The translations under genes and the position numbers were made by a program. 64,000 bases of DNA from an uncultured Gemmatimonadales bacterium (lineage in GTDB: Bacteria; Gemmatimonadota; Gemmatimonadetes; Gemmatimonadales; Gemmatimonadaceae). Location of the stretch: contig CAWBZV010000010.1 in assembly GCA_963793305.1 (NCBI GenBank), positions 1 to 64,000 of the forward strand, given 5' to 3'. Of the stretch, positions 1 through 64,000 are shown one piece after another. Below the pieces are notes generated by a model. It was not told where the DNA came from and did not search any database. It worked only from the letters and a program-made list of their open reading frames with translations. Every line of letters starts with the position of its first letter. The stretch's first letter is position 1.

Positions 1-1436
1 CGACCTTACGATGGCGCGTGATTTCGATCTCGGCATTACCGGGCCGCCGCTCGCCATCTCGATGGGGTTCATCGCGTCGGGCCTGACCGAGATGGTCGGC
101 GGGTTCGCGTCCGCGGCCGTGCTCGTCGCGTACCACTGGTGGGCGCCGATCGTGCTCGTCGTCGCGTGGCTGGCCACGCACTGGCTGCTGCGCGAGAGCG
201 CGATCTGGAAGGATCGCGACACGCCAGAGGTGCGCTCCGCGCAGCGGCACGCCGACTACGCCTATCGGCTCGCGGTCGATGCGCCGTCGGCGAAAGAGCT
301 ACGGTTGTTCGGTCTCGCGCAGTGGGTCGTCGACCGGTTCGCGAGTCAGCGCCGCCTGGTGCTCGATCTCCAGTGGCAGGCCACGCGGCTTCGGGAGCGG
401 TCGGTCCTGTTGAGTCTCATCATCGTGCTCGCGGCGAACACGCTTGTGTTCTTGATGATCGCCGCCGACGCCGGCGCCGGGCGGCTCGATCTGGCGCGCA
501 CGGTGACGTTCGTGAGCGCGGCGGCTGGGGCGAGTATGATCGCGTTTGGCGGCTTGTCGTGGGCGCTCGACGGCGCCGCCGCTCCCGTCGCTGCCGTCGC
601 TCGCCTGCGTGAGCCCATGGCGCGGGCCGGCGCGCTGTCAGTCGGTAGCCGCTCTCCTTCCCTCGGCCGCGACATTCCGGTTCCGCGGCCTCGGCTTCGC
701 GTATCCGGGGGCCGAGCGTCCGGTGCTCGATCAGTTCGATCTCACCATCCCCGTCGGCTCATCGCTCGCCATTGTGGGACAGAATGGCGCGGGCAAGACG
801 ACGCTCGCCAAGTTGCTCTGTCGCCTCTACGACCCACAATCCGGCTCGATTGAGATCGACGGCGTCGACCTTCGCGAGCTGGACATCGACTTATGGCGCG
901 CTCGACTCACCGCGGTATTTCAAGATTTTGTTCGCTATGAGCTTTCGCTGCGGGACAACGTTGCGCCCCATGGTGCTCCCGACGACGTGATACGGGATGC
1001 GCTCTTCGCTGCCGGCGCCGCGGATCTAGCGAGCCTGGATACAGTGTTGTCGAAGTCATACGCCGGCGGCACGGATTTGTCGGGCGGCCAGTGGCAGCGC
1101 ATCGCCTTGGCTCGCGCGTTGTGCGCTGTCAAACTAGGCGCGGGCCTGGTGTTGCTCGACGAACCGACCGCGCAACTCGATGTGCGAGGTGAGGCCGAGA
1201 TCTTCGCGTCATTACTTGCGGCCACCCGCAACGTGACGACGATCCTGATCTCGCACCGGTTCTCGACCGTCCGCCAGGTCGACCGCATCTGCGTCCTGGA
1301 GCACGGTCGCGTGATCGAGCTCGGGAGCCACGACGAGCTCATGGCCGCCGGCGGCCGGTATCGCACGATGTTCGATCTCCAAGCATTGCGATTCGACGAG
1401 GAGCCCGACACCGAGACACTCGATGCCATCGCGTAA
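1..1436 (+). CDS. ABC transporter permease/ATP-binding fusion (5' partial; +1 frameshift at ~677)
   Basis: Membrane domain in ORF 11..853. NBD in ORF 546..1436 has GQNGAGKT, LSGGQWQR and LLDEPT. Removing one C at 677-678 joins them as DIRFRGLGFAYP. Confidence 0.9.
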
Positions 1437-3306
1437 ATGGGGGGGCCGGGGGGCGCTCTTGGGGTTTGCCCCCCGGAGGCGAACAGACCAGTCGAGCAGG
1501 GCGAAAGCGCTGCGAGACGAGCCGCGGAGCGGCCTCCCGCCGGCATTGCCGTCGATGTGGCGGGCGCTTCGGCGCGCGTACGAGGCCGAGCCGGCGCTCT
1601 TGGGCGTGTCGTTCGCGCTCGCGCTGGCCTCGTCGTTGCCCGATGCGCTGCTCGCGCTCTGGATCAAGCTCCTCGCCGACGGCATCACGAAGCCCGACCG
1701 CACGCTGTTAACCGTGGCGGCCATTGGCCTCAGCGCATCGGTCCCCGCGACGTGGTTCTTGCGGGTCATCTACGACCGCACCCAACGACGCTTCCGCGAC
1801 CGCGTCGCCGTCTCCCTCGAAGCCCACGTCGCGAAGCTCCAGGCGTCGGTCGCGACCATCGCGCACCACGAGCGCCCCGAGTACCTCGACCGGCTGGCGA
1901 TGTTGCGCGACCAGGTCTTCGTGCTTGACCACATGTACATGTCGCTGTTCACGACGTGCGGATGGCTGCTCCGCCTTGGCGTGACGATCGCGCTGCTCAT
2001 GTCCGTGCATCCCGCGCTGGCGCTGCTGGCGGTGTTCGCGCTCCCGACCGTCCTGACCTCGACCTGGCGCCCGGGCGTCGAGCGTGCCGTGGAAGAAAGC
2101 GCGGCCCCGTCGACTCGGCTCGCCCGCCACCTGTTCGACATTGCGACGACGGCGGCGCCGGGCAAAGAAGTGCGCGTGACGCGCGTCGGCGACCGCCTCG
2201 TGCGCGAGCGCCGTACCGTGTGGGAGCGATGGTACGCACCCGTCGCGGCCAGCCGGTGGAGCAGCGCGCTCTGGCACATGCTCGGCTGGGCGATCTTCGG
2301 CGGGGCGTACGTCGCGGCTATCGTCTTCGTCGCCTCGCGCCCGGCGGCGAGCGCCGGCGCCGTGCTCCTCGTTCTCGCCGCCGGCTCCCGTCTCTCGGCG
2401 TATATCTCGGCCACCGTCGGCGAGATCGGATTCCTGCGTGGCTTCTGGCTCGAGGGATCCCGACGGTTGGCGTGGCTCGAAGACTACGCCGCCGCCGCGA
2501 CCGACGGCGCCGACGCCTCGCCGCCCGAGCGGCTCGTCACCGGGATCCACTTCGATCACGTCTCGTTCTCCTATCCCGGTACGACTCGGCGCGTGCTGGA
2601 GGACATCACACTCGATCTGCCCGCTGGATCCGTCGTCGCACTGGTCGGCGAGAATGGCGCGGGGAAAACAACCCTCGTCAAGCTCCTCTGCCGCCTGTAT
2701 CCGCCGGACGAAGGACACATCTTGGTCGACGGGGTCGATCTCGCTCGCGTTCGGCCGGACGAGTGGCGGGCGCGGCTCGCCGGAGCATTCCAGGACTTCT
2801 TCCGGTTCGAGTTTCGGGCGCGGCACACGGTCGGCCTTGGCGATATGCCGCGGCTCGATGACCAACCCGCTGTTGCGATGGCGCTCGACCGCGCAGGCGC
2901 AGGCGATGTCATTGACCGCCTGCCAAGTGGACTGGAGACGCAGCTCGGCGTGACGTGGCCTGAGGGGGCCGAGGTCAGTTTCGGCCAATGGCAGAAACTG
3001 GCGCTCGCCCGGGGTTTTATGCGCGATGTCCCTTTGCTCCTTATTCTCGACGAGCCCACGGCTGCACTCGACGCCGAGACTGAGCACGCGTTGTTCGAGC
3101 GCTATTCGGCCGCTGCGCGCAACGGCATGGAATCGGGGCGGATCACCGTCTTGGTCTCGCACCGGTTCAGTACCGTGCGCATGGCCGATTATATAATCGT
3201 CTTGGATGGCGCTCACGTCGTCGAGACCGGCACGCATGATGCGCTGATGGCCAAAGGCGGACAGTATGCCGAGCTCTACGGAATCCAAGCCGCGGCCTAT
3301 CGATGA
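1423..3306 (+). CDS. ABC transporter permease/ATP-binding fusion, heterodimer partner of the upstream gene
   Basis: TM helices, then GENGAGKT, VSFGQWQK, ILDEPT and SHRFST. The true start may be 1555. Confidence 0.92.
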   Translation: MPSRKWGGRGALLGFAPRRRTDQSSRAKALRDEPRSGLPPALPSMWRALRRAYEAEPALLGVSFALALASSLPDALLALWIKLLADGITKPDRTLLTVAAIGLSASVPATWFLRVIYDRTQRRFRDRVAVSLEAHVAKLQASVATIAHHERPEYLDRLAMLRDQVFVLDHMYMSLFTTCGWLLRLGVTIALLMSVHPALALLAVFALPTVLTSTWRPGVERAVEESAAPSTRLARHLFDIATTAAPGKEVRVTRVGDRLVRERRTVWERWYAPVAASRWSSALWHMLGWAIFGGAYVAAIVFVASRPAASAGAVLLVLAAGSRLSAYISATVGEIGFLRGFWLEGSRRLAWLEDYAAAATDGADASPPERLVTGIHFDHVSFSYPGTTRRVLEDITLDLPAGSVVALVGENGAGKTTLVKLLCRLYPPDEGHILVDGVDLARVRPDEWRARLAGAFQDFFRFEFRARHTVGLGDMPRLDDQPAVAMALDRAGAGDVIDRLPSGLETQLGVTWPEGAEVSFGQWQKLALARGFMRDVPLLLILDEPTAALDAETEHALFERYSAAARNGMESGRITVLVSHRFSTVRMADYIIVLDGAHVVETGTHDALMAKGGQYAELYGIQAAAYR

Positions 3307-4913
3307 TTCGAATTGCGTTGGCCCTATCGCTGTTCGCACGAGTGGCGGCAGCACAATGGTGGCAGCACGCGGTGGTCTACGAGATCTATCCCCGCAGCTT
3401 CCAAGACTCGAACGGGGATGGCATCGGCGACCTCAAGGGAATTACATCCCGCCTCGACTATCTCCATGACCTCGGCATCGATGCGATCTGGCTGACGCCA
3501 ATCTATCCGTCGCCCCAGGTCGACTTTGGCTACGACATCTCGAACTACGAAGCGATCGACCCGCAATACGGCACGCTCGCCGATTTCGATACGCTGGTAC
3601 ATGAGGCGCGGAAACGAGGGATTCGCATCCTGATGGACATGGTGATGAACCACACCTCGGACCAACACCCGTGGTTCATCGAATCCCGATCATCGCGCAC
3701 GAACCCGAAGCGCGACTGGTACGTGTGGCGCGATGGCAAGGGGCCCGGGCAACCGCCGAACAACTGGCTCGCGCTCTTCGGCCACTCGGCGTGGCAATAC
3801 GATAGCGGGACGGGCCAGTACTACTATCACAAGTTCTATCCGCAGCAGCCCGATCTCAACTGGCGAAACCCCGCCGTCGAGAGAGCGATGTTCCGCGCCG
3901 TACGGTTCTGGCTCGATCGCGGGGTGGCCGGATTTCGGCTCGACGCCATCACCAATCTCTTCGAGGATCCACAACTCCGCGATGAGCGGGTCCTCGGCGG
4001 CACGAACGCCTATGGTGATCCCAACGAAGACGATGCCCGGACGGACAACCTGCCGGAGGTCCACGACGTCCTGCGTTCCCTGCGCGTAGTGATCAATTCG
4101 TATCCGGGCGATCGCGTGCTCATCGGGGAGACCTATCTCCATGGCCCCGAGGATCTCAACAAGATGTACGGCAAGAACGACGATGAGCTTCAGCTCCCCA
4201 TGGACATGCAGGTCGGCCTCATCGATACGCTCGATGCGGCTGCCTACAGGCGCCGCATCACCGAGGCCGAAACCATGGTGCGCGGTAACATGCCGCTCTT
4301 CGTGTTCAACAACCACGATATCCACCGAAGCTGGGATCGCTATCATCCGTCAGCCGCGCGCATCGTCGCCACGATTCTCTTGGCCACCAGAGCGACGGCC
4401 CAGCTGTACTACGGCGAAGAGATCGGCATGACGACCACGACGCCCGCGCGAAAAGAGGACGTGCGCGATCCCATCGGTATCATTGGGTGGCCGCGAGAGA
4501 AAGGGCGTGATGGAGAGCGCACGCCCATGCAGTGGGACGCGACCGCCAATGGTGGCTTTACGACCGGAAGTCCGTGGTTACCGGTGCCATCGTCGAGCGA
4601 CACGGCCAATGTCGCGCGGGAGCAGGCGAATCCCGGCTCGTTGTTGTCGTGGTACAAGCGGCTGATAGCGCTGCGTCGGACGGATCCGGCCATGGCTCGT
4701 GGCGACAACGCCATGCTGGATTACGACAGCCTCAATGTCCTGGTTTGGCTGCGGAAGATCCCGGGGAGGACCGTGGTCGTTGCGTGCAATCTGAGCGCGC
4801 AGCCGAAGGCCGTCGTGCTCCGAGGCGCGCTGCGGCCGATCCTCCGCTCCGACTCCGCCGCCACCGGACGCTCGCTGCCGCCGTACGCGGTCTACATCGG
4901 CGCGGTCGAGTAG
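3303..4913 (+). CDS. GH13 alpha-glucosidase/oligo-1,6-glucosidase with signal peptide
   Basis: YEIYPRSFQDSNGDGIGDL, MNHTS, GFRLDA, IGE and NNHD motifs. ATGA overlap with the upstream gene. Confidence 0.93.
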   Translation: MIRIALALSLFARVAAAQWWQHAVVYEIYPRSFQDSNGDGIGDLKGITSRLDYLHDLGIDAIWLTPIYPSPQVDFGYDISNYEAIDPQYGTLADFDTLVHEARKRGIRILMDMVMNHTSDQHPWFIESRSSRTNPKRDWYVWRDGKGPGQPPNNWLALFGHSAWQYDSGTGQYYYHKFYPQQPDLNWRNPAVERAMFRAVRFWLDRGVAGFRLDAITNLFEDPQLRDERVLGGTNAYGDPNEDDARTDNLPEVHDVLRSLRVVINSYPGDRVLIGETYLHGPEDLNKMYGKNDDELQLPMDMQVGLIDTLDAAAYRRRITEAETMVRGNMPLFVFNNHDIHRSWDRYHPSAARIVATILLATRATAQLYYGEEIGMTTTTPARKEDVRDPIGIIGWPREKGRDGERTPMQWDATANGGFTTGSPWLPVPSSSDTANVAREQANPGSLLSWYKRLIALRRTDPAMARGDNAMLDYDSLNVLVWLRKIPGRTVVVACNLSAQPKAVVLRGALRPILRSDSAATGRSLPPYAVYIGAVE

Positions 4914-5518
4914 TCGAGGAACTCGACGACCCCGGTCTCCAGCGAATACTCGGCGCCGACGACCATGAGTCCGTCGGTCTGACCGAGCTGCTCGAGGATG
5001 GCCGACCCGTGCCGCAGGTGGTCGACCGACGTCCGGACATTGGAGCGTACGGCTTCCCGGGCGAGCGCGTCGGGGTCATTGCGGAGCTCAGTGCGCAGGA
5101 GCCCTTCCACGGACGGCCGCACGCGATCGACGATCGAGCGCAGGTTGAGCGATTGGTGATCGGCCGGCTGCGTAAGCTCTTCGATCGTCGCCTGGATCGC
5201 CCCACACCGGGTGTGCCCGAGCACGACCACGAGCCGCGTGCCGAACCGCGAGGCCGCGAACTCGACGCTGCCGACTTGCGACGGCGCGACGATGTTGCCC
5301 GCGACCCGGATCACGAACAGGTCGCCGAGCCCCTGGTCGAACACCAGCTCGGCCGGCACGCGAGCGTCGGAGCAGCCGAGGATGATGGCGAACGGATTCT
5401 GGTCGAGCGAGAGCTCGATTCGGCGGCCGCCGCTCGAGCGCGGCCGCCTGCCGACATCGGCCACAAACCGGCGGTTGCCTTCGCGCAGGCGGCCCAGGGC
5501 CTCGAGTGCAGAGATCAT
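4892..5518 (-). CDS. beta-class carbonic anhydrase
   Basis: Zinc motifs CSDAR and HTRCG; RVAGN. Confidence 0.95.
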   Translation of the reverse strand: MISALEALGRLREGNRRFVADVGRRPRSSGGRRIELSLDQNPFAIILGCSDARVPAELVFDQGLGDLFVIRVAGNIVAPSQVGSVEFAASRFGTRLVVVLGHTRCGAIQATIEELTQPADHQSLNLRSIVDRVRPSVEGLLRTELRNDPDALAREAVRSNVRTSVDHLRHGSAILEQLGQTDGLMVVGAEYSLETGVVEFLDYSTAPM

Positions 5519-5548
5519 CGGAGAAGAAAACTGCTATTTTGATGCACG

Positions 5549-6880
5549 ATGCGCGACACCTGGGTGCTCGCTTTGATCATGGCGGCCAGCCTTTCGCCCG
5601 CGGCGGCCCGGGCTCAGGCCATGCAGTACGCGGCCCATGGCGACGCCGATACGGTGTTCGCGCAGATCCGGTCCCGGCTCGAGCACCTCAAGTACCACGA
5701 GGACGCCGTCGACGCCCCCAACCGGTGGATGGTCGTGGAACCGCCCGGCTACAAGACCAAGGTGGAGATCCGCATCGATGCGGTCCGCGACTCCGCGACC
5801 GTCACGATCAAGCCGCTCGACGCGAAAGACATGGTGTCGCAGTTGCAAGCCATGCTCATCGTGACGAAGGACGCCGCGATCGAAGACAACGCCAAGACAT
5901 CGGGACGCCCGTCAGCGGCTGGCGAGCTGCCGCCCTCGCGCTGGCGTCCGGAGATGTTCCTGTCACCCTTGGGGCGCCTGTGGATCGCGCGCAGCGGACT
6001 CTTTACCACCGATTCGTTGGGCGGCAGCTGGCGTTCGAGCTTCGACCCACAGCATGCGGGGATCGACGACCAGTCGGTGAGCATCGGCACGAGCATGGCG
6101 TTCGTCGACGAAGACACGCTGTATATGGGCCTGAGAGACGCCTTTGACGGCAAAGCCCACCCGCGCCTCTACCGGTCGACGGATGCCGGCAAGTCGTGGT
6201 CGACGGTACCGACGGGCGGGATCGGAGGTGTGGATGCGATGGAGGCCGTCGGTGGCTCCATCTGGGCGTTCGCCACGTATTTCGATCACGATACCCGCCG
6301 GACGGCATTCCTGCGCAGTGCCAACGGCGGCGGGACGTGGACCCGCGCGCCACTCCCTACGGATCTGCGCAATGTCACCCACGTCTATCGTCTTACGGCA
6401 GCAGTCGCGTACCTGGCGACGAGCGGCGACAGCGCGCGGCCCGCGTTCTGGTGGACGGGCGACAGTGGCACCACCTGGCGCTCGATTCCAACGCCACGCG
6501 ATCAAAAGGTCAACGATGTCCCGGACTATGGGACTCGCATCGAGCGTATCGCGACCGTCGGGCAGTGGCTCGTCGTGCGTGAGTACGGCGCGGTCTTCGT
6601 CACTCTCCCCGACAGCCTGCATTGGCGCCGATTGCCCGATCTCAAGGACATCGCCGCGGATCGCGAGCGCGATCAACTGTTCGCGCTGACCAAAGACCAT
6701 CAACCCGAGATGCTCGACGCCCAGCTCAAGGTGATTTGGCAATGCCGCGGCAAGATCGCGCATCCTGAAAACATCGAGGGCGTCCTGGCACGAGACGGCG
6801 TGGGCTATGTCTGGATGAGTGGCGGCACGATCTACGAAGCCCGGGATGGGGCCCTTCGCGAGCGCCAACCGCGGCCATAG
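5549..6880 (+). CDS. secreted BNR/Asp-box repeat beta-propeller protein
   Basis: Signal peptide; repeats RSTDAGKSW, RSANGGGTW, TGDSGTTW and TDSLGGSW. Confidence 0.75.
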   Translation: MRDTWVLALIMAASLSPAAARAQAMQYAAHGDADTVFAQIRSRLEHLKYHEDAVDAPNRWMVVEPPGYKTKVEIRIDAVRDSATVTIKPLDAKDMVSQLQAMLIVTKDAAIEDNAKTSGRPSAAGELPPSRWRPEMFLSPLGRLWIARSGLFTTDSLGGSWRSSFDPQHAGIDDQSVSIGTSMAFVDEDTLYMGLRDAFDGKAHPRLYRSTDAGKSWSTVPTGGIGGVDAMEAVGGSIWAFATYFDHDTRRTAFLRSANGGGTWTRAPLPTDLRNVTHVYRLTAAVAYLATSGDSARPAFWWTGDSGTTWRSIPTPRDQKVNDVPDYGTRIERIATVGQWLVVREYGAVFVTLPDSLHWRRLPDLKDIAADRERDQLFALTKDHQPEMLDAQLKVIWQCRGKIAHPENIEGVLARDGVGYVWMSGGTIYEARDGALRERQPRP

Positions 6881-9393
6881 CCATTCGCCAGTGCCACCTC
6901 GGCGCGGCGCTCGGCGTCGAGTGCCGCTTCCTGGTCGCCCAACGCGAACTGCGTGCGCGAGATGAGCATATAGGCTTCCCCGGCAAACGCGCTGCGGCTG
7001 GCGGCCAGCGAGTCGACTAACGCCGCGCGGAGCCCGAGGCGCGCGAGCGAATCCGCGCCGCGAACGTCGCCGGCCGCGAGGCGCCATTCGCCCGCGAACA
7101 CGAAGGGCATCGCGAAGTGCGTGAGCGGCGGCCGGCCGTCGGCGGCGAGCAGCGCGAGCTCGTGCTCCAAGGCCTTCGAGGCACCAGCGTGGTCGCCCAT
7201 CGCCCGTCGTATGCGCGCGCGCAGGAGCGCTGCGGTCGCGCGCTCACCGCGCGTCTCGGCCGGGAGGTGAGCGCTCTCTCGCTGCGCCTCGGCGACTCGG
7301 CCTTGCTCGAGCCGCAACTCCGTCATGGCGGCGGGTAGCCACAACGGTATCATGCCAGCGCCTTGCGTCGTGTCGAGCGCGGCCCGACTGAGCCAGAGGT
7401 CAGCCGTGTCGATCTGCCCGAGCCGGAGCTTGGCCTGGCCATAGAGCAAGGCAAGGAGCGTGGAGACGTGTCCTGCGCCGTGGGCGAGCTCCTGCTCATG
7501 CACGAACGGCGTGAGCTCGGAATCCACCGCGGCGAACTCGCCCAGTTCCGAGAGCGAGCCGTAGAGGAATGTCAGCACATTCGGGACTTGCTCCGCCGTG
7601 CCGTAACCGGCCGAGTCCAACTCGGCGACGACTTGCCAATGGTATGGGAGTCCCTCGCGGGTTCGCCCGGACAACCGGAGCGCGCCCGCGAGATCGTTGA
7701 TCGTCGACAGCCGATCCGTGCTGTTCCGATCAATGTCGACGATCGCCACCGCGCGCCGTAGCAACGCAATGCCCGAGTCGGGCTTGCCCGCGGCGACCAT
7801 GTACTGTCCTTCGGCGTCGAGGCAACTGGCTCTCACTTTCGGATCGACAATCCGTTGGGCATGGGCTTCCGACAGGTCGATGCTCGCGGAGTCCAACATG
7901 TCATCGAAGGCGAAACTGTACACTCTCAGGCAATCGGTCAGGGCAATCTGTTCCGGTAAGTTCGCGCCGCGAGCGATCGCACGCGCACGGGCCAGCATGC
8001 CGCGCTGCGCGACGCGATCGCCGACTTCGTAGAACCGCCCGGCCAGATCGGCCATGACCTCCGCCACGAGCCCCGGTTCGCTGCGGAACTGCGAGGTGAG
8101 CACGCGCTCGGCTAACGCAATGCGCTGGACACTGGAGAGTGGCCGACCATCCGGGCCACGCGAGTCTCCGGCGAGCACGAGTTGCAGATCGGAGAGCGCC
8201 GCCGATCGCCTCGAGCTCTGGACCGCAACGTCGCGCTGTTGTCTCGCTTCGCGCATTTGTGTGATCGAGAAACCCGTCGCGCCGACGAGGGTGGCGGCGA
8301 CGACCGCCCCCGTCACCGTCGTGACGCGATTGCGCCGCACGAATTTCCAGGCGCGATACGCGATCGATGCTCGCCGCGCGCTGACGGGCTCGCAGCGCAA
8401 ATATCGTTCGAGATCGTCGCCGAAGGCCGCGACGGTCTGGTACCGCTTCTCGGGTGGTTTGCTCAGCGCCTTGGAGAGGACGGCGTCGAGATCGCCGAGC
8501 CCCAGTCGCGCGGGCTCGACGGTCAACAACGCGCGCGGTGTCTCGCCGGTCGGGTGGCGACCCGACAGCAGGATGTACAACAAGACGCCGAGCGCATAGA
8601 CGTCGGTGGCGGTCGTGACGACTTCGCCCCAGAGTTGCTCTGGCGCGGCGAACTCCGGGGTCAGGACCCGTGTTCCCTCGACCGTGAGTTTGGCGGTTCC
8701 GCTCGCGTCGGGTTCGAGCATCTTGGCGATACCGAAGTCGAGCAACTTCACCGATCCATCGCGCGTCACGAGGATGTTGCTCGGCTTGAGATCGCAATGG
8801 ACGATGAGGTTCGCGTGCGCATGGCCGACCGCCGCGAGGACCTGCAGGACGAGGCGGACGCGCTCCTCGTGCGTCAGCGCCCATTGTTCGGCGAAGACAT
8901 CGATCGGCTCGCCGTCGATGTACTCCAGTACCAGGAACGGCTGCCCGCTGGGGCTCACACCGGCGTCGAGGAGTCGCGCGATGCCCGGGTGCGCGAGTCG
9001 CGCCAGCACCGAGCCTTCGCGCCGAAAGCGCTCCTCTCCAGCGGCGCTGTGGAGCGCGCGATTCAAGAGCTTGACGGCGGCGCGGCCCTCGAAGCGTCCG
9101 TCGGTGCGATGGGCGAGCCAGACCGTGCCCATGCCACCCTGGCCGATCGGACGCTCCAGTGCATAGGCGCCGAGCTCGAGACCGGGAAGCTTCGTGTCGA
9201 TCGGCGCGTCCAAGAACCCGCGTGCATCGGCGACGGTCTCCGAGTCGAGGAGCGCGATCAGTTCCGCCGCTATCGTCGGCGATGTCGACGTGAGCTCCGC
9301 AAGCCACGCGGCGCGCTCGTCGTCTGGAAGATCGAGCGCGCGATTGAGCAATGGCTCGAGTGCGGCCCAGCGGTTGGCGTCGAGACTCAACAC
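6832..9393 (-). CDS. membrane Ser/Thr protein kinase with C-terminal TPR-like helical region
   Basis: GQGGMG, AVK, HCDLKPSN, DFG and APE motifs, then a TM helix. Confidence 0.93.
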   Translation of the reverse strand: MLSLDANRWAALEPLLNRALDLPDDERAAWLAELTSTSPTIAAELIALLDSETVADARGFLDAPIDTKLPGLELGAYALERPIGQGGMGTVWLAHRTDGRFEGRAAVKLLNRALHSAAGEERFRREGSVLARLAHPGIARLLDAGVSPSGQPFLVLEYIDGEPIDVFAEQWALTHEERVRLVLQVLAAVGHAHANLIVHCDLKPSNILVTRDGSVKLLDFGIAKMLEPDASGTAKLTVEGTRVLTPEFAAPEQLWGEVVTTATDVYALGVLLYILLSGRHPTGETPRALLTVEPARLGLGDLDAVLSKALSKPPEKRYQTVAAFGDDLERYLRCEPVSARRASIAYRAWKFVRRNRVTTVTGAVVAATLVGATGFSITQMREARQQRDVAVQSSRRSAALSDLQLVLAGDSRGPDGRPLSSVQRIALAERVLTSQFRSEPGLVAEVMADLAGRFYEVGDRVAQRGMLARARAIARGANLPEQIALTDCLRVYSFAFDDMLDSASIDLSEAHAQRIVDPKVRASCLDAEGQYMVAAGKPDSGIALLRRAVAIVDIDRNSTDRLSTINDLAGALRLSGRTREGLPYHWQVVAELDSAGYGTAEQVPNVLTFLYGSLSELGEFAAVDSELTPFVHEQELAHGAGHVSTLLALLYGQAKLRLGQIDTADLWLSRAALDTTQGAGMIPLWLPAAMTELRLEQGRVAEAQRESAHLPAETRGERATAALLRARIRRAMGDHAGASKALEHELALLAADGRPPLTHFAMPFVFAGEWRLAAGDVRGADSLARLGLRAALVDSLAASRSAFAGEAYMLISRTQFALGDQEAALDAERRAEVALANGYGRGWRSRRAPSRAS

Positions 9394-9408
9394 ACTATGT
9401 TATACGAA

Positions 9409-9969
9409 ATGTCCGACGCGAACGTGTCGTCCACAGGGACTGATCGTCCCAATGAACTGTTCACCGCGCTGTACAGCGAGCTCCATCGGCTCGCCGAGTA
9501 CAACCTGCGGAAGAGCGGCGGCGCGTTGACGCTGGGCGCGACGACACTCGTGCACGAGGCGTATCTCAACGTCTCGCGCCACGACAGTGGGTTCGCCGAC
9601 CGCGCGCATTTCTTGGCGTATGCATCGCGCGCGATGCGCACGTTGGTCATCGATTACGCACGTCGACGTCAGGCGACGAAGCGCGGGCGGCATTTGGAGA
9701 TCACGCTGAGCGGCGAGGAGCCGCCGACGGCGGCCGCCGAGCGAACCGCCGTGGAGCTGGAGGAGCTCAGCGATGCGTTGGACCGGCTGGCGACGCTGGA
9801 GCCCGCGCTCGCCGAGCTCGTGGATCTGCATTTCTTCTGCGGGTTCACGTTTGCCGAGATTGCCGATGCGCGGGGCATCTCGACGCGGACCGTCCACCGC
9901 GACTGGCGGAAGGCCCGCCTGCTGCTGCAGCACGTGCTGTTGTCGGACTCGGAGGCCCATCTGCGATAG
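9409..9969 (+). CDS. ECF sigma factor of the kinase-associated type (TIGR02999-like)
   Basis: LYSELHRLA, ATTLVHEAYL, AMRTLVIDYAR and TVHRDWRKAR; C-terminal part of ORF 8182..9969. Confidence 0.9.
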   Translation: MSDANVSSTGTDRPNELFTALYSELHRLAEYNLRKSGGALTLGATTLVHEAYLNVSRHDSGFADRAHFLAYASRAMRTLVIDYARRRQATKRGRHLEITLSGEEPPTAAAERTAVELEELSDALDRLATLEPALAELVDLHFFCGFTFAEIADARGISTRTVHRDWRKARLLLQHVLLSDSEAHLR

Positions 9970-10049
9970 ATGGGTATGCCGAATGAGCCGACTAAAATCG
10001 AGAAAGAACCCGAGCTGACAGGTTTCGAGATCCTCGGTATAATTGGCGG

Positions 10050-12575
10050 GTGCTGATTCTCCTGGCCGCCCTGCATCTCGGGGGCGGCGCCGACAGCCTC
10101 GATCGACCTGGGATATCGCAGGCGCTCGCGATGCATCGCGCGCGTGGGATTCAGGACGTCCAGTACGACCTGCGACTCGACATCCGACAGCGGGATAAGG
10201 CAGCCGGACACGTCACGATCCGGTTCAACCGCTCGGACTCGGGCGATGTCCTGCTCGACTTTCGCGGACCCGAGCTCCATGCACCGCCGGGAATCACGTC
10301 GGACGGCGCCCATATTCGGGTTCCCGCGTCATTGCTGGTGCCGGGGCAGAATACGCTCGATTTCGATTTCTCGGCGAACATCGCTCCGGCTGGGGCGAGC
10401 ATCATTCGATTCCATGACGCGACCGATGGCGCCGAGTATCTCTACACACTGCTGGTCCCCGCCGACGCCAACGCACTGTTCCCGTGCTTCGACCAGCCGG
10501 ATTTAAAGGCACGGGTGACGCTGACGCTGATGATGCCACATGGTTGGAGTGCCGTCGCGAATGGAGCGGCGACGCAGACGGACTCGAGCGATTCGGCAGT
10601 CACAACGCATTTCGCGCCGACTGAGCCCATCAGTACATATCTCATCGCGTTTGCCGCCGGACCGTGGGCGCGTATCACCAGCACGATGACCTCGCGACCG
10701 ATCACCCTGTACGTTCGTGCCTCTCGGAAGGCCGAAGTCGAAGGGGATTCGATTCTCTACCAAAACAGCCGTGCGCTGGATTGGCTGGAGCATTATTTCG
10801 ATCGGCCGTTTCCGTTCCAGAAGTTCGACGTGGTCCTCGCGCCATCGTTTCCGTTCGGCGGGATGGAGCACCCGGGAGCGATCTTCTACAACGAGGAGAG
10901 CTTCATCTATCGCGAGCGCCCGACTCTCGTGCAACGACTCGGGCGCGAGGCCACGATCTTCCACGAGGTCGCCCACCAATGGTTCGGCGATCTCGTCACC
11001 ATGCGATGGTTCGACGATCTGTGGCTCAAGGAAGGGTTCGCCAGCTACATGGCGGCGGTCATGCAGGACGCGCTCGATCCGGCGTCGGGTGCGTGGAAGA
11101 CATTTTACGTGCGCACGCGACCCGCGGCGTACGCGGTCAATGTGACGGACGGCACGACGCCGATCTGGCAGACGCTCGGGAATCTCGACCAGGCCAAGAG
11201 CGCGTATGGCCCGATCGTCTATAACAAAGCGCCGGCGATTCTCAAGCAACTCGCGTTTCTCGTCGGCGACACCGCCTTTCGTGATGGATTGCGCTTGTAC
11301 TTGCGCGACCATGCGTATGGGAACGCGACGTGGCACGATCTCTTGTCATCGGTCAGCACCGCATCACACCGCCCGTTGGACGCGTGGGGTCGCGCCTATA
11401 TCCTGCGCCCGGGCATACCAATCGTCGAGCAACACGTCAACGCAGCGGCCATCACGCTCGTGCAACATCCCGCGCGGCCATTGTCCGGACCTGGACCGTG
11501 GCCAATCAAGCTCAATGTGGACGTCGACTCACATGCGCAACCCGTGGAGCTCCGGGCCGAGCGGACGACGATCCCTGGGAGAGCGCATTCGTTCGTCTTC
11601 GCCAATGCCGGCGACTACGGATACGCCGTGGTCGTGCTCGACACGGCGAGCGCGAGATGGGTTGAGCATCACATCGGCGACGTCCACGACCCGTTGCTGC
11701 GGGCGCAGCTGTGGGGCGCCATGTGGGATCTCGTGCGCGACGCACGGCTCCAACCCGATCGGTTCGTCGCGATGGCCGCGCGCGCCATCCCTCGCGAGTT
11801 GGACGAACAGATCGCGACGTTTGTCCTCAACCGCACCGTGCGGGCGGTGACCGCATATCGAGCCGCTCCGGCGAGCTTGGACGCGTTGCTTCCGGCGATG
11901 GTGGACGACACGACGCGCACGTTCGGCATTCGCAAGGCGAGCCTCGAAGCATTTCTCGGCATTGCGGCGAGCCAAGAGGCCATGAGCCGACTCGATAGGT
12001 GGCTGGACCGTGATTCCGTTGCTGGCACGCCGCTCAAGGAACCGACCCGCTGGGGGATCGTCACCGCTCTCATCGCGCAGGGCGCGCCGACCGCCTGGGA
12101 CCGATACCGTGACGAGCAGAAGCGCGACGCGGGGACCGAAGGGAAGCGCCGCGCATTCATCGCGCAGGCGGCATCTCCGGATTCGGCCACCAAGAACGTG
12201 TACTTCACGCGGTATCTCAGCGACACGACGCTCAACGAAGAGTGGGTGACGGCGAGCCTGCGCGCGTTCAACGATCCAGAGCAGAGCGCCCTCACGCAGC
12301 GATACCTCGGCTCGGCGCTCGACACGTTGCCGTGGATCCAGACCCACCGCCGGATCTTCTTCCTCGGTCAGTGGCTCGGCGCGTTCCTCGATGGGCAAAC
12401 GAGCGCCGAGTCACTGCGCGAGGTCGATCGGTTCTTGTCGACGCATCCCAAGTTACCGATCGACCTCCGTCAGAAGATCCTACAGTCCGAGGATGAGCTG
12501 AGGCGAACCGTCCGCATCAGAAAGTCTGGAGATATCGAACGAGCGCCTGCTGCTCTCGCTCCGGCAGTTGGGTGA
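10050..12575 (+). CDS. pepN: M1 family aminopeptidase N
   Basis: FPCFDQP, GGMEH, HEVAH-x18-E and YNK motifs. Confidence 0.9.
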   Translation: MLILLAALHLGGGADSLDRPGISQALAMHRARGIQDVQYDLRLDIRQRDKAAGHVTIRFNRSDSGDVLLDFRGPELHAPPGITSDGAHIRVPASLLVPGQNTLDFDFSANIAPAGASIIRFHDATDGAEYLYTLLVPADANALFPCFDQPDLKARVTLTLMMPHGWSAVANGAATQTDSSDSAVTTHFAPTEPISTYLIAFAAGPWARITSTMTSRPITLYVRASRKAEVEGDSILYQNSRALDWLEHYFDRPFPFQKFDVVLAPSFPFGGMEHPGAIFYNEESFIYRERPTLVQRLGREATIFHEVAHQWFGDLVTMRWFDDLWLKEGFASYMAAVMQDALDPASGAWKTFYVRTRPAAYAVNVTDGTTPIWQTLGNLDQAKSAYGPIVYNKAPAILKQLAFLVGDTAFRDGLRLYLRDHAYGNATWHDLLSSVSTASHRPLDAWGRAYILRPGIPIVEQHVNAAAITLVQHPARPLSGPGPWPIKLNVDVDSHAQPVELRAERTTIPGRAHSFVFANAGDYGYAVVVLDTASARWVEHHIGDVHDPLLRAQLWGAMWDLVRDARLQPDRFVAMAARAIPRELDEQIATFVLNRTVRAVTAYRAAPASLDALLPAMVDDTTRTFGIRKASLEAFLGIAASQEAMSRLDRWLDRDSVAGTPLKEPTRWGIVTALIAQGAPTAWDRYRDEQKRDAGTEGKRRAFIAQAASPDSATKNVYFTRYLSDTTLNEEWVTASLRAFNDPEQSALTQRYLGSALDTLPWIQTHRRIFFLGQWLGAFLDGQTSAESLREVDRFLSTHPKLPIDLRQKILQSEDELRRTVRIRKSGDIERAPAALAPAVG

Positions 12576-13704
12576 ATCGCATACGCGCGGTGGTCGCTTG
12601 ACCGCCGTGCGCCAGGATCGCGGCGCTGACCGTTTTTGCCCGGCCGTCGTGGAGGAACTCGGTCCGCAGGCTGAGTCCCATCAACGGCTCCGTGCGGAAC
12701 TCCGATGGCTTTGCCGCACCCAAGCAGATGTCGGCGAGTGCGGGACCCATGTCGTGCAGCAGAAGATCCGTGTACGCGTGGACGGTCTTGCGACTGAGCG
12801 CCGCAACTGCGTTCGCGCCCGTTTGCATGGATGGGACGTGGCACGTCGCACAGCCGGTTCGCTGGAACACGGTCTCTTGGTAGTCATTGTCGGGCGCAGG
12901 CGGTGGCGGCGCGAGGAAGCTCACGAAGTCCGTCGTCTGCTGCAACTTGGCCGTTGAGAGGTTCGGCTCGGGTCCGAGAGCGACGCCAGGCGGGACGGTG
13001 AGGTTGCCCACGGGTTTCTCGACGCTGTCGTCACTCCCGGGCGTCGTGATGCCGATCTCGTACAAGAATGCGTCGGTGTTGAAGTCCAAGACCGTCGACC
13101 CTTGGTCTTTGCGGCCGAAACGACCAATGGTTCCATCGGACATCAGGGCAACGCGCCCCGCGGCTCGCGGGTCTTGGCGCTGCTCGAGCGCGGCTTGCGC
13201 CTTGATGGCCGAGTCGGTGATCGCGCCGAGGAGACCGCGCCCGAAGAGTTGCGGCGTCGTCCGGTGGCCGGTTTGCGCGTAGCTGGGAATCGGCTCGCCG
13301 TTGACACCAAGCGCCGCGATGAGTTGTGGCGTGGAGAAGAGCTCGAAGACGAATCCGCCGATCGAATCGAGGGTGTTGCATGTCCCGTTGGCGTTGTAGA
13401 CGGAACCTTGTACCTCCACCTGAGAGCCAGCGCCACCGTTCAGGTGACAAGTCGCGCAGCCGTTGGCGTTGAAGACCGGCCCGAGTCCCGTCTGCGGTGT
13501 GAAGACACTGTCAAAGACTTGTCTGCCGAGATGAAAGTTCGCGTACTGTGCGGATGTGAGGCCGTAGAGTGCCTGGCCCGGTTGGAACGCGGTGGCGAGC
13601 TGCCGACTCACATCGGCGGGTGGTGTCGTCGCGGTTGGCGTCCGATCGCACGCGAAGACGACGAGCGGAACTACGAGCCATGAGGCGTGGCGTAGTACTC
13701 GCAT
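12517..13704 (-). CDS. di-haem oxidoreductase (DHOR)-family cytochrome c lipoprotein
   Basis: Lipobox VVFAC; two CATCH haem motifs; YTDLLLHDMG, FRTEPLMG and LHDGRA. AGGAG ribosome-binding site before the ATG at 13704. Confidence 0.88.
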   Translation of the reverse strand: MRVLRHASWLVVPLVVFACDRTPTATTPPADVSRQLATAFQPGQALYGLTSAQYANFHLGRQVFDSVFTPQTGLGPVFNANGCATCHLNGGAGSQVEVQGSVYNANGTCNTLDSIGGFVFELFSTPQLIAALGVNGEPIPSYAQTGHRTTPQLFGRGLLGAITDSAIKAQAALEQRQDPRAAGRVALMSDGTIGRFGRKDQGSTVLDFNTDAFLYEIGITTPGSDDSVEKPVGNLTVPPGVALGPEPNLSTAKLQQTTDFVSFLAPPPPAPDNDYQETVFQRTGCATCHVPSMQTGANAVAALSRKTVHAYTDLLLHDMGPALADICLGAAKPSEFRTEPLMGLSLRTEFLHDGRAKTVSAAILAHGGQATTARMRFTQLPEREQQALVRYLQTF

Positions 13705-13774
13705 AGCGACTGCTCCTACTGTTGTGGGCTCTTGCACGAACGGCGGAAAACACAAAGGGCCCCCGTGCGAGGAT

Positions 13775-13870
13775 CCCGTTCGGCGGCTCGACCGGCCTGG
13801 CACGCGTGAGCGTGCGGTAGCCTCGGAGCTTTGCGTCGCCGCCTTTCGGCGGGTTTGCCCTTATCGCGGG
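13775..13870 (-). promoter_or_regulatory. c-di-GMP-I (GEMM) riboswitch
   Basis: Minus strand reads AAGGGCAAACCCGCC-GAAA-GGCGGCGACGCAAAGCTCCGAGGCTA...GCCGCCGAA, matching the GEMM core (GGCAAAC, GNRA-capped P2, GACGCAAAGC). It lies in the 5' leader of the DHOR gene. Confidence 0.9.
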
Positions 13871-13993
13871 CCTCTGGGGCCCTCTAGTCGTGCGCGGTCA
13901 ATATGCGAAACTCTGGTGCTCGCTTGCAAGCTGGGCTGGACACATGGCGTGCGCGCGTGCAATGTGAAGGCAACCCCCAAACGAGAGAGAATC

Positions 13994-14515
13994 GTGCGCG
14001 TTATAGCCCTAGCGTTGGTCTGTCTCCCCGCGGTCGCCATTGCTCAGAACGCCCCAGTCGCCGAGGCATTTCGTGACAATGCGAAGAAGGTCGGCGATAA
14101 TCTGATGGCGGCGGCGGCCGAGTTCCCGGCCGATAAGTACGCCTACAAGCCGACGCCGGCTCAGATGTCTGTCGGCGACATTGTCGTGCACCTCGCGCAA
14201 GGAAACGATTACTTGTGTGGGACGATCGGTGGCACCAAGGCTCCCCAGCGCGCGAAGCTCTCGGGGACCGATAACAAGGATCAATTGATCGCGGCGCTCA
14301 AGGAAACGTTCGCGTTCTGCGATCAGGCGCTGGCGTCGCTCGATGATTCGAAGCTCTCCGAGCAACTGCCGTTCTTCGGCGGCAAGACACGGTCACGGGC
14401 CTCGGTCATGACGCTCACGACTGGTGACTGGGCTGACCATTACAGCCAGTTCGCGATCTATCTGCGGCTCAACGGCATGCTGCCGCCAAGCGCGCAGAAG
14501 AAGCCCGCGGCGTAA
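13994..14515 (+). CDS. secreted DinB-family protein
   Basis: Signal peptide; YKPTPAQMS..HLA and HYSQ..IYLRLNG.LPP. Confidence 0.85.
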   Translation: MRVIALALVCLPAVAIAQNAPVAEAFRDNAKKVGDNLMAAAAEFPADKYAYKPTPAQMSVGDIVVHLAQGNDYLCGTIGGTKAPQRAKLSGTDNKDQLIAALKETFAFCDQALASLDDSKLSEQLPFFGGKTRSRASVMTLTTGDWADHYSQFAIYLRLNGMLPPSAQKKPAA

Positions 14516-14538
14516 TCCTGTTTACGGCGGCGAGGCGC

Positions 14539-15204
14539 TCAGCCGAACGTCCTTACTGGATGGACGGCTGAGATCGTCTCGCCGTCGGCCCGCAGTGGGC
14601 CGAGGATGCGCTGGGCCTCGGCGCTCGCGCGGAACGTGTCGAGGTCGACGGCGTGACCGAAGTGGTAGACGATGATCGACCCCTTGTCGTCGTCAGCCCC
14701 AAACACGACAACCCCCCGAAACCCGTGCGCCTTCGGCGCCGCGGCCGCGAGGGCGCTCGTGCGCTCGTGCGCGAGAGCGACATGCTCGAACGCGTATGCG
14801 TCCTTGGACTCCGGATCGAGCGCCGCATCACCAGCGCTCGCGGCTACACGATAGAGCCCGAGTGTACTCGACTCGGCGACGTCATGGCGCTGGGCCACGA
14901 GGTGATGATCGTCCCATGCGGACCCGAGATGGTGAAACGCGGCGTGTCCTCCGAGCTCCACGATCGCGATCACGCGCCGATCGTTGACCGATCGAAGCAC
15001 CGCGGCGAGACGCGCCGCGACCGTCAACGTCCGGGCCTTCTCGATCAGCGTCTCGTACGCCGAGATGCCAGCGTCCACACGCTCGGCTCTCATATGCACG
15101 ACGTCGATCGCGCACCAGGCGCCCGGCGCGAATGTAACCGGCACACCGCCGGGCCGGTGATCGGTGGGGGTGTGGCGTTCCAGGTCTTCGTGTGGCCGGG
15201 TCAT
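14539..15204 (-). CDS. hypothetical protein
   Basis: GGAGA ribosome-binding site before the ATG at 15204; coding-like composition; no family recognised. Confidence 0.6.
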   Translation of the reverse strand: MTRPHEDLERHTPTDHRPGGVPVTFAPGAWCAIDVVHMRAERVDAGISAYETLIEKARTLTVAARLAAVLRSVNDRRVIAIVELGGHAAFHHLGSAWDDHHLVAQRHDVAESSTLGLYRVAASAGDAALDPESKDAYAFEHVALAHERTSALAAAAPKAHGFRGVVVFGADDDKGSIIVYHFGHAVDLDTFRASAEAQRILGPLRADGETISAVHPVRTFG

Positions 15205-15257
15205 GTGGTATTCTCCATGCGTCGAAATCATGCACACACTTCGCCCGGAGGACAACT

Positions 15258-15521
15258 ATGGATGCGACATGGCGGCCTCATGAGAAGCATGGACAACTGA
15301 CGACGCAAAGCGACTTGCCGGATAGTGTCTACGCGTTTCCGAAGGAGCGGAAAGAGCCGCTGACCGACGCGTCACACGTGCGGAACGCCGTGGCGCGGTT
15401 CGACCAGGTCGAGGGCGTGACGGATTCCGAGCGTGAACTGGCGTTCAAGAACATCGAGAAGGCCGCTCAGCACTACGGCGTCAACCTGTCCGAGAAGTCC
15501 TGGCACGAGCTCATGAAGTAA
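15258..15521 (+). CDS. DUF6582-like small protein
   Basis: LPDSVYAFPKERKEPLTDASHVRNAVARFDQV; GGAGG ribosome-binding site. Confidence 0.8.
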   Translation: MDATWRPHEKHGQLTTQSDLPDSVYAFPKERKEPLTDASHVRNAVARFDQVEGVTDSERELAFKNIEKAAQHYGVNLSEKSWHELMK

Positions 15522-15551
15522 CGGTACCGTAAGCGCAGACGCAGCAGTAGC

Positions 15552-16584
15552 TTGCTGCGTTTGCGCGACTCGGAACGCCTCGCGGCACTCGACGCCCTGC
15601 GGGGCGCGGCCATCCTGCTCGTCCTCGGCCGACATTACCACTTCGACCCGGGTTGGGTCGGGGTCGACTTGTTCTTTGTACTCAGCGGATTTCTGGTCTC
15701 CGGACTGCTGTTCCGCGAGTACCAGCGTCTGGGCAGAGTGCGCGTGGGCCGGTTTCTGACCCGGCGCGGGTTCAAGATCTACCCGGCGTTCTACGCCTTC
15801 ATGCTCGTCACCGCGATCTACATGCGTCACACGCCGGTGCCGCGCGGCGCGTGGGTCGCGGAGTGCTTGTTCCTCCAAGGATACCTGCCGCACATTCTGG
15901 TGGCATACCTGGTCGCTCGCGGTCGAAGAGCACTTCTATTTGCTGCTGGCTTTAGGGCTCGCGTTGCTCGTCCGGCACGGTCGAGGGACTGGCAATCCGT
16001 TCGCTCTCGTCGTACCGGCGACGGCAATCGTGGCGCTCGCGGAGCTCGCCGCGCGAATCGTGACAGTGAGTCGTCACCCCGGCGATCTCCTGGCGGACCT
16101 CTACCCCACGCATCTGCGCCTGGACTCGCTGCTCTTTGGCGTGCTGCTCTCCTATTGGTATCACTTCGACGGCGAGCGACTGCGGCGGATCGTCACGTCG
16201 CGCCGACGGCTCATCGCCGCGGCCAGTGTTGCGGCCGTCGTGCTGGTCATGGCGATGGACGTGACGAGCTCGTTCACGTTGACCGTCGGCCTCACGCTGC
16301 TCTACCTGGGATTCGGCGGAGCGCTTCTCGTGGCGCTCATGTCGCCGATGCACGCGGCGTGGCGCCCGCTGGCGTGGATCGGGACGTACTCGTACGCGAT
16401 CTACTTGTGGCACGTGGCGATTCTGTGGTGGGCGCCGCACGTGCTGGACCGCCTGTTCCACTGGACGCCCGGTCCACTCCCGGCGTTCGCGATCTACGTT
16501 GGCGGCGCGCTCGGCGTCGGCATCCTCATGACTCGCCTCATCGAGCGGCCGTTCCTGCGCCTGCGCGATCGGTGGATCCCGTGA
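15552..16584 (+). CDS. acyltransferase-3 (OafA/YrhL-like) membrane O-acyltransferase (+1 frameshift at ~15896)
   Basis: LDALRG, GVDLFFVLSGF and RRGFKIYP. Removing one base restores HTWSLAVEEHFY and joins SYAIYLWH...IERP. Confidence 0.88.
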
Positions 16585-18073
16585 GCAATGCCTGCCCGAA
16601 ATCGATCGGGATGGCGAAGTTCGATCCGCCGAACTGACGCAGGATGGCGAAGTTGATGCCGATCACTTTGCCTTGATCGTTGAAGAGCGGGCCACCGGAC
16701 CCGCCGGATGTCGTCTGGGCATCGTAGACGATCTTATCCACGAGCACATCGCCAATGTGGCCCTGGGTCGTGGTCGGTCGGATGAGATGGCGCCGAGCGA
16801 GCTCCTCCATGACCTGCGACGGGTCGCCTTTCGACGCATGCGCGATCGACTGAATCGTCTCGGACCCCGCCCGCGCGAGAATCGCGTCGATCGCGGTTGG
16901 ATATCCGAGGAGCACGACGGGCGCTCCACTGATCGCGGCGCCTTGCCCGTCGGCGAGGGCCACCGTCTTGATCCCGAGACCGGAGACGTCACCTCTCACG
17001 ATCGCGACATCCGCGGTCGTGGAAATCCGCTCGGTATCGATGGTGATCCCGTGCGGGACGCCGGGGAAATATGCGCGCATCTCGGTCACCACCGGATCGA
17101 GCCCCTGGCTCAGGAGCTCTTTGATCTCATCGTTCTGCCACCACGGCTCCGCCACGTGATGATTCGTGAGAATCTCGCCGTTGGCCGAAGCGAGAAACCC
17201 GGTGCCGAAGGCATTGATGTGCACTTCCGGGCCATAGCCCGTTAAGCTCACCAGCGGATTGTTGTGCTCGTCGACGGTCGGCCCGCCGCTGTCGGTCATG
17301 CCGGCATAGTGGAGTTTTTGTCCGCTCTTGTGATCGCGGAACGCGAGCGTGATGTGTATCAGGCACACGCTCGGCTCGTATGTCTGAATGATCGTCTGCG
17401 CGACGCTGCCCTCGGTCTCGAGCTTCGTGAGACGGCTCTGCACCACGCTGTCGCTGGCCTTCTGCGACATCTGCATGAGCTGCGATTGCGTCAGGACACC
17501 GGCTTGCAGTCTCGTGATCGCGGCATAGACGCGGGCATCCTGGGCTTGCGTGCGCCGATAGAAATACGCAGAGACGAGGCCGGCGACGATCAAGACCGCA
17601 ATGGTGAGAAGTGCGCCAAAGCGAACCGTGCGGCGCTCTTCGTTCACCGCCGTCACGACCTGCTCCGTCGCCTTGCGATCTTCTTCGGCGCGCCGCAACT
17701 GCTCCCGTTCGCGCAGCTGCGCCCGAATCCGCGACAGGAGCTCATGGGGCTCGAAGGGCAGAGACAGCGCATCGTCGGCGCCGAGGTCGAGGCCGCGGGC
17801 GCGCTCGACGGCGCCGCCGTGCGACAGCATCACCACGCGAATCTCGCGCGTGTGCTCGGTGCCTTTGATCTCGGAGAGGAGGTCGCAGCAGTTGAGATCC
17901 GGCGGGTCGGCGCCGAGCACGACCAGGTCTGGCTCGAACGCCAGAACTGACTTCATGCCGGCGCTCACGTCCGTCGAAACCTCGTAGCCCGCCTCGTTCA
18001 GGGCGGTGACGATGCTCTCCTTAAGCTGTTCGTCGGATTCGACCACCAGCAGCTTGCCCGCGTTGATTGCCAT
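16538..18073 (-). CDS. fusion of receiver-like domain, coiled coil, TM helix and trypsin-like serine protease
   Basis: N-terminal REC fold (KLLVVE..PDLVVL..GADD..PF); TM segment GALLTIAVLIVAGLVSAYFY; triad motifs TNHHV, ADVAI and GGSGGP. Confidence 0.88.
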   Translation of the reverse strand: MAINAGKLLVVESDEQLKESIVTALNEAGYEVSTDVSAGMKSVLAFEPDLVVLGADPPDLNCCDLLSEIKGTEHTREIRVVMLSHGGAVERARGLDLGADDALSLPFEPHELLSRIRAQLREREQLRRAEEDRKATEQVVTAVNEERRTVRFGALLTIAVLIVAGLVSAYFYRRTQAQDARVYAAITRLQAGVLTQSQLMQMSQKASDSVVQSRLTKLETEGSVAQTIIQTYEPSVCLIHITLAFRDHKSGQKLHYAGMTDSGGPTVDEHNNPLVSLTGYGPEVHINAFGTGFLASANGEILTNHHVAEPWWQNDEIKELLSQGLDPVVTEMRAYFPGVPHGITIDTERISTTADVAIVRGDVSGLGIKTVALADGQGAAISGAPVVLLGYPTAIDAILARAGSETIQSIAHASKGDPSQVMEELARRHLIRPTTTQGHIGDVLVDKIVYDAQTTSGGSGGPLFNDQGKVIGINFAILRQFGGSNFAIPIDFGQALLTGSTDRAGAGTAAR

Positions 18074-18241
18074 GCGTGCAATTTGACGGGTGCATCGATT
18101 CGATGCTTACCTGGGTCGAATCGGGCTAAGCTCCCGGCGAGGGTCATTTTGACCTCGGCCGCTAGCTGCTTGCGGGAGCGTGGGTTACGGTCGTGTTAAC
18201 AACGCGTAGTGCCGGCCCGGCACGTGCCTGTAGTGTGGGGC

Positions 18242-19102
18242 ATGCTGACACGACTCCTGCTCACCGCTACGCTCACCGCGGCCGCCGCCGGCATGCTGGG
18301 CGGCCAAAGCGCTCCGGCGACTCGCGATCCGCTCTTTACCTGGGGCCTCATCGGCGGCGCCGCGGGGCTGCGCTCCGATGCATTGCAACAAGCCGCCAGC
18401 GCAGTGCTCGAGTACAAACCCGTCACGTGGCTGACGCTTTCGGCCAATCCATCGGTCGACCACGTGACCGTACCGTCCACAACTGGGAAGGGCTCCGTCT
18501 CGAGCACCGGACCGACGGATCTCCCGCTCGGCATAGCCGCATCGCATGAGATCCCGCACGTACCGTTATCACCAACGCTCGGCGCCGGTGTCGAGCTCAG
18601 TCTTCCGACGGGCAATGCGTCGAATGGGCTCGGCAGCGGCCAGACCGGTCTCGCCGGTGAGCTCGGCGCTGGCATCTCGCCAACCGACAACCTCTCGCTG
18701 GATCTCAACCTGTGGCATCCATTCGTCGGCGACGGCATCAACGGCGCGCTCGACGCACCGCGTGCGACGTCGATCGACCTCGAAGCGGGTTATGACTGGA
18801 CGGATCGACTCACGACGAGCGTCGGCTACTCGACGGACGTCGGGCCGGCCGACTCGGGCGCCGTCCTCCCGCAGTCGATCGCGGCCGGAATCGTCGTGGC
18901 GTTCGCCAAGCCGCTCGCCCTGACAGTAAACGGCGCGCGCGGCCTCACGAGCGGTGCGCCACGCTGGGTGATCTCGGTCGGGGTCGGCACGGCGTTCTCG
19001 GGTATCAATCCGGTCGGGCCGAACTCACTCTTCGGGCGACTCAAACACGCCCTTGGACGGAGCGCCAATCGCGGCAACGGCAAGAATAAAGTCGGGAAGT
19101 AG
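18242..19102 (+). CDS. secreted, probable outer-membrane beta-barrel protein
   Basis: Signal peptide; LSLPTG...GLGSG motif typical of MetA-pathway/transporter barrels; alternating beta strands. Confidence 0.55.
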   Translation: MLTRLLLTATLTAAAAGMLGGQSAPATRDPLFTWGLIGGAAGLRSDALQQAASAVLEYKPVTWLTLSANPSVDHVTVPSTTGKGSVSSTGPTDLPLGIAASHEIPHVPLSPTLGAGVELSLPTGNASNGLGSGQTGLAGELGAGISPTDNLSLDLNLWHPFVGDGINGALDAPRATSIDLEAGYDWTDRLTTSVGYSTDVGPADSGAVLPQSIAAGIVVAFAKPLALTVNGARGLTSGAPRWVISVGVGTAFSGINPVGPNSLFGRLKHALGRSANRGNGKNKVGK

Positions 19103-19107
19103 CCGCG

Positions 19108-19548
19108 CTAACCCTGCCGATCGCTTCGTCCTTCTACCGCCATCATCGTCGCTTGCATCATCGCGATGACCGACTCCGAGCCTACGACGCGCAGGTCGCC
19201 GGTGCACACGGTCAGCGTGCGGCCGGCTCGTACGACTCGTCCGCGCGCCTCAAACGTCGCGCCCCGCGCGGGAGCGATGAGATTGACCTTGAACTCGACG
19301 CTCAGGACCGCCCGGTCCGGTGGCATGAGCGTCAGGGCGGCGTATCCGCAAGCGCTGTCGATGACCGACGTGACGACGCCGGCGTGCAGGAACCCGTGCT
19401 GCTGGGTCAAATCGGCACGAAACGGGAGCTCGATGCAGACCTCGCCCGGCCGAACGGTCGTCATGCTGGCGCCCAATGTCGCCATGAACTGTTGCTTGGC
19501 GAAGCTCGCCCGGACGCGGGCCTCGTAGTTCGGGTCGGTGGAGGGCAT
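19108..19548 (-). CDS. PaaI family thioesterase
   Basis: QQHGFLHAG..DSACGYA and VEFKVNL. Confidence 0.92.
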   Translation of the reverse strand: MPSTDPNYEARVRASFAKQQFMATLGASMTTVRPGEVCIELPFRADLTQQHGFLHAGVVTSVIDSACGYAALTLMPPDRAVLSVEFKVNLIAPARGATFEARGRVVRAGRTLTVCTGDLRVVGSESVIAMMQATMMAVEGRSDRQG

Positions 19549-19593
19549 GTCGAGTCTCGTGGGCCTTTTGCGTTTGTTTGAGGAGGAGGCCAC

Positions 19594-19933
19594 ATGATAC
19601 GTATCCCACAATGGAATATCACCATCGCGTACTCGTTCACGGAAACCGCGCGGAGTCAGGCCGCCAAGGTGTACGAGGAACGTGTCCGGCTCGCGGTCAA
19701 CGCGATCATGAGAACGGACACCGGCGATGACGCCGATGAAAACAGGCTACAATCCCTTTCGGGATTTCGATGCGATCAAGGCGGATTACAACGGGATCCA
19801 GGAGTTGTGGCGCGAGATCAACCCGCTCGTTGGGCTTCGCGAATCCGAGCGATTGCGGAAAATCGGCGAGCTGCTCGAGCAGCAGCAGGACATATCGGTG
19901 AACGGCTCATCGAAGGTGATCCAGCACCGGTGA
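19594..19933 (+). CDS. hypothetical protein (probable +1 frameshift near 19720)
   Basis: Strong GAGGAGGAGG ribosome-binding site before 19594. ORF 19727..19933 is one base out of frame and looks like its continuation. Confidence 0.45.
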
Positions 19934-22210
19934 GTCGGGCCGCCGGGGTAACGTTGCGAAAAACGTCGCGCCGGCGCCGAGGGCGCTCGTGACACCGACC
20001 GTGCCGCCTTGGGCCTCGACTAAGCGCTTGACCAGCGCGAGGCCGAGGCCGGTGCCGGCGTGGCGCTTGCGGGTGCCGGAGTCCAACTGCTCGAAGGCCG
20101 TGAAGAGACGCGGGATGTCCTGGGGCGCAATCCCGATGCCCGTGTCCGCGACCTCCAGTCGGAAGGTCGCTCCCGTCGCGAGCACGCGGACCGTGACGCG
20201 TCCGCCGGCGGGCGTGAACTTGTAGGCATTGGCCACGTAGTTGTACAGCACCTGCTTATACCGCGCGGGATCCACGACGACGTCCGTCAGGTCGCTGTCC
20301 ACGTGCCACTCGACCTGAATCTGCTTTTCCGCGGTGCTCGAGCGGAGCACGCCGAGGATCTCGGCCACGAGCTGAGGGAGATCGACCCGCTCCGGGTAGA
20401 ATTGCAGCTTGCCCGCTTCGATCTTCGAGAGGTCGAGGATGTCGTTGATCAACTGCAACAAGTGCCGGGCGCTCGTCAGCACGTCACTCAAGTATTCGTC
20501 GTGTTCCGGACTGGTCGGCGCGACCTTCTTGTCATGAAGAATTTCGCTGAAGCCGATGATCGCATTGAGCGGTGTCCGCAACTCGTGTGACATGTTGGCG
20601 AGGAATTCGCTCTTGAGACGGCTCGCCTCCTGGGCGCGCCGCGATTCGACGTTGGCCCGCACGGCATTCATCTGCAAGTCGGCCGCCCGGCGCTCGTCGG
20701 TCTGATCGCGGAAGACGAGGACGACACCGCTCGCCTGCCCCGAGTCATGGCGGATCGGCGCGCCGCTGTCGGCGATCGGGATTTCTGTACCGTCGCGCGC
20801 GACCAGCAACGTGTGGTTCGCCAACCCCACGATGGTTCCGCGGCGGAGGACCAGCTCCACCGGGTTCTCCACCCGTTCGCGTGTCGTCTCGTTAATGATG
20901 TGAAAGACGGTCGGCAGCGGGCGACCGATCGCCTCGGCTTCGGACCAGCCTGTCAGTCGCTCGGCCACCGGGTTCATGCGAACGACGCTGCCCGCCATGT
21001 CCGTCGCGATGACGGCGTCCCCGATGCTGTCGAGGGTCGTCGACAAGCTTCGCTCTGATTCGCGGAGCGCCTTGTTGCTCCCTTCCAATTCATCATTCGT
21101 GGCTTCGAGCTCCTCAGCCAACGCCTGCGCTTCGTCGACCTGCTCTTCCAAGGCATGCCTGGACTCGACCACGCGCGACGACATTCGCGTGAATGCGTCG
21201 ACGAGCCGTCCGACCTCGTTGCCCGACGCAGACTCGATCGCGATTGGGGTCACCGTCAGCTCTTCGCTCGACGCCATCCGCTCCGCGGCCGCGGTCAATG
21301 CCACGACCGGCCGTGTGATGCGACGGCTCACGACGATCCCGCCCGCGATACCGATCAATGTGAAGAGCACCGCCAGGGCGCCCATGTCGATCAACAACCG
21401 CTGCATGGGCGCGAAGAGCGCGGCTCGAGGCTGCGCCACCCACAGGATCCAGGATGTGCCCTGAATCGGCAGTGCCACCCCCAATCCGTCGCCCCACGTC
21501 GGCGAGTTGTACACCGTCGTAGTCCCGGCTTTAAACGGCGGAGGAGCCGGCTGTGGCCGTTCCAGGTCGGACCAGACACCGCCCGGCTCCGACGTGCCGA
21601 CCAACAGCACCGAGTGCGGCCCGATGAGATCCTTGAGTGGTTTCGCGCCGGCCGTGACGATGTAGGACGACCAGGTGAGATACCCAATCGGTTGACCACC
21701 GCGTGTGACTGGAGTGAAGGACGCCAAATACAACGAGTCCCCGGCCGCCAGAATGGGAGAGATGGCGGCTCGTGTCGGACGCGCATCCAGCGCATGCCTG
21801 AGCCAGCCATCCGGTGGTGGTCGCCCCGTTACGGTATCCACCGCGATCTCACCGCCGAGCCGGCGGAGCTCCACGCGAGTGCCCACCGTGCCGGCCGTCG
21901 ACTGCAGGACGGTGAGTGCGCGCCGCGCCGAGGACGGATTGCCACCGCTGGTCAAGTAGCGCTGGATCGCGGTGTCCGCGGCGACCTTTCGCGCCCGCTC
22001 GAAGTCCTGGGCGGCGGATTGCACGAGCAGGTTCGCGACGGTCTTCGCTGACGCCGTGATTCGCGCGCTGGCATCGCTCAGGATGATCCGCTCCGTGCGG
22101 ACATACGCGGTCCACGCGAACGCCGCGACGGTCGCCAGCACGAGTGCCGAGATGAGGAGCGGCAGCTCGCGCTCAATCGAGCGCCAGCGAACAGGCGGCC
22201 GCGGCGTCAT
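19907..22210 (-). CDS. membrane sensor histidine kinase (Cache-like, HAMP, PAS, HisKA, HATPase)
   Basis: Two TM helices; PAS domain; SHELRTPL, DTGIGI and GTGLGL. Confidence 0.93.
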   Translation of the reverse strand: MTPRPPVRWRSIERELPLLISALVLATVAAFAWTAYVRTERIILSDASARITASAKTVANLLVQSAAQDFERARKVAADTAIQRYLTSGGNPSSARRALTVLQSTAGTVGTRVELRRLGGEIAVDTVTGRPPPDGWLRHALDARPTRAAISPILAAGDSLYLASFTPVTRGGQPIGYLTWSSYIVTAGAKPLKDLIGPHSVLLVGTSEPGGVWSDLERPQPAPPPFKAGTTTVYNSPTWGDGLGVALPIQGTSWILWVAQPRAALFAPMQRLLIDMGALAVLFTLIGIAGGIVVSRRITRPVVALTAAAERMASSEELTVTPIAIESASGNEVGRLVDAFTRMSSRVVESRHALEEQVDEAQALAEELEATNDELEGSNKALRESERSLSTTLDSIGDAVIATDMAGSVVRMNPVAERLTGWSEAEAIGRPLPTVFHIINETTRERVENPVELVLRRGTIVGLANHTLLVARDGTEIPIADSGAPIRHDSGQASGVVLVFRDQTDERRAADLQMNAVRANVESRRAQEASRLKSEFLANMSHELRTPLNAIIGFSEILHDKKVAPTSPEHDEYLSDVLTSARHLLQLINDILDLSKIEAGKLQFYPERVDLPQLVAEILGVLRSSTAEKQIQVEWHVDSDLTDVVVDPARYKQVLYNYVANAYKFTPAGGRVTVRVLATGATFRLEVADTGIGIAPQDIPRLFTAFEQLDSGTRKRHAGTGLGLALVKRLVEAQGGTVGVTSALGAGATFFATLPRRPDSPVLDHLR

Positions 22211-22335
22211 TGCGAGTCAAGCATGGGGCTGTCTCATGACCGGAACAACACTCGATACGTCACGCTTGGTTGCATCTCTTATCCGTCTGCCGGTGAAGAG
22301 ACGCTGAGGAGATGCCAGGGCGCTAGGGTACGTCC

Positions 22336-23439
22336 ATGTCGACCCCACAACGCCTGCTGGCGCTTCTCGTCGCCGCCGCGGCCACCGTCCCAGCGCACAG
22401 CCAAACACCGATGTCATTGCCAACCGGAGTGTTTCGCTCCGGTCCCGCCACGATCACCCTGGCCGCTGACGGATCGACGGACATGGTCATGCCCACGGCC
22501 GAATGGAAGGGGTCCCTCCGGACGCATGCCGACACAGTTTGGGTCTCTGACCAATCCCCTGCCTGCGCCGACGCCGGCGCGGGTCAGTATCTCTGGTCGG
22601 CGACCGACACGGTGTTGACGCTCCAGCCGATCAGCGATCCCTGCCAGCCTCGTCTTGCCAGCGGTTTGCTCGTGTGGCATCGTGTGCCGAGCGAGCCGAC
22701 GGTTCTGACGATTACCGCGCGCGACTACGCCTTCGAGGCGTCCGACACCATCGCCGCGGGGCCGATCACGATTCGACTCCACAATGCGGGGCAGGATTTT
22801 CACGAGGTGGATCTCGTCCGTTTGACGGACGGACACACGATGGCCGACGTCGCCCATGCGATGGACGCCCGCCAGCACGTGCGGTGGGCGGCCGAGTTGG
22901 GCGGCGTGTCCGCTGTCGCTCCGGGTGACGATGCGGCTATCACCCTCAACGTCCCGGCTGGATCGTACGTTGTGATCTGTGGCGTCCCCGATGCACACGG
23001 CACACCCCACGCGATGAAGGGCATGATACGCGCGCTGGTCGTGACTGGCGCGTCGACGGGTCGGTCGACCGCCACCATGCCGCATCCCAACGTCACGGTC
23101 GACATGCGCGAGTATGGATTCGCGTTGTCGCATCCGCTCACGGCGGGAGCGCACATGGCGCTCGTCCGGAATATCGGCGCCGAGCGTCATATGTTGATTC
23201 TCATCCGCTTGGCTCCAGGGAAGTCCACCGCCAATGTGCTTGCCTGGGAGCACCACCGGACTGGCCCACCGCCCGCGCGGCCGATCGGCGGCGTCGCGGA
23301 GATGGACGCGGGCACCGCCGTACTGTGGCCAATGCAGCTCTCGGCGGGTCGCTACGCGTTGATTTGCTTTGCGGACGCTCCGGACGGCAAGTCGCACGCC
23401 GAGCACCACATGGTGAGCGCATTCACGATCGCGCCCTGA
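22336..23439 (+). CDS. secreted protein with two cupredoxin-like domains
   Basis: Two repeats with a His followed later by C-x9/10-H-x4-M (ICGVPDAHGTPHAMKGM; ICFADAPDGKSHAEHHM). Confidence 0.72.
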   Translation: MSTPQRLLALLVAAAATVPAHSQTPMSLPTGVFRSGPATITLAADGSTDMVMPTAEWKGSLRTHADTVWVSDQSPACADAGAGQYLWSATDTVLTLQPISDPCQPRLASGLLVWHRVPSEPTVLTITARDYAFEASDTIAAGPITIRLHNAGQDFHEVDLVRLTDGHTMADVAHAMDARQHVRWAAELGGVSAVAPGDDAAITLNVPAGSYVVICGVPDAHGTPHAMKGMIRALVVTGASTGRSTATMPHPNVTVDMREYGFALSHPLTAGAHMALVRNIGAERHMLILIRLAPGKSTANVLAWEHHRTGPPPARPIGGVAEMDAGTAVLWPMQLSAGRYALICFADAPDGKSHAEHHMVSAFTIAP

Positions 23440-23451
23440 GCTCGGAGACCG

Positions 23452-23823
23452 CTACGGCAAGAGCGAGAGTTGGCCAGGGCCGGCCAACGCGATCATGAGG
23501 TTCATTGTCACGAGCGTCAGATCGTAGTGCCAGCCGTAGCCGTCTTTGCCCCAGAAGCCCGTGTGCCAGACGAAGATTTTCTTTTGGATGGCGCCGGCCA
23601 TGATGAGCATGAGTCCCAGCGCGGCCCAGCGCGCGAAGACGCCGAAGATCAGTCCAGCGCTGCCGGCCAGCTCGGCGACTCCGATGAACATCATGAACGC
23701 GGGCGGCAGGCCATTGATCTTGCCGCGCCCGACGGGGTCCTTCACCGTACTCCATCCACTGGTGAGGAAGTCGGTCGAGATAATGAGCCGGAGCGCGAGC
23801 GCGCCGAAGTCGTACGGCTGCAC
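23452..23823 (-). CDS. DoxX family membrane protein
   Basis: LALRL, AELAGS..LIFG..ARWAALGL and GPGQLSL. Probable GTG start at 23823, 7 nt after TAGATT. Confidence 0.85.
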   Translation of the reverse strand: MQPYDFGALALRLIISTDFLTSGWSTVKDPVGRGKINGLPPAFMMFIGVAELAGSAGLIFGVFARWAALGLMLIMAGAIQKKIFVWHTGFWGKDGYGWHYDLTLVTMNLMIALAGPGQLSLLP

Positions 23824-23842
23824 GCGTTCGAATCTAGCGCGG

Positions 23843-24020
23843 TCATACCACCGGCGCTCGCTCGGGCTCCGTAACTGGAAACGCGCCAGCCCGACGCAGC
23901 AGTTCCAGCAAGGCGTCGTTCCCATGTTCACGAGCGTACGCGACTCGGAATCCGTCACGCCCACAAGCGTCAGCAACTGGACCTCGCCCGACTCCAAGCG
24001 AAACGACGCCGGCGCATAGA
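23843..24020 (-). pseudogene. C-terminal remnant of a Suppressor-of-fused (SUFU)-like protein
   Basis: FRLESGEVQLLTLVGVTDSE, then after a frameshift AYAREHGNDALLELLRRAGAFPVTEPER*; no N-terminus. Confidence 0.5.
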
Positions 24021-24177
24021 GCTATGACGATCGGTGGATCGACGGCGCCGCACGCATGACACCCACATGCAGCGATCCACGATTGCGCATCCCTCGCAAT
24101 CGCTGTCGGCCGCGACGTACACAAAAACCTCACAGTCTCGACGGAATAATATAGGGAATGCTCGAATAGATTGTGCC

Positions 24178-24540
24178 ATGATGCATCGGCTCCTGTCGGC
24201 GCTCATGGGAATCGTGTTCGTCCTCGCGACAAACAACCCCATGTCGGGCCATCCATGCATGGCGCAGGGCAGCGCGCGTGAGGCAATGCCGCCGATGCCA
24301 GGCATGCCGGCTATGCCGCACGATCACTCGCGACATCAGTCGCAGCCGTGCTCGTGTCTCGACTCCTGTTCCTGTGCTGTGGCGGTGACCATCGCCAAAG
24401 ACCGTCTCGTCGCGCTCCCCATCGTACCGATTGCGGTAGTCCCGGTGACGCGCGCGATCGAATCGGCGAAGCTGCGCCCGACACAGCCGGACAGCGTCGT
24501 ACTCCCCCCTCCTCTAGGCCCGCCCGCCCTCCTCGGCTGA
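24178..24540 (+). CDS. DUF2946/CruR-like Cys-rich, Pro-tailed small exported protein
   Basis: Signal-like N-terminus; Met/His-rich segment; CSCLDSCSC; C-terminus LPPPLGPPA. Confidence 0.65.
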   Translation: MMHRLLSALMGIVFVLATNNPMSGHPCMAQGSAREAMPPMPGMPAMPHDHSRHQSQPCSCLDSCSCAVAVTIAKDRLVALPIVPIAVVPVTRAIESAKLRPTQPDSVVLPPPLGPPALLG

Positions 24541-24634
24541 CAGAGGAGTTGTTGCTGGCAATACGCAGGCGCGCGGCGTTCGCAACATCGCACGCGCAAC
24601 GGGCTCAACACATCAAACAACAGGGGAGATTCAC

Positions 24635-25522
24635 ATGCAACGGCGTGAGCTACTCAAGCAAACGGCGGCGCTCGGCCTGATGTCGGCGCTACCAACGCGA
24701 TTCTTCGGCGCATCGCCCGCGGCGGCGCAATCGGTACGGGCGTTCGACGACAAAGACATCCCGGTCGCATTCGTCATCTCCGACGGCGCGGTCGTCATCG
24801 ACTTCGCCGGCCCGTGGGAGATATTCAGCGCGGCCATGCCGAGCGTGGGCGGCCAGATGGAAATGCCGTTCAAGCCTTACATGGTCGCCGAGACCTCGGA
24901 ACCAGTGAAGGCTGGGAACGGAATGCAGATTCTTCCCAACTACACATTCGGCAACGCACCGGCACCGAAGATCATCGTCATTCCGGCGCAGAATGACCCG
25001 AGCGATGCCATGATCGAGTGGATACGGCACGCCTCACGGACCGCCGAGCTCACCATGTCGATCTGCACCGGCGCGTTTGTTCTGGCCAAGACTGGACTCC
25101 TCTCCGGCAAGAACGCCACGACGCATCACGGTGCGTGCTTCGATCTTGGACACCAGTACCCGGATATCCACGTGCTGCGCGGCGTGCGCTATGTCGAGGA
25201 CGGCAAGATCGCCTCATCGGGTGGACTCTCTTGCGGAATCGATCTGGCACTCCATGTGGTCGAACGCTACTTCGGCCACCAAACAGCGACCGACACGGCA
25301 TTTAATGAGGAGTATCAAAGCAAGGGCTGGTTGCACCCCGAGGCGAGCTCGGAGTTCGCGCACTTCTATATCAAAGGCCAGCCTATGTGCCCGGTGTGCG
25401 GCATGACCGTCAACGTGTCGACGGCGCCACAATCCGTCTATAAGGGCGAGACGTACTACTGCTGCATGGCGGCCCATAAGCAGATCTTCGATGCCATCCC
25501 CGAACAGGTTCTGGCGAGCTAG
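24635..25522 (+). CDS. Tat-exported DJ-1/PfpI family protein with C-terminal YHS domain
   Basis: RRELLK Tat motif; DFAGPWEIF and SICTGA; CPVCGM...YKGETYYCC...F. Confidence 0.88.
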   Translation: MQRRELLKQTAALGLMSALPTRFFGASPAAAQSVRAFDDKDIPVAFVISDGAVVIDFAGPWEIFSAAMPSVGGQMEMPFKPYMVAETSEPVKAGNGMQILPNYTFGNAPAPKIIVIPAQNDPSDAMIEWIRHASRTAELTMSICTGAFVLAKTGLLSGKNATTHHGACFDLGHQYPDIHVLRGVRYVEDGKIASSGGLSCGIDLALHVVERYFGHQTATDTAFNEEYQSKGWLHPEASSEFAHFYIKGQPMCPVCGMTVNVSTAPQSVYKGETYYCCMAAHKQIFDAIPEQVLAS

Positions 25523-25527
25523 TACGG

Positions 25528-25566
25528 CGAAGGCCGCGACGGTGAGAAGATCCACCTCGCGGCCTC
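25528..25566. repeat. third copy of the hairpin found downstream of tRNA-Arg(ACG); probable terminator
   Basis: CGAAGGCCGCGACGGTGAGAAGATCCACCTC (31 nt) is identical to 53838..53868 and is followed by GCGGCCTC. It lies between convergent genes. Confidence 0.85.
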
Positions 25567-28013
25567 TACTGCTCCGCTCGCAGCGCACTCACCGGATCCA
25601 CGCGTGCGGCGCGTTGGGCCGGGATCCAACTCGCCAGCAGTGCCACGATCGCTGACAGCACTGCGCTTGCGGTCAATGTCACTGGATCGCGCGCGCTGAT
25701 GCCGAAGACGAGCGCGGACATCGCGCTGCCAAGGGCCGCGAAGGCGACGATGCCGGCGGCGATGCCGATTCCCGCGAGTGTCGCTCCACTTTGAAGGACC
25801 ATATGGATGACGGCGTCCGGGCGCGCGCCCAGCGCCAGTCGGATGCCGATCTCCTTTGTCCGTTGACTCATGCTGTAACTCAGTACGCCGTAGATCCCGA
25901 GCATTGCCAGCAAGAGTGCGAGACCACCAATGCCGCCGAGCACGATCGAGGCGAGGCGGCGGGGCGCGAGGGACGAGCTCAAGATCTCCGTCAGACGCGC
26001 GATGTCGGCCACCGGAAGCGCCGGATCCACGTCGTGTACCGCGGCGCGTAACTGTGGCGCGAGGGCCGTCAGTGGGATTTGAGAACGCACGAGGATCGTC
26101 TGGTCGCTCTCAGCCGCGCCTCCGGGAGAGTAGATCAGTCCAACACCTGCCGCCGCAATGTCGGCCTCTTTTGTGGAGCCGACGACGCCGACCACGGTCA
26201 GCATTGGCGCCCACGGCCCGATCTTCCTCCCGATCGGATCTTCCCCCGGGAAGAGTTTTTCCGCCAGCGTCTGGTCGATGATTGCGACGGGCGCGGTGTT
26301 TGGCGCCCTGGTGCGGAGGCTCGCAACATCGGCCGCGGAGAACGTCCGCCCCGCGCGCAGCGGGATGCCCGCCGTCTGGAAGTAGCTGCCATCGACCCAT
26401 GTCCACAGGGGCCGGAGCGTGGCATTCTCTTGCGCGGGCTTGTCCCCTGCCGTGGCCGAACGGTCGCCTTTGTTTTCCCGGTCGAACGGGGCGGCGCTCG
26501 CCGTCGTGATGGCCGTCAGGCCGGGAATCCCACGCAGCCGCTCCACGAGCGCCTGATTGAACGCGAAACGACTAGGAATGTCCTTGTAGCGCGCGGCCGG
26601 CAGGTTAACGCGCATCGTGATGAGTCCCGCCGGCCGAAATCCCGGGTCGACCTCCAGGAGTCTGCGCAGGCTCCTCAACGAGACGCCGCAACCCGAGAGC
26701 AGCACGACCGTGATCGCGACCTGCACGACGACGGCCGAACTGAGGAATCGGCTTCGGCCCACGGCAGCCGAGGCGCTCCGCGATGCGCTCGCCCGGAGCG
26801 CGTCACCCGCGCCGATGCGGGCCGCGCGGATCGCTGGAGCCACACCAAAGAGCAGGACGGACAGCAGGGAGACACCGGCGGAGAATGCGAGGACGAGTGG
26901 ATCGAGTTGCAGGTCGCCGATCACCGCGAACAGCTGCGGGTCCACCGACGGAAGCACGGTGACGAGCACTTTCGCGACGGCAATCCCAAGTGCACCACCC
27001 GCAGCGGCCAAGATGAGGCTCTCCGTGATGGGCTGTCGGGCGATCACCCATGTGTCCGCCCCGAGTGCGGCGCGCACGGCGATTCCCCTGGCGTGTCGAG
27101 TCACCCGAATGAGTTGAAGGCACGCGACGTTCGCGCAGACGAGGAGCAGTACGAATCCGACGGCACCAATCAACAGGAGGAGGATGGGCCGAAGCTCACC
27201 GGCCATTTCGTCCACGATTGGCGTGACGAGCAGGGTCTGGTCCACATCGCGGGGGTAGTATCGGGGCAGGCTTTGCCGCCAGCCGGTCATAGCGGCCGCC
27301 AGCGCCGCTCGTAGCCGCGGCATCTCTACTCCCTGCCTCACGCGAGCGACCGTCGTCGCGACTTTGCACGCCCGACTCGACGAGTCGCGCCAGTCGAGGT
27401 TGTAACACCTGTTCGCGTTGAGTTGCCTCGGTGTCCAGATCTGGACGCGGCGTGGGAAGCGGAATCCCGGCGGGAGCACGCCAATGATCTCATATGATCG
27501 GTCATCGAGACGCAGTGTCGTTCCGATGGCCTTGGGATCGGCGCCCGTCAAATCGTGCCAGAGGCCATAGCTCAAGACAACGACATCCGAATTGCCGACG
27601 TTCGCGGACGAGTCGTACAGCCGGCCCACATATGGGCGCACGCCAAAAGCGTCGAAGAGCGCGCCACCAGTCGAGATCGCGCTGACGCGTTGCGGCGCTC
27701 CCGAGCCGGTAACGTTCACATCCGTCTCGACGTACCCCCCAACGGCATCGAACAGATCCCGCCGGTCGCCCAAGTCATGGAGCTCGCCTGGGGTCAGAGC
27801 GTTCAGCCGAACGTCGCTCTTGGGAAAGAGCGTTTCAACGAATACGAGGTGACTCAGTCCCCGGACGGGCAACGGCCGGAGCAGCAGCGCTTCGACGGCG
27901 CTGAACATGGCGGCGTTCGCGCCAATGCCGAGCATCAGCGTCGACACGGCGGCGATGGCGAACCCGGGCGAGCGCCGCAGGGTTCGATAGGCGAGACGGA
28001 GATCGTGCCACAT
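25566..28013 (-). CDS. ADOP-type duplicated MacB/FtsX ABC permease
   Basis: WHDLRLAYRTLRRSPGF, LGIGANAAMFS, ACANVA, RTKEIGIRLALGA and PAQRAARVDP. Confidence 0.9.
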   Translation of the reverse strand: MWHDLRLAYRTLRRSPGFAIAAVSTLMLGIGANAAMFSAVEALLLRPLPVRGLSHLVFVETLFPKSDVRLNALTPGELHDLGDRRDLFDAVGGYVETDVNVTGSGAPQRVSAISTGGALFDAFGVRPYVGRLYDSSANVGNSDVVVLSYGLWHDLTGADPKAIGTTLRLDDRSYEIIGVLPPGFRFPRRVQIWTPRQLNANRCYNLDWRDSSSRACKVATTVARVRQGVEMPRLRAALAAAMTGWRQSLPRYYPRDVDQTLLVTPIVDEMAGELRPILLLLIGAVGFVLLLVCANVACLQLIRVTRHARGIAVRAALGADTWVIARQPITESLILAAAGGALGIAVAKVLVTVLPSVDPQLFAVIGDLQLDPLVLAFSAGVSLLSVLLFGVAPAIRAARIGAGDALRASASRSASAAVGRSRFLSSAVVVQVAITVVLLSGCGVSLRSLRRLLEVDPGFRPAGLITMRVNLPAARYKDIPSRFAFNQALVERLRGIPGLTAITTASAAPFDRENKGDRSATAGDKPAQENATLRPLWTWVDGSYFQTAGIPLRAGRTFSAADVASLRTRAPNTAPVAIIDQTLAEKLFPGEDPIGRKIGPWAPMLTVVGVVGSTKEADIAAAGVGLIYSPGGAAESDQTILVRSQIPLTALAPQLRAAVHDVDPALPVADIARLTEILSSSLAPRRLASIVLGGIGGLALLLAMLGIYGVLSYSMSQRTKEIGIRLALGARPDAVIHMVLQSGATLAGIGIAAGIVAFAALGSAMSALVFGISARDPVTLTASAVLSAIVALLASWIPAQRAARVDPVSALRAEQ

Positions 28014-28110
28014 GGGCGCTAACGCTGAAGAGGCGACATTGAGAATGCAAGGTGAAGACCACGGCTTCAATGCGCATCGTTAGTTCGGTGTCAGCTGGTG
28101 TGTCTGGGGA

Positions 28111-29175
28111 CTACCGCGCCTCAGGCTGCCCGTCGGTTTGTTTCGCTAGCGCGCGCGCATACTCGCCCTGAAGTTGCTCGACTGTAGGCAGGGACTCCCG
28201 AACGTCGGCCGGTAGGGCTTCCCGTGTCTCGAACGTCGCGATGCCCATAGCACTTCGAGTACTTCGCAGGGCGAACTCGGCAACCGCGACATTGCGGCGC
28301 CGGCAGAGAACAATACCCACGCTCGATCGACCTACAGTCGGATTCGGAAGCAGCGCGTCCACCGCCTCGAGATAAAACCCCATCTGGCCGACATATTGTG
28401 GCCGGAAATCGGTGGTTTTCAGATCGACCACCACATAGCGTCCGAGACCCACGTGATAAAACAATAGATCCAGGTAGAACGTTTCCCCGCCGATTCGAAT
28501 CGGGTACTGACTTCCAACGAGTGCGAACCCCGTCCCGAGTGCAAGAAAGAAACTCCGCATATGCTGCAAAAGAGCGCTCTCCACATCGCGTTCGCGCACT
28601 CGCGCGGCTAAGCCCGATACCTCAAGTATGTAGTGATCGCGGAACATCGCTTGCGCGAGATCCGAGTCTTCGTCTGAAAGCGCAGAGGCGAAGTTCGTCA
28701 ACGCCCGCCCCTCATGCCTATACAACCCGCTTTCGATCTGAAGCAGCATCACATTGCGAGACCAACCGACTTTGCCAGCGCGTTCCGCGTACCATGATCG
28801 CTCCGCGGGGTCCGAAAGGGCCGAGAGCAATGTCAGGTTATGCCACCATGTCACGCGACTTAATACTGTCTCGACGACGCCGCGATCCGGCCACGCCGCC
28901 GCGAACGCGCGCATGTAGTGCAGGTTGCGCTCGGAATAGCCGCGCGAACCTGGGAAGCGCCCGCCGAGGTCACAGGCGAGCTGATGAATGACACCGGCTC
29001 CCCAACCGCGCTGAATCTGACGTCGGAGAAGTTCGGTGCCGAGATCGTAGTAGAGCAAGATGGTAGCGGAATTGATCGCGGCAGTTGCATCACGCTGGGC
29101 TTTTTCGATGCGTGCGACCACCGCCGCGAGGAAGTCTCCGTACCCGGTGGGTTGGTCAAATCGGATCTCTTTCAC
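28111..29175 (-). CDS. YhcG/DUF1016 family PD-(D/E)XK nuclease domain protein
   Basis: GWGAGVI..L, SERNL.YMRAFA, FYLDLLFYH, VVVDLK and GQMGFY; start uncertain. Confidence 0.9.
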   Translation of the reverse strand: MKEIRFDQPTGYGDFLAAVVARIEKAQRDATAAINSATILLYYDLGTELLRRQIQRGWGAGVIHQLACDLGGRFPGSRGYSERNLHYMRAFAAAWPDRGVVETVLSRVTWWHNLTLLSALSDPAERSWYAERAGKVGWSRNVMLLQIESGLYRHEGRALTNFASALSDEDSDLAQAMFRDHYILEVSGLAARVRERDVESALLQHMRSFFLALGTGFALVGSQYPIRIGGETFYLDLLFYHVGLGRYVVVDLKTTDFRPQYVGQMGFYLEAVDALLPNPTVGRSSVGIVLCRRRNVAVAEFALRSTRSAMGIATFETREALPADVRESLPTVEQLQGEYARALAKQTDGQPEAR

Positions 29176-29379
29176 TCTCTTAACGTGCTGCAAAGTCTTT
29201 GCAGAATTGACTGCGGGAATGTTTCGTTTCGAGTGCTCCGGAGAATATGTCCGGCTGGTTACTCCAGACAGCGCGCAAACCATCACCGTGACCCGCTCGC
29301 CAATGTGTCCCATGGGTCGCCACGGGTGAGAAATCCACGTGCGACCGACGGGAACTGCGTGAGGGCCTTCACGCTCGGA

Positions 29380-29720
29380 TCCTCGGCGGCGCCGAGTGGT
29401 TCTTCGGTGCGCTGATGTTCCTCGGATTTTGGAATAAGTCACTCGGCGCTCGTGGCGCGCTCGGCGCCTGCATCGGCTCTCTCGCGACGCTCACGATGCT
29501 CGCGCGTATCCCCAATGCCTGGGACGCATCCGCCGGCGGGTTTCCCGCCATGACCATCGTCGGCGCATTCGTGATGAAGGATCTCGTGCTGTTGGCCGCA
29601 TCGTTCTATCTGCTGAAGCAGGACGTGATGCGCGGAGCACGCAGCGAGGCGTGGCACCTGGTACGCGTGAGACAGCGGGCGCAGTCGGCGGCGGACCACG
29701 GGAAGGGCACAGCGGCCTGA
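29380..29720 (+). pseudogene. C-terminal fragment of a DUF417 (YkgB/RclC-like) membrane protein
   Basis: LGGAEWFFGALMFLGFW...W.ASAGGFP....FVMKDLVLLAASFYLLKQD; the N-terminal half is missing. Confidence 0.65.
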
Positions 29721-29722
29721 GA

Positions 29723-29737
29723 CGGCACGCGAAATGC
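29723..29737 (+). promoter_or_regulatory. candidate sigma54 -24/-12 promoter
   Basis: CGGCACGCGAAATGC (GG-N10-GC). Confidence 0.55.
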
Positions 29738-29781
29738 CTTTGCGCCGGCAGGCTGCACCCCCTTATCCAGGAGGAGAAGTC

Positions 29782-30078
29782 GTGCCACCCAAGAAAAAGC
29801 CTCGCGTCATTGACTTGAGGGAAGTCGAGAAGAAGATCGCCGAGTATAAGGAGCACGTTGAGCACGACCGACGCTACAAGACCGTGGTCAAGGAGCTCGA
29901 TCAGGCTCGGCTCGCCATACGGAAGGGATTTGACCGCCTGCTGGAAGCCGTGACCAAACACGGCCGACCGAAGAAGCCGTCGACGGCCAAACGCACTAAG
30001 AAGCGCGTCGCGAAGAAAGTGATCGGGCGCAAGGGCGCTCGGAAGAAACTCGGCCGGCCGCGCCGCGTACGGAAATGA
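29782..30078 (+). CDS. small Lys/Arg-rich, histone-like protein
   Basis: AGGAGGAG ribosome-binding site; helical N-terminal half; basic tail with two GRP motifs. Confidence 0.7.
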   Translation: MPPKKKPRVIDLREVEKKIAEYKEHVEHDRRYKTVVKELDQARLAIRKGFDRLLEAVTKHGRPKKPSTAKRTKKRVAKKVIGRKGARKKLGRPRRVRK

Positions 30079-30080
30079 GT

Positions 30081-30095
30081 CGGCACGCGACGTGC
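30081..30095 (+). promoter_or_regulatory. candidate sigma54 -24/-12 promoter
   Basis: CGGCACGCGACGTGC; the predicted +1 falls at about the ATG (30108). Confidence 0.55.
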
Positions 30096-30107
30096 CCTTA
30101 GGTAAGC

Positions 30108-31262
30108 ATGAGCTTATCGCCGCGAGCGCCCGACGTTCGCGAGACGCTGGAGGCTGCCGAAGCCCCCCTGACACGATCGGTCGCGCTGATCGTCATCGCG
30201 ACCATACTGGTCTTCGGTGCGCTCCACGTGGCGCGTGCGCTCTTCATTCCGCTCACCTGCGCGATTCTGCTCAGTTTGGCCCTGAGCCCTCCAATTCGAT
30301 TCCTGGCGCGATGGCACGTCCCGCCGCCGGCCGGGGCATTCCTGATCCTTGGCGTCTCGGCCGGGTGTTTGGCGTTCGCGCTCTACCGTGTGGCCCCGGC
30401 CGCCCAGGTCTGGCTCTCACAGGCACCCGCGCGAGCGCAGGTGGCGGCGCGCCGACTGCAAGCGATCACGAAGCCGGTCGATCAAGTCACGCGCGTCGTC
30501 GATCAAATCACGAGCGAGCGGAATGCGCCGACGCGGAGCGCGGTGGTGGTACAACCATCGCGGGCGTCCACCGCTCTCTACGGAACGACCGGTGCGATCG
30601 CCGTGGGTCTTGGTGAAACGCTGATCTTGCTCTACGCGCTGCTTGCCGTTGGTGACCTCTTTCTGCAGAAGATCATCGAGGTCATCCCACGATTTGCGGA
30701 TCGCGAGAAGGCGATTACGATCTCGCGCGAGATGGAATCATCCATCTCCGGCTACCTGTTCGTGCTGACGGCGATCAATGTGACCGAGGGCGCGGCCGTT
30801 GCCGCGGGGCTCGCGTTAGTCGGCATGTCGAACCCCGTGTTGTGGGGGGTGTTGGTCGTGCTCGCCGAGTTCGTGCCGTATATCGGGATGTTGAGTATAC
30901 TGGCGCTTCTGACCGTCGCAGGCTTATCGACGTTCGATAGTACGACGCAGGCGCTGCTCGTGCCGGGTGTGTACGTCGTTATCAACGTGATCCAAGCCAA
31001 TGTGGCCACGCCGCTCCTCATGAGCCGCCGGCTCACGCTCAATCCCGTCGTGATCTTCGTCTCATTGGCATTGTGGGGGTTCATCTGGGGCGTGCCGGGC
31101 GTGCTCCTGGCCGTGCCGATCCTCGCGACGTTTCGCATCTTGTGCGATCACGTCGACTCGCTCGCCGGCATCGGCGCGTTTCTCGGCGAGCGAGCGGAAA
31201 GAGAGCGGCGCAAGGTTCTGCGGTTCAACGCCGCGACAAATGTCGAAGGTGCCCCGAGATAA
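30108..31262 (+). CDS. AI-2E family transporter
   Basis: Multiple TM helices; EFVPYIG and LNPVVIFVSLALWGFIWGVPGVLLAVP. Confidence 0.92.
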   Translation: MSLSPRAPDVRETLEAAEAPLTRSVALIVIATILVFGALHVARALFIPLTCAILLSLALSPPIRFLARWHVPPPAGAFLILGVSAGCLAFALYRVAPAAQVWLSQAPARAQVAARRLQAITKPVDQVTRVVDQITSERNAPTRSAVVVQPSRASTALYGTTGAIAVGLGETLILLYALLAVGDLFLQKIIEVIPRFADREKAITISREMESSISGYLFVLTAINVTEGAAVAAGLALVGMSNPVLWGVLVVLAEFVPYIGMLSILALLTVAGLSTFDSTTQALLVPGVYVVINVIQANVATPLLMSRRLTLNPVVIFVSLALWGFIWGVPGVLLAVPILATFRILCDHVDSLAGIGAFLGERAERERRKVLRFNAATNVEGAPR

Positions 31263-31471
31263 GCCGGCAGCTACGAGCACACTCGCGCCACGGTCATTCC
31301 GTCCGCCTCACACATGTTTTTCGATCGTTGACTGCTGTGTCGCGCAGTCGACCCCGGACCGCGGCGATCGTGATGCGCATCACCAATGAACCCACGTCGG
31401 CGAGGGAGAATTACATACGCCCGCTGAGATCAGCAGGGGCACGAATACGACCATCGTTTTCGAGGGGTCCC

Positions 31472-32035
31472 ATGGATCGCACGTCGTTCCGTCTCGTCGT
31501 GTGCGTACTCGCTCTCGGCGTTCTCTCGTGTACGAGCGCAACGGTCTCGCCTGACCCCGTGGTGTCGACCGATGCGAGCGATTACCAGCAGTTCAGCACG
31601 ACGACCGGCGCTCCGACATCTGGCCCCGACACGCTGCCACTCATTACGTGCCCCAAGAATTCTTCTGGCGATTCCGCGGCCGCCTCGATTGACGCCGCCG
31701 GTGGAGTACTGCGGTTCGGACCGCACCAGCTCATCATCCCAGCGGGCGCACTCACGACGATGACCCGCATATCAGCGCGCGCGTACCGGGACACGCTGGC
31801 CGTGGATCTGGAGCCGCACGGACTGCAGTTCAACGTGCCGGCGTCGTTGGTGCTCAGCTATAAGGGCTGCAATGTCTCGGACCAATACGCGGCCGGCATC
31901 CTGTACACGGATACCTCGTTCACACACGTCTTGAGCATCGTACCGTCTCAAGACCACTACAAGAAGTGGATGGTCGTCGGCACCATTCAGCACTTCTCGG
32001 TCTACGCCTCGGCGGAGACGCGCAAACCGCGTTAG
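31472..32035 (+). CDS. lipoprotein with ZU5-like domain
   Basis: Lipobox VLSC; IDAAGG.L....LIIPAGAL, LEPHGLQF and HFSVY. Confidence 0.65.
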   Translation: MDRTSFRLVVCVLALGVLSCTSATVSPDPVVSTDASDYQQFSTTTGAPTSGPDTLPLITCPKNSSGDSAAASIDAAGGVLRFGPHQLIIPAGALTTMTRISARAYRDTLAVDLEPHGLQFNVPASLVLSYKGCNVSDQYAAGILYTDTSFTHVLSIVPSQDHYKKWMVVGTIQHFSVYASAETRKPR

Positions 32036-32048
32036 GGAATCGATGAGG

Positions 32049-32207
32049 CTACAGCCGCGTACGGCCTCTGCCGAACAGCAGGTAGAGGATCAGTATTAGC
32101 AGAATCAGATCGATGGCGCCGCCACCGTAGTAGCCGACGCCGGGGCCCATGTAGTAGCCCCCGCCCCCAGCGAGCAACAAGAGAAGGATCAAGATGATGA
32201 TCAGCAT
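32049..32207 (-). CDS. DUF3309-like small membrane protein
   Basis: MLIIILILLLLLAGGGGYY..GYYGGG..LILLILILYLL; TACACT-N6-ATG. Confidence 0.75.
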   Translation of the reverse strand: MLIIILILLLLLAGGGGYYMGPGVGYYGGGAIDLILLILILYLLFGRGRTRL

Positions 32208-32245
32208 GCCCGCAGTGTAGAGGCAAAGCTCGCGCCATCTCTGCT

Positions 32246-32260
32246 CGGCACGGTTGCTGC
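32246..32260 (+). promoter_or_regulatory. candidate sigma54 -24/-12 promoter
   Basis: CGGCACGGTTGCTGC. Confidence 0.5.
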
Positions 32261-32306
32261 CAATGATACGGAGAGAGGCACGTATCACCCGCAGCTGGAG
32301 GGATGT

Positions 32307-32495
32307 ATGGCGGATCCAAAGAGCACCTCAGGCAATCAAGGCGACAAAGGCGGTATGGGTGGTCAAAGCGGCAAGCTTGGCCAGAGCGGTGAGAAGGACA
32401 CGTTGAGCGAAGAGGACGAGATGGAGCAAGGTGGTAAGGGTCGCCAGCAAGGAAAGACCGGTGAGAACAAGTCCGACCCCGGCGGAAAACACTAG
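32307..32495 (+). CDS. small hydrophilic Gly/Lys/Gln-rich (hydrophilin-like) protein
   Basis: GGAGGG ribosome-binding site; low-complexity sequence with KGG motifs. Confidence 0.65.
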   Translation: MADPKSTSGNQGDKGGMGGQSGKLGQSGEKDTLSEEDEMEQGGKGRQQGKTGENKSDPGGKH

Positions 32496-32511
32496 AGGAG
32501 CGGCGATGTGG

Positions 32512-32536
32512 ACGGGCCCGGCGAAAGGGCCCGTTT
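32512..32536. terminator. hairpin terminator between convergent genes
   Basis: ACGGGCCC-GGCGAAA-GGGCCCGT-TT. Confidence 0.6.
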
Positions 32537-32567
32537 GCATGTTGGTGCTGACGCACGTTCGAGCAGA

Positions 32568-33200
32568 TCAGCCGCGGCTGATCGACTCCGCAGCAGCGAT
32601 TGCCCACGCTGGATGCTGCCCATCCTCGATCGACCAGATCGCCGCCAGCACCGCTTGCGCAAAGGCCCAGCCCATGATCCGTTCGCGATCGAGGCCAAGG
32701 CGTTCCGCGATCACGCGGCTCCAGCGATCCACCACCGGCGTGCCGCTCACGTTCCGGAGTGCCGCGCCGAACTCGTACGGCAGCTCGCCGATGACGCCTT
32801 TTGGGTCGATCGCGAGCCAGCCTCGCGTCTCGTCGAACAGCACGTTTTGGGGATGCAGGTCGCCGTGCAATAGCGCGCGCGCGCCTTGGGATGCGGCAAG
32901 ATCACGGTAGAGCCTTTCGGCCCGGTCGACGAGCGCGGCGCCGATCGCGGCGTCTCCCGATGCGCGATACTGACCAAAGGACGCACCCCATGATTCGACC
33001 GTTGGCCACTCGCCGCTCGGGAGGCCACACGAATGCAACGCCGCGGCGACCTCGCCGAGCCGGATCGCCGCGTCGTCGGTGCGATCATCGAGCGGCGTTC
33101 CGGGCTGGACGCGCTGGAGGAATTGAACGCCATCGCGTTCGTCGAGCAGCCGGACGCAGCTCCGCCCATCAAAATGTCGAAGCGCGTCCGAGGAACGGTC
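32568..33200 (-). pseudogene. N-terminally truncated APH(6)/hydroxyurea-kinase family phosphotransferase
   Basis: ALRHFDG..CVRLL, LHGDLHPQNVL and WLAIDPKG. No start codon or N-lobe between it and the upstream stop at 33205. Confidence 0.7.
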
Positions 33201-33204
33201 GTCT

Positions 33205-33703
33205 TTACTTCGCCGCCGCTGCCAGACCATTCTGGAGGATGTTCCAACACTTTCTTGTATTCGTCGGCTGCTCCGCTTTGCACCGCGCCGACCATGCTCG
33301 ACGACGCGGAGTGTACTCCTCCGCCGGTGACCTGGAGCTGCTGCCACCCACCGGTGAGCATGACCCTGACCCGGGTTGAGCTCGGCCCGACGGACGTGAA
33401 CAGCGCCGTGCCTTCCTGCGTAATGTTGGAGTTGTTCTGCGTGGTGTCCGTCCACTGCTGGTAGAACACGATCAACCCTAGTTTCGCGTCGGCCGAGCGG
33501 ACAACGTAATCATTGTCCATCAGGACATTGATGACTTTGGGGAATACGGACTCGATCGGCGTCGCGATCACTCGGGTTTGTATGGCGCGAACCTGCGCCA
33601 CCTGCTCAGGCGTCGGGGTTGGTTCCGACCGTACGACGACTGGCCGCACGGTGCCACAGCCCGTCAGCATGCCTATCACGATCACCCACAGCGCGCCTTT
33701 CAT
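33205..33703 (-). CDS. hypothetical lipoprotein (+1 frameshift at ~33243)
   Basis: Lipobox LTGC; removing one base gives ...VLDILQNGLAAAAK* ending at 33205. Confidence 0.65.
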
Positions 33704-33760
33704 AGCTTGCTCGGTTGCGTTCGTTCATGTGACGCTCGCCAACCGGCGACGTTAAGCTAC

Positions 33761-34561
33761 TCAGCCACGATGGCTGTGTGCTTCGTCGGGGAACGCCGAG
33801 GTGCGGACCTCGTCGGCGAACGTCGCGACCGCGTTCCGAACGGACGCCCCGAGCTCCGCGTAGCGCTTGACGAACTTGGCCTGGAACCGCTCGTTGAGTC
33901 CCAGCATGTCGTGGAGCACGAGCACCTGTCCATCGCAGCTCGGACCGGAGCCGATGCCGATCGTCGGAATTGTGACGCTGTCCGTCACGCGCTGCGCGGC
34001 GCTGATGGTCACGAATTCGAGCACGAGGGCGAACGCGCCGGCCTCTTCGAGCGCGCGCGCATCGTCGACGAGTCGCTCGATCGCATCGTCGCCCTTGCCC
34101 TGTAAATGGATGCCCTGCACGTTGAGCGACTGCGGCGTGAGCCCAATGTGGCCCATCACCGGCACGCCCGCGGTGACGAGCGCCTGCACCGCTGGCGCAA
34201 ACGCGCGTCCGCCTTCGAGCTTGACGGCGCCGGCCCCGGTGCGCTTGATGACGCGTCCGCCTTGCCGGGTCGCCTGGCGTGGCGACACGTGATAGCTCAT
34301 GAATGGGAGATCGACGACGACGAGCGCGTGCGCCGTGCCGCGTTGGACGCTCCGTCCGTGATAGATCATCTGGTTCACGGTGACCGGCACCGTCGACGGC
34401 TCCCCGGCCAGGACCGGGCCCACGGAGTCACCCACGAGGATCACGTCGACGCCCGCCTGGTCCACGAGTGATGCGAACAACGCGTCGTACGCAGTGATCA
34501 TGACGATCTTCTTCCCTTCTCGCTTCATTCCCGCGAGATCGGCCGCCGCCACGCGAGCCAT
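33761..34561 (-). CDS. panB: 3-methyl-2-oxobutanoate (ketopantoate) hydroxymethyltransferase
   Basis: TAYD, LVGDS, VKLEGG, MGHIGLTPQS, LVLE, IGIGSG and DGQVLV. Confidence 0.95.
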   Translation of the reverse strand: MARVAAADLAGMKREGKKIVMITAYDALFASLVDQAGVDVILVGDSVGPVLAGEPSTVPVTVNQMIYHGRSVQRGTAHALVVVDLPFMSYHVSPRQATRQGGRVIKRTGAGAVKLEGGRAFAPAVQALVTAGVPVMGHIGLTPQSLNVQGIHLQGKGDDAIERLVDDARALEEAGAFALVLEFVTISAAQRVTDSVTIPTIGIGSGPSCDGQVLVLHDMLGLNERFQAKFVKRYAELGASVRNAVATFADEVRTSAFPDEAHSHRG

Positions 34562-34764
34562 CAGCCCTCCGTCACGGTGATGCGGATGGCGCCCACCGGA
34601 CAGCGCTCGGCCGCCCGGCGGATGACGGCCTCGCTGGCGCCCGCGGGATCGATCACCTCCGACTGGCGATCGGCGTTATGCGCAAAGACCAATGGCGCGA
34701 CGATGAGACACGTCCCGTTGCCGACGCAGAGGTCATGGTCTACGAAGACGCGAAACGCTGGCAT
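34561..34764 (-). CDS. 3Fe-4S ferredoxin (P450 partner type)
   Basis: CVGNGTC...CPVGAI; its stop overlaps the panB start. Confidence 0.9.
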   Translation of the reverse strand: MPAFRVFVDHDLCVGNGTCLIVAPLVFAHNADRQSEVIDPAGASEAVIRRAAERCPVGAIRITVTEG

Positions 34765-34767
34765 CGC

Positions 34768-35979
34768 TTATCTCCATCGCACAGGCAGCGACCGCAGAGA
34801 TCGGAACTGAATGCTCGGTTCGTACTCGAGGCTCTGGGTGTCGAGCCGCATCCCGGGCAGGCGCTCGGCGAGGACTTGGAAGACCTCCTGGCCTTCGATG
34901 CGCGCCAGGGATGCGCCCAGGCAATAATGTATACCGGCGCCGAATGCGACATGCGGATTCGGCTGGCGGCTGATGTCGAAGGCGTCCGCGTTCGTGAATG
35001 CGGCCGGATCACGATTCGCCGACGCGATCATCCAGCGGATCCGGTCACCGCGGCGGATGTGCCGGCCACCCAATTCGACGTCGTCCGCGGCAATCCGCTG
35101 GGTGGACTTGACCGGCGGATCATAGCGCAGGCACTCCTCGGTCGCGAGGCGGGCATGCCGCGCTGGATCGCTCACCAGCCGCGCCCATTGATCCGGGTGT
35201 CGGAGAAAGGCGAGGACGCCATTGCAGATGAGATTCATGGTCGTCTCATGCCCCGCGAACAAGAGCAGCGCGGCGTTGACCAGCACCTGATGACGAGTGA
35301 ACACGCCGGCCTGCTCGCCGCCCGCGAGCACCGAAAGGAAATCCGTGGTCGGTTCGGTCATCCGCTGGTCGACCAATGGCGACACGTAGTCGATCATGCC
35401 GCGAATGCCTTCCGTGAGCGGTCGCAACCGATACGGCTCGCCCCGATTGATGTAGAGGAGCTTGTCCGCCAACGCGCGCAGATGGTCGCGATCGTGCTCC
35501 GGAACGCCCATCATCTGGGCGATCACTCGCACCGGGAGCGGCGCCGCGAGATCCCGGTGGACGTCCATCCGCCCCTCGGCGTCAACGGCATCGAGCAGCT
35601 CCGTGACCGCGGCGCGTACGAATGGCCGCCACGACTCCATCGCCCCTGGGGTGAAGTACTCGTGCACCACCTGCCGCATGGCGGCGTGCATGGGACGATC
35701 TTGCTCGACCAACTGATCGCCGCGGAACGACTGGACGCCGGAGAGCAACGGCAGGTCAGCCGCGTCGACGGGTGGATACGGCTGACGAGTGTCGGTCCGG
35801 ATGACGGCGGAGGAGAATCGTTCGTGGTTGCGCACCATCCACACGACGTTGTCGTACCGCGTGACGACCCAGAGCTGGAACGGCGCGTTCCAGTGCACCG
35901 GATCCTCGTCTCGCAGGCGGGCGAACAACGGATAGGGGTCGGCGATCACGGCCGGATCGAACAGCGCGTCGAGGTCCAT
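34768..35979 (-). CDS. cytochrome P450
   Basis: AGHETT, EECLR and FGAGIHYCLG. Confidence 0.96.
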   Translation of the reverse strand: MDLDALFDPAVIADPYPLFARLRDEDPVHWNAPFQLWVVTRYDNVVWMVRNHERFSSAVIRTDTRQPYPPVDAADLPLLSGVQSFRGDQLVEQDRPMHAAMRQVVHEYFTPGAMESWRPFVRAAVTELLDAVDAEGRMDVHRDLAAPLPVRVIAQMMGVPEHDRDHLRALADKLLYINRGEPYRLRPLTEGIRGMIDYVSPLVDQRMTEPTTDFLSVLAGGEQAGVFTRHQVLVNAALLLFAGHETTMNLICNGVLAFLRHPDQWARLVSDPARHARLATEECLRYDPPVKSTQRIAADDVELGGRHIRRGDRIRWMIASANRDPAAFTNADAFDISRQPNPHVAFGAGIHYCLGASLARIEGQEVFQVLAERLPGMRLDTQSLEYEPSIQFRSLRSLPVRWR

Positions 35980-36057
35980 CGACTTCTAGAATGGGTGCGG
36001 AACCGCCTATTCGCCAATATTATTGCATGCCGACTACCGATACGCATGACATTCTGG

Positions 36058-36951
36058 ATGCACATTACCCTCCGTCACCTGCGCTATTTCGTGGCGGTGG
36101 CGGAGGAGCTCCACTTCAGCCGGGCCGCGCGCCGGCTGAACGTCTCGCAACCGCCCCTGAGCCAGCAGATCCGGCAACTCGAGGACATCGTCGGCTCCGC
36201 GCTCTTCGTCCGCACGAGCCGGCGCGTGCAGCTCACGTCAGCCGGGCTGGCATTCCTGGACGGCACCCGGCGGTCGCTGGCCGAGGTCGCGCGCACGTTG
36301 GCCGCGGCGCAACACGCGGCGCATGGGGAGCGGGACATGCTGCGCGTTGGCTTCACCGACTCGGCGGCCCTGGGCGGACTTGTCGAGATCCTGCGCACCT
36401 ATCGCGTGGCGTATCCGGACGTGCACCTCGATCTCATCGAGGGCACGAGTCAGGCCCAGCTCGATGCGCTGGAGCGGGATACCGTCGATGTGGCGCTCGT
36501 GCGTGGCCCGGTCGCGTCGGTCACCGCGCGAACGGTGATTGTGCGGCGGGAGCCGTTCGAGGCGGCCGTCCCCGCCGATCATCCGTTGGCGAAGCGCCGC
36601 GTCGTCCCGCTGGCCGCTCTGCGCGGGCAGCCGTTCGTGCTCTTTCCTCGCCACCTCGCGCCGGCGTTCCACGACATCGTCACCGCGATGTGCCGGCGCG
36701 CCGGCTTCTCGCCCGAGGTTCGCCACGAGAGCGCGGACTACCAGACGATGTTGAGTCTCGTCGCGGCCGGTCTCGGCGTCACGATCGTGCCGGCCTCCGT
36801 GAGGAACTTGGGACGCATCGGCGTCGAGTTCCGGCCCCTCGCCGGGCCGAAGGTGATGGCGGAGCTCGCCCTCATGTACCGCCCGGCCCGCCTGTCGCGC
36901 GCACTGGAGGCGTTCATCGCGATCGCGAGCATGACGCCTGGCAGGAAATGA
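36058..36951 (+). CDS. LysR family transcriptional regulator
   Basis: LRHLRYFVAVAEELHFSRAARRLNVSQPPLSQQIRQLE; divergent from the P450 gene. Confidence 0.95.
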   Translation: MHITLRHLRYFVAVAEELHFSRAARRLNVSQPPLSQQIRQLEDIVGSALFVRTSRRVQLTSAGLAFLDGTRRSLAEVARTLAAAQHAAHGERDMLRVGFTDSAALGGLVEILRTYRVAYPDVHLDLIEGTSQAQLDALERDTVDVALVRGPVASVTARTVIVRREPFEAAVPADHPLAKRRVVPLAALRGQPFVLFPRHLAPAFHDIVTAMCRRAGFSPEVRHESADYQTMLSLVAAGLGVTIVPASVRNLGRIGVEFRPLAGPKVMAELALMYRPARLSRALEAFIAIASMTPGRK

Positions 36952-37022
36952 TATGAAAATCGTCTGGCCCACTGCGTGACATGGTATTGGACATCTGGAC
37001 GCTCGAGGGACATCGTCTGCGC

Positions 37023-38141
37023 ATGTCTCGCACTGCGCTTCTCGTCTTGGTTCTCGCCCAGGCGCCCCGCGCCCTCCCGGCGCAGCTCTCGGCGCGACAA
37101 GCGCGCGTGGAAATCGTCGCGCCAGCGGCGCCACGGCCAGTCGTCGCCGCCGGCAAGCGCGTTCTCGTCTATGAACTGCACGTCACGAACCAGGGCCGCG
37201 GTCCGCTGGCGTTTCGGGAGATCGACGTTTGGGATGGCGGTGGCAAGGCCACGTCTCTCGCGACCTACCGCGATACCGCGCTGGCGCACGCGCTCGAACC
37301 CGATACCGCGACGCGGCTCAATCCTGGATACCGAACGATCGTATTTTTGCGGGTCGAGTTGCGGCTCGATGATCCGGTCCCGACGCGGCTCCGGCATCGG
37401 TTGCTGTTCGATGTGCTCGATACGGCCGATGTCCGGCGCGACGCGGGGACGCAGCAGGCGATCGATAGCGTGCTCGTACCCGTCTCGAACGAGCCGCCGC
37501 CCGTCCTGCGCGCTCCGCTCGGGCCGGGCGAATGGCTGGCCGGAAGCTCTCCATCCAACACGTCGGATCATCGTCGTTCGCTGACGGCCATCGATGGGCA
37601 CGCGTACATCGCGCAACGCTTCGCCATCGATTGGCAATTGATCGGCAAGAACGGGAACGTGTATCACGACGATGATCACCGGAACGAGAACTTCTGGAGC
37701 TTCGGCCAACCGGTGCACTCGGTCGCACCGGGCGAAGTGGTCGCGATCCTCGACAGCATTCCGGACAACACACCGCATTCGCCGCTTCCACGGTTCACAC
37801 CGCGGACGATCGCGGGCAATTACGTCATGATCCGGATCGGGCCCCGTCAGTATGCGACATACGCACACTTACAACGCGGGAGCGTGCGCGTGCGCGTACA
37901 TCAACACGTGACGGCCGGCGAGGTGATCGCCTTGCTCGGCAATTCCGGGCAGGCCACCGGCCCGCACTTGCATTTTCAGCTCACCGATGGCCCGTCGGTC
38001 TTGGGCTCCGAGGGCATCCCGTACGTACTCGAGTCGTTCAACTTCCTCGGCTCGGCGAACGACTTCGAGGAGGACAAGCATCCCACGGTCCCCCGCTCTC
38101 ACGAGATGCCATCGCAGGAGGCAGTGGTCGGTCTGCCTTGA
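37023..38141 (+). CDS. secreted M23 family metallopeptidase
   Basis: Signal peptide; QRFAID, GNYV, YAHL and TGPHLHF. Confidence 0.88.
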   Translation: MSRTALLVLVLAQAPRALPAQLSARQARVEIVAPAAPRPVVAAGKRVLVYELHVTNQGRGPLAFREIDVWDGGGKATSLATYRDTALAHALEPDTATRLNPGYRTIVFLRVELRLDDPVPTRLRHRLLFDVLDTADVRRDAGTQQAIDSVLVPVSNEPPPVLRAPLGPGEWLAGSSPSNTSDHRRSLTAIDGHAYIAQRFAIDWQLIGKNGNVYHDDDHRNENFWSFGQPVHSVAPGEVVAILDSIPDNTPHSPLPRFTPRTIAGNYVMIRIGPRQYATYAHLQRGSVRVRVHQHVTAGEVIALLGNSGQATGPHLHFQLTDGPSVLGSEGIPYVLESFNFLGSANDFEEDKHPTVPRSHEMPSQEAVVGLP

Positions 38142-38288
38142 CGGGGGGCGCTCGACGCGAGGGCTCAAACGACGAGAGACCGCCTTGTGAGCAGCCTCCC
38201 ACGGGCCATGGTCTGGCACCGTTAACATCAATGTCGAGGACCCCGATCTCGTTGTGCGTTCGATCGAGCGGTTGGTTGGGGGATCGGA

Positions 38289-38591
38289 CTAGGGCACGAG
38301 CCAGACATCGATGCCGCCGTGCTTCGTGCACGCCAGGTGGCGATCCGAGGTCCTTGTGAAGAACCCGTCATGGCAATGCGCGGTAGCGCCTGGATGGTCG
38401 TGACGGTAGCGCGCGGACATGTCGTCGCCGTGGTTGTCCGGATGGTCATCATGCCGCGCCGCTGCCTGGTCGTCGTGGTGGGCCTGATCCGGATGATCGG
38501 GCTTGGGGTGGTCGTCCTGTGCGTACAGGGACCGCGGCGCGACGATCGCGATCGCCATGACGGCCGCGGCTATTAAGAGATGTTTGCCCAT
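38289..38591 (-). CDS. His/Asp-rich secreted protein with DUF3761-like domain
   Basis: Signal peptide; GATAHCHDG...ACTKHGGI..W. Confidence 0.75.
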   Translation of the reverse strand: MGKHLLIAAAVMAIAIVAPRSLYAQDDHPKPDHPDQAHHDDQAAARHDDHPDNHGDDMSARYRHDHPGATAHCHDGFFTRTSDRHLACTKHGGIDVWLVP

Positions 38592-38663
38592 GTGTTGTCA
38601 CTCCCCTTGAGGTGCGAGATGCCCTTCTTGCCCCAAAGGCGACCAGTGCAAGAAACGAACAAC

Positions 38664-38694
38664 TAGCAGGGGCCGGACTCGAACCCGCGACCCC
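38664..38694 (-). repeat. isolated tRNA 3'-end fragment (Met/fMet-like), possible att remnant
   Basis: GGGGTCGCGGGTTCGAGTCCGGCCCCTGCTA gives a T-arm plus the 3' acceptor strand, with no 5' half. Confidence 0.65.
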
Positions 38695-38703
38695 AAGTCG
38701 CGT

Positions 38704-39480
38704 CTACCTGAAATACGCCCGTGGCGTGATCCCCAAGACCTTCCTGAACATAGAAGTGAACGCGCTCGGCGTAGCATAACCGGACTCCAGAGCCGCATGC
38801 GTCACCTTGGCGCCCTCGGCCAAGAGCCGCATGCTCTGCATGAGTCGCAGTTGCTGCCGCCATTTCCCAAACGTCATACCGATCTCCTGCTGGAACAGTC
38901 TTTCGACCGACCGCTTTCCCGCCCCAGTCTCTTTGCACAGCTGAGCAAGGGTTCGAGGGTCGCGAGGATCACCCGTCAGTATGTCGGCGATTCGCTTGAG
39001 CCGTGGATCGGACAAATGCGGCAGTTGCAACGGGATCGCGTGCATCGCCTCCAGCTGATGCAGAATGACTGCGATCAGGTGCTCCTGCCATTTCATCGAT
39101 ATCTTCAACGTCCGCAGGGTACATGCATGGAGAATCAGCTCCTTCAGCAGGGCTGAGACATTGATCACACAACAATCGCGCGGCGGCCCTTTGGCGAGGC
39201 GCGGCTTGAGATAGAGCGTTCGCATCGCCACCACGCCCGACATCGTGATGGTGTGCGGAACCTTGGCCGGTATCCAGACGGCACGGTTCGGAGGAACCAC
39301 CCACGTTCCATTTCGCGTACTGACCGTCATGACCCCGCGCGAGGCAAAGACGAGCTGATCGCGATCGTGGAAGTGCAGCGGTACGACAGAGCCAGCCGAA
39401 TAGTCCCGGGTGTGGCTGGTGATCGCCGACGTACGGTCACCCGACCGATCGAAAATACCCGCTTGACGCTTTCGCGACAT
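38704..39480 (-). CDS. AraC family regulator with cupin domain
   Basis: HFHDRDQL and WVVPPNRAVWIP; C-terminal double HTH. Confidence 0.93.
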   Translation of the reverse strand: MSRKRQAGIFDRSGDRTSAITSHTRDYSAGSVVPLHFHDRDQLVFASRGVMTVSTRNGTWVVPPNRAVWIPAKVPHTITMSGVVAMRTLYLKPRLAKGPPRDCCVINVSALLKELILHACTLRTLKISMKWQEHLIAVILHQLEAMHAIPLQLPHLSDPRLKRIADILTGDPRDPRTLAQLCKETGAGKRSVERLFQQEIGMTFGKWRQQLRLMQSMRLLAEGAKVTHAALESGYATPSAFTSMFRKVLGITPRAYFR

Positions 39481-39535
39481 CTATTGTCACTTTATCGAAA
39501 GCGCGCACGGTGCGCAATGGGTAAGCTGGGGAAGC

Positions 39536-40117
39536 ATGAACCGCTTGCATCGCTGGCTCTGCCGTTCTGATCGCTGGCGCAGCACCGTTGCCCAGAGACT
39601 GCCCTGGGCGATCGGCGATACCGACCTGGGGCCGAATGTCTTGGAACTCGGCCCCGGCCCCGGCCTTACGACAGACCTGCTGCGAACCTCGGTGCCTCGG
39701 CTGACGGCGCTGGAGATCGACGCGACATTGGCCAGGTCACTGAGCGCGCGCCTGAAGGGAAGCAACGTTCGGGTCATCGAGGGCGATGCCACCGCGATGC
39801 CGTTCGGTGACTCGGAGTTCTCGGGCGCGGTGTCGTTCACCATGCTGCATCACGTTTCGTCCCAGGAACTGCAGGACCAGGTTCTCGCCGAAGTGTTCCG
39901 CGTGCTGCAACCCGGAGGGGTTCTCGTGGGCAGCGATAGTCTTCAGAGTTTGTCCATGAGGATCATCCATATCGGCGACACCCTCGTTCCCGTGCCTCCC
40001 GATACGTTCGGCGCACGATTGGAGCGTGCGGGTTTTCACGTGGTGGACGTGCAACGGAACGCGCACGCATTCCGATTCCGTGCTCAACGAGGAGTGACAT
40101 GCACAAACTCATCTTGA
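39536..40117 (+). CDS. class I SAM-dependent methyltransferase
   Basis: VLELGPGPG, GDATAMPF and RVLQPGG. Confidence 0.92.
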   Translation: MNRLHRWLCRSDRWRSTVAQRLPWAIGDTDLGPNVLELGPGPGLTTDLLRTSVPRLTALEIDATLARSLSARLKGSNVRVIEGDATAMPFGDSEFSGAVSFTMLHHVSSQELQDQVLAEVFRVLQPGGVLVGSDSLQSLSMRIIHIGDTLVPVPPDTFGARLERAGFHVVDVQRNAHAFRFRAQRGVTCTNSS

Positions 40118-40581
40118 TACTCACGAGCGCCATTCGCTTGGCCGCCCCGGGTCCCGATTCCTGCGCCACGAATTCAGCAAATCGGCAGCTGGACTATTGG
40201 CTCGGCACGTGGAAGATCGGTGCGTCCGGGGACGCACATAGCACCGTCACGCTCTCGCTCGACAAGTGCTTGGTCGTCGAGAACTGGGACGGCGGACGAG
40301 GCCATTACGGACAGAACGTCTTTGGTTACAGTGCCGACGACAAGAGATGGTACGGACTGTTCGCCGACAACGAGGGCCGGGTGCATGTATTCACCTCCGG
40401 CAAGGTTGCATCCGACACAGCCGCATTTGAAGGCGCGAGCCGCGGGCCCAACGGAGAGAGCGTATTGAACCGAGTGACAATCATTCGGCTGAACCCGAAC
40501 TCCGTCGAGCAGACGTGGGAAAAATCCACCGACAACGGCACCAGCTGGAATGTGGTGTTCCACGGGGAGTATTCGCGATGA
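40099..40581 (+). CDS. secreted hypothetical protein (DUF1579-like)
   Basis: Signal peptide; QLDYWLGTW...QTWEKSTDNGTSW. Confidence 0.65.
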   Translation: MHKLILILTSAIRLAAPGPDSCATNSANRQLDYWLGTWKIGASGDAHSTVTLSLDKCLVVENWDGGRGHYGQNVFGYSADDKRWYGLFADNEGRVHVFTSGKVASDTAAFEGASRGPNGESVLNRVTIIRLNPNSVEQTWEKSTDNGTSWNVVFHGEYSR

Positions 40582-41535
40582 ACATCAAAACCGCGCTATT
40601 TACTCTCGTCGCGGCACGTACCCTCGGTGCCCAACCTGCTCTGCTCGTCCTCGCCAATGAGGACAACACACTCAGTATCGTCAGCCCCGCGAGCCTGAAA
40701 GTCACCGCCACATTGCCGGTCGGTCCCGATCCGCACGAAGTGATTGCCTCGAGCGACGGAACGACCGCCTACATCTCGAACTACGGCGGCGGCGCGTACA
40801 ACACGCTCACGGTGGTTGACCTCGCGACGAAGAAAGTCTTGCCGGCCATCGATCTCGGCGCGCTGCGCGGCCCGCACGGGCTGGCGTTCGTCGGCGGCCG
40901 GGTGTGGTTTACGGCTGAAGCGGCGAAAGCGATCGGCAGCTACGATCCCGCAACACGGCGGGTCGACTGGGTGATGGGCACCGGGCAGAATCGTACCCAC
41001 ATGATCTACGTCTTCCCGGACCTCAACCAGATCGTCACCACGAATGTCAGCTCCGCCAGCGTCAGCATCATGGAAAAGATCGGCGGAGACTGGAACGAAA
41101 CCGTCGTTCCCGTCGGTCGCGAGTCGGAGGGACTCGACGTATCGCCCGATGGCAAGGAAACCTGGGTCGCCAACGCCGGCGACGGAACGGTCTCTATCAT
41201 TGACGTGGCGAGCAAGAAGGTCGTCGCCACGGTGGCCGCCAATGTCGTGGGAGCGAATCGGCTCAAGTTCACCCCAGACGGCAAGCTGGTGTTTGTTTCG
41301 AGCCTCAATAAACCCAATGTCCTCGTTCTCGACCGCGCCACCCGAAAAGAGGTGAAGCGTATCAAAGTGGGAGATGGCGCTGCCGGGATTCTGATGCAAC
41401 CCGACGGGGCGCGTGCCTACGTGGCCTGCTCACCGGACGGGTACGTCGCCGTCATCGACTTGCACTCGCTCGAACGTCGCGGGCCGCATCGACGTCGGGC
41501 GGGGACCCGACGGCCTCGCCTGGGTTGGCCGCTAA
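40578..41535 (+). CDS. YncE/YVTN beta-propeller protein (+1 frameshift at ~41475)
   Basis: YVTN-type repeats; removing one base gives ...VAGRIDVGRGPDGLAWVGR*. Confidence 0.85.
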
Positions 41536-41552
41536 ATACCAGCCAATATTTT

Positions 41553-41798
41553 TTACGGTGCCTCCTGACGTTCGACGACGATCGAGTAGTGGGCCGCCAA
41601 TGCGGCCAGCGCGCCGATCGCGACGCCCAACGGCAACAGCACGGCGCCGACGACACCGACGGTCAGCGGGATCTCCATGATGGTGTGCCCCGCCTCGCTC
41701 TTGATGATCACACGTCTGACGTTCCCCTCATGAATGAACGACTTCACTCGCGACAGGAGCTGGTCGCCGCTCACGTGGTGCTCCTCGGTTGTGGTCAT
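41553..41798 (-). CDS. DUF4342 family protein
   Basis: VK..IHEGNVRRVIIK...EIPLTVG. Confidence 0.85.
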   Translation of the reverse strand: MTTTEEHHVSGDQLLSRVKSFIHEGNVRRVIIKSEAGHTIMEIPLTVGVVGAVLLPLGVAIGALAALAAHYSIVVERQEAP

Positions 41799-41861
41799 TG
41801 GGTCTCCAAAGGTGTTCCCGCTGTGAGGGTTCCGGGCGGAGTGTCGGATTGGCGCGGCTCG

Positions 41862-42530
41862 TCATTCACAGCACGCGTCCTCGCAGGCAGCGCCGCGCAG
41901 TGCGCGGACGCCTTCCTGTGCGATAATGGGCACCATAACGAACGCCGCCACCGGATCGGCCCACCACCAACCCGCGGCGGCATTCAATAGGAGTCCAGCA
42001 AGGAGAATAGCGGACAGATACGCGCAGAGCGACGCCTGGGCCGCATCACTCACCAGCGCACCGCTCCGGAGCTGCGTCGCGACGCGTCGTTTGGCTCGCG
42101 CGAGCACGGGCATGGTGACCAGTGAGAACAGCGCCACCGCGATGCCGGCCAAACTGGAGTGGGGAGCTTCGCGTCGCATCAGCGCGTGCGCGGCGTCGGC
42201 CAGGACGTATGCGGCGAGGGCGATGAAGCTCGCACCGATGATCCGCGCGCTTTGCCGCTCTACCCGAGCGCGCGTGTGCGCACGGTCGGCGGTGAGACGC
42301 CAGAGCGCCGCGGCGCCCGATACGAGCTCAATGACACTGTCTGCGCCGTAGCCCAGCAGCGCCACGCTCCCGGCCGCCACGCCCGCCGCCAGCGCCACAC
42401 TGGCTTCCGTGCTCACCACCGCGAGCGTCGCGTAGCTCAAGCGCCGACCGCGGCGCACCAACCCGGCGCGGTCCAGCGGAGTCAGAACAATCGGCGTCGT
42501 CGCCTGGAGGCGCTGGCCGCTCGAGCTCAT
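41862..42530 (-). CDS. short cation-efflux (CDF-like) transporter
   Basis: GSVALLGYGADSVIE, LARAK and WWWADPVAA; Cys-rich tail ACEDACCE. Confidence 0.85.
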   Translation of the reverse strand: MSSSGQRLQATTPIVLTPLDRAGLVRRGRRLSYATLAVVSTEASVALAAGVAAGSVALLGYGADSVIELVSGAAALWRLTADRAHTRARVERQSARIIGASFIALAAYVLADAAHALMRREAPHSSLAGIAVALFSLVTMPVLARAKRRVATQLRSGALVSDAAQASLCAYLSAILLAGLLLNAAAGWWWADPVAAFVMVPIIAQEGVRALRGAACEDACCE

Positions 42531-42575
42531 CCCGCAATCTAGCCCCGCCGACGGTTCGGTGTTATAATTTCGTGC

Positions 42576-44585
42576 GTGCAAAATTTCTCATTAGCTCACG
42601 CTACGCACAAGTTTTCGTCTGGACTGCGAGCGCTCATTGCCACCGTCGCCGCCGCACACGGATCGATCGCGACGCCGGCGCTCGAGGGCCAAGCCGCTCC
42701 GCCTTTCTCCTGGAGTGGATGGAACGTCGGCGCCGAGGCGGGCTATAGCCACGGGAACGCGAGTGCTACCGTCACGCAGGCCGTTCCGATCAGTTCGAAC
42801 AACACGTTCGGCCGACTCGATGGCGGTCCGCACCTCGGGTACACAGCTGTGCGTTCCTCGCGGCTTCTCTTGGGCGCCGAAGCCGACATCGTATTCCCTG
42901 ATTTTTTCGAAGACGGCGCCGTCTCATCGCGGAGAACGGCGCAAGGGAGCCGGGTCACCGAGAACGTCGACTTTGTCTCAACCCTCCGCGGCCGCCTTGG
43001 CTACGCCTCGGATCGCTGGCTCGTGTACGGAACCGGGGGATTCGCTGGGTCGCAAGCGCGCTTCATTGAGAGTGCCGCCTCGACCAATGACCAGCACCAC
43101 ATCCTGCGCTTCCGACCGGGATGGTCGCTGGGTACTGGGGCTGAGCTCGCGCTCGCGCCGGGCTGGGCCGCGAGAGTTGAATATCGCTACGACCGGCTCG
43201 GTCGAGCCGGCGTCACCTTCCCGTCCGGTACCGGCGTCGAATCGAAGCTGGATGCGCACGACTTCCGACTGGGACTCAGTCGAACGTTGGCGTGGCCCGG
43301 CTCGCACCGGCACTCGGGAGTGTCCAATACTCCGGCGCCGGCTGAGCACGACCGATGGAATATCCACGCCCAAGACACGTTCGTCGAACAGGGGTATTTC
43401 CATTTCTCATCACCTTACGAGGGAACGAACAGTCTGACCGGCGCCAGTCAGGCGAAGAACACGGAGAGCGCGACCGCATTTCTTGGCGTGCGGTTATGGA
43501 AGGGCGGTGCATTGTATTTCAATCCGGAGATCGACCAGGGCTTCGGCCTCAATGACACCCATGGCGTATCTGCTTTCCCCAACGGAGAGGCGCAGAAAGC
43601 CAGCTTTCCCATGGCGCGCTTCGTCGTGGACCGGATCATCCTGCGTCAAACATTCGGCCTCGGTGGTGAACGGGAGTCGATCGCCGACGGCCCCAATCAG
43701 CTCGCCGAGCAACCCGACATCTCACGGATCACGCTCGTCGCCGGGAGGCTGGCCGTCACCGATTACTTCGATAACAACGCCTACGCGAACGACCCGCGAA
43801 CGAACTTTCTCAACTGGAATGTCTACGGGGCCGGTGCCTACGACTGGACAATGGACCAACTCAGTTGGACGTGGGGCGCTCTGGCGGAGCTGAACCAGAA
43901 ACAGTGGGCCTTCCGTGCCGGCTACTTCCTCCTGCCGACCGTATCCAGTGTCAACACGTTTGACATGCACATCCCCGACCGCGGGGAGTATGCGGCCGAA
44001 TTCGAGTGGCGATATGCACTGGTCTCGCAACCGGGCACGTTGCGCGTGTTCGGATGGGTGAACCATGGCATCATGGGCAGCTACGCCGACGCCCTCGCTC
44101 TCCCCGTGACGACGCCCAACTATCCCGACATCACGCTCACGCGCCAGGTGCGCACCAATCCCGGCGTCGTGCTGAACGCCGAGCAGGCCATCACCACTGA
44201 GCTCGGCCTCTTCTCACGCGCGAGTTGGAGTCCCGGACGGGATGAGATCCTCGGCGGGACGGACTGCAGCGAGAGCTGGTCGCTGGGAGGGGTCCTTCAG
44301 GGAAGGTGGTGGGGCCGGCCCCAGGACCACGTCGGCCTCGGCGGCGTCGTGGGCGGCCTGTCCCCCGTCGCCCGTGCCTACTTCGCGGCCGGCGGATTGG
44401 GAATCTTGATCGGCGACGGGCGACTCGACTACCGCGCGGAGAAAGCGCTCGAGGCCTATTACTCCTACGCGCCCTGGACGTGGGCGACGCTCAGTCTCGA
44501 CTATCAATTCATCGTCAATCCGGGATACAACGCGGCCCGCGGGCCGGTACCGATATACGCCATACGGGTCCACACCGCGTTTTGA
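42576..44585 (+). CDS. outer-membrane protein with an 8-stranded barrel fused to an OprB-type porin (MnoP-like)
   Basis: N-terminal WSGWNVG...LRGRLGYA..RWLVYGTGG domain; C-terminal FPNGEAQK, YANDPRTNFLNW and NPGYNAARGPV; terminal Phe. Confidence 0.85.
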   Translation: MQNFSLAHATHKFSSGLRALIATVAAAHGSIATPALEGQAAPPFSWSGWNVGAEAGYSHGNASATVTQAVPISSNNTFGRLDGGPHLGYTAVRSSRLLLGAEADIVFPDFFEDGAVSSRRTAQGSRVTENVDFVSTLRGRLGYASDRWLVYGTGGFAGSQARFIESAASTNDQHHILRFRPGWSLGTGAELALAPGWAARVEYRYDRLGRAGVTFPSGTGVESKLDAHDFRLGLSRTLAWPGSHRHSGVSNTPAPAEHDRWNIHAQDTFVEQGYFHFSSPYEGTNSLTGASQAKNTESATAFLGVRLWKGGALYFNPEIDQGFGLNDTHGVSAFPNGEAQKASFPMARFVVDRIILRQTFGLGGERESIADGPNQLAEQPDISRITLVAGRLAVTDYFDNNAYANDPRTNFLNWNVYGAGAYDWTMDQLSWTWGALAELNQKQWAFRAGYFLLPTVSSVNTFDMHIPDRGEYAAEFEWRYALVSQPGTLRVFGWVNHGIMGSYADALALPVTTPNYPDITLTRQVRTNPGVVLNAEQAITTELGLFSRASWSPGRDEILGGTDCSESWSLGGVLQGRWWGRPQDHVGLGGVVGGLSPVARAYFAAGGLGILIGDGRLDYRAEKALEAYYSYAPWTWATLSLDYQFIVNPGYNAARGPVPIYAIRVHTAF

Positions 44586-44617
44586 CATTGCAGCCGAGAG
44601 GCCACAGCTTGCAGCGA

Positions 44618-45376
44618 ATGGTTGCGCGCAAGAAGCGGGGTACCAGTTCTCCGCGTGAGCCGAAGGCGCCGGTCGCGACGGACGAGATCACACCGCCCGC
44701 GGAGGACTTCCTGAAGGCGGTCTACCAGATCGGGCGCGCTGGCAATGCCGTTGCGACAACCGAGTTGGCGCACCATCTCGGACTGGCGGCCGCATCGGTG
44801 ACCGGCATGGCGCGCCGTCTCGCCGACGCGGGTTTGGTGACGCATGAGCCCTACCACGGCGTCCGCCTCACATCGGCCGGTCGTCGCGCCGCTCTCCGCA
44901 CACTCCGGCGGCATCGCGTCATCGAGACGTACCTCGTGCGCGCGCTGGGCTACCCGTGGGACGAAGTCCATCCGGAGGCGGAACGCCTCGAGCATTCTGC
45001 GTCCGACACCTTGGTCGACCGCATGGCCGCGGCCATCGGTGAGCCCACGACTGATCCGCATGGGGCGCCGATCCCCACGCGCGACGGCGCCGTGGACGAC
45101 GCGCCGGCGCCGTCACTCGCTTCGGTCGAGGTGGGCACCACGGTCAGTGTGCTGCGCGTCAGCAATGAAGATCCGGTACTGCTCCGTCATCTGGCGGGAC
45201 TGGGCCTCGTGCCAGGCGCGTTGGTGACGGTGCGCGAGCGCGCGCCGTTTGCGGGACCAGTGGTGATCGATGTGGGTCGCGTCCGTGAGCAGATCGGTGT
45301 GCCGCTCGCCGAGCGCGTGCTCGTGGCGGTGTCGCATCATCGTCTGCCTTCGCGGACCCGTCGCGCGAATTCGTAA
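44618..45376 (+). CDS. DtxR/MntR family metal-dependent regulator with FeoA domain
   Basis: EDFLKAVY, RRHRVIE, HPEAERLEH and DPHGAPIP. Confidence 0.93.
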   Translation: MVARKKRGTSSPREPKAPVATDEITPPAEDFLKAVYQIGRAGNAVATTELAHHLGLAAASVTGMARRLADAGLVTHEPYHGVRLTSAGRRAALRTLRRHRVIETYLVRALGYPWDEVHPEAERLEHSASDTLVDRMAAAIGEPTTDPHGAPIPTRDGAVDDAPAPSLASVEVGTTVSVLRVSNEDPVLLRHLAGLGLVPGALVTVRERAPFAGPVVIDVGRVREQIGVPLAERVLVAVSHHRLPSRTRRANS

Positions 45377-45414
45377 TCGAAGCGGCGCGGCGGGCCAGAC
45401 GGCGAGTTGATACG

Positions 45415-45759
45415 TCAGTCGTGGGCCTGACGATCAGACGGCGGCAAACTCTGGGCGTGCGAGGCTTTTCCCGCCGTGTAGCGGCGCTCGAGGTCCTGGT
45501 TCTCGGACGCGTGCCGCTGGACCCGCTGATCCGACGATTCATCAGCGCGCGGGTTGGCGATCTCTTGCTGGTGCCGGTTGTCCATCGTGGTACGCTCGCT
45601 CGCGTATTGGCGATCGAGCGGTCCGGAATCCCACTGCACGACAGCGACTGTGGTACCTTGAGCGGGGCGCTCCTGCTCTCTTCCGTACGAGGCACACGCC
45701 GCGAACGTCGCGAGCGTGGTGAGGATAGTCAGCATCTGCACCGAGCGTTGGACGCGCAT
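45415..45759 (-). CDS. small hydrophilic lipoprotein
   Basis: GGGAGG ribosome-binding site; lipobox FAAC. Confidence 0.65.
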   Translation of the reverse strand: MRVQRSVQMLTILTTLATFAACASYGREQERPAQGTTVAVVQWDSGPLDRQYASERTTMDNRHQQEIANPRADESSDQRVQRHASENQDLERRYTAGKASHAQSLPPSDRQAHD

Positions 45760-45837
45760 AGACCCTCCCGGGCCAAGAGTGTGACGGCGCGCGGTACCGG
45801 GTGAACTCCATGGTGCGCGTGCTATCACTAGCTCACT

Positions 45838-45866
45838 ATTATATTGTACACAACTATATTTGTCAA
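45838..45866 (-). promoter_or_regulatory. consensus sigma70 promoter with operator-like box in the spacer
   Basis: TTGACA-aatatagttgtgtacaa(17)-TATAAT. Confidence 0.85.
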
Positions 45867-45908
45867 TGACCAATTGTGCGATATCTGTCTATGAGGCTAT
45901 GTCATGGT

Positions 45909-46358
45909 TCAGTCGGCAGTCGTCTGGTCCATGGGCCACACGACGGACGCGTTCTCGGGGAGTAGCACGTCCTCGAGCTCATGGATGACACCGTTCGAGG
46001 CGAGCAGATCGCTGCGCGCGAGACGCGCCCCGCCAACGTAGATCCGCCCGGAGCGCGCGGCCATCGACAGCGGCCGGCCGTTCAGCGCCCGCGACGTCGA
46101 GGTTCTGTACCTGACGATATCGGCCGCGAGGATCCGCCCCGACACGACGTGGCTGCGGAGCATGTCGGCCAAGTCCTCGGGGTCGGCGACCAGCGTCGCG
46201 AGTCGGTCCGCGGCGATGCGGGCGAACACCGCATCGCTCGGCGCGAAGAGCGTGAACGGCCCCGCGCCACGGAGCGTATCCATCAGCCCCGCGACCTTGA
46301 TCGCCTGGACGAGCGTCGTGAACCTCCCGTCGCTCGTCGCCGCACCCATGAGGTCCAT
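45909..46358 (-). CDS. fasciclin (FAS1) domain protein
   Basis: GPFTLFAPSD and ASNGVIHELEDVLLP. Confidence 0.9.
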   Translation of the reverse strand: MDLMGAATSDGRFTTLVQAIKVAGLMDTLRGAGPFTLFAPSDAVFARIAADRLATLVADPEDLADMLRSHVVSGRILAADIVRYRTSTSRALNGRPLSMAARSGRIYVGGARLARSDLLASNGVIHELEDVLLPENASVVWPMDQTTAD

Positions 46359-46470
46359 CGCGTGGGATCGCCTGAGCGGTGCGATCCGATAGTTCTCAGA
46401 GAACGCGCGGAGGAGCCGTCGGTCGGTCGTGTGTCCAACGCCTGACCACAGCATGGTGTCGGCCTGTGGC

Positions 46471-46635
46471 CTACGGCTGTCGGATGAGGATGATCACGGT
46501 CGCCGTCGCGAAAACGCTCACCACGAGCCACCACAGGACGAACCCCACCACTTCACTGCGACTGTGATGTACGTGCGGGCGGCGCCAGCCACCGCGGCGT
46601 ACGTCCTGAACGATCGTCGCTTCCTCTGGTGCCAT
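46471..46635 (-). CDS. small membrane protein
   Basis: One C-terminal TM helix; upstream sigma54-like site TGGCGCGTATTGTGC (46713..46727). Confidence 0.45.
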   Translation of the reverse strand: MAPEEATIVQDVRRGGWRRPHVHHSRSEVVGFVLWWLVVSVFATATVIILIRQP

Positions 46636-46746
46636 GACGTACTCTCTGTCTTGGGAGCCGCAGACTAAAGACAACGCGTGGCGCGCCTACCTGATATCGG
46701 ACTCCACAGAGTGCACAATACGCGCCACGCCCAAGGCGCAATGCCC

Positions 46747-49700
46747 CTACAACACGCGCCGCAACGTGAGCCTGAACCGCGACCCGGCTCCCGGCGTGCT
46801 GTCGACGGTCAGATCGCCGTTCATCGCGCGCGCCAAGGCACGGCTGATCGCGAGGCCCAGGCCGACGCCACCGGGCGGGGCGCTCGTGAGTCCGCGATCG
46901 ATCTGGACGAACGGCTCGAAGATGTGCTCGAGCTGCTCGGGCGCGATGCCCCGGCCCGTGTCCCACACCTCGATCCCTACCGCGTCGTCCGCCGTGAGGT
47001 AGTCGACGCCGATGCGCCCACCGGGTGCCGTGAACTGGAGGGCGTTCGACAGCAGGTTCAAGAGCACCTGCCGCACCTTCTCCGGATCGGCGCGCACCAT
47101 GACAGGAGAATCCGTGCGCTCGAACTGGAGCGACTGCGCCCGGAGCTGAGGCGTGATGAGCTCGTGCAGCTCGGCGACCAACGCCCCGATGGGGACGTCA
47201 GCCATGCGAATGTCCAGGTGGCCGGCCTCGACCTTGGCGAAGTTGAGGATGTCGTTGATGAGCGCGAGCAGGTATCGCGAGCTGCGCTTGATGCGGTCCA
47301 AGTCCCCGTGTTGCGCCTCGGTGATCGGGCCGCGCAGGCCGAGCTCGAGCAGTTCGGCGTAGCCGGTAATCGCATTGAGCGGCGTCCGCAGGTCGTGGCT
47401 CATGCTCGCCAGGAAGTGGCTCTTGGCCTTGTTCGCGGTCTCCGCCACCGTCCTCGCCTCATCGGCTATGACGCGACCCGCCTCGGCAATGTCGAGCAAC
47501 TGTCGCCGGGCTTCCGCCACTTCGTCCGCCCGCTCCCCGTACCGTTTACTGGCGTCAATGTCCCCGAACACCAGCACCACCCCATCGACACGGCGGTCGA
47601 TCGTCTGGTACGGACGGATCGTGAGCGCCCACCAGCGCCCGTCATCGTCCCGCACCTCCTGTTCGACCAGCACGAGCGTTTCGACCACACCCGTGATCTG
47701 CCGCTCCAGATCGGGGGCCACGACGCGCAACTTGATGTCGCCGAGCGGACGGCCGACGTCGGACGCGATCACGCGCATCACCCGGTCCGTGGCCGGCGTG
47801 AAGCGGCGGAGGCGAAGGTCGGCGCCGACGATCACGATCGGGATCGTCGTACTCGCCAGGACATTCGACAGATCGCCCGAGAGGGCCGCCAGCTCGCGAT
47901 TCCGATGTCGCAGCTCCTCGTTCAGCGTCGTCAGCTCTTCATTCGTGGATTGCACCTCTTCCTTGGTCGTCTCCAGCTCTTCGTTGGTGCTCTGCAACTC
48001 TTCGTTGCTCGACTGAATCTCTTCGCTGGCCGCGCGGAGCTCCTCCGTGGTCGCCTCGTGCTGTTGGACGACATCCTGCAGGTAGCGCTTCGTCGCCGCG
48101 AGCTCGTGTCGCAGCGCGTCGAGCTGTTTCGCGTCGACACTCGCGCGGCCGCGGCGCTGCGTCACCGGCGGGCGCTCGACGTTGGCGTCCGCCGCCGTCA
48201 GGGGCGGATCAGCGGCGACGGGGCGCGTGACCGAGAACGAGACGACGAAGAACGGCGCGGCCGCCGATGGAGGCCGGAACGGGAGCACATCGATCACGAC
48301 CGCCCGGACGACACCGCCGTCGACCAGCGTGCGACCCTCCGCGCGCACCGGCACCCCATCAGTTCGCGCCTGACGGATCGCCGTATGCAGCGGCATGACC
48401 AGCTCGGGCCGCGCCAGCTTGAGCAGCTCCAGGCTCGCCGTCCCCGGCCCGTGGGCAAGCAAGCCAGCCGTATCGCCGCGGAACTGCAGGATCTCCATAT
48501 AGTCGTTGATCACGACGCCGGGAGGCGTGAACCGGGCGAGCACGGCGCGATCCGCGGCGCCTCCAATCTCATCGGGCGACGGGGCGATCATCAGGCCTCG
48601 CGGAGGACTGCCGCGACGCCCCGTGCCCGCGAGCGCCACCGTCGGCGTCGTCGCGAGGTCAACGTCAAGTGGACGGGCCGTGGCCGCGCGCCGACGATAG
48701 ATCCCCTGTCGCTTGGCGAGCGGCTCGAAATGCTCCGAGTACGAGCCGGCCGACTCCGCGCTCCCCAGGACCAGGAGGCCGTGCGGCTCGAGCGCATAGT
48801 GGAAAACGGGGAACACCCGCCGCTGCAGCTCCGGCTCCATATAGATGAGCACATTCCGGCAACTGATCAGATCGAGGCGCGAGAAGGGCGGATCGCGGAC
48901 GACGTTCTGTCGGGAGAAGACGCACAGGTCGCGAACGGACTTCGCGATCCGGTACCCGTCCCTTTCCGCCACGAAAAAGCGTCGGAGTCGTTCCGGAGAG
49001 ACGTCGGCGGTGATACTCTCTGGATACAGGCCCCCCCGGGCCCCGGCGATCGAGGCCTCGCTCAAGTCCGTGCCAAAGATCTGGATCAGACGGTCGCCCG
49101 CCGCGTCGCCCAGGAACTCGAGTAACGCGATCGCGAGGGAATACGCCTCCTCACCGCCGGCGCACCCCGCCACCCAGATCCGCACGGGCGTACCAACGGC
49201 ATGCGCCTCCATCATCTCCGCAAATGCCGCCGTCTGCAATTTCGCGAAGACCTCCGGGTCCCGGAAGAAGCGTGTCACGCCAATGAGCAGATCTTCGTAG
49301 AGGACGTCGAGCTCGGCCGGATTGAGTCGGACATGGGCGAGATAGTCGCCGTGCGCATCGTGCCGGTGGGCCAGCATCCGTCGCAGGACGCGCCGGTGCA
49401 GTGTGCCGCGCCGATAGTGCTGGAAGTCGACGCCGGTGCGCCGGTGCAGGAGCGCGAGGATCGTGCGCAGCTCATCGCCATCGGTGTCGTTGGTCGGCGC
49501 CGCGTCCGACGGATGTCGCGCGAGGTGGGCCGCGAGGCGCGCCAGCTGCTCGGCGATTTCCTCAGGGGTGAGAATGAAATCCACCGCTCCCGTGTCGATC
49601 GCGCTCCGGGGCATGCTCGGCGACTGCGCGGACGCGCTCTCTTGCGCGATCGTGATGCCACCCGCCTCTTTGATCGCCTGGATCCCGATCGCGCCATCGG

Positions 49701-50241
49701 ACCCAGCACCGGAGAGGATCACGGCGACGGCGCTACTGCCGCGCTCGTCGGCCAGCGAACACAGGAACGCGTCGATGGGCAGGTGTGGTCCTGGACTCTT
49801 TTTTCGCGCGACCAACCGGAGATGGTCGTCCACGACCGTCATCGTCGTGTTGGGCGGGATCACGTAGGCATGGTCGGCATCGAGGCGCATGCCGTCCACC
49901 GCCTGCACCACCGGAATCGCCGAGGCACGACCGAGCAGCTCCGGCAGGAGGCTCTCGTGCGTCGGGTCGAGGTGCTGCACGAACACGTACGCGAGCCCGG
50001 TGGCCGACGGCAGATGGTGCAACAGCCGCAGAAACGCGTCCAGGCCGCCGGCCGAGGCTCCGATCCCCACAATGGGAATCGCGGCCACGCGCGGCGAGAC
50101 GGCCTCCGCCGTGGCGTCTTCGGTCAATGGGATCACGGGCAACGCCACTGGTGTGCTGTCAGCGGGGGATAGCTCGCGACCCGCGAGCGGCTCTTTTGCC
50201 CGGCCGCGCCGCGTTCCCGCGCGTGATCTCGGTCGAGTCAT
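46747..50241 (-). CDS. CheB-CheR-PAS-histidine kinase fusion
   Basis: GASAGG, VQH and GSDG (CheB); GVTRFFRD, AGCAGGEE and SCRNVLIY (CheR); NEELQSTNEEL coiled coil; SHDLRTPL and GVGLGL. Confidence 0.95.
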   Translation of the reverse strand: MTRPRSRAGTRRGRAKEPLAGRELSPADSTPVALPVIPLTEDATAEAVSPRVAAIPIVGIGASAGGLDAFLRLLHHLPSATGLAYVFVQHLDPTHESLLPELLGRASAIPVVQAVDGMRLDADHAYVIPPNTTMTVVDDHLRLVARKKSPGPHLPIDAFLCSLADERGSSAVAVILSGAGSDGAIGIQAIKEAGGITIAQESASAQSPSMPRSAIDTGAVDFILTPEEIAEQLARLAAHLARHPSDAAPTNDTDGDELRTILALLHRRTGVDFQHYRRGTLHRRVLRRMLAHRHDAHGDYLAHVRLNPAELDVLYEDLLIGVTRFFRDPEVFAKLQTAAFAEMMEAHAVGTPVRIWVAGCAGGEEAYSLAIALLEFLGDAAGDRLIQIFGTDLSEASIAGARGGLYPESITADVSPERLRRFFVAERDGYRIAKSVRDLCVFSRQNVVRDPPFSRLDLISCRNVLIYMEPELQRRVFPVFHYALEPHGLLVLGSAESAGSYSEHFEPLAKRQGIYRRRAATARPLDVDLATTPTVALAGTGRRGSPPRGLMIAPSPDEIGGAADRAVLARFTPPGVVINDYMEILQFRGDTAGLLAHGPGTASLELLKLARPELVMPLHTAIRQARTDGVPVRAEGRTLVDGGVVRAVVIDVLPFRPPSAAAPFFVVSFSVTRPVAADPPLTAADANVERPPVTQRRGRASVDAKQLDALRHELAATKRYLQDVVQQHEATTEELRAASEEIQSSNEELQSTNEELETTKEEVQSTNEELTTLNEELRHRNRELAALSGDLSNVLASTTIPIVIVGADLRLRRFTPATDRVMRVIASDVGRPLGDIKLRVVAPDLERQITGVVETLVLVEQEVRDDDGRWWALTIRPYQTIDRRVDGVVLVFGDIDASKRYGERADEVAEARRQLLDIAEAGRVIADEARTVAETANKAKSHFLASMSHDLRTPLNAITGYAELLELGLRGPITEAQHGDLDRIKRSSRYLLALINDILNFAKVEAGHLDIRMADVPIGALVAELHELITPQLRAQSLQFERTDSPVMVRADPEKVRQVLLNLLSNALQFTAPGGRIGVDYLTADDAVGIEVWDTGRGIAPEQLEHIFEPFVQIDRGLTSAPPGGVGLGLAISRALARAMNGDLTVDSTPGAGSRFRLTLRRVL

Positions 50242-50446
50242 GCGACACCGGTACCGGGCAGGTCCATGTCAGGACAATCGCCGCACTCGGTGGAAGGCGT
50301 TGAACATGCCACGCGCGCCATCGTTGCGCAAACCTCGCGCACGCCACACCCGTCGAGCGCACGGCCAGCATGAGGCAGGAACGGGTTGGCTCGCAGAGGG
50401 GCCTCGAGGCCGGAGTAGGAAGTGGCGATCAATGTGTTCGTCTACG

Positions 50447-50475
50447 ATTATATTGTGTGTGATCTAATAAGTCAA
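50447..50475 (-). promoter_or_regulatory. sigma70 promoter for the CheB-CheR fusion with operator-like box
   Basis: TTGACT-tattagatcacacacaa(17)-TATAAT. Confidence 0.8.
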
Positions 50476-50485
50476 TGTGCAACGG

Positions 50486-50515
50486 TTGACAATGTGATTG
50501 TACGCTATATAGTAT
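50486..50515 (+). promoter_or_regulatory. sigma70 promoter for the MarR gene with operator-like box
   Basis: TTGACA-atgtgattgtacgcta(16)-TATAGT; alternatively N18-TAGTAT. Confidence 0.7.
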
Positions 50516-50564
50516 TTCATCTGTGACGCGATCCGTTTCTCTGATCACCACCGCGAGGCACGCC

Positions 50565-51065
50565 GTGCCGAAGACCACCAATGCCGATCCCGGCCACCAG
50601 AGCGATCGGCTGTCCTTCGATCTCTACGCCGCGGCGCGAGCGATTACGCGTGCCTACCGCCCGCTGCTGTTGGAGCTCGGACTCACGTACCCGCAGTACC
50701 TGGTCATGCTGATGCTCTGGCAACGGGCGCCACGGACGGTGAAGGAGTTGGGCGAGAGCTTGGAGCTCGACTCCGGCACGCTCTCGCCACTGCTCAAGCG
50801 CTTGGCCGCGTCGGGCCTGATCACGCGCCAGCGCCGCCACAATGACGAGCGCACGGTCGACATCGCGCCCACGCTCAAAGGGCGCGCGCTCTGGCGGGAG
50901 GCGGTGAGTGTGCCGACCGCGTTGGCCGCGGTGATGGGCCTCTCGCCCGATGAGGGGCGCAAGCTGCGGGCGTTGCTGCGCAAATTGGGTGCGTCGCTGG
51001 AGCAGCACGAGACCGACGCGGGGTCGGCCGGCGCCGGTGCGAGGCCGCTCGTCGGAGAGCGCTGA
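50565..51065 (+). CDS. MarR family regulator, OhrR-like but lacking cysteine
   Basis: LSFDLYAAARAITRAYRPLL.ELGLTYPQYLVM..LW, LDSGTLSPLLKRL and DER. Confidence 0.9.
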   Translation: MPKTTNADPGHQSDRLSFDLYAAARAITRAYRPLLLELGLTYPQYLVMLMLWQRAPRTVKELGESLELDSGTLSPLLKRLAASGLITRQRRHNDERTVDIAPTLKGRALWREAVSVPTALAAVMGLSPDEGRKLRALLRKLGASLEQHETDAGSAGAGARPLVGER

Positions 51066-51096
51066 GACTTCGCGCGATCGCCAACGACCCAATGAG

Positions 51097-51216
51097 ACAC
51101 GAAGGCCGCGACGGTGAGAACGTCCACCAGCGCGGCCTCTGCTCATTAATGTGTGGATTGTGAGGTTCTACAAACGCGCCCGGAGAGACTCGAACTCCCA
51201 ACCTTTTGATCCGTAG
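51097..51216 (-). repeat. att-type direct repeat: 3' half of tRNA-Arg(ACG) plus downstream hairpin
   Basis: Aligns with 53835..53953; 51167..51216 is identical to 53904..53953 (50 bp). Confidence 0.95.
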
Positions 51217-51743
51217 GCAGAGTCTACCGACATCGCGTTTCACTGTGCGACCACTCGTAACAACCGACATTACCGCGAGATCGCGTCGTCCGCTGCCGTC
51301 GCGTCGAGCTCGCGCCGCCTTCATTTGCCAGCTGTACCACGCACAGCCGCCTGGGATTCCAATCCTGACTGCCGGTAGCAATCCCACCGTCCGCGTAACA
51401 TCTCGATATCCGTACGACGCGGCGAATTGGGTGCCTCCGGTCGACTCCGTGGTCGATCACCCTTCGCGTTTGCGCCGGCGCCTGCCGCATGGAGCACGTA
51501 TAGGCGCCGGCAGCTTAACCCTCGCCGGCTGGTGACAAATCCGCCGTCGTTGCTGCGCCGTCTCTCCAATGGGTGGCGAGTTGGTTCGCCACCGTCAACG
51601 TTACAATCGATCGCCCGAGCGCTCGCCATCCGAGCATCTGGAGCAGCCTACGGTTCCCCAAACCGGTTGCAATGACACGATGCGGGCGCGCCCGACGAGT
51701 ACTACCGCTGACCAGCGTCCGAGGCGTCTCGCGGGCGACAGCA

Positions 51744-52013
51744 TCACGTGCGCCGTCCAGAGATTACAATCAGCGTTGCGGCTATAAGAGCAACCGCCGA
51801 AAGGCCCATCAAGCATTGCCGCATCCAGTCGGGTAAATGCAGCCATCCCTCGATAGACGCGAATAGTGACATGGCTCCTAAAATCAAGATCAGGTCCGCT
51901 ACGCGCAACATTCGCAATCTCCGATCCTGCCGCTGTGTCCGTGCAAACCGGAGCACAGCGATCGCCGCCGCAGCGCACAGAGCGATACCTATCAGTTGGC
52001 CGTCGTGCATCAC
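51744..52013 (-). CDS. small membrane protein, possibly degraded
   Basis: Three hydrophobic segments; its start overlaps the stop of the upstream ORF. Confidence 0.4.
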   Translation of the reverse strand: MMHDGQLIGIALCAAAAIAVLRFARTQRQDRRLRMLRVADLILILGAMSLFASIEGWLHLPDWMRQCLMGLSAVALIAATLIVISGRRT

Positions 52014-52186
52014 TGGGCCCAGAGAGTGAAGGCCATGCGGAATAAAGATCTAAAAGACGGGTCCCTGGCCATTCTGAAATCTATTAGTAAGGCGGCTATG
52101 ATCACGGCTTGCCCGACGATGGCATCAGCACGAGTGTAGAGCTCATCGGCGAATCGATAGATGACTTTGCTGTCGTACGTAGCCAT
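52010..52186 (-). pseudogene. short, probably degraded hypothetical gene
   Basis: MATYDSKVIYRFADELY...; short, inside the island. Confidence 0.3.
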
Positions 52187-52406
52187 CGTGAGCCCACCCC
52201 CATCCAGGTTGAGAGGCATGCGCCACAAGGCCATGCTGCGGTATACTGTCAACCTTGAGACGAGCCAAAACAGAGGAAGTCAGCAGCTGCCAGGCACAAC
52301 AGAAGGTCAAGCCTCTCAGTACTCCGCATTGGGTCGTGACGCACAAAATACGTCAGAGACGAATCGGCACGTCGCCGAGCTCATTCGAACTGACCTCACG
52401 CGCATA

Positions 52407-53657
52407 CTATGCTACTGTCCACCACGGAGTGGCCAGCACGCGCTCGGTAAGCCAGAAGGCTCGATCACCTCCGTGGAGCAAGACACCGCCGCGCACCGCC
52501 GATCCTGATTCCTCTACGAACCGATCGAGATGCATGGCATCGCGATGATTCGGTTCTGAGCTCGCCTTTACTTCGACGCCGAGCAGTGACCCACGGCGCT
52601 CAACCACATAGTCTACCTCCATGCCGCTCGCTGTACGGTAGTAGGTGACCTCCGGCCGTGGTGTCTCCGTATCGCGCCAAGCGAGGAGATCGGCAAGGAT
52701 ATAGTTCTCCAGGTGCGCACCCGTCGGCTCACCGCCGGCAATGTGCAACGCGAGACCGGTGTCGGCCCAATACAATTTGGGAGTTTTGATCAGTCGTGTC
52801 GTTCGATTGCGTGCGTAGGCCGGCAGCCGCACCGCTTGATAGGAAGTCTCGAGGAGGTTGATGTACTGATGCGCGGTCGTCGCCGGCATTCGCACGTCGC
52901 GCGCCAGCTCGGTCGTGTTGAGAAGGTTGCCGATCCGCAGCGCCGCCGCGCGCATGAGGGCCTGGAAGTCTTGCAAGTTGCCGACGGCCTTGAGATCGCG
53001 CAGGTCGCGTTCGAGATAGGTCGCCACGTACCCATCGAACCACAGCGCTCGGGCATCATCGCCCACCACTCCGATGGCCACGGGGGGGAATCCGCCGCGA
53101 CGCACCGTTTCACGCCAGTCAGCGGCGGGCGCCGGGTCCGCTCGCACGACCTCAAGCCATTCGGGGCGCGGCGTGTCGAAGAATCGGGTCCATGCACCGA
53201 CCTCACCTAAGCCGAGGGCCTCACGCCGCGTCAACGGGCCCAGTCGCAGATAGGCAGCGCGGCCGGCGAGCGAATCGCCGACCTGGTGCATCATCAGGAG
53301 ATTCGCTGAACCCGTGAGCACGAACCGTCCGTGTCGCGCGGGGCGATCTTCGTCGACCAGCCGCTTGATCGCCAGCACGAGCGCTGGTTCGCGCTGCACC
53401 TCATCGACGATCATCGTGGGCTCGCTGATGAGGAATGCCCTCGCGTCACGGCGCGCGGCGAGCAGTGCGACGGGGTCATCGAGTGTCACGTACGGTCGAT
53501 CGGCGGTCGCCGGATACGTTGCGACGAACGTGCTCTTCCCCGCCTGACGCGGACCGGTGACGACCACGACGCGGACGCTGTCTAGCGCCCTGGTATACGT
53601 CCGGCCCAGTGCGCGTGGCAGGACGCCGGCGTCAGACCGCCAGGAGGGATCAACCAT
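52407..53657 (-). CDS. AAA_14 ATPase with DUF4143 domain
   Basis: GPRQAGKST, IVDEVQ, LTGS, KTPKLY..DTG and EVD...EVK; TACGTT-N6-ATG at 53657. Confidence 0.92.
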   Translation of the reverse strand: MVDPSWRSDAGVLPRALGRTYTRALDSVRVVVVTGPRQAGKSTFVATYPATADRPYVTLDDPVALLAARRDARAFLISEPTMIVDEVQREPALVLAIKRLVDEDRPARHGRFVLTGSANLLMMHQVGDSLAGRAAYLRLGPLTRREALGLGEVGAWTRFFDTPRPEWLEVVRADPAPAADWRETVRRGGFPPVAIGVVGDDARALWFDGYVATYLERDLRDLKAVGNLQDFQALMRAAALRIGNLLNTTELARDVRMPATTAHQYINLLETSYQAVRLPAYARNRTTRLIKTPKLYWADTGLALHIAGGEPTGAHLENYILADLLAWRDTETPRPEVTYYRTASGMEVDYVVERRGSLLGVEVKASSEPNHRDAMHLDRFVEESGSAVRGGVLLHGGDRAFWLTERVLATPWWTVA

Positions 53658-53911
53658 CCTGATAACGTACACGTATTGTGCTGATAATCAACGCATCAAA
53701 TGTAGATTATCACCCGTGAGCTTTTGACTACCGATCAAAAGGCCGCCGCGATACCACCGGCTAGGCCCGTCGTACCGACAACCCGTTGCGCGCGCAATTG
53801 CGCTGCGTGGTCGCTGTAACGGACACAGACGGACACACGAAGGCCGCGACGGTGAGAAGATCCACCTCCGCGGCCTCCGCTAAGTACTTCTGGATTTTGA
53901 GGCTCTACAAA

Positions 53912-53985
53912 CGCGCCCGGAGAGACTCGAACTCCCAACCTTTTGATCCGTAGTCAAATGCTCTATCCAATTGAGCTACGGGCGC
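53912..53985 (-). tRNA. tRNA-Arg(ACG)
   Basis: Full cloverleaf; anticodon arm TTTGA-CTACGGA-TCAAA; CCA not encoded. Confidence 0.97.
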
Positions 53986-53998
53986 AATTGCGAATCCA

Positions 53999-54072
53999 TG
54001 GGCGGTACAAGACTCGAACTTGTGACCTCCACGATGTCAACGTGGCGCTCTAACCAACTGAGCTAACCGCCC
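53999..54072 (-). tRNA. tRNA-Val(GAC)
   Basis: Anticodon arm CCACG-TTGACAT-CGTGG. Confidence 0.97.
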
Positions 54073-54094
54073 CTGGCCCTGGCGGGCCCGACAG

Positions 54095-54167
<73 letters not shown>

Positions 54168-54193
54168 CGTCCGAGTCCCGAAAGGAACCTCTG

Positions 54194-54222
54194 AACCTAG
54201 CGGTGGGTATGTGCGGTGTCAA
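54194..54222 (-). promoter_or_regulatory. sigma70 promoter of the tRNA operon
   Basis: TTGACA-N17-TAGGTT. Confidence 0.75.
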
Positions 54223-54368
54223 TTCAAAGGGTCTAGCGAAAATCTTCTCGGCCGATATCTTGCGGTGCTCCGACGGGGCCGCGGCCAGAATCCGCGGCAC
54301 CTGACGCTCATCGAAAGACGCGCCAGCGGCGTATATACCGCACGTTCGCCCACTTCTGGCCACCAGGT

Positions 54369-55286
54369 ATGATGCAGGTCCCAATCAAGGACGAGACCAC
54401 GGCCGAATCCCGGCCGCGCCGCCGGCGGAGTGCTCCGGCTGGTATCGCACCCAGCGAACCCGAACGGGACATCCTCGATCAGTACCTGTACGAGGTGAGC
54501 ACGTACCCGCTCCTCAAAGGCACCGAGGAGTTGGACCTCGCCCGAAAAATCCGAGCCGGCGACGGCGAAGCGCTGCAGGAGTTGGTGAAGCGCAACCTGC
54601 GCTTCGTGATCTCAGTCGCAAAAAAGTACCAAAATCGCGGACTTCCCCTGATCGACTTGATCGGCGAAGGCAACGTCGGTTTACTCACCGCCGCCCGCAA
54701 GTTCGATCCCGATCAAGGCGTAAAATTTATCTCGTACGCTGTCTGGTGGATCCGGCAAGCCATCCTCTCGTCGTTGGCGCGGCAGGGGCGAACGGTGCGC
54801 GTGCCGCTCAACAGAACGGCGGATCTGTCACGGATCATTAAAGCCTCCGAGATCCTGCGCCAAAAACTGCGCCGCGAGCCGAATCCCGAGGAGCTCTCGC
54901 AGCTCACCGGACTCTCGGTCGATGTCGTCCAGTCGCTCGCCGCGCTCAACACCGGCGATGTGCGGCTCGATGCGCCGATGGATCCCGAAGGCGATCGATC
55001 GCTTATAGAACGATTCGTCGCCGACGAGATGCCCGACGCCGAAGAAGAAGCGATGAACCGCTTCTTGAACGACGAGATCGAGCAAGCGCTTTCGACGTTG
55101 CCACCCCGTGACGCGAAAGTGCTCCGGCTGTACTTCGGACTCGAGGGCGGCCGGGAGCACACGCTCGAAGAGATCGGCTCGATGCTCGGCGTCACCCGCG
55201 AGCGCGTGCGCCAGTTGCGCGATCGCGCGCTCAAGCGGCTCCGTGAAGGAGAAGTTGGCAGAGCACTTGGCAGCTTCGCCGCATAA
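54369..55286 (+). CDS. RNA polymerase sigma-70 factor, RpoD/RpoS-like without region 1.1
   Basis: NLRFVISVAKKY, DLIGEGN.GL, FISYAVWWIRQAI and TRERVRQ. Confidence 0.93.
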   Translation: MMQVPIKDETTAESRPRRRRSAPAGIAPSEPERDILDQYLYEVSTYPLLKGTEELDLARKIRAGDGEALQELVKRNLRFVISVAKKYQNRGLPLIDLIGEGNVGLLTAARKFDPDQGVKFISYAVWWIRQAILSSLARQGRTVRVPLNRTADLSRIIKASEILRQKLRREPNPEELSQLTGLSVDVVQSLAALNTGDVRLDAPMDPEGDRSLIERFVADEMPDAEEEAMNRFLNDEIEQALSTLPPRDAKVLRLYFGLEGGREHTLEEIGSMLGVTRERVRQLRDRALKRLREGEVGRALGSFAA

Positions 55287-56039
55287 ATGATCTCCCTCCG
55301 GAACGTCTACAAGGCGTTCGGGTCCAAACGCGTCCTCTCGGGGTTCTCGCTCGATGTCGAAGAGGGCGAGACGGTGGCGATCATTGGGTTCTCCGGCGCC
55401 GGCAAGTCCGTGGCGATCAAGCACATCGTCGGACTCCTCATGCCCGACAAGGGCGAGGTCATCGTCGACGGGCTCAACGTGCCGTCGCTGTCGCGCCCCG
55501 AACTGTATCAGTTGCGCGCCCGGATCGGCTATGTGTTTCAGTTCGCGGCGCTGTTCGACTCGTTGACCATTGGCGACAACGTCGCGATGGGCCTGCGGAA
55601 ACAGGAAGGACTCACCGAGAACGAGATCGCCGAGCGCGTGCACGAGGCGCTGGAGCTCGTGGACCTGCCGGACGTGGCCCAGCAATCGCCGGCCGAGCTG
55701 TCGGGAGGCATGCGGAAGCGCGTCGGGATCGCGCGGGCGATCGCGCTCAGACCGAAGTACATTCTCTACGATGAGCCGACGACCGGGCTGGATCCGGTGA
55801 CGAGCGCCGTCATCGACGATCTCATGGTGCGCATGGAGCGCCAGCTCGGCGTCACCGGCGTGGTGATCACCCACGACATGCGGAGCGCGTATACTGTGGC
55901 CAACCGCATTGCCATGCTGTACGAGGGAACCGTGCGGCAATTCGGCACCGTCGATGAGATCAAGAACACGACCGACCCCGTCGTTCGCCAGTTCATCGAG
56001 GGCCGCGCCGAGCTCGCCACCGCCGGCGTCCACGCATAA
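55287..56039 (+). CDS. mlaF: MlaF/Mkl-type ABC ATP-binding protein
   Basis: GFSGAGKS, FQFAALFDSL, LSGGMRKRVGIAR and YDEPTTGLDP. Confidence 0.85.
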   Translation: MISLRNVYKAFGSKRVLSGFSLDVEEGETVAIIGFSGAGKSVAIKHIVGLLMPDKGEVIVDGLNVPSLSRPELYQLRARIGYVFQFAALFDSLTIGDNVAMGLRKQEGLTENEIAERVHEALELVDLPDVAQQSPAELSGGMRKRVGIARAIALRPKYILYDEPTTGLDPVTSAVIDDLMVRMERQLGVTGVVITHDMRSAYTVANRIAMLYEGTVRQFGTVDEIKNTTDPVVRQFIEGRAELATAGVHA

Positions 56040-56043
56040 GCCC

Positions 56044-56496
56044 ATGGCCTCCCGCGCGCGGGCGAAGCAAGAGCAGTCGGCCGGCGGCGTGGTGTATCGT
56101 GTAGCCTCGGGCGAACCCGTGTTTCTGCTCATCCGCGATTCGTACAAGAATTGGGGGTTCCCCAAGGGGCACGTCGAACAAGACGAGGCGCCGGCCGCCG
56201 CGGCCGTCCGCGAGGTGGCCGAGGAAACCGGGCTCACGGCGCTCGACGTGCGATCGGAGCTCGAGACGATCGATTGGTACTTCAAGGCGAACGGGCTGCT
56301 CGTGCACAAGACGTGCGCGTTCTATCTCATCGAAAGCCCGAGCGGCGAGACCTGTCCGCAGCGCGCGGAAGGCATCACGGCGTGCCGGTGGTTGACCTTT
56401 GCGGACGCCGCGCGGTTGGTCTCGTACGCCAATGCTCGGCGCGTGCTCGAGCAAGCGTACGCGATGATCGCATCTCCTCGATCCCTTTCGGCGTGA
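56044..56496 (+). CDS. NUDIX hydrolase (Ap4A hydrolase-like)
   Basis: SAGGVV and WGFPKGHVE....AAVREVAEETG. Confidence 0.9.
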   Translation: MASRARAKQEQSAGGVVYRVASGEPVFLLIRDSYKNWGFPKGHVEQDEAPAAAAVREVAEETGLTALDVRSELETIDWYFKANGLLVHKTCAFYLIESPSGETCPQRAEGITACRWLTFADAARLVSYANARRVLEQAYAMIASPRSLSA

Positions 56497-56502
56497 TCCG
56501 CG

Positions 56503-57309
56503 ATGAGCACGTCAGCCGACGAGCTGCCCTGCGTCGCGGTCTACGCACCGCCTCCTCGCGAGCGGGCGCGCGCGCTCGTACGCGCCGCGTTCACGCGCCG
56601 GCGCGCGCGCGTCATCGTCACGCGCACGGCGGCTGAGCTCGAGCAGGCCTTTCGCGCCGATCTCATCGACGCCGTCCTGATCGATCTCGGCGGCGCGGCC
56701 GCGGACGACACTTGGAAGGCCGCCGAGCTGGCGCGTGATTATCCGACGGCGGCGTTCTTCGCGGCGATGCCACTGCGCGCCGCCGACGGTCGCATGCTGG
56801 CGCGCTGCGCCGAGCTCGAGTTCGCCGACGTCCTGATCGACGGCGTTGACGACGGCGTGACGCGCGAGCTCGTGATGCCGCACTGCTTCCGGGTGCGCTT
56901 CGCTACCGCACTCCGCGAGCCACCCGCCACGCTCGGGCTGACCTCTCCCCTGCAGCAGAAAACGTGGCGCTGCATCGTCGGCCACGCGGGCCTTCCGGTT
57001 CGCACGGACACCGTCGCGGCGGTCGTCGGCGTCACGCGCGAGCACTTGAGCCGCGCATTCGCGGCCGACCTCGCCCCGAATTTGAAGCGCGTGATCGATC
57101 TTGTCCGCCTGATCGCGGCGGCCGAGCTGGCGAAGAACCCGGGCTACGACATCCGCGACGTCGCGCTCGTCCTCCGGTTCGCCTCGCCCTCACACTTGTC
57201 GAGCACCGCGCAGCGCGTCGTCGGCATGCGCCCCACGTCGCTCGCGCGTCTCAGGACCGTGGACCTGTTCGAGCGGTTTGCGATGGGCCGCAGCAAGAGC
57301 CGCGGCTGA
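56503..57309 (+). CDS. AraC-type HTH regulator with receiver-like N-terminus
   Basis: C-terminal VGVTREHLSRAF...VALVLRFASPSHL. Confidence 0.75.
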   Translation: MSTSADELPCVAVYAPPPRERARALVRAAFTRRRARVIVTRTAAELEQAFRADLIDAVLIDLGGAAADDTWKAAELARDYPTAAFFAAMPLRAADGRMLARCAELEFADVLIDGVDDGVTRELVMPHCFRVRFATALREPPATLGLTSPLQQKTWRCIVGHAGLPVRTDTVAAVVGVTREHLSRAFAADLAPNLKRVIDLVRLIAAAELAKNPGYDIRDVALVLRFASPSHLSSTAQRVVGMRPTSLARLRTVDLFERFAMGRSKSRG

Positions 57310-57964
57310 AGCGGCTCACGAATCGCAACACGGCGTCGGCGTTCCCCAGGTCGATGTGCGCCACCTTGAGGCTCTGGGCAACCGTGCCGCTCACGGCCAC
57401 GATCTTGAACTGAAGGGTGGGAATGTCGTACGTCGACAGGACCGGCGTGGGAGTACCGTTGTTCAGCGTGCCGAAGAAGAACTCCAACGCCACCTGGTCG
57501 AGCGACGTTTCGAACGCGTAGTTGTACGTGAAGCTCTCGGAGCCATCGAGGAACTCGTACGGCAGTGGCGTCCACTGTGTCGCGCTGACAATCGGATTCG
57601 GATTGAAGTAGACGAGTACCATACCCGTCGCCAGGATATCGGCTGTGATGGCGCTGTCCGTCACATCGTAGTAGCGGGTGAAATACTCCGTGTACGCCCC
57701 GGGCGACGTCTCCAACGAGTACTGGGAGTTGTAGAGCCACTGCGTATTCGTCACGGTGAATGTGTCGACCAGCACGTTGGCGTCGCCTGTCGGCCCTTGC
57801 GGCCCTTGTGGTCCGGTCGGCCCCTGCGATCCTTGAGGCCCCTGTGCCCCCGTGGCTCCCTGAGGACCCGTCGCCCCCGTAGCGCCGCTCGAACCGCAGG
57901 CGGTGGCTACGGCGATCAGCCCTCCGGCCAGGACGGTACGGCCAAGTGCGTGGAATTTGCTCAT
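57251..57964 (-). CDS. collagen-like lipoprotein
   Basis: Lipobox ATAC followed by 12-13 Gly-X-Y triplets and a globular domain. Confidence 0.8.
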   Translation of the reverse strand: MSKFHALGRTVLAGGLIAVATACGSSGATGATGPQGATGAQGPQGSQGPTGPQGPQGPTGDANVLVDTFTVTNTQWLYNSQYSLETSPGAYTEYFTRYYDVTDSAITADILATGMVLVYFNPNPIVSATQWTPLPYEFLDGSESFTYNYAFETSLDQVALEFFFGTLNNGTPTPVLSTYDIPTLQFKIVAVSGTVAQSLKVAHIDLGNADAVLRFVSRFSRGSCCGPSQTARTGPRS

Positions 57965-58079
57965 CTTTGTTTCTAGGTCAGTTGAGGTGTCTATACCCTC
58001 CATCTCACGGGTTGGGACGAGCCAGCTACTGCCGGGTTACGTAGCAAAAGCCGCAGCCGACTCGTATCTTACGTTTTCT

Positions 58080-58153
58080 GCGCGCGTAGCTCAGCTGGAT
58101 AGAGCGTCGGCCTCCGGAGCCGAAGGTCGTGGGTTCGAATCCCGCCGCGCGCA
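58080..58153 (+). tRNA. tRNA-Arg(CCG)
   Basis: Anticodon arm TCGGC-CTCCGGA-GCCGA; T-loop GTTCGAAT. Confidence 0.97.
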
Positions 58154-58213
58154 TTCCCCACATATCTCGCTCTTCCGGCCCGTTGCCTCAATGACCGGAT
58201 GTATATTTATCGC

Positions 58214-58447
58214 ATGCTCGATGAACAGCATGCAGCCCACATTCATCGCGTCGAGCAAGAGGGGCAGCTGAGGCACGATGCGATCACGCGCCAGCTGTCT
58301 CCATCGCAGAAGGTGGCCGTAGTCCACGAACTACGGCGGTTGGCGTGGGAAGGGAAGGCGGCGTGGCTCCGGAACACGCACCCAGGGCTCGGCGAAGAGG
58401 AGATCCAGGCGCGCCTGCGAGCGATCTTCCTTCGCGCCGTCACGTGA
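58214..58447 (+). CDS. putative antitoxin (Rv0078B/MenA1-like)
   Basis: RQLSPSQK...LR.THP.L.EEEIQARL pattern; TATATT-N6-ATG. Confidence 0.6.
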   Translation: MLDEQHAAHIHRVEQEGQLRHDAITRQLSPSQKVAVVHELRRLAWEGKAAWLRNTHPGLGEEEIQARLRAIFLRAVT

Positions 58448-58448
58448 C

Positions 58449-59018
58449 ATGCACGCCGAGCCGGCGTCGCTCGTTTCACTTTTCGTAGCACCCCTCAACC
58501 GCCTCGGCCTGACGTACATGGTCACGGGGTCGCTCGCAACGTCGATCTATGGCGATCCCCGGCTAACGCACGACATTGACCTGGTCATCATCCTCCCCGA
58601 GGAAGGCGTAACCGCGCTCCATGCGGCGTTTGATGGCGCCGAGTTCTATGTACCGCCCGTTGACGTGATCGCCGTCGAGGCCCATCGGCCACTGTATGGC
58701 CACTTCAACATCATTCACACGGCGACGGCGCTGAAGGCCGACATCTATACGGTCGGGTCGGATCCTCTGCACCACTGGGCCATCGATCGGCGCCAGGCCA
58801 CCACGATCGACGGCGAAACCGTGTGGCTCGCGCCACCCGAGTACGTTGCGCTGCGCAAGTTGCAATACTTTCGCGATGGTGGATCCGAGAAACACCTCCG
58901 GGACGTGCGCGCGATGCTCCGGCAACTCGGCCCCGAGATCGATCACGCAGTGCTCGAACGTGAGGCAATGCGATTGGGTCTCCAGACGCAGCTTGCGATG
59001 GTCACGGCACAGCCGTAG
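58449..59018 (+). CDS. nucleotidyltransferase-fold putative toxin (MenT1/DUF6036-like)
   Basis: TGSLA...YGDPRLTHDIDLV and KL.......KHLRDV. Confidence 0.75.
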   Translation: MHAEPASLVSLFVAPLNRLGLTYMVTGSLATSIYGDPRLTHDIDLVIILPEEGVTALHAAFDGAEFYVPPVDVIAVEAHRPLYGHFNIIHTATALKADIYTVGSDPLHHWAIDRRQATTIDGETVWLAPPEYVALRKLQYFRDGGSEKHLRDVRAMLRQLGPEIDHAVLEREAMRLGLQTQLAMVTAQP

Positions 59019-59024
59019 CCGTCA

Positions 59025-59534
59025 TCATAACGACGGATCCTTCGCCGTCGGCGGCAGCAGGCCATTGAGTCGCAGATAGATCGCGACCTGGCTGTAGTGG
59101 TCCGACCAGTGGGCCACCGCGTTGATCAAGGCCAGCGCGCGCGTTTCCGTCTCACCGCCGGACGAGAGGGGCTCGCCGAGCCGCGTGTCATTGAGCGAGG
59201 CGAGCGCCGTATCGCAGAACGCGAAGGTCTGCTCGAGGCGCGCGACCAAGTGCTTCTTGGTGTCTGTCGCCACCAGTGTCGGGCGCGGCGGTGCGTCGAT
59301 CCCCGCGACCACGCTGCACAGGATGTCGTTGTCCTCCGCCAGATGGACGACGACCTCGCCGAATGTCATCTGCGCCTTGGTGGGCTTGTAGGCGTACTGG
59401 GTCGCCGGCATCTCCTGGGCGGACAACACGAGGCGTTTGGATTCGCGCCGCACGTTGGCGCGGAATGCGTCGGCGACCGGAGCGGTCTGCGCCAGAGCGG
59501 CGAGCGGAAAGCAAAGGATGAGAGAATAGCGCAT
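59025..59534 (-). CDS. secreted DinB-family protein, paralog of 13994..14515
   Basis: YKPTKAQM, TFAFCD and HYSQVAIYLRLNGLLPP. Confidence 0.85.
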   Translation of the reverse strand: MRYSLILCFPLAALAQTAPVADAFRANVRRESKRLVLSAQEMPATQYAYKPTKAQMTFGEVVVHLAEDNDILCSVVAGIDAPPRPTLVATDTKKHLVARLEQTFAFCDTALASLNDTRLGEPLSSGGETETRALALINAVAHWSDHYSQVAIYLRLNGLLPPTAKDPSL

Positions 59535-59576
59535 GCCGCAACCAAGCCTGACGAATTGCGCTAATCAAGCAGGCCG

Positions 59577-59590
59577 TTGTACTAGTACAA
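59577..59590. promoter_or_regulatory. perfect palindrome, candidate GntR-family operator
   Basis: TTGTACTAGTACAA, 3 nt before the MocR start codon. Confidence 0.7.
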
Positions 59591-59593
59591 TCT

Positions 59594-61001
59594 ATGAGCG
59601 CCTGGATTCCACCGCCGCTGGCGACTGACCGGCCGGCCTACCTCGGGATCGCTGACGCGATCGGCGATGCCATCGCCGCGGGAACGCTCGCCGGCGGCCA
59701 ACGCTTGCCCACCGTTCGCGAGCTCGCGACGCATCTCGGCATCGCGACCGCGACGGCATTGCGAGGATACGCCGAGGCGGAGCAGCGCGGGCTCACGACC
59801 GGGACCGTGGGACGCGGGAGCTTCGTGCGGCCCGCGGAAGAGATCCAAGCCGCTTGGCGCGCGCCGTTTTCGATGCGCGGGTTCGTCGCGCCCGGCGTCT
59901 ACGATCTCCGATCGCGGGTCGTGCCCGGGCCCCCGGCGTGGGCGACGCCAGAGGGCTTTCGCGAGTTGCTCCCGGCACCGAGGCATCAGGCAGCCCTGCT
60001 CAGCGTCGCGTACACGCTCACCGACGGCACCGACCCGTGGATGCTGCGCGAAGCCGGCGTCCAATGGGCCGAGCGGTGCGGCGTGCGACTCACGCCGGAA
60101 CATGTGCTGATCGCCGCCGGCGGCCAGCATGCGGTCGCGGCCGCCCTCTCCGCGGTCAGCCCCACGCGCGCACCGGTCGTCGTTCCAGCGCTCGCCAACT
60201 CGGGCGCGCTCATTGCGGCGCACCGACTCGGCATCCCGCTCGTACCAGTGCGCGCCGATGCACACGGGTTCGACGCGAGGCATCTCGGAGCGCGTCTGTC
60301 GTTCGGCGCATCCATGCGCCATTTACTGCGCGCCGGCCTCCGGCAATCCGATGCCCTCGGCGATGTCGACGGATCGCCGCGCTGCCCTCGTGCACATCGC
60401 GACACAGCACAAGCTGTGGATCATCGAGGACGACGAGGCGGGAGTCATCGTCCAGCGCGACGCCCCGGCGCTCGCCACGCTGCTTCCGCGGCAGACGCTG
60501 TGGCTCGGCAGCGTCGCCCAATCGCTGGGATTCGGGTTTCGCCTGGCGTTCGTCGGAGCGCCGCCGGCGCTCGCGGCGCCGATGCAGGAAGCGTTGCGCG
60601 CGTTCGCGTGGACGGCGGCGACACCCGGCGCGTTGTTGGCCGCGCGCTGGCTCGCCGATGGCACGATCGAACGCGTCATTCGCCTGCGCCGCGCGGCCAT
60701 CGCGCGACGGCTCGCGGTCGTCACGCGCGCCCTCGGCCGGCGACGATACGTGATGATGCGGGGCGTGCCATACGTGTGGCTCGAGGTCCCACCGGGGTGG
60801 CGCGCCGACACGTTGCACGCCGCGCTCCTTGCGGCCGGCGTCTCCGTCGCGCCGTGCGCGCAGTTCACGGCCGGTGCGGTCCGCCCGCCACAGGGAGTCC
60901 GGCTGTCCGCCGGCGCGCTGTTGTCGATCGGCCAGTATGCCGACGCGCTGCGCCGGGTCGCCAACGTCTGTGCGCACCCATCGCGAGCCCGGTTACTTTG
61001 A
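59594..61001 (+). CDS. MocR/GntR family regulator with PLP aminotransferase-like domain (+1 frameshift at ~60287)
   Basis: GQRLPTVRELA and VGRGSFV HTH; WIIEDD and GFRLAFV after the frameshift. Confidence 0.88.
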
Positions 61002-61005
61002 ATCC

Positions 61006-61920
61006 GTGACGACGCGCGTGTGGTACCTCGTCGTGTGGTGCGCGTTGGGCATACGCGTTCCGCCACCAGACCGCCAAGTGGCCATCACGATCGACGACCT
61101 GCCTTATGCGACTGTCGGCGATCGAGCGACGGATGCGTCGGACTTCCGGCGCGCCGACTCCGTCAACCGCGCCATCGTCGCGACGCTCGTCCGACGGCAC
61201 GTTCCCGCGACTGGCTTCGTCAACCAAGCCCGCGCGGAAGGCCTCGGCGACACATTGGGCGTCAAGATCCTGAAACGATGGACCGATGCCGGTCTCGACC
61301 TCGGCAACCATACGTACTCGCACCCCGACCTGAATCAACTCTCGGCCGATCGCTTCGAGGACGAGATCGTTCGCGGAGAAGCGGCGATTCGGCCGGTCCG
61401 ATACTTTCGCTTCCCGTTCAATCACACCGGAGACACCAAGGAGAAGCACGACCGCATCGCGGCATTTCTGTCGCGACGCGGGTATCGAGTGGCCACCTGC
61501 ACGATCGAGAACGATGACTGGGTGTTCAACGCCGCGTACGTGCGGATGCTGGCTCGCGGTGATACGGCATCCGCCGCACGCGTGCGAGCGCAGTACCTGG
61601 CATACACGGCGGCGAAGATTGCGTACTTCGGGAACCTGAGCCGGCAGGTGCTGGGTTACGAGCAACCGCAGGTCATGCTACTCCACGCGAACGACCTGAA
61701 TGCCGCCATGCTCGACAGCGTCCTCACGCTGTTCGAGCGGGAGCGCTATCGGTTCGTCTCACTCGATGCCGCGCAGTCCGATCCGGCGTATCAGATTCCC
61801 GATACGGTGATTACGCCGGACGGTCCGATGTGGGGATATCGGTGGGCCCGAGCGCGGCACATCACGGTGAATGGGGCGCTCGAGCCCGAGATTCACGGAG
61901 AGATCCCGAGCTCGCGATAG
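61006..61920 (+). CDS. polysaccharide deacetylase (CE4)
   Basis: ITIDD, NHTYSHP, FRFPF and LLH; TACTTT-N6-GTG. Confidence 0.9.
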   Translation: MTTRVWYLVVWCALGIRVPPPDRQVAITIDDLPYATVGDRATDASDFRRADSVNRAIVATLVRRHVPATGFVNQARAEGLGDTLGVKILKRWTDAGLDLGNHTYSHPDLNQLSADRFEDEIVRGEAAIRPVRYFRFPFNHTGDTKEKHDRIAAFLSRRGYRVATCTIENDDWVFNAAYVRMLARGDTASAARVRAQYLAYTAAKIAYFGNLSRQVLGYEQPQVMLLHANDLNAAMLDSVLTLFERERYRFVSLDAAQSDPAYQIPDTVITPDGPMWGYRWARARHITVNGALEPEIHGEIPSSR

Positions 61921-63878
61921 AGCTCGGCGCTCCGATAGAGCACGCCCCCGCGCACCGTCAACTCGACCTTGCGGATATCGCTGATGGTGGTCGTCGGATC
62001 GCCATCGACGAGAATCACATCCGCCTGTTTGCCCTCGTCGATCGATCCTCGCTCTCCGTCGTGCTTCATGATGCGCGCGGCCCCGATCGTCGCGATCTGA
62101 AGCACCGCCGGCGCCGGTATCCCGGCCTGCACATACAGCTCCAGCTCGCGATGCAGCAGGAACCCCGCGAACCCATCGGTCCCCGCGACGATCGGCACGC
62201 CCGCGCGATAGAGCTCGCCCACCATTCGAATCATGGCCGCATACGAATCGCGGTACCGCTGATCCATGCCCGGCGGCACGGGGAGGCCGCCGCCATAGAG
62301 GCCGCGCCGCACCTGGGCCGGCAATCGGTCGGCGATCATCCCGAAGCTCGCCGATATCGTTCGCGGGCGGCCGACGAACATATCCTCGAATGTGCCGACG
62401 GTCGGATCGATGTCCGCGTGATGGTCCTTGAGCAACTGAAAGAAGTCGCGCACGCGCTGCGACTGGAAGTCCAGCGAGGCGCCATCCTGGGCCACGGCGG
62501 TGAAGCGCGACATGGCCCGCGTGTCGCGGACCGTATCCATGAAGTTCAGCATCATGAAGTTGACGTGCTGGACTTCGTTGAACCCGAGCGTCACGACCTG
62601 CGCGGCCGTCATGAACGCCGGGACGTGACCGCTGACTCTGAGCCCATGCTTGTGGGCCTCGTCGATGATCGCCGGCACCAGCTCGGGTTTCATCGAGCTG
62701 TACACCTTGATCTGCTCGAAGCCGAGCGCCGCATACCGATCGACGTCCGCTCTCACCTCGGCTTCGTTCGACGCGAGCAGCCCGATCGGCACCTGGTACG
62801 GCCCCGGCGAATCGATCATGCCCGCCAGCACGAGCCTCGGTCCGATCGCCGTCCCGTCATCAAATTGCTTTCTCAAACGCAGAACGACCGACGTGTCGTT
62901 CCCCATGTCGCGCCCGGTCGTGACGCCGGCGGCGATGTGCAGGAGGCCGTCGGAGCCGGGTGCGATATGCACGTGCATATCCCAGAGGCCCGGGAGCAAC
63001 GTCTTTCCCGTCGCGTCGATGATCGTCGCGCCAGCGGGCGGCGTCACCTGGGCATCGTCCGCCACGCGCTCGATCTTGTCGCCACGAATGACCACCGTCA
63101 TGTGCGGTCGTATCGTCGCCGTGGTGGCGTCGAACATCGCCGCGTGTTGGAACACGAGTACGGGCGAGTGATGCGCGAGTCGCTGAGACACGCGGGCCAT
63201 GCGGACGGTCTCGGTCGAGTCCTGCACGGCGATCATCGCCGGCACGGCTGACTCCCAGCCCAAACGAATCGTGCTGCTCCAACTCGACACGAACCCGAAG
63301 AGTTGGCCGTCCGCGTCGAGCCACACTGGACTGGGGCTGAATCCGAGCCCCGAGACGTTCCACTCGGTGACGGTCCGCGAGCGACCGTTGGTGTGCAGTG
63401 TCAGCGTGCGGACCTTCTCGATTGACGCCTCGCCCGACGGGAGCAACGGCATCCGGTGGTCGGGCGCGGCAATGAGCGCCTGTGGCAATCCCGCCGTCGG
63501 AGGGCCATCGACGTTGACGTAGAAGCCCGGACGGGCCGCGCCGCTCACATCGCCCTCGACGCTATTGACCCATCGCATCGCGTGGCCGTCGGTCGAGAAA
63601 TGTTCGTCGACCGTGTCTTTCAGATAGTTGTGGCCGACGATGGTCAGCTGTCGCGGCGCGCCATTGGCCGCGGCGAGACCGTGCTCGACGACATGCGGTC
63701 CGCGACCACGGTCATTGAACTCGTAGTCGGCCCACCACTCCGCGGATGATCCCCGAAGCGTCAGATGACCCTGGGGTCGATCCGAGAAGAGGACCGTGTA
63801 ACGCACGCTGTCCCGTGGGCTTTGCGCCGCGGCCACGACCGGGAGCACCAACGCGAGACTCCAGAGTGTCGTTTTCAT
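61893..63878 (-). CDS. secreted amidohydrolase family protein
   Basis: Signal peptide; PGLWDMHVH, SGHV, AGTD and GKQAD. Confidence 0.9.
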   Translation of the reverse strand: MKTTLWSLALVLPVVAAAQSPRDSVRYTVLFSDRPQGHLTLRGSSAEWWADYEFNDRGRGPHVVEHGLAAANGAPRQLTIVGHNYLKDTVDEHFSTDGHAMRWVNSVEGDVSGAARPGFYVNVDGPPTAGLPQALIAAPDHRMPLLPSGEASIEKVRTLTLHTNGRSRTVTEWNVSGLGFSPSPVWLDADGQLFGFVSSWSSTIRLGWESAVPAMIAVQDSTETVRMARVSQRLAHHSPVLVFQHAAMFDATTATIRPHMTVVIRGDKIERVADDAQVTPPAGATIIDATGKTLLPGLWDMHVHIAPGSDGLLHIAAGVTTGRDMGNDTSVVLRLRKQFDDGTAIGPRLVLAGMIDSPGPYQVPIGLLASNEAEVRADVDRYAALGFEQIKVYSSMKPELVPAIIDEAHKHGLRVSGHVPAFMTAAQVVTLGFNEVQHVNFMMLNFMDTVRDTRAMSRFTAVAQDGASLDFQSQRVRDFFQLLKDHHADIDPTVGTFEDMFVGRPRTISASFGMIADRLPAQVRRGLYGGGLPVPPGMDQRYRDSYAAMIRMVGELYRAGVPIVAGTDGFAGFLLHRELELYVQAGIPAPAVLQIATIGAARIMKHDGERGSIDEGKQADVILVDGDPTTTISDIRKVELTVRGGVLYRSAELYRELGISP

Positions 63879-64000
63879 CGCATAGACCGTACTCTACGCG
63901 GGCATGGCCGTCAATAACACGCTAGATCAGCTACCGCCTTCGCGCTGTCGCTCCCGCATGGCGAGCGAGCTCAGACATCCACGTGCGACCGCCATACACG

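Follow-up and report, generated by a model that had tools for sequence, protein, structure and literature searches.

A cytochrome P450 gene, a small ferredoxin gene and an intact paralogue of panB form a tightly packed accessory operon, probably co-transcribed, in a soil Gemmatimonadaceae genome, and the same gene row recurs in about fifty related genomes. The role of the operon PanB is likely not tied to pantothenate synthesis and it probably has a new job. As a tentative possibility, the P450 could hydroxylate a β-methyl group, with PanB then running in reverse and passing the carbon to tetrahydrofolate (THF).

The genes were read from the window, a stretch of DNA of 64,000 nucleotides that was analysed as a whole, and their positions are collected in Table 1. 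An earlier note on this DNA had described four genes, three of them joined by a 3-bp gap and a stop/start overlap and the fourth a divergent LysR gene; positions, Pfam matches and a reading of the junctions all agree with that arrangement. In the minus-strand reading, 3 bases separate the TAA stop codon of the P450 from the ATG of the ferredoxin, and the ferredoxin stop TGA and the PanB ATG have an A in common (TGATG, a 1-nt overlap). GGAG-type ribosome sites lie upstream of both the ferredoxin and the PanB starts. From this junction, PanB appears to be translationally coupled to the ferredoxin in the window. It had also been claimed that no panC lies near the module, and this is correct; there is none in the window, and the sole PanC of the genome is on another contig, C5. 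No reductase gene was seen near the P450-ferredoxin pair. The further claim that the genes lie in an accessory region stands in part: the module is patchy (6/121 genomes), but the GC content of the stretch is ordinary and the claim is otherwise unsupported.

Table 1. Features of the operon and of its divergent regulator, with positions in the window.
Feature	Positions	Strand	Basis or remark
Cytochrome P450	34768-35979	minus	First gene of row; Pfam PF00067
Small ferredoxin	34561-34764	minus	Pfam Fer4_13/Fer4_15
PanB paralogue, intact	33761-34561	minus	Pantoate_transf PF02548 + TIGR00222
Divergent control region, 78 bp	35980-36057	no strand	Sequence reading
LysR-type transcriptional regulator	36058-36951	plus	HTH_1 + LysR_substrate

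The LysR protein is 297 amino acids long (HTH_1, 86.2 bits; LysR_substrate, 157.9 bits); its open frame spans 34678-36951 on the plus strand, with the real start at the ATG at 36058. Only sub-threshold NCBIfam matches were obtained for it (the AlsR model gave 270.7 bits, its cut-off being 430). The 78-bp spacer between the P450 and LysR genes shows no match to the sigma-70 consensus and contains an 11-bp palindrome, CAATATTATTG, at 36015-36025, which is conserved in all four LysR-bearing loci when these are aligned (the window, L003, L006 and L007). This palindrome is likely the operator, as predicted from its conservation, and in the genome of the window the divergent LysR protein would probably induce the operon through it. 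LysR adjoins the P450 in only 3/80 related loci, the three just named; control by LysR is restricted to the nearest relatives.

The P450 consists of 403 amino acids and matches PF00067 with 82.3 bits (cut-off 22.8). It carries the ExxR motif (EECLR at 281-285, that is E281-R285), the I-helix acid-alcohol motif (AGHETT, 242-247) and the Cys loop (FGAGIHYCLG, 346-355), and these signature motifs are mostly invariant among 19 orthologues. The closest solved P450s are PikC, BioI and CYP109, BioI being the top PDB sequence match (248 bits). An AF2 model (pLDDT 85.7) is predicted by Foldseek to share its full-length fold most closely with PikC, BioI and CalO2 (TM 0.84-0.88). Identity to these three is 34-37%, and it is below 40% to any solved structure; by the nomenclature rule, membership of the same CYP family requires at least 40%. 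Orthologues with 67-98% identity were found in 80 loci from three phyla. Relative to the solved structures, the P450 would thus be a separate, undescribed and well-conserved orphan family. The substrates of the nearest solved P450s are macrolides, acyl-ACP and fatty acids, with no small polar acids among them.

The nearest ESM Atlas cluster takes its automatic name from a biotin P450, and one homologue has been labelled a pimeloyl-ACP synthase by JGI. A BioI-like pimeloyl-ACP synthase for biotin was considered and rejected: identity to the BioI structures 3EJB, 3EJD and 3EJE is 34-35%, under the same-family threshold, and no bio genes occur among the conserved neighbours when the 80 loci are clustered and scanned with Pfam. 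Of five module genomes, two have BioB above its cut-off and three (G084, G056 and G098) do not; since the module is present in genomes lacking BioB, a BioI function is refuted as a general role, and such a part in biotin synthesis is extremely improbable.

The ferredoxin (67 amino acids) matches Fer4_13 (40.2 bits), Fer4_15 and Fer4_19. It has only three cysteines, in the pattern C13-x2-N16-x2-C19 followed by C55-P56, and is therefore predicted to be of the 3Fe-4S type. The CxxNxxC motif is present in 83/85 homologues and the ferredoxin accompanies the P450 in 79/80 loci; it is likely the electron donor of the P450.

By its sequence the third protein, of 266 amino acids, is a complete PanB of the 3-methyl-2-oxobutanoate hydroxymethyltransferase type. 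It matches PF02548 with 357.7 bits (cut-off 28.7) over profile positions 2-258 of 259, and the NCBIfam equivalog for panB, TIGR00222, with 322.4 bits (cut-off 207.55). The metal and catalytic residues of PanB, which we take to be Asp45, Ser46, Asp84, Lys112, Glu114, His136 and Glu181 in E. coli numbering, correspond to D45, S46, D84, K114, E116, H138 and E182 of the window protein when it is aligned with 1M3U and 1OY0. These residues are invariant in 50/50 members of the clade, except E182 (45/50), and comparison of the active sites gave no clear specificity-changing substitution, only G69, E54 and F141 being different. The earlier note had proposed a search for a second, housekeeping panB and a PanB tree. 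The second copy exists, in a folB/folK-panB-panC operon on contig C5 of the same genome, and is 54% identical to the operon copy. In the tree (50 rows) the P450-linked PanBs form their own clade, apart from the panC-linked copies (UFBoot 94 / SH-aLRT 92). Members of this clade always adjoin the ferredoxin, in 7/7 cases in the census described below, counting the closed genome G062, and in 51/51 overall. The phylum has a third PanB clade, which adjoins an aminotransferase and a ThrC-like enzyme.

It could be argued that the operon PanB is an ordinary second pantothenate isozyme, co-expressed with the P450 by happenstance. Its passing of the equivalog model would suit this, as would genome G125, which has no PanB besides the P450-linked one and carries PanC elsewhere, so that this PanB should be able to feed pantothenate synthesis; it follows from G125 that ordinary ketopantoate/ketoisovalerate chemistry is retained. 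On the other side, the operon PanB falls in its separate clade, the panC-bearing genomes G000, G082 and G084 retain a separate panC-linked panB, and PanC was not found in 7/11 module-bearing genomes (G056, G080, G098 and G121-G124); six of these assemblies consist of one contig or are single-chromosome records, and the seventh, G098, comprises 3 contigs. Nor was the archaeal-type pantothenate synthetase found in any of the five PanC-less module genomes that were checked. In the census, 83 of the 113 PanB matches have PanC within 2 kb, against 0/6 of the P450-linked ones. A second isozyme is therefore quite unlikely; the lack of PanC in these genomes argues that the operon PanB works outside pantothenate synthesis. 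Many Gemmatimonadota seem auxotrophic for B5. PanE-family reductases occur in 5/5 PanC-less genomes, which indicates that pantoate and ketopantoate are interconvertible there.

For an unbiased census, 121 Gemmatimonadota genomes were sampled and P450 orthologues were accepted at E<=1e-100. An orthologue was found in 6/121, and in all six the P450-ferredoxin pair is followed by PanB at a distance of at most 400 bp; the adjacency is far beyond chance. Synteny elsewhere, a further point raised in the earlier note, is indeed kept: among 56 Gemmatimonadota P450 loci, 47 have a PanB match, 44 of these being full length. The genomic predictions of the earlier note hold in each case that sequence data can decide, and its reading of the operon is partly supported. 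The gap between ferredoxin and PanB has a median of 58 bp (50 loci), and in one lineage the two are fused as an in-frame ORF (P0124). Flanking genes vary by lineage while the three-gene block stays, and it is retained even where P450 identity has fallen to 62%. Furthermore, pairwise identities of the P450 and of PanB co-vary (Spearman 0.63 over 50 loci, with pairs that are not independent of one another).

The coupling of P450 and PanB is not obligatory. The P450-ferredoxin pair occurs without PanB in all 24 loci outside Gemmatimonadota (22/22 Actinomycetota, 2/2 Rokubacteria) and in 8/56 inside the phylum. The two Rokubacteria genomes, of 6.7 and 4.1 Mb and of uncertain completeness, yielded neither PanB nor PanC, so that the P450 would work there without any PanB. 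Conversely, G062 keeps the ferredoxin, PanB and a dehydrogenase, and the P450 is gone. These observations favour a reading in which the genes are two independent neighbours, as do the kinship of the P450 with PikC, BioI and CYP109 and the PanE-family reductases of the PanC-less genomes. The P450 and ferredoxin would then act on an unrelated, probably lipophilic substrate, like their CYP107-like relatives. PanB and the dehydrogenase would separately interconvert valine, ketoisovalerate and ketopantoate/pantoate, for example in pantoate salvage or breakdown, and the adjacency would reflect shared descent or regulation only. However, the PanB paralogue is never found apart from the ferredoxin of the P450, to which it is apparently coupled here and fused in one lineage; the block survives both the changes in its flanks and the divergence of the P450; and a chance PanB duplicate behind a P450, persisting in two orders, is unlikely. 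Independence of the two parts is a serious but rather doubtful alternative.

The dehydrogenase of G062 is one instance of a wider linkage. A Leu/Val-type amino-acid dehydrogenase of the ELFV (Leu/Val/Phe-type) family lies within 4 kb in 41/56 Gemmatimonadota loci, 5/8 of the PanB-less loci included. None occurs within 6-7 kb in L113 or L115-L117, or on the 5.5-kb contig L114; in the genome of the window there is none nearby, the sole good match being on contig C3. MMSDH, a marker of the canonical valine route, is present in 5/6 module genomes, which shows that the module does not replace that route.

These components can be assembled into an oxidative removal of a methyl branch, the reading that we rank first. 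The dehydrogenase would turn a valine-, isoleucine- or tert-leucine-type amino acid into its 2-oxo acid, and the P450 with its ferredoxin would hydroxylate the β-methyl (or a methyl of the tert-butyl group) to give a 3-hydroxymethyl 2-oxo acid; were the substrate trimethylpyruvate, as the earlier note proposed, the product of the P450 would be ketopantoate. PanB, acting backwards, could then cleave this product by a retro-aldol reaction into a shorter 2-oxo acid and 5,10-methylene-THF. The tert-butyl case would require no change in PanB specificity and so fits the unchanged active site, and the constant association of PanB with a ferredoxin that, with its P450, can stand alone fits PanB acting after the P450. 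The E. coli enzyme acts on a large number of 2-oxo acids, and the retro-aldol reaction is among its activities (PMC10127515).

Consistent with removal of a β-methyl are the conserved synteny, the separate PanB clade, the PanC-less genomes and the frequent dehydrogenase linkage in relatives. Against it stand the P450-ferredoxin pairs without PanB, G062 without the P450, the substrates of the nearest solved P450s, the retention of MMSDH, the lack of a clear change in PanB specificity and, in the window's own genome, of a dehydrogenase nearby. To our knowledge, 2-oxo acids with a tert-butyl group seldom occur free in nature. That the operon encodes a natural two-enzyme C-demethylation of a branched or tert-butyl 2-oxo acid, with a dedicated reverse PanB feeding tetrahydrofolate, is in our judgement on the improbable side.

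Alternatively, the order of reactions could be anabolic. Forward PanB would make a 4-hydroxy 2-oxo acid from a 2-oxo acid and methylene-THF (ketopantoate, for example), the dehydrogenase would aminate it to a γ-hydroxy amino acid, and the P450 would tailor the resulting small metabolite. Forward is the normal direction of PanB and the active site is canonical; G062 retains PanB and the dehydrogenase with no P450; and the third PanB clade, beside its aminotransferase and ThrC-like enzyme, suggests that these bacteria aminate PanB products in another setting. Clustering and Pfam scans of the neighbours, however, gave no ligase, NRPS or export gene conserved with the block, and in other phyla the P450 occurs by itself, even in PanB-less genomes, unlike an enzyme dependent on a PanB product. 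An anabolic order is unlikely.

A further possibility, raised in the earlier note as its alternative, is that PanB serves as a C1 sink: the P450 would act as an O- or N-demethylase and free formaldehyde, and PanB would trap the C1 unit on ketoisovalerate made by the dehydrogenase. This would account for PanB being optional to the P450 in other phyla. Such trapping would cost one valine per C1 unit, with no known outlet where PanC is missing, and THF-bound formaldehyde is already harmless and useful, which counts against any need for a sink. GcoA and CYP199A4 are known P450 O-demethylases, and no known O-demethylase name occurs among the 60 best PDB sequence matches listed for the P450 of the window. 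The E. coli PanB does join free formaldehyde to 2-oxo acids (PMC10127515). Overall, a C1 sink is very unlikely.

PanB is usually regarded as having a single purpose, the synthesis of vitamin B5, and automated annotation will take the operon PanB as a sign of pantothenate synthesis, a wrong metabolic inference for Gemmatimonadota. In our sample, closed PanC-less genomes retain a canonical-looking PanB clade, always behind the ferredoxin of a P450, and the operon points to undescribed THF-dependent aldol chemistry downstream of that P450; the conserved orphan P450 moreover comes with a ready-made redox partner. If removal of the methyl branch is the true role, bacteria would have a means to break quaternary and tertiary carbon centres, the branch would be harvested as a C1 unit, and carbon would reach the folate pool by a new entry. 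PanB would gain its first catabolic role and tert-leucine-type skeletons their first route, and the reactions could offer mild biocatalytic removal or installation of methyl branches at crowded carbons. A literature search found no account of a P450-ferredoxin-PanB operon or of such a two-enzyme route.

Each part of the operon has a known counterpart. Class I P450s adjoining a small 3Fe-4S ferredoxin are known from actinobacterial pairs, for example in the CYP51 neighbourhood of M. tuberculosis; as in the window, a ferredoxin of ~65 amino acids directly follows the P450 and has the pattern CxxXxxC...CP, with a non-Cys second position. The window adds to such pairs a third gene, for a PanB of central C1/branched-chain metabolism, apparently coupled to the ferredoxin. 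BioI (CYP107H1, the pimeloyl-ACP synthase) and PikC (CYP107L1) are the best matches of the P450 in sequence and predicted fold, but their identity to it is 34-37%, and the P450 of the window lacks a biotin or polyketide context and occurs without BioB. With canonical PanB, or ketopantoate hydroxymethyltransferase (EC 2.1.2.11; 1M3U, 1OY0), the operon protein shares the full-length match, a score above the equivalog cut-off and the catalytic residues; it differs in forming a separate clade that is never panC-linked, lies always behind the P450's ferredoxin and is retained without PanC. Finally, serine hydroxymethyltransferase is a THF-dependent retro-aldol enzyme, and CYP51 carries out sterol 14α-demethylation by three oxidations with release of formate. 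By analogy, the proposed route would combine the THF retro-aldol transfer of the former with the P450 activation of a C-methyl group seen in the latter, and, in contrast to CYP51, would need one hydroxylation and PanB, giving methylene-THF.

The row of P450, ferredoxin and PanB genes divergent from a LysR-type regulator, which the earlier note had read from the DNA, is borne out by Pfam and NCBIfam naming of the products and by reading the junctions on the coding strand. The P450 stop codon TAA is followed after 3 bases by the ferredoxin ATG, and one base is common to the ferredoxin stop TGA and the PanB ATG; GGAG motifs resembling ribosome-binding sites lie upstream of both of these starts. 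The window PanB passes the panB equivalog cut-off of NCBIfam (322.4 against 207.55 bits). The ferredoxin, called a 3Fe-4S protein in the same note, agrees with that claim in its cysteine count: there are only three, in a CxxNxxC...CP arrangement, with asparagine at the second motif position in 83/85 homologues.

Genes of the P450-ferredoxin-PanB row, its divergent regulator and the spacer between them
Feature	Position	Strand	Description
Cytochrome P450	34768-35979	minus	403 aa; first gene of the row; named by Pfam and NCBIfam
Ferredoxin	34561-34764	minus	67 aa; second gene of the row; named by Pfam and NCBIfam
PanB	33761-34561	minus	266 aa; third gene; named by Pfam and NCBIfam
LysR-type regulator	36058-36951	plus	297 aa; divergent from the P450 gene
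P450-LysR spacer			78 bp; 11-bp palindrome at 36015-36025

In an alignment the spacer palindrome is kept in all four loci with the LysR regulator, the window and its relatives. An Rfam scan gave no riboswitch or leader at gathering scores within the operon, the sigma-70 promoter consensus had 0 matches against 0.6 expected, and 2 terminator-like sites were found against 1.9 expected. A 236-nt contig from one soil metatranscriptome library shares 98% identity with a segment of the P450 gene; since RNA-library contigs may contain DNA, this match is no evidence of transcription or of an operon. Also present in the window are an APH(6)/hydroxyurea-kinase-family phosphotransferase gene downstream of panB on the same strand (32568-33455, minus; PF04655, E 8e-26), a c-di-GMP-I riboswitch aptamer (13779-13869, minus; 66 bits, gathering score 35) and three tandem tRNA genes (53912-54167, minus), with one more tRNA gene nearby (58080-58153, plus).

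The earlier note had looked to a second, housekeeping panB, to conserved synteny and to a PanB tree as bearing on a special role for the window copy, and on each point the results favour one. The second panB lies on contig C5 of the window's own genome, within a folB/folK-panB-panC operon, and its product is 54% identical to the window PanB; as this operon is separate, the window panB is an extra copy. The assembly comprises 5.7 Mb in 26 contigs (92% complete, 5% contamination), and the close relatives of its P450 come from Gemmatimonadota metagenome bins, the nearest locus being in a Gemmatimonadaceae bin (98% identity). Two BioB matches of near-equal score in this genome (G000:C3:1442484-1443392, 389.8 bits; G000:C7:3537-4445, 389.5 bits) may stem from duplication of a stretch or, the bin being 5% contaminated, from strain redundancy.

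Synteny was assessed in a one-genome-per-species pattern scan that gave 269 P450 relatives, the locus counts resting on the best 80 of these. Among these 80, a ferredoxin follows the P450 in 79, and a full-length, same-strand PanB follows the ferredoxin in 44 of the 56 Gemmatimonadota loci; PanB is partial in three more (truncated by a contig end in two, broken in one) and missing from eight, and in the remaining locus the contig stops too soon. PanB was found beside P450-ferredoxin in 0/22 Actinomycetota and 0/2 Rokubacteria loci of the same 80, and a LysR gene stands beside the P450 in only three of the 80, with an HTH_20 regulator in its place in other lineages. The flanking genes also vary among lineages. 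The ferredoxin-PanB gap has a median of 58 bp (50 loci). In an unbiased census of 121 Gemmatimonadota genomes, each at least 85% complete, PanB was present in 99 and PanC in 94, the P450 orthologue being limited to 6, and in each of these 6 PanB lies just behind P450-ferredoxin; the block thus combines a patchy distribution with great stability. No PanB was found in 22 and no PanC in 27 of these 121 genomes, single-contig genomes included, and pantothenate auxotrophy seems to be common in the phylum.

The linked PanBs also form a clade of their own. In a maximum-likelihood tree of 96 PanBs (50 P450-linked, 33 panC-linked and 13 others; midpoint rooting only) the 50 linked copies fall on one side of a branch with ultrafast bootstrap 94 and SH-aLRT 92, recovered in 92% of 200 bootstrap trees. 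In a quick tree they are placed amid panC-linked PanBs from their own phylum, and this nesting suggests, with midpoint rooting, that the linked PanB arose by duplication within the phylum. The metal- and substrate-binding residues are unchanged relative to the solved structures from E. coli and M. tuberculosis; G69, E54 and F141 are the only positions that set the linked clade apart from panC-linked copies, and none is catalytic. The 113 PanB matches in the census divide into 83 within 2 kb of PanC, 6 P450-linked, 11 of a third clade and 13 of neither type, most of the last being unlinked housekeeping copies of a distant family, around 50% identical to both types.

The third clade is well separated and occurs in 11/121 census genomes (loci L119 and L121-L130, for example L128:1778-7001), one of which, G053, has no PanC. 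In the loci scanned its PanB belongs to a recurring cluster, in the order class I/II aminotransferase, PanB, ThrC-like PLP enzyme (TIGR00260, 249 bits), and lastly ThiS-like and ThiF/MoeZ-rhodanese proteins. Such a cluster could join a 2-oxo acid and a C1 unit into a homoserine-like acid, into which sulfur would then be inserted in a thiocarboxylate-dependent step.

Eleven genomes carrying the module were searched for PanC. It was found in four (G000, G082, G084 and G125) and not in the other seven, namely G056, G080 and G098, all of one genus, and G121-G124, which are single-chromosome records of Longimicrobiales; these seven have no PanB besides the P450-linked one. Five of the PanC-less genomes were searched further, and all five have PanE-family reductases and none an archaeal-type phosphopantothenate synthetase. 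A separate panB-panC pair is kept in G000, G082 and G084. G125 has no PanB other than the linked one and carries PanC elsewhere in the genome, so the linked PanB can still carry out the ordinary reaction. Taken over all these genomes, a plain isozyme of pantothenate synthesis is an unlikely role for the linked PanB. In G056, a closed genome of the g51 group, a zinc-type medium-chain dehydrogenase gene (L117:9168-10151) lies around 150 bp after PanB on the same strand, with a PanE-family gene around 12.5 kb beyond it. In the G082 genome, at locus L004, a group II PLP-dependent decarboxylase (L004:9490-11013) is encoded around 1 kb downstream of the linked PanB; some enzymes of this group make β-alanine.

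The coupling between P450 and PanB has limits. P450-ferredoxin stands alone in other phyla (Actinomycetota, Rokubacteria): three actinobacterial genomes carry an ordinary panB-panC pair at another site, and neither PanB nor PanC was found in two Rokubacteria genomes (6.7 and 4.1 Mb; completeness not established). Four Gemmatimonadota bins have P450-ferredoxin with no linked PanB, their only PanB being panC-linked. Conversely, the closed genome G062 has at the relatives' locus (L133, G062:C1:548000-560000), beside the same MutS-like and M28 peptidase neighbours, a ferredoxin-PanB pair with an amino-acid dehydrogenase gene convergent to it; this PanB shares 80% identity with a linked PanB, and the genome lacks the P450 gene, PanC being absent from all of it. 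In loci where the block is interrupted by insertions, the ferredoxin remains beside PanB (L035 and L054) or beside the P450 (L023). It is possible, though less likely than not, that P450-ferredoxin and PanB are two units that merely neighbour each other. The PanB paralogue was always beside this ferredoxin, in 7/7 cases in the unbiased census and in 51/51 overall, the latter count being biased because most clade members were collected via the P450 search. The relationship is thus asymmetric: the P450 can do without PanB, but the PanB paralogue was never seen apart from the ferredoxin. In one lineage the database protein P0124 (a cluster of 5 members from 2 contigs) is an in-frame ferredoxin-PanB ORF of 345 aa (PF13370 and PF02548), its ferredoxin part 75% identical to that of the window; it represents a natural fusion, or else a read-through, of the two genes that overlap in the window. 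It is the only such fusion, with none among the collected loci. P0125 was rejected as another; it is a frameshifted P450-ferredoxin read-through and uninformative.

The P450 appears from its motifs to be a working monooxygenase. Its best PDB sequence match is BioI (248 bits), its AlphaFold model (pLDDT 85.7) matches PikC, BioI and CalO2 at 34-37% identity, and relatives carry a "biotin" P450 label in one database record and in an automatically named cluster. A BioI-like role was nevertheless rejected as extremely remote, because no biotin gene is nearby and BioB is over the cut-off in only 2/5 module genomes. An ESM Atlas search returned generic P450 clusters only. Among the best 80 of the 269 relatives, orthologues share 67-98% identity and come from three phyla. 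Both P450 trees place the Actinomycetota in a single shallow clade (support 100) that adjoins a Gemmatimonadota subclade (91), with a very long outgroup branch, and nesting is not forced by the starred branches; this placement hints that P450-ferredoxin may have been transferred out of Gemmatimonadota, the outgroup being too distant to settle the direction.

A further partner is a short ELFV-family amino-acid dehydrogenase, encoded within 4 kb of the P450 in 41/56 Gemmatimonadota loci and 0/24 loci of other phyla (best 80 of 269), including 5/8 of the Gemmatimonadota loci that lack PanB. By type it is a Leu/Val/Phe dehydrogenase, and its top NCBIfam match, at a score under the cut-off, is tryptophan dehydrogenase. 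Its placement around the block is variable, and the window's genome, G082 and the g51 genomes have no such gene near the operon.

Four observations suggest that PanB may act on a product of the P450 system, within the metabolism of branched-chain amino acids or 2-oxo acids: the asymmetry, the tight gene packing, the frequent dehydrogenase neighbour and the loss of PanC. The reversibility of PanB is known from classical enzymology. We infer, tentatively, as the simplest chemistry a sequence in which the dehydrogenase would make a 2-oxo acid, the P450 would hydroxylate a β-methyl group of it, and PanB would cleave the 3-hydroxymethyl 2-oxo acid by a retro-aldol reaction and pass the carbon to THF. 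An anabolic order is improbable, and a formaldehyde sink slightly more so. PMC10127515 describes PanB as reversible and tolerant of other 2-oxo acids. In the tert-butyl case, proposed in the earlier note, trimethylpyruvate would pass through ketopantoate to ketoisovalerate and PanB would need no alteration; the unaltered active site and a distribution that is patchy and niche-like agree with this. Skeletons of valine or isoleucine would be the commoner candidates. However, MMSDH, a marker of the canonical valine route, is over the cut-off in 5/6 module genomes and in G062, with no complementarity between block and route seen among them; the block therefore does not replace that route, which counts against these skeletons.

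A full-text literature search yielded no publication on Gemmatimonadota P450s, on an operon of P450 and PanB or on an orphan PanB paralogue; PMC6273641 was rejected as a panB match, 'panB' there being an author's name. In the literature searched, a pantothenate-independent PanB clade and the combination of P450 with PanB are undescribed, and the parts from which the system is assembled all belong to known families.
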